Source: an uncultured Clostridia bacterium
GTDB lineage: Bacteria; Bacillota; Clostridia; Oscillospirales; Ruminococcaceae
Length of the DNA stretch: 24,609 nucleotides
Direction of reading: 5' to 3'
Assembly: GCA_937871145.1 (NCBI GenBank)
Contig: CALMXN010000117.1
Coordinates: forward strand, 1 to 24,609
The notes beneath the pieces are model-generated. The model was not told the origin of the DNA. It worked only from the letters and a program-made list of their open reading frames with translations, and did not search any database. How positions within the stretch are numbered: position 1 is the first letter of the stretch; each line of letters opens with the position of its first letter. Shown here in pieces: positions 1 to 24,609 of the stretch. The translations under genes were made by a program, and so were the position numbers.

Positions 1-16
1 TGTGGCTTTTATTTTT

Positions 17-45
17 TTGCAATTTTTTAACTTATATGATATTAT
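17..45 (+). promoter_or_regulatory. sigma-A type promoter
   Basis: TTGCAA (17-22), 17-nt spacer, TATTAT (40-45) with extended -10 TG at 37-38; upstream of GGAGG RBS (64-68) and ATG 77. Confidence 0.65.
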
Positions 46-76
46 GGTAAAAAATACTATATGGGAGGAAACTAAT

Positions 77-673
77 ATGAGGCAAAGCAGAACAAGCGCA
101 TATGTATTCTTCGCAATATGCGTACTGGCAAGATGGTTTATCAATGAAGTTTTTAATTACGTCTTTCCGTTGCTTATCTTCTATGCTTTTGGATTTATTG
201 TATTAGTTGTATTGCTAATATACTTTTTTGTTGATGGGATACGTAAGTTTAGAAAGTATAAGTTTAAAGCTATTACTCCATTTATAATCAGTCTTGCAAC
301 TTTTCTTTTTGTGACTGTTTTGCCTGTTCAGGAATATAGATTAAGGATAGAATACTATTGTTTTAAACCAGTCCGTGATAAAATAGTTGAAGAAATAAAA
401 GAATCTGACGTTACGTATATAGACAAAGAAGTAAAACTTCCATGGTACTTATCTTTTGTATCTGCGGATGGTAAAATAATAGTTGAAAAGCATGAAAGTG
501 GCATAACAGTTAGCTTCAAGTTTTTCAATGAGATAGTGACAAGCAGGAGCAGTAAGGTGGTATATTCATCTGAGGATATAGAAGAAAGAGAGTATCGAGC
601 CGAAGGAGAATATGGCAAAATAGAAAAGCTCGGGAGAAACTGGTATTACATACAAGAGCAAATATATGATTAA
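77..673 (+). CDS. Hypothetical membrane protein (about 3 N-terminal TM segments, soluble C-terminal domain)
   Basis: ORF track 2..673; start moved to ATG 77 because GGAGG at 64-68 precedes it. Three hydrophobic stretches in the first ~85 aa. No family recognised. Confidence 0.8.
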   Translation: MRQSRTSAYVFFAICVLARWFINEVFNYVFPLLIFYAFGFIVLVVLLIYFFVDGIRKFRKYKFKAITPFIISLATFLFVTVLPVQEYRLRIEYYCFKPVRDKIVEEIKESDVTYIDKEVKLPWYLSFVSADGKIIVEKHESGITVSFKFFNEIVTSRSSKVVYSSEDIEEREYRAEGEYGKIEKLGRNWYYIQEQIYD

Positions 674-694
674 TATAGATTGTTATCCATCATA

Positions 695-723
695 GTATTT
701 TCTAAGTATTTCCCGCATATATT
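695..723 (+). promoter_or_regulatory. Possible sigma-E type sporulation promoter for spoIIP
   Basis: CATATATT (716-723) resembles the sigma-E -10 element; GTATTTT (695-701) lies exactly 14 nt upstream but is an imperfect -35. Confidence 0.35.
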
Positions 724-753
724 TGAATATCAATTATGCGAGGAAGTGTTAAT

Positions 754-1932
754 ATGAAAAGTATAAGAAGACAACGCGCAAAGGTAATAAGTGTTATTAC
801 TGCAGTAATTGCTATACCTGCGGTTACTGTATATTTTGCGATGACGTCTGCTGCATTCAACAGGGTTACAAAGAAAGCAACATTATTCTGTGCTAACATA
901 AAAGTCGGTGAAGCTGACAAAAAAACTGAAGATAAAAATGTTGCTGTGAATAACAATATAAGTCTTGAGGTCAACGGTGAACAGTTCGTTTCTGAAGGCT
1001 CATTATGGAGTCTTGATATGGCACCGCAGGAGCAAGAAATAAAGGTTGCACCTGAGGAAGCAGCAAAGCCTCTCCCACAGACATCTTCAAGTGGTGGCGG
1101 AGCATTGCCGTATCCGACAAGTCAGGAAAAGCACAGTGGTCTGATAAAACAGCTTTCCTTCACAAAATACAGTAGTGCACAATACATAAATCTTGCGTCG
1201 GGAGGTCAGGTCAGAAACTGCACAAGCGTTGCAAATAATAAGCTTACTGCCGAAAGCAAGCTTTTGCCTGACTTTAAAATAGTATTGAACAGCGAGCCAC
1301 AGGTTCTCATAATGCATTCACACACAACAGAAAGCTATGAGCCATACACAAGGGATTTTTATGATGCAAGCTTTCATTCAAGGACTACCGACAATTCAAA
1401 AAATGTTGTAGCTGTCGGTGATAAGATAGAAGCAGAGCTGAAAGCCGCAGGTATTGGCGTTATCCACGACAAGACTGTACACGATTATCCTTCATACAAC
1501 GGATCATATCAGCGAAGTGAAATAACAGTAAGAAACATACTTAAAAAATATCCGTCAATTAAGGTTGTGCTTGATGTTCATCGTGATGCAATTCAGACAC
1601 AGGATGGTGTAAGAAGTGCACCTGTTGCTAAAATCAACGGCAAGCAGGCCGCACAGATTATGATTATTTCAGGCTGTGATGACGGTACGATGAATATGCC
1701 GAACTATATGAAGAATTTCAGGCTTTCATCACTTCTCCAGCAACAGCTTGAGGGGGATTATCCAGGTATCACAAGACCGGTATTGTTTGATTACAGAAAG
1801 TATAATCAGGATCTGACAACAGGTTCAATTCTTCTTGAAATGGGTTCCCACGGGAATTCACTTGACGAGGCTTTATATTCAGGTGAACTTATGGGTAAGG
1901 CATTAGCAAAATCATTGCTTAAATGCAAATAA
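754..1932 (+). CDS. spoIIP: Stage II sporulation protein P (engulfment peptidoglycan amidase/endopeptidase)
   Basis: N-terminal TM anchor; SpoIIP motifs VLIMHSHTTESY, VVAVG, HDKTVHD, LDVHRDA, LLEMG, GNSLDEA. ATG 754 follows GAGGAAG. Confidence 0.93.
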   Translation: MKSIRRQRAKVISVITAVIAIPAVTVYFAMTSAAFNRVTKKATLFCANIKVGEADKKTEDKNVAVNNNISLEVNGEQFVSEGSLWSLDMAPQEQEIKVAPEEAAKPLPQTSSSGGGALPYPTSQEKHSGLIKQLSFTKYSSAQYINLASGGQVRNCTSVANNKLTAESKLLPDFKIVLNSEPQVLIMHSHTTESYEPYTRDFYDASFHSRTTDNSKNVVAVGDKIEAELKAAGIGVIHDKTVHDYPSYNGSYQRSEITVRNILKKYPSIKVVLDVHRDAIQTQDGVRSAPVAKINGKQAAQIMIISGCDDGTMNMPNYMKNFRLSSLLQQQLEGDYPGITRPVLFDYRKYNQDLTTGSILLEMGSHGNSLDEALYSGELMGKALAKSLLKCK

Positions 1933-1939
1933 TAAAACA

Positions 1940-1971
1940 AACCGCAGTACTATTATAAATGTACTGCGGTT
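1940..1971. terminator. Bidirectional intrinsic terminator between convergent genes
   Basis: Perfect 11-bp inverted repeat AACCGCAGTAC (1940-1950) / GTACTGCGGTT (1961-1971), A-rich on the left, T-rich on the right. Confidence 0.8.
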
Positions 1972-2686
1972 ATTTGTTCTTGAAAATTTCTGTCCTCAGG
2001 CGTCTTTCACGTCTGACAGGAGCTTTTGCGAGGCGAAGCATCTGTTCGTGATATTTCCTTCTGTTTTCAAGACGCGCCTTTTCAAATGAACAAGCATGTC
2101 GTATCATTTTCACTACCCTTGACGGATTATTATAAACATCGTGAATATCAATTTTTTCAAGCTCAGCGGTTGAGTTATAATTATACCACCATACATCAAA
2201 CCTGACATTGCCCTTTTCGTCTGTTGTATAGTGGAGTCTTTCTGCTTTATCGTTAATCATCCGGATTTTGCCTGTAATAATAATTTTTCGCTTCTTGAGG
2301 GTTATTGATTTAAGTTCAGATAATTTAATAATGTAGAGATTTTTGTAATATATTTTTTTAAAACGGTTAATCACTGTTTCTTTGTGACAGCTTATTATTA
2401 AGTAATTTGATAAAATATCAATAAAGGTATTTTTCTTATGCGCTTTGATAAGGCTGTGGCAGAGAAGAAAAACTGATAAGCAATAGAGAAATGTTGCACA
2501 GCAACCCACAATTAAACAAATCTTAAGAATTTTTGGCGGGAAGTCATTGCTCAGGTATTTTCTGTTGATTAAAGCCATGAGAACCACAACTAAATTAAAC
2601 TGTAAAAAAGGAATAAGTCCACCCAGAAAACGCAATCGGTATTTTTTCCGGAGTTTTTTAATATCCGGAATAATAAACTTATTCAT
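1970..2686 (-). CDS. Hypothetical membrane protein (2 N-terminal TM helices, basic cytoplasmic domain)
   Basis: 238-aa ORF; AAGGA RBS 6 nt before ATG, overlapping the stop of the upstream minus-strand gene. No family recognised. Confidence 0.75.
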   Translation of the reverse strand: MNKFIIPDIKKLRKKYRLRFLGGLIPFLQFNLVVVLMALINRKYLSNDFPPKILKICLIVGCCATFLYCLSVFLLCHSLIKAHKKNTFIDILSNYLIISCHKETVINRFKKIYYKNLYIIKLSELKSITLKKRKIIITGKIRMINDKAERLHYTTDEKGNVRFDVWWYNYNSTAELEKIDIHDVYNNPSRVVKMIRHACSFEKARLENRRKYHEQMLRLAKAPVRRERRLRTEIFKNK

Positions 2687-2696
2687 AGTATATCCT

Positions 2697-3233
2697 TTAT
2701 AAAGTAATCTGAGAAATATTGCTGTATGTATATTGCTTCATATCACCCGAATAAAGTAATGTAGCGTTTTTCAGATATCTGAAATCATCGGGAGTTATCA
2801 GTGAAATATCCTTATTGAATTTTGCTATTCCCGAATAGGTCAGCATATATGCCACGAACTGTGAGCATACAAATCTTGTACGTCTTTTTAAAGGTATACC
2901 AAGCGGCACAGTCAGAAGTCCAAGCAGGTTATAGGAATATAACTGTGTCTTTGTTTTGAAGTGGGTAATAAGATCGTTGTATCTTTTAAGCTGACTATCG
3001 GTTACTTCAAAGCTGTATATTTCACATGGTATTGATGAAAACAGCCCATATACACCTGTATGTATACTTTCATTCTTAAAACCAGCCGGCAAAGGACGGT
3101 ACTTGTTGAAACGGGAAAAACTGAACATTTCACTTAGTTCTTTATCCGTCGTTATGGAAACATGGTTAAAAGGTGTTCTCGTGAAGGCTTTAATTGTCTT
3201 TGACACCATGGTGCCGGTCTGTGTCAGAACCAC
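2697..3233 (-). CDS. Permuted papain-like amidase (NlpC/P60 superfamily, YaeF/YiiX-like); true start probably ATA at 3260
   Basis: His motif (FNHVSI) precedes Cys motif (FVCSQFVA), then the TPDDF motif: the circularly permuted NlpC/P60 order. Confidence 0.7.
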   Translation of the reverse strand: MVLTQTGTMVSKTIKAFTRTPFNHVSITTDKELSEMFSFSRFNKYRPLPAGFKNESIHTGVYGLFSSIPCEIYSFEVTDSQLKRYNDLITHFKTKTQLYSYNLLGLLTVPLGIPLKRRTRFVCSQFVAYMLTYSGIAKFNKDISLITPDDFRYLKNATLLYSGDMKQYTYSNISQITL

Positions 3234-3289
3234 ATATATGTATTGTTTATTATTTGATATAATAATCTCCTGAAATAATTTATATGTAT

Positions 3290-3318
3290 ATTATATAACA
3301 AAATTTAAACATTGTATA
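3290..3318 (-). promoter_or_regulatory. Possible sigma-A promoter for the minus-strand operon
   Basis: On the minus strand: TATACA (3318-3313), 17 nt, TATAAT (3295-3290), upstream of AGGAG (3271-3267). The region is very AT-rich, so a chance match is possible. Confidence 0.4.
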
Positions 3319-3397
3319 GTACTGGTGAATTATTGTTTTTTATTGCACAAAAAAGCACACTTACATTTATGAAAAATAACAATCATTCTATAAGATA

Positions 3398-3426
3398 TTG
3401 CAAAAAAATCATATATAAGATATAAT
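3398..3426 (+). promoter_or_regulatory. sigma-A promoter of the pilZ-parA-comFB unit
   Basis: TTGCAA (3398-3403), 17-nt spacer, TATAAT (3421-3426). Confidence 0.75.
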
Positions 3427-3490
3427 TAAAAATATGATAGAATTACTGTATTTTGTAGTTAAAAGATAAAAACAGGAGTTGACACCACAA

Positions 3491-4150
3491 ATGATTGATA
3501 AAAGAAAAATTATTAAAGTTGATGTCTATTCTTTTAAGAATGGGTTGATAGTTTCATCGGAAACTTTCAATGTCATGCCTGTTGACCATAAGGATGAACT
3601 GTTCAGCGTAATGATAAAAAGCGCTAATATACCTGAAATCCCAAAGAACACGCCGGTTGAGGTTGTATTCTATTATATAAACGGCGACAGAGTAAAATAC
3701 AATACAAAAATTGATGTATGCACAGAATTCCAGCTTAATGTCACTGTCGGAACAGCAAGCACAGTTCTTGAGGAAAGAAGACGTTTTTATAAGCTTGCAA
3801 CCGATCTTGATGCAAGCATATCAATCATGACAAGGGGCGAAGAAGACACAGTTTTTGACACCCCTGTTTCTGCTAAAATTAAGAACATCAACATTGGCGG
3901 GGTTTTCCTTGAATGTGCTTATGACTTCAGAGCAGGCGACATAATTGTTCTGAGTTTCAATGCCTTTGGAACAGAGCTTGATCTTTCGTCAAAGATATTA
4001 CGGATTCAGAAAACTGATAACAAGGTTGAAGGCTATGGATGTCAGTTTATAAAACTTAAAAACCGTGAAGAGGAAATTCTTGCAAGATATATAAATAACG
4101 TTCAACGTGAATCACTTGATATAATAAAAAACATACTAAACACAAGATAA
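3491..4150 (+). CDS. PilZ-domain protein (YcgR/MotI-like architecture), variant c-di-GMP motifs
   Basis: N-terminal beta domain then ERRRFYK and NINIGG (PilZ RxxxR and D/NxSxxG positions), C-terminal YGCQF and LARYI. ATG 3491 preferred because TTG 3479 abuts the AGGAG RBS. Confidence 0.85.
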   Translation: MIDKRKIIKVDVYSFKNGLIVSSETFNVMPVDHKDELFSVMIKSANIPEIPKNTPVEVVFYYINGDRVKYNTKIDVCTEFQLNVTVGTASTVLEERRRFYKLATDLDASISIMTRGEEDTVFDTPVSAKIKNINIGGVFLECAYDFRAGDIIVLSFNAFGTELDLSSKILRIQKTDNKVEGYGCQFIKLKNREEEILARYINNVQRESLDIIKNILNTR

Positions 4151-4176
4151 CTTACTATTAAAAATACGGAGGAAAT

Positions 4177-4938
4177 ATGGCAAAAGTAATCACCTTTACT
4201 AATCAGAAGGGTGGCGTAGGAAAAACAACTACAGCTGCTGCTTTTTGTGGGGCTTTTGTTGCAAAGGGGAAAAAGGTCTTGGCAATCGATCTGGACCCGC
4301 AGGGTAATTTGTCATTCAGCCTTGGTGCCGACGACGATGAATATACTATACATGACGTTCTGTTGGGGAAGGTGTCTATACATGAGGCCATACAGACAAC
4401 AAACAACTGTGATGTCATACCTTCAAACATTCTTCTCAGCGGGCTTGAGCTTGAACTTTCTTCAGTCGGAAGAGAATATCTCCTGAAGGAAAAGCTTGCG
4501 CCGATAATGAAGTTTTATGACTATATAGTAATAGACACACCACCTGCATTGAGTATTCTTACTATTAATTCTTATATTGCCTGCAATGATCTGATTATCC
4601 CGATGACTCCTGAAATTTTAAGTCTTCAGGGAATTGCACAGCTTAAGGATACAATCATTGCGGTAAAAAAATATTACAACAAGTCGCTTAACTTAAGAGG
4701 CATACTTCTTACAAAATATAATGAGAGAATACTTCTTACAAAAGAAGTTGAAGAGCTTGCATCAATTGTTGCAGGTCAGCTTGGCAGTTCTGTTCTTAAA
4801 ACAAAAATTTCTGTCAGCGTAGCAGTGGCAGAAGCACCTGCTCATAAAATGTCTATTGTAAGATACGCTCCGCGTGTTAAAGCGAGCAGGGATTATGTCA
4901 GGGTAGTGGACGAGCTTTATGGGGAGGAATTAAGGTGA
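4177..4938 (+). CDS. Orphan Soj/ParA-family ATPase
   Basis: Deviant Walker A NQKGGVGKTT, DLDPQGN, DTPP, EAP; GGAGGA RBS. No parB adjacent. Confidence 0.92.
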   Translation: MAKVITFTNQKGGVGKTTTAAAFCGAFVAKGKKVLAIDLDPQGNLSFSLGADDDEYTIHDVLLGKVSIHEAIQTTNNCDVIPSNILLSGLELELSSVGREYLLKEKLAPIMKFYDYIVIDTPPALSILTINSYIACNDLIIPMTPEILSLQGIAQLKDTIIAVKKYYNKSLNLRGILLTKYNERILLTKEVEELASIVAGQLGSSVLKTKISVSVAVAEAPAHKMSIVRYAPRVKASRDYVRVVDELYGEELR

Positions 4939-5372
4939 ACAAGAAGACCAATAAGACAGCTCATGTTCTCAAACTGCTTACCAATTCAGATGCAACAATA
5001 AAAGAAAATCCTATTCTTAATGAAGAATTCAAGGATGAAATGATATTAAACAGACACACACACAAGGGTGAAGAATTTGACGAAGCTCCGGAAAATATTA
5101 TTCTTCCGAAAACAGTGGGAATAAATATAATTTCAGATCTGATTGAGGAAAACCTTGTAACAGTCCTTGAAAGATTCAGGTGCTGTACTTGCGAGAAGTG
5201 CAAGAAATATATTTCTATTGAGGCACTTAATCAGCTTCAGCCAAAGTATGTCTCTGCTGAAGATGTTAGCGAAAAAGAAATTTTAAACCTTAAGGAAAAG
5301 TATAAAACGAGCGTTGTAACAGTTCTTTTAAAGATTGCTTTACAAATTAAAAGCAATCCTATTCACAAATAA
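4935..5372 (+). CDS. ComFB-family protein with N-terminal extension
   Basis: CxCxxC (CTCEKC), ALNQLQPKYV and terminal PIH match the ComFB pattern CxCxxCxxDxxALALNxLPPxYV...PxH. GTGA start/stop overlap with parA; GGAGGA RBS. Confidence 0.8.
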   Translation: MNKKTNKTAHVLKLLTNSDATIKENPILNEEFKDEMILNRHTHKGEEFDEAPENIILPKTVGINIISDLIEENLVTVLERFRCCTCEKCKKYISIEALNQLQPKYVSAEDVSEKEILNLKEKYKTSVVTVLLKIALQIKSNPIHK

Positions 5373-5378
5373 TTCACA

Positions 5379-5414
5379 ACCCGACATTAATTAGTGGTGT
5401 CGGGTATTATTTTT
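5379..5414 (+). terminator. Intrinsic terminator after comFB
   Basis: ACCCGACA (5379-5386) / TGTCGGGT (5398-5405) stem followed by ATTATTTTT. Confidence 0.7.
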
Positions 5415-5497
5415 GTCTTATCTTACAAAAAATGCAACACATTTAACAAATAATCGATACAAAAATCAGGAAATTTTAGCAAATAGCAAAAAAAGTA

Positions 5498-5526
5498 TTG
5501 AAATTCCCTGTCGGATAAAGTATAAT
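5498..5526 (+). promoter_or_regulatory. sigma-A promoter of the flagellar operon
   Basis: TTGAAA (5498-5503), 17-nt spacer, TATAAT (5521-5526); A-rich UP-like tract upstream. Confidence 0.8.
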
Positions 5527-5613
5527 TGTAATAAATATAATAAGCAAATTATCTGATGATAAATAATTCACACTTTTTTAATAAAATATACGGATTTGAG
5601 AAAGGATGATAGC

Positions 5614-5985
5614 ATGGCTTTGTTAAATAATTCGTCATTCCGTTTACTTCAGCAGGGGCTTGATGCGGTTTGGCTCAAGCAGAAAGTAATCAACCAGAAT
5701 ATCGCAAATTCTGACACACCTGGATATAAAGCAAAAAGTGTTCAGTTCTCCACTTTACTAAAAGATAAATGCAAATACCATCAGTACCATAATCAGGATG
5801 ACGGGGATATGAACCTCAAAACAACAATAACAGAAGAAAAAGGAACCAACCAGCTTCTTGACGGCAACAATGTTGACGTTGAAAAGGAAATGATGGACCT
5901 TGCCGATGCACAGTATCAGTATGATGTTCTTTCGGGGAAAATCACAAATGAATTTTCAATGCTAAGAACAGCTATCACAAGATAA
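5614..5985 (+). CDS. flgB: Flagellar basal-body rod protein FlgB
   Basis: NIANSDTPGYKAK and DGNNVDVEKEM motifs; AAGGA RBS supports ATG 5614. Confidence 0.96.
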   Translation: MALLNNSSFRLLQQGLDAVWLKQKVINQNIANSDTPGYKAKSVQFSTLLKDKCKYHQYHNQDDGDMNLKTTITEEKGTNQLLDGNNVDVEKEMMDLADAQYQYDVLSGKITNEFSMLRTAITR

Positions 5986-5998
5986 CGGAGGAATTTGA

Positions 5999-6427
5999 AT
6001 GTCTTTTTTAAATTCACTTGATATAGGAAGAAATGCACTATCAGCCCAGCGTCTCAGAATGGACGTCATTACACAGAACATAGCAAATGCAGAGACAACA
6101 AGGACTTCAGACGGTGGACCTTACAGGCGTCAGATGGTTGTTTTTGAGGAACGCAAAAGCTTCAAAAGTATTCTTGGGGAGAAAAGAAAAGAAAATTACG
6201 AGGGCGTAAATGTAGCAGCCGTTGTAAAAGACGATGCACCGTTTACTCCAGTATATGATCCGACAAACCCGGATGCTAATGAGGACGGCTATGTAATGAT
6301 GCCGAATGTTGACAAGACAAAGGAACAGCTTGACTTAATGGCAGCGACACGTTCATATGAAGCTAATATTACTGCTATCAATGCAGTAAAAGCAATGGCT
6401 TCAAGAGCACTCCAGATAGGAAAATAA
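5999..6427 (+). CDS. flgC: Flagellar basal-body rod protein FlgC
   Basis: QRLRMDVITQNIANAETT, GGPYRRQ, YDPTNPDANEDGYVMMPNV, SYEAN. Confidence 0.97.
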   Translation: MSFLNSLDIGRNALSAQRLRMDVITQNIANAETTRTSDGGPYRRQMVVFEERKSFKSILGEKRKENYEGVNVAAVVKDDAPFTPVYDPTNPDANEDGYVMMPNVDKTKEQLDLMAATRSYEANITAINAVKAMASRALQIGK

Positions 6428-6453
6428 CATACGTTTAAAATAAGGAGAAATAT

Positions 6454-6756
6454 ATGTACATAGTACCAATGAGCGGAATTACTCCGTTAGAGACACCTTC
6501 ACAGGTTGGGTCAACACCAAAATCAAATTCATCCGAAGGTTCTTTTGCTGATGTATTCAAAGATGCTTTGAAAAATGCACAGGATACACAGAAGGTCTGC
6601 GAAGATGATAATATTAAGGTTGCACTTGGTGAAATTGATGATCTCCATACGGTTCAGATTAATATGCAGAAGGCAGCGCTTGCACTTGAAACCTTTGTTT
6701 CAATGAAGAACACAGCAGTAGACGCCTATAATGAAATTATGAGAATGAGCGTCTAA
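6454..6756 (+). CDS. fliE: Flagellar hook-basal body protein FliE
   Basis: SFADVFKDAL, DLHTVQI, AYNEIMRMSV; position after flgC. Confidence 0.95.
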   Translation: MYIVPMSGITPLETPSQVGSTPKSNSSEGSFADVFKDALKNAQDTQKVCEDDNIKVALGEIDDLHTVQINMQKAALALETFVSMKNTAVDAYNEIMRMSV

Positions 6757-6793
6757 TTCAGTATTAATTTGAAAATAAGCAGGAGGTTTAGGC

Positions 6794-14402: not shown

Positions 14403-15944
14403 ATGTTAAGATCTCTATATTCAGGTGTTTCAGGACTAACTGCACACCAAACTAAAATGGACGTAATCGGTAACAATATTGCTAACGTAAATACTTATGG
14501 TTTTAAGTCAAGCCGTGTAACATTCAGTGATATTTATTATCAGAATATCAGGAATGCAACAGCTGGTACTTCAACTGTCGGTGGTAATAACCCTTCACAG
14601 GTTGGTTACGGTGTTACTGTTGGTACAATTGATACTGTTATGTCAAGATCAGGCTTTCAGATGACTGATAGCGGGCTTGACCTAGCTATTGCCGGTGAAG
14701 GCTTTTTTCAGGTACAGGACAAAGTTGGAAATAAATTCTACACAAGAGCAGGTATCCTTGCAATAGATAACTACGGTAACCTTGTTGATGCAAAGGGTAA
14801 TTTCGTTCTTGGTATCACAGGTGACCCGACAGGACAGGCAGCATCAACTGATAGAATTCAGATTGTTGTTCCTAATGTTAGATCGGAAGAGCGTCGAGCT
14901 TCAAAACAGCTGCTCGGCTCAACAGTATCTATCAACGCAACAGCAGTCGGTGACAAGGGTAACATCACAATAAACTTCGTACACGGAACACCTCCGACAG
15001 CAACAATGTCAGGGGATAACCTTACAGTTACATTTGATCAGCAGGCAAAATATGATGACCTTGCAACATTGCAGTCAGCAGTTGACGAAGCAATCAGAAA
15101 CGGTGGTATCACACTACCAACTGGTGCTCTCACAATGATGGTTGAACCAGCTCCAGCTGACACAGCTGCTGCTTCAACAAACTACGTAGAATTCGGTGCT
15201 ACAGCAGCTGACAAGATGACAATTACTGCTGGCGCAGATGGTAAAGACGGTAACACAATCAATATTAAGTATAAGACTATAGATTCAGGTACAGCTTCTG
15301 CTGAGTGGGACGATGACACACTTATTTTCTCACTTGTTAAAACAGATTCATACACAGCCGCAGATCTTCAGACTCTTGCAGATGCTGCAAATACTGCTGA
15401 AGGAATAGTAGCAGGCGATACAAAAGCACTTACCTTCGCAGGACTCACAACCGCAGTAACAGGTTCAAATCTTGCTGCAAAACCAATCAAGCTTGGCAAC
15501 GGTGACAATACATACTATGAGAATATTGCTGGTATGCTGGGCACAATAAAGCTTGACGGTGGTAGAACTGCTGCTGAGCAGACAGTTGGTAACCTTTCAA
15601 GCCTTGCAATCGGTAATGATGGTGTTATTACTGCAACACACAGCGTTCACGGTCAGATGGTTCTTGGAAGAATCGACCTTGTAACCTTTGACAACCCATC
15701 AGGACTTGAAGAGGCTGGTAACTCATACTTCCAGCAGACATCAGCATCAGGACAGCCAAGAGTTTGCCAGGCTGGTTATGACGGATCAGGTGAAATAGTT
15801 TCAAGTGCACTTGAAATGTCAAACGTTGACCTTGCTCAGGAATTCGCTGATATGATTACAACACAAAGAGGATTCCAGGCTAACTCAAGAATTATTACAA
15901 CATCAGACGAACTACTTCAGGAACTTGTAAATCTTAAGAGATAA
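14403..15944 (+). CDS. flgE: Flagellar hook protein FlgE with enlarged central region
   Basis: MDVIGNNIANVNTYGFK, DLAIAGEGFF, YTRAG, ALEMSNVDLAQEFADMITTQRGFQANSRIITTSD; AAGGAG RBS. Confidence 0.95.
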   Translation: MLRSLYSGVSGLTAHQTKMDVIGNNIANVNTYGFKSSRVTFSDIYYQNIRNATAGTSTVGGNNPSQVGYGVTVGTIDTVMSRSGFQMTDSGLDLAIAGEGFFQVQDKVGNKFYTRAGILAIDNYGNLVDAKGNFVLGITGDPTGQAASTDRIQIVVPNVRSEERRASKQLLGSTVSINATAVGDKGNITINFVHGTPPTATMSGDNLTVTFDQQAKYDDLATLQSAVDEAIRNGGITLPTGALTMMVEPAPADTAAASTNYVEFGATAADKMTITAGADGKDGNTINIKYKTIDSGTASAEWDDDTLIFSLVKTDSYTAADLQTLADAANTAEGIVAGDTKALTFAGLTTAVTGSNLAAKPIKLGNGDNTYYENIAGMLGTIKLDGGRTAAEQTVGNLSSLAIGNDGVITATHSVHGQMVLGRIDLVTFDNPSGLEEAGNSYFQQTSASGQPRVCQAGYDGSGEIVSSALEMSNVDLAQEFADMITTQRGFQANSRIITTSDELLQELVNLKR

Positions 15945-15960
15945 ATAAACTAAATATTGA

Positions 15961-15985
15961 TGGGGAGCCGTAAAACGGCTTCCCA
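15961..15985 (+). other. Strong 11-bp hairpin after flgE with no U-tract
   Basis: TGGGGAGCCGT-AAA-ACGGCTTCCCA (one G-U pair) followed by CACAATATAAAA. Confidence 0.75.
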
Positions 15986-16009
15986 CACAATATAAAATGA
16001 GGGCTAAAT

Positions 16010-16201
16010 ATGATAAAACTTACACGAGTAGACGATAGGGTTATTGTTGTTAATGAAGATTTTATAGAAAATATCTCACAGGCACCCGATACAATTATTA
16101 CTATGCAAAGCGGAAGAAGCTATGTTGTTAAGGAAACTTTGGATGAGGTTATTGAAAAGTCCAAAGATTATAAAATAAAATGCAGAGGAAGAAATAAATA
16201 A
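16010..16201 (+). CDS. flbD: FlbD (SwrD) family flagellar protein
   Basis: MIKLTRV..IVVNEDFIE..PDTIITM..G..YVVKETLDEVI; between flgE and motA. Confidence 0.9.
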   Translation: MIKLTRVDDRVIVVNEDFIENISQAPDTIITMQSGRSYVVKETLDEVIEKSKDYKIKCRGRNK

Positions 16202-16260
16202 AGAATATTCGCTTTTTAGCTTGGAATAGATTTTATACTAAATGAATCGGGGGATATAAT

Positions 16261-17046
16261 ATGAACATAACAGGTATACTCGGCTTTTTAGCAGGCTTAG
16301 GGTTGGTAGTATATGGGATGATTGGATCAGGAGACCCTCTCTCGGGGTTTATTGATTATCCGTCTCTTGCAATTACATGCGGAGGAACTTTTGGTGCATT
16401 ATTGATGTCCTTCCCGTTCAAGGTAATTAAAAACGTACCAAAAATGATTAAGCTTTTTGCTAAGCCTAAAAAATACAAGCCACATAAGTACATAGACCAG
16501 ATGGTTGAATATGCAAAAATTGCACGAAGCAAGAGCCTTCTCGCACTTGAAGAAAGCGCAAACGATTGCAGCGATCCTTTCATGAAATCAAGCCTTATGC
16601 TTATTGTTGACGCTAACGACAGCGACAGAGTAAAAGCAATGCTTGATGATGCAATAGATTTTATGTGTGACCGACACGAAGAAAACACTGCATTCTGGGA
16701 CAAGATGGGGGCGGTAGCACCGGGTTTTGGTATGATCGGTACCCTTGTCGGACTTATAAACATGCTGGCTAACCTGAGTGGTAATGCCGATGGGCTTGGA
16801 TCCGGAATGGCAACTGCTCTTGTTACAACATTCTATGGATGTATTCTTGCCCATCTTATCGCTTCCCCTATTGCAAACAGATTAAGAACAATTCATGCAG
16901 AAGAGCTTTTGTGCATGCAGATTGTTGAAGAAGGTGCACTTGCAATAATTTCAGGTGCTAACCCAAGATACATACAGGAAAAGCTTGAATTTATGGTTCC
17001 TAAGAACAAAGGTAAGAAAAAGGAAAAAGAAACAAAAGAAAATTAA
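16261..17046 (+). CDS. motA: Flagellar stator A subunit (MotA/PomA/MotP, Na+-type signature)
   Basis: APGFGMIGTLVGLI, ALVTTFYG, GALAIISGANP. Confidence 0.95.
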   Translation: MNITGILGFLAGLGLVVYGMIGSGDPLSGFIDYPSLAITCGGTFGALLMSFPFKVIKNVPKMIKLFAKPKKYKPHKYIDQMVEYAKIARSKSLLALEESANDCSDPFMKSSLMLIVDANDSDRVKAMLDDAIDFMCDRHEENTAFWDKMGAVAPGFGMIGTLVGLINMLANLSGNADGLGSGMATALVTTFYGCILAHLIASPIANRLRTIHAEELLCMQIVEEGALAIISGANPRYIQEKLEFMVPKNKGKKKEKETKEN

Positions 17047-17070
17047 AAATTTATGTTAAAAACAGTTAAG

Positions 17071-17097
17071 TTGTATAAAAAAGTAGATTTTATACAA
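17071..17097. promoter_or_regulatory. Perfect 10-bp inverted repeat in the motA-motB spacer
   Basis: TTGTATAAAA (17071-17080), 7 nt, TTTTATACAA (17088-17097); an extended -10-like TGTTAGAAT follows at 17104-17112. Confidence 0.5.
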
Positions 17098-17136
17098 GAA
17101 GTATGTTAGAATGAAAAAATAAAAGAAGGTGATTTT

Positions 17137-17970
17137 TTGGCTAGACGAAAAAAGAGCTCCGGTGGTGAAGGCGGTGCCAACTGGATGGACACATATGGTG
17201 ATATGGTTACATTGTTGTTGACATTCTTTGTTATGCTTTATGCCAGCTCATCATTTGATGAGGGAAAGTGGCAATATATATTACAAGCCTTTCAATCACA
17301 TGGAGCTTACGCAAACACAATCGTCGCACCAGAAAATCCCGATTCAGCTTCTGACAAGCCATTTGTCACTGATGAGTTAGGCGAAGGGGAATTACCTGAA
17401 ACCTTTGATCAGTTATATCAATACCTTGAAAATTATGTTAACGACAACAATCTTAAGGGAGAAGTTGAAGTAAAAAAAGGTGAAGCGAACGTTTATCTTA
17501 AATTCCAGAATCATATTTTCTTTTCCGGTGACAGTGATGTACTACTTGATTCAGGCAAAAAGGTTCTTACTGCAATAGGAACTGGAGTAAAAGCTGTTGA
17601 CGATAAGATAATGATTGTAAAGGTATGCGGACATACAGCCATAAGTCCGGGATCAAAGATAGATGATATGGCACTTTCAAGCGGAAGAGCTGTTAGTGTT
17701 GGCAATTACCTCAGAGATAAGAAAATTTGTGCCCCTGAAAAACTGATATCAGCAGGATATGGTTCATTCAGACCTGTTGCGCCGAATAATTCTGAAGCCA
17801 ACAGAGCAAAAAACCGTCGTGTTGAAATAGTTATTGTAAGAAATGATGCTGACTTTACTGATCAGAGTGTCATTAATGAATTACTTAAACTGGACTTCGG
17901 AACAGACTTCGTTCCGCCGGAGGAAACCCCTAAGAAGGCGGATTCTTCATCAACTAAAGCTACAAAATAA
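17137..17970 (+). CDS. motB: Flagellar stator B subunit (MotB/PomB/MotS) with OmpA-like domain
   Basis: WMDTYGDMVTLLLTFFVMLYASS; GHT, LSSGRAVSV, NRAKNRRVEI; TTG start after AAGGTGA. Confidence 0.95.
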   Translation: MARRKKSSGGEGGANWMDTYGDMVTLLLTFFVMLYASSSFDEGKWQYILQAFQSHGAYANTIVAPENPDSASDKPFVTDELGEGELPETFDQLYQYLENYVNDNNLKGEVEVKKGEANVYLKFQNHIFFSGDSDVLLDSGKKVLTAIGTGVKAVDDKIMIVKVCGHTAISPGSKIDDMALSSGRAVSVGNYLRDKKICAPEKLISAGYGSFRPVAPNNSEANRAKNRRVEIVIVRNDADFTDQSVINELLKLDFGTDFVPPEETPKKADSSSTKATK

Positions 17971-17994
17971 CCCTTATTGAGAGGTGATACATAG

Positions 17995-18996
17995 ATGGCA
18001 GATGTTTTGTCCCAGAACCAGATAGACGATTTGCTGAGAAGTTTCAGTACCGATGGAGACAAGGTTATTGAAGAAATTGAATCTCAGAAAAATGAAAAGA
18101 AATCAAAGCCTTATGACTTCAGAATGCCGAAGAAATTCACAAAGGAACGTCTGAGGGTTATTGATAGAATATTTGAAAACTACTCACGTCTGCTGTCTTC
18201 TTATTTCACAGGAATGCTGAGGCTTTACTGCAAGGTGAATGTTCTTCAGCTTGAAGAACAGAGATATAACGAATTCAGCAATGCTCTTCCTGAATATGTA
18301 CTCATGGCAATACTGGATCTTGAAACAAATGATGAGGATATTGATGATACTGTTATGATAATGCAGCTTTCAAATCCTATTTCATTTACGCTTATGGACA
18401 GGCTTCTCGGCGGTAACGGAACCTATGTTGATATCAACAGAGATTTTACTGAAATAGAAATAGGGCTCCTTCGTACGATTGTTGAAAAAATGTGTTCAAT
18501 GCAGAAGGAATCCTGGTCATCATTCATTGATATAAATACAAGGATAACAAGTGTTGAAACCAATGCAAGAGTTATTCAGAGCATTGCTCCGGATGAAATA
18601 ATCATTCAGATAATGCTTGAGGTTGAAATAAAGGATGTTAAAAACACTATTTCAATCTGTATTCCTGCTATGAATCTTGAGCAGATAATGGCAAAGTTCA
18701 ATGATAAGAGCCTTCGAAGCTCAAGACGTCTTGATCCTCTTAAGGAAACAGAAAGAAAGGCAGAAATTCTTCAAGGAATTAAAGACGTTCAACTTGATGT
18801 GACAGCAGTTCTTTGCGAGACGCAGGTTGACCTTCAGGATATTCTTCATCTTCAGGTCAATGATATAATCCCTCTTAATACAAACATAACTAATAACGTT
18901 GTTGTAAAAGTTGGGGAAACACCGTGGTTTGATGGAAAACTTGGTGCAAAGAACAACAGAAAAGCCGTAAGGCTGGATAATACTTTTAAGAATTGA
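17995..18996 (+). CDS. fliM: Flagellar motor switch protein FliM
   Basis: MADVLSQNQIDDLL, YDFRMPKKFTKERLR, C-terminal SPOA domain. Confidence 0.96.
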   Translation: MADVLSQNQIDDLLRSFSTDGDKVIEEIESQKNEKKSKPYDFRMPKKFTKERLRVIDRIFENYSRLLSSYFTGMLRLYCKVNVLQLEEQRYNEFSNALPEYVLMAILDLETNDEDIDDTVMIMQLSNPISFTLMDRLLGGNGTYVDINRDFTEIEIGLLRTIVEKMCSMQKESWSSFIDINTRITSVETNARVIQSIAPDEIIIQIMLEVEIKDVKNTISICIPAMNLEQIMAKFNDKSLRSSRRLDPLKETERKAEILQGIKDVQLDVTAVLCETQVDLQDILHLQVNDIIPLNTNITNNVVVKVGETPWFDGKLGAKNNRKAVRLDNTFKN

Positions 18997-19001
18997 GGTA
19001 G

Positions 19002-20198
19002 ATGGGAAGCATGAGTAATGATCTTCAGAGTAATCAGGCAGTGATCCCAAAAGAAGTTCAGTTTTCTGAAATGCAGCTAAGTGCAGTGGCGGAAATAGAA
19101 AATATCAGTATGGGTTCAGCTGCTACGGCTGTTTCTAATCTGCTGAATGCAAAGGTGTGGATTACAACTCCTCACGTCAGCATTGTCCGCTTCAGTGAGC
19201 TTAAATATCCTGACCTTGAGCCTTCAATATATGTAATGATTAACTACATAAAAGGAGTCAAAGGAACAAACACAATGATTCTCAAGCAGTCTGATGTTCA
19301 GTTAATGCTCAATCAGCTGATGGGACTTCCGCTTGTAGTAACAGATGACTTTGTATTCGATGAGCTTAACATTTCTGCAGTATGCGAAGTAATGAATCAG
19401 ATGATGGGTTCAGCTGCAACAGCTCTTTCGGAATTCCTGGGCGAGTCCATTGATATATCAACGCCTGTTGCAAAAATCAAAGATGCCGATAATACAGAGA
19501 CAATCGAAAATTATAAGCCGGATGATTATGTTGTCGCAATACGCTTTAATCTCACGATAGATGGTGTAATAAACAGTGAGTTTGTTTCAATAATACAAAT
19601 TGAACTTGCAAGAACACTTGCATCGAAAATGCTGCAGGGACTTGATGACTCCCCTGAGGAAGCTGCTCCTGTAACAGTTGCACCACAGCCTGCTGTGCAG
19701 ACACCTCCTCCAATGCCACAGCCAATTCTGCAACCAACCCCGCAACCGGTTCCTCAGCAGATGCAACAGCAACAGCCGGTATATCAGCAGCCTGTATATC
19801 AACAGCCAATGTACCAGCAACCAATGCCACAGCCAGTTTATCAACAGCAACAGCCGGAGCCTATCAACGTTCAAAGTATTAAACTTCATCAGTTTGAAAA
19901 CTTTGGCACACCTGTATTACCAATGGAACAACAGGACAACCTGAAGCTTCTTATGACCATTCCTCTCAATGTATCAGTTGAAATCGGTTCAGCGAAGAAA
20001 AAGGTAAAAGAAATTCTTGAATTCACGCAGGGTACTGTCATAGAGCTTGACAGACAGGCAGGAGCCCCTGTTGACGTAATAGTAAACGGACATTTAATTG
20101 CTAGAGGCGATGTTGTTGTCATTGACGACAACTTTGCTGTAAGAGTCACAGAAATTGTTAAATCAAAATTTTTGGATACTTTAGGGGATAAGGAGTAA
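19002..20198 (+). CDS. fliY: Flagellar switch phosphatase FliY (CheC-like domain plus FliN domain)
   Basis: EIENISMGSAAT and EVMNQMMGSAAT CheC motifs; C-terminal IPLNVSVEIG...GEVVV-like RGDVVVIDDNFAVRVT. ATG 19011 is an alternative start. Confidence 0.93.
   Translation: MGSMSNDLQSNQAVIPKEVQFSEMQLSAVAEIENISMGSAATAVSNLLNAKVWITTPHVSIVRFSELKYPDLEPSIYVMINYIKGVKGTNTMILKQSDVQLMLNQLMGLPLVVTDDFVFDELNISAVCEVMNQMMGSAATALSEFLGESIDISTPVAKIKDADNTETIENYKPDDYVVAIRFNLTIDGVINSEFVSIIQIELARTLASKMLQGLDDSPEEAAPVTVAPQPAVQTPPPMPQPILQPTPQPVPQQMQQQQPVYQQPVYQQPMYQQPMPQPVYQQQQPEPINVQSIKLHQFENFGTPVLPMEQQDNLKLLMTIPLNVSVEIGSAKKKVKEILEFTQGTVIELDRQAGAPVDVIVNGHLIARGDVVVIDDNFAVRVTEIVKSKFLDTLGDKE
19776..19847 (+). repeat. Imperfect 15-nt tandem repeat encoding P(V/M)YQQ within a Q/P-rich FliY linker
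   Basis: CCGGTATATCAGCAG CCTGTATATCAACAG CCAATGTACCAGCAA CCAATGCCACAG CCAGTTTATCAACAG. Confidence 0.85.
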
Positions 20199-20203
20199 AT
20201 AAC

Positions 20204-20566
20204 ATGGATAAAAAAATTCTTCTGGTTGATGATGCTGCTTTTATGAGAATGATGATTAAGGACACCCTCACCAAGAATGGCTATACCAGCATTGCGGAGG
20301 CAGCTGATGGTGAACAGGCTGTTGAACAGTTCAAACTCGAAAAACCTGACCTTATTATAATGGACATTACAATGCCAAACAAAACAGGAATTGAAGCACT
20401 AAGAGATATAAAAGCTATTGATTCAACTGCTAAAATTGTTATGTGCTCTGCTATGGGACAGGAATCAATGGTTGTCGAAGCTATCAAGCTCGGTGCGCTT
20501 GACTTTATCGTTAAGCCTTTCAAGCCAGACAGAATTCTTCAGACAGTATCAAAAATAATAGGATAA
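20204..20566 (+). CDS. cheY: Chemotaxis response regulator CheY
   Basis: Single receiver domain: VDDAAFMR, MDITMP, CSAMG, KPF. Confidence 0.96.
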   Translation: MDKKILLVDDAAFMRMMIKDTLTKNGYTSIAEAADGEQAVEQFKLEKPDLIIMDITMPNKTGIEALRDIKAIDSTAKIVMCSAMGQESMVVEAIKLGALDFIVKPFKPDRILQTVSKIIG

Positions 20567-20568
20567 AT

Positions 20569-20936
20569 ATGAGTGAAATAATAACTATACTCTTTTCATT
20601 GATAGGTGTCGTGATTTTAATTTTTCTCACATATTACGGCGCAAACTGGCTTAACAAAAGAGTTAAATTTTCCGGAAACGGAATGCTGAAGGTTCACGAA
20701 AGAGCAAATCTTGGCGCTGACAAGGCAGTAATGATTGTTTCAGTCGGTGGAAAATATATGCTCGTTGGTGTTACACAGCAGAATTAACTAAAATATCTGA
20801 TCTTGACAAGGATGAGATTGAAAAGCTTTTAGAAGAAAAGAAATCAGCATCAAAGCAGACTTTTGCAATGTCACTTGCAAGTGCTATTGTTGCAAAAACG
20901 CGTAAAAAAGGCGGTGAAGACAATGACGAAAGCTGA
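20569..20936 (+). pseudogene. fliO: fliO (fliZ in Bacillus naming) interrupted by a 1-nt deletion near 20785
   Basis: TM plus ERANLGADKAVMIVSVGGKYMLVGVT ends at TAA 20787. The shifted frame continues TKISDLDKDEIEK...GGEDNDES to TGA 20936 and overlaps the fliP start. Real lesion or sequencing error cannot be distinguished. Confidence 0.8.
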
Positions 20937-21756
20937 GATTTTGTCGAAGATTAAAAAGCCGCTGATTATGCTTATTATTTCAGTTATTGTTATTGTAATA
21001 TCACTATGTTCAATAAAAACAATTACTGCTAATGCTCAGGCTGCTCCGAAAACGAGTACCTCTACTACACAGCAGACTGATAAAAATGATGGCAATATCC
21101 TTGATGGATTTCTTAATGTAAAAGATAACAACGGCACACTGGAGCTTGTTCTTCTTATTACAATTCTTTCAGTAGCACCATCACTTCTTATCTTAATGAC
21201 AAGCTTTACACGAATTATTATCGTTTTTTCGCTTTTAAGAAATGCACTTGGTATACAACAAACGCCACCTAATCAGGTTCTTGTCGGACTTGCAATGTTC
21301 CTGACATTCTTTATAATGACGCCTGTTTTCAAGCAGATGGACAAGGTTGCATATGAGCCTTACAAGAAGGGCGAATATTCCACAATGGAGGCTGCAAAGA
21401 AAGCTTCAGTACCGCTTAAGGAATGGATGCTCAAGCAGACTTCAAAAAGCAGTATGAGCTTCTTCCTTGAACTTGCTGACAAAGATATGCCAAAGGATAA
21501 TGTTGCTGAAAACTTAGGACTTGAGGTCGTTGTTCCTGCATTTATCATCAGTGAGTTAAAAAGAGCTTTCATAATAGGATTTTTACTTTATATACCGTTC
21601 CTGGTTATAGATATAATTGTTGCGTCGACGCTGATGTCGATGGGTATGATTATGCTTCCGCCAGCGATGATATCAATGCCGTTCAAGCTACTCCTGTTTA
21701 TTATGATAAACGGATGGGAACTTCTCATCGGATCGCTTGTCGCGGGATTCAATTAG
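20923..21756 (+). CDS. fliP: Flagellar export gate protein FliP
   Basis: APSLLILMTSFTRIIIVFSLLRNALGIQQTPPNQVL, PAFIISELKRAF, GMIMLPP. ATG 20923 follows GGCGGTGA. Confidence 0.97.
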   Translation: MTKAEILSKIKKPLIMLIISVIVIVISLCSIKTITANAQAAPKTSTSTTQQTDKNDGNILDGFLNVKDNNGTLELVLLITILSVAPSLLILMTSFTRIIIVFSLLRNALGIQQTPPNQVLVGLAMFLTFFIMTPVFKQMDKVAYEPYKKGEYSTMEAAKKASVPLKEWMLKQTSKSSMSFFLELADKDMPKDNVAENLGLEVVVPAFIISELKRAFIIGFLLYIPFLVIDIIVASTLMSMGMIMLPPAMISMPFKLLLFIMINGWELLIGSLVAGFN

Positions 21757-21783
21757 CTACTTATAAAAAAGGGGGAAGGGCAA

Positions 21784-22053
21784 ATGACACAGGATCAGGC
21801 TTTATCTGTATTCAAAGAAGCCCTTCTTGTTATTTTAAAGGTCGGTGGACCAATTCTTATAATAAGCATTGTCATCGGTCTTGTTATTTCAATACTTCAG
21901 GCTGCCACACAGGTTCATGAGCAGACGCTGACATTTGTCCCGAAGCTTATCGCTATTGGATTAATACTTCTTTTAGCAGGTGGCTGGATGATGGACACTT
22001 GTGCAGACTTCGCAAAGGAAATCTTCAAGCTGATGGCAAAAGTCGGGAAGTAA
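21784..22053 (+). CDS. fliQ: Flagellar export gate protein FliQ
   Basis: GLVISILQAATQVHEQTLTFVPKL. Confidence 0.97.
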   Translation: MTQDQALSVFKEALLVILKVGGPILIISIVIGLVISILQAATQVHEQTLTFVPKLIAIGLILLLAGGWMMDTCADFAKEIFKLMAKVGK

Positions 22054-22077
22054 ACTACTCACGAAAGAGGCGATAGC

Positions 22078-22857
22078 TTGACTTTTGAAGATCTGATGAA
22101 TAACTATCAGGCGTATCTGCTTGTCTTTGCAAGAGTATTCGGAATATTCGCATTTAACCCGATTTTTGCAAGAAAGAATATTCCTTCAATAGTAAAAATA
22201 GGCACAACAGTTGCATTGACAATTGTTATTGCAATGAGCGCAATAAACAATGTTCACGTAGCTTATGACAGCTTACCGATGCTTGCTGTAGCATTTTTCA
22301 AGGAAGGCATAATCGGTGTAATACTTGGCTTTGTAACACAGCTTTTCCTCTCGACAATACTTGTTGGCGGTGAGCTGATGGATATGCAGTCAGGTCTTGG
22401 TATGGCAAAGATTTATGACCCGTCAAGTGGTGTTCAGATGCCTCTTTTCGGTTCCATTATGACATATATGTTCCTTATGTACTTCTTCATTACTGACTGT
22501 CATCTGTCATATATAAAGATATTTGCAATATCCTATGACTTTGTTCCCGTTGGATGGAAGAATTTCAACCCTGATATAACAGTTGTTTTAGTAAATTACT
22601 TTGGAACAGTCCTTGCACTTGCAATGAAGCTTGCTATTCCGATAATACTTGCACAGCTTCTGCTGGAATTCTGCGGCGGTATTCTTATGAAGGCAGTTCC
22701 GCAGATACAGGTAATGCAGGTAAACATACAGGTTAAGCTTCTGTTCGGGTTGTTTATGCTTTTCATTATCGCAGAACCTCTTTCAGACGCTATTGATAAA
22801 TATATGAAGATGCTTATGGATAATCTGACGGCGATACTTCCGTCACTTATCAAATAA
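22078..22857 (+). CDS. fliR: Flagellar export gate protein FliR
   Basis: ARVFG..PIF, GELMDMQSGLGMAKIYDP, MKAVPQIQV; TTG start after AGAGG. Confidence 0.95.
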   Translation: MTFEDLMNNYQAYLLVFARVFGIFAFNPIFARKNIPSIVKIGTTVALTIVIAMSAINNVHVAYDSLPMLAVAFFKEGIIGVILGFVTQLFLSTILVGGELMDMQSGLGMAKIYDPSSGVQMPLFGSIMTYMFLMYFFITDCHLSYIKIFAISYDFVPVGWKNFNPDITVVLVNYFGTVLALAMKLAIPIILAQLLLEFCGGILMKAVPQIQVMQVNIQVKLLFGLFMLFIIAEPLSDAIDKYMKMLMDNLTAILPSLIK

Positions 22858-22890
22858 TAGCGTAAAACGGGTCTTTAGGGGGGATTATAC

Positions 22891-24609: not shown

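Follow-up and report, generated by a model that had tools for sequence, protein, structure and literature searches.

ComFB proteins were recognised as widespread c-di-NMP receptors affecting motility only in 2023-2025. In Bacillus subtilis, the c-di-GMP-bound form (BsComFB) reduces swimming speed, suppressors map to CheY, FliM and FliY, and motor behaviour is altered while flagellar abundance stays unchanged (10.1101/2025.07.11.664319). The partners of ParA ATPases, for their part, dock at the dimer interface by means of a positively charged N-terminal motif (PMC10241942, PMC12462528). The locus described here brings the two families together. It lies in a window of 24,609 nucleotides (the whole stretch of DNA that was analysed, from an uncultured Clostridia bacterium), and the best explanation for it as a whole is an operon, pilZ-parA-comFB, whose core is a cognate ATPase and partner belonging to the flagellar apparatus; we put the probability of this reading at roughly 0.55. 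A literature search gave no paper on a ParA-ComFB pair and none linking ComFB to ParA, so that the pair is apparently undescribed; an earlier note on this DNA had supposed as much of the trio with pilZ.

The anatomy of the locus, directly upstream of flgB, is confirmed down to the single elements that the earlier note had listed: a sigma-A promoter, three co-directional genes, a terminator and a separate flgB promoter (Table 1). The stretch is probably one operon. A gap of 26 nucleotides separates pilZ from parA, the GTG start of comFB overlaps the stop codon of parA as GTGA with GGAGGA upstream, and FlgC and FliE are encoded after flgB. The ATG start of pilZ is backed by the N-termini of its orthologues. 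A consensus scan returned 15 promoter-like sites in the region against a chance expectation of 10.1 +/- 3.3; the TTG[CA]AA-17-TATAAT element upstream of pilZ is retained in six species despite diverged flanks. No sigma-D-type promoter pattern was found in the window, nor any match to Rfam families, c-di-GMP riboswitches included. Two soil metatranscriptome libraries yielded RNA contigs, from a relative about 95% identical, that link the 3' end of pilZ continuously to parA and comFB (3944/4026-5252); in these two libraries the terminator is spanned by none of the contigs. Such contigs fit a pilZ-parA-comFB operon, short of proof.

Table 1. Coordinates of the pilZ-parA-comFB operon and of the start of the flagellar operon, numbered from the first letter of the window.
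Feature	Position	Strand	Description
Sigma-A-type promoter of pilZ-parA-comFB	3398..3426	+	TTGCAA-17-TATAAT, 10/12 consensus matches
pilZ	3491..4150	+	219-aa two-barrel PilZ protein, MotI/YcgR architecture; PF07238 at residues 95-202, 3e-12
parA	4177..4938	+	253-aa deviant-Walker-A ATPase; AAA_31, 7.5e-53
comFB	4935..5372	+	145-aa protein, N-terminal tag + linker + ComFB domain; PF10719 at residues 64-141
N-terminal docking-type peptide	4935..4982	+	(V/M)NKKTNKTAHVLKLLT, residues 1-16; best-conserved part of the protein
ComFB domain	5112..5369	+	Residues 60-145; aligns to BsComFB 4WAI; Cys cluster kept, c-di-GMP contacts largely replaced
Intrinsic terminator closing the operon	5379..5414	+	11-pair hairpin (5379-5405), 5 G-C pairs, then T-run ATTATTTTTG
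flgB promoter-like site	5498..5526	+	TTGAAA-17-TATAAT, 11/12 matches
flgB, start of the flagellar operon	5596..5985	+	TIGR01396 match, 1.2e-24

The window ParA begins at the Walker A strand and ends in ...DELYGEELR. It carries the motif NQKGGVGKTT, and K11, K16, D38, D40 and D120 are invariant across 26 orthologues; judged by its sequence, it is a deviant-Walker-A ATPase that looks functional and represents a separate clade. Identity to the Soj of the same genome is 38%, and in a phylogenetic tree the ComFB-linked ParAs form a single clade separate from Soj (support 100/99). It has neither the adjacent parB nor the position in the Soj clade that would make it a Soj/ParABS protein. The absence of parB noted earlier extends to the whole window, where no ParB domain is encoded; the only ParB_N matches of the genome lie beside Soj on contig C151, which carries ParB and Noc in a noc-soj-spo0J locus. 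The marks of FlhG/FleN are likewise missing, namely a gene position after flhA-flhF, FlhF as the partner and a membrane-targeting helix at the C-terminus. In this genome flhA directly precedes fliA, and no C-terminal amphipathic helix is visible in the window ParA; some orthologues have basic C-terminal tails. The missing Soj DNA-binding arginine, at what we take to be its position, was dropped as a distinguishing trait; the arginine is absent from the Soj of this genome as well.

ParA lies directly upstream of a ComFB-domain protein, adjacent or overlapping, in 30 of the 31 informative genome loci from several Clostridia lineages, and the same adjacency occurs in three more metagenomic and MAG places. 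We conclude that ParA and ComFB very probably form a cognate pair. The ComFB protein, in which a flexible linker joins a basic/aliphatic N-terminal peptide (MNKKTNKTAHVLKLL) to a dimeric cargo/sensor domain, looks from these comparisons like a dedicated ParA partner. This role, which the earlier note had proposed, gains comparative support from the adjacency, from the near-invariance of the N-terminal tag and from tag variants that track ParA subclades, one of which, with a divergent tag type (...KIMPS), is resolved at 99/100 support. The same note had presented all three genes as a unit; the pair is indeed conserved across lineages, but pilZ accompanies it only in the family of the window.

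The tag is better conserved than the ComFB domain itself, which matches its Pfam model at 8e-8 (32.7 bits versus a cut-off of 25) and the 4WAI profile at 1.2e-4. Its near-invariant consensus, M-x-K/R-K-T-N-K-T-A/S-H-V-L-x-L-L, is followed by a variable linker and lastly the ComFB domain, and residues K4, N6, K7, T8, A9, V11, L14 and L15 are invariant. The same tag opens the partner protein in distant loci, and it stands at the start of 120 of 120 homologues among the matches listed (331 clusters in all), where KTNKTSHV is the majority form in Lachnospiraceae. The DNA pattern for exactly KTNKTAHV had 0 matches in 400 class-sampled genomes, a count that is too low because of this Lachnospiraceae variant, and a pattern allowing Ala or Ser plus Asn/Asp-Leu after HVL, which leaves out the window's own tag, was found in 0 of 150 sampled genomes. 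In the structural model, residues 60-145 reach a pLDDT of about 90, whereas residues 1-58 are of low confidence and modelled as disordered, with a short helix predicted at residues 7-16. The layout of the tag matches the N-terminus of the genome's own ParB, MAKKRGLGMGMDALF. A complex prediction from our own alignments, combining one ParA chain with ComFB residues 1-45, scored 0.00 and was counted neither way; the use of a single ParA chain may have made the design unsuitable, since in ParABS both subunits of the dimer contribute to the published pocket.

The ComFB domain of the window has kept its cysteines (C83, C84, C86 and C89, in CCTCEKC) and lost most of its nucleotide contacts. In BsComFB numbering, after PMC12448109, c-di-GMP is contacted by Asp33, Asn40, Arg/Lys41, Ala36/Leu37/Val47 and Tyr55, and only Asn40 and Val47 are kept in the window, where D33/A36/L37/N40/K41/Y46/V47/Y55 correspond to Y/I/E/N/Q/Y/V/E. 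Long-type ComFB relatives retain Asp33, Ala36 and Leu37, and the Cys cluster has decayed in the ComFBs of genomes G023 and G004. The window domain may therefore play another role than the characterised ComFBs do, and gating by a second messenger through ComFB, as first suggested, is doubtful here because most of the contacting residues are gone (Asp33 to Tyr, Arg/Lys41 to Gln, Tyr55 to Glu).

PilZ is the likelier messenger input in this operon: the window ComFB has lost most contacts, a PilZ gene shares the operon instead, and in one relative (G023) the order is pilZ-PAS/GGDEF-parA-partner, with the gene for a GGDEF cyclase between pilZ and parA. The genome of the window itself has 7 GGDEF genes. 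An AlphaFold2 model of PilZ (pLDDT 84) predicts two beta-barrels and a C-terminal helix, in keeping with a two-barrel PilZN-PilZ architecture, and its top full-length PDB fold matches are MotI/DgrA 5VX6, MrkH, PlzD, PP4397 and YcgR. This likeness came from the fold search; the PilZ alignment, used as a profile against PDB sequences, returned nothing. In place of the canonical RxxxR the protein has RRRFYK, with R97 and K101 invariant, and in place of [DN]xSxxG it has NINIGG, with G136 and G137 invariant and the Asn positions varying among orthologues, one of which carries a canonical DISLGG. Because both motifs are variant (RxxxK; N for S), c-di-GMP binding by PilZ is putative. On balance, we favor the view that c-di-GMP enters through PilZ.

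Across the loci, at least four arrangements place the pair among flagellar genes: upstream of flgB, within flhA-fliA-flgG-flgG-parA-comFB-fliD-fliS, divergent from fliD or fliS, and convergent with cheV-cheD-cheC. In genomes G006 and G001 the trio does not adjoin flgB. Within the family of the window (f1), a ParA orthologue is present in 11 of 12 FlhA-positive genomes versus 0 of 13 FlhA-negative ones. The motility link that the earlier note had wanted checked by a neighbourhood survey is thus borne out, and a flagellar function for the pair is likely. In addition, FlhF above the cut-off was found in 0 of 18 pair-bearing genomes versus 49 of 55 FlhA-positive Clostridia in the class sample, as raw counts that ignore kinship. 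A job analogous to that of FlhF/FlhG fits the absence of FlhF from all 18 carriers, which are taken to be without an FlhF/FlhG system. The pair is not a general substitute for FlhF/FlhG, however, since eight FlhF-less flagellated Clostridia are without it; a check for a hidden pair in six FlhA-positive, FlhF-negative genomes other than the carriers found none.

Given this flagellar setting, the pair could be a regulatory switch with no spatial role, controlling flagellar expression or an assembly checkpoint in the way FleN acts on FleQ, or by way of FliA, FliW-CsrA or FliS/FliD. Transcription is also regulated by FlhG/FleN-type ATPases, and fliA, csrA-fliW and fliS/fliD recur as neighbours of the pair. 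The cyanobacterial ComFB/CdgR is reported to act through transcription factors (10.64898/2026.03.27.713163). We nevertheless consider this alternative unlikely, as the tag-linker-domain build with its ParB-like peptide is a hallmark of cargo adaptors, and as the effect of BsComFB is on motor behaviour rather than on flagellar abundance. Less likely again is that the pair, like ParC/ParP of Vibrio or PpfA/TlpT of Rhodobacter, positions chemoreceptor arrays instead of flagella, with ComFB docking on array components. Genes for chemotaxis (cheV, cheD, cheC, an MCP gene, cheB/cheR) do lie near the pair in several loci, and CheY is among the BsComFB suppressors, but the most constant neighbours are the structural flagellar genes fliD/fliS, flgG and flgB, the partner has no CheW-like or MCP-like domain, and the anticorrelation is with FlhF, a flagellar rather than an array factor. 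Adjacency without shared function, in which a surplus partition ATPase, from a mobile element for instance, would simply stand beside an independent pilZ and comFB, is strongly disfavored to the point of being very improbable: ParA paralogues are common on mobile DNA, and genome G439 has 8 ParA-like matches, but the adjacency or overlap survives at least four rearrangements and spans several lineages of Clostridia, variants of the tag track the ParA subclades, presence of the pair goes with that of FlhA, and parB, integrase and plasmid genes are absent nearby.

For a cognate ATPase and partner belonging to the flagellar apparatus, we infer the following course of action. The two tags presented by a ComFB dimer would bind where the subunits of the ATP-bound ParA dimer meet and would stimulate hydrolysis, much as the N-terminal motif of ParB does on ParA/Soj. 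The ComFB domain would bind a flagellar component as cargo, the switch complex being the best lead from B. subtilis genetics, and the ATPase cycle of ParA would then govern the placement or the number of basal bodies, or whether they are assembled or active at all. In the family of the window, a c-di-GMP input could reach the pair through the co-transcribed PilZ of MotI/YcgR type. Spatial or numerical control of basal bodies by the pair is a tentative proposal, somewhat short of an even chance. More speculative, and on present evidence rather unlikely, is the full version, in which the pair would be a third kind of system for flagellar number and placement that replaces FlhF/FlhG in some Clostridia: a ParA gradient would space or license basal bodies via switch-bound ComFB, with c-di-GMP gating through ComFB in most lineages and here by way of a MotI-like PilZ, recruited either alone or alongside a dedicated cyclase.

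The pair is a variant of the ParA/partner systems that probably controls flagella. As a conserved and translationally coupled ParA partner, the tagged protein offers a testable biochemical handle on the ComFB family, and a ParA-type module within flagellar clusters is an obvious candidate for setting flagellar number or position in peritrichous or FlhF/FlhG-less Firmicutes. Carriers include abundant gut Lachnospiraceae and Oscillospirales, and the flagellin of gut members is immunologically relevant. Among cultured strains, Anaerotignum neopropionicum DSM 3847, A. propionicum and Hominisplanchenecus murintestinalis DSM 111139 carry the pair. In one family, the nucleotide-binding residues of ComFB were lost and a PilZ gene (in one relative a GGDEF gene too) was gained in the operon, which looks like a natural rewiring of second-messenger input.

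Among known systems, ParA-ParB (Soj-Spo0J; M. xanthus, PMC12462528) resembles the pair in its deviant-Walker-A ATPase, the window ParA matching PDB 8RAY at 2e-39, and in a partner encoded directly downstream with a short basic/aliphatic motif in an unstructured N-terminus; a dimer, the expected state of the ComFB partner, could offer two motifs to the ParA dimer as in ParA-ParB. Unlike ParB, the partner is devoid of ParB/Srx, HTH and CTPase domains, and the system implies no parS; unlike Soj-Spo0J, the ParA belongs to a separate clade in a flagellar rather than a replication-origin context, in a genome that keeps its normal noc-soj-spo0J. Similar to FlhF/FlhG (FleN), the pair includes a ParA/MinD-family ATPase encoded within flagellar clusters. 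The window ATPase differs from FlhG in not following flhA-flhF and in lacking an N-terminal activator extension and a C-terminal amphipathic helix, and it is paired with a protein of the ComFB fold rather than with a GTPase; some FlhF-less flagellates are without the pair.

With B. subtilis ComFB and cyanobacterial CdgR/ComFB (PF10719; 4WAI, 8HJA; PMC12448109), the window protein shares the fold family, the Cys cluster, Asn40/Tyr46/Val47 and a motility link, comFB having already been noted near flagellar genes in published neighbourhoods. The characterised ComFBs consist of the domain alone, untagged and not encoded beside a ParA, whereas the window protein is tagged and is without Asp33, Arg/Lys41 and Tyr55. 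The window PilZ resembles MotI/DgrA of B. subtilis, its best PDB fold match (5VX6), and YcgR of E. coli in size, in the order of a PilZN-like barrel and then a PilZ barrel, and in its place beside flagellar genes. It differs from both in identity (10-15%), in the variant motifs RRRFYK/NINIGG and in being co-transcribed with a ParA/partner pair, an arrangement undescribed for MotI or YcgR. Finally, the pair is set apart from ParC/ParP, PpfA/TlpT and McdA/McdB (PMC10241942) by the ComFB fold of its adaptor, by a different putative cargo and by its Clostridia lineage.

Judged from gene order and sequence, the conserved unit is the pair of parA and comFB. The earlier note had taken pilZ-parA-comFB as the unit, but outside the window's family the pair occurs without pilZ. 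Scanning one genome per species yielded 33 loci, 31 of them informative, with carriers in Anaerotignum, Lachnospiraceae, Ruminococcus, Lawsonibacter, Evtepia, Proteocatella, Filifactoraceae and others; immediately 5' of the ComFB frame, 30 of these 31 carry a ParA with 46-98% identity to that of the window. A protein search with one long-form partner returned 331 clusters, and the source names its homologues 'late competence development ComFB family protein' or 'hypothetical protein'. All three homologues that we traced to their contigs (3/3) have a ParA gene directly before them.

The window corresponds to contig C117 of a MAG that is 75% complete, and the stretch is found in DNA runs of anaerobic digesters, wastewater and sediment. 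The trio is bounded by a divergent pair of unknown genes and by flgB, which is followed by FlgC and FliE. Pfam matches were found to PilZ (3e-12), AAA_31 (7.5e-53) and ComFB (8e-8, above its cut-off). The layout as the earlier note had read it, from first promoter through gap, overlap and terminator to the flgB promoter, was recovered in full, and the domain search agreed that the window holds no ParB domain. Promoter-like sites numbered 15 against 10.1 expected in this AT-rich DNA, where they are common; upstream of pilZ, TTG[CA]AA-17-TATAAT is conserved in six species despite diverged flanks. Neither a riboswitch nor a sigma-D promoter was found in the window. Unbroken contigs from two soil metatranscriptome libraries (a relative ~95% identical) take in the 3' end of pilZ, the complete parA and the larger part of comFB, and none crosses the terminator; they are compatible with a single transcript, and DNA carry-over may also explain them.

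Upstream of the -35 element, TTTTTTATTGCACAAAAAAGC[AG]CA is conserved in the window, genome G003 and the more distant G005 with diverged flanks, and may be an operator of the operon. Between spoIIP and pilZ, two minus-strand genes that match nothing in Pfam or NCBIfam are syntenic throughout the genus.

Coordinates of features in the window and at related loci
Feature	Location	Coordinates	Strand	Remarks
pilZ	window	3491-4150	+	first of three co-directional genes
parA	window	4177-4938	+	26-nt gap after pilZ; GGAGG ribosome-binding site
comFB	window	4935-5372	+	GTG start overlaps parA stop as GTGA; GGAGGA upstream
Promoter TTGCAA-17-TATAAT	window	3398-3426	+	consensus scan
Terminator	window	5379-5414	+	11-pair hairpin and T-run; consensus scan
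TTGAAA-17-TATAAT before flgB	window	5498-5526	+	consensus scan
Candidate operator	window	3330-3362		
Metatranscriptome contigs	window	3944/4026-5252		
Gene without match	window	1970-2686	-	
Gene without match	window	2697-3233	-	
Stand-alone ComFB	G000:C36	1257-1538		own genome
flhA-fapA operon	G000:C139 (L087)	1895-8181		own genome
pilZ-cyclase-parA-partner operon	L122 (G023:C13)	5054-9320		
KIMPS-type pair	L031 (G022:C6)	7406-8570		
KIMPS-type pair	L047	1598-2794		
ComFB match with stops	L027 (G004:C4)	~10158-10598		

The neighbourhood survey that the earlier note had proposed bore out its link to motility: the pair recurs across Clostridia, and flagellar genes (detected with the window's own proteins) are present in 22 of the 25 loci that are 10 kb or longer. 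It occurs in at least four arrangements: upstream of flgB (window, G003, G004, G005, G007, G011, L037); in flhA-fliA-flgG-flgG-(cheC-cheD-cheV-...)-parA-comFB-fliD-fliS (L042, L092); divergent from fliD or fliS and convergent with cheV-cheD-cheC-flgG-flgG-fliA-flhA (L043, L064, G009); and between fliD-fliS and csrA-fliW-flgK (L090, L093). Within the window's family, a ParA orthologue is present in 11 of 12 genomes with FlhA, the marker of flagellation (the exception is a 55% complete genome in which ComFB falls at the edge of a contig), and in none of the 13 without it. Genomes G006 and G001, where the trio does not adjoin flgB, both encode FlhA.

The partition ATPase of the own genome, Soj, is 38% identical to the window ParA and adjoins ParB and Noc on contig C151; a third ParA-type paralogue is MinD, beside a PBP gene. 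In a maximum-likelihood tree the ComFB-linked ParAs form one clade (100/99) separate from the Soj proteins of the same genomes. Within it, PilZ-linked short-type ParAs (97/87), long-type ParAs (95/92) and the two ParAs with KIMPS-type partners (99/100) form separate subclades, and therefore the partner's N-terminal tag co-varies with the ATPase.

Among homologues of the window's 145-aa ComFB protein, residues 1-38 hardly vary; a variable stretch and then the domain follow. Partners at distant loci are longer (180-346 aa) and always open M-x-[RK]-K-T-N-K-T-A-H-V-L-N-L-[LI], then run through an acidic low-complexity linker to a C-terminal ComFB; MAKKTNKT[SA]H[VIL][LM][ND]L[LI]T opens 120 of 120 homologues among the matches listed for the 331 clusters. 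The AlphaFold2 model of the window ComFB is confident at residues 60-145 (pLDDT ~90) and of low confidence in the N-terminal region, with a short helix at 7-16. The tag, MAKKRGLGMGMDALF, shares its layout with the N-terminus of the own genome's ParB, MNKKTNKTAHVLKLL. In published work, partners of ParA/MinD proteins target their ATPase by way of a positively charged N-terminus (PMC10241942), and characterised ComFB domains dimerise (PMC12448109).

A second tag type, M..K....M[FY].KIMPS in place of KTNKTAHVLxLL, goes with the deep ParA subclade (42-46% identical to the window ParA); the pair in G022 is divergent from flgB-flgC. The ComFB match in G004 contains two in-frame stops (one TGA, one TAA), which could mean that the gene is decaying or that the frame is faulty there; a shorter frame retains the tag (MAKKTNKTSHVLRLL) and a Cys-poor domain.

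The best-supported reading is that the pair serves the flagellar apparatus as a ParA/partner module, in which the tag would dock on the ParA-ATP dimer and stimulate it, and the ComFB domain would hold a flagellar component. In B. subtilis, cells swim more slowly and tumble less when ComFB is bound to c-di-GMP, and suppressors lie in CheY, FliM and FliY (10.1101/2025.07.11.664319). By analogy with FlhF/FlhG, its output may be spatial, setting flagellar number or placement. FlhF (TIGR03499) scored above cut-off in none of the 18 pair-bearing genomes, where matches were to FtsY and Ffh only, compared with 49 of 55 FlhA-positive genomes in an even sample of the class (Fisher's exact p = 2e-12, relatedness of genomes ignored). 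The pair is absent from eight FlhF-less flagellated Clostridia (G029, G032, G044, G085, G118, G114, G137, G166), and thus the converse fails. In the own genome the remainder of flhA, on C139, is followed by fliA, flgG, flgG, cheC, cheD and fapA, with neither flhF nor flhG in this stretch; L042 and L092 also have flhA directly followed by fliA. FapA (PF03961) closes that operon. The output may instead be regulatory, as for FleN. It may also concern chemoreceptor arrays; che genes stand near the pair in some arrangements.

Second-messenger gating, as the earlier note had proposed, would in the window's family more probably act through PilZ than through ComFB. PilZ is modelled (pLDDT 84) as two beta-barrels plus a helix at the C-terminus, and its top solved full-length fold matches are MotI/DgrA 5VX6, MrkH, PlzD, PP4397 and YcgR. 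Both binding motifs deviate from the consensus: one reads RRRFYK, in which R97 and K101 are invariant, the other NINIGG (DISLGG in one orthologue). We mapped the c-di-GMP-binding residues of characterised ComFB proteins (PMC12448109) onto the window ComFB, which retains Asn40, Tyr46 and Val47 but has Asp33 replaced by Tyr, Arg/Lys41 by Gln and Tyr55 by Glu; long-type partners retain Asp33, Ala36 and Leu37. The own genome has seven GGDEF genes. In G023, of the window's family, the operon comprises pilZ (36% identical), a PAS-GGDEF diguanylate cyclase, parA and a tagged partner whose ComFB-like domain has lost all cysteines and its PF10719 match. On our reading, the ComFB domain itself may sense the messenger in most lineages; in the window's family we infer that ComFB sensing decayed and PilZ was recruited, plus a cyclase in one case. 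The own genome also encodes a tagless, stand-alone ComFB paralogue (PF10719, 72.5 bits), a more canonical c-di-NMP receptor candidate because Asp33, Ala36 and Asn40 are retained.

A full-text literature search found no paper linking ComFB with ParA, and the earlier note likewise knew of no description of the trio; a PNAS survey of comFB neighbourhoods lists flagellar, pilus, hfq and GGDEF neighbours and does not mention ParA. Compared with known ParA/partner systems, what is new here is the fold of the partner, together with its putative cargo.
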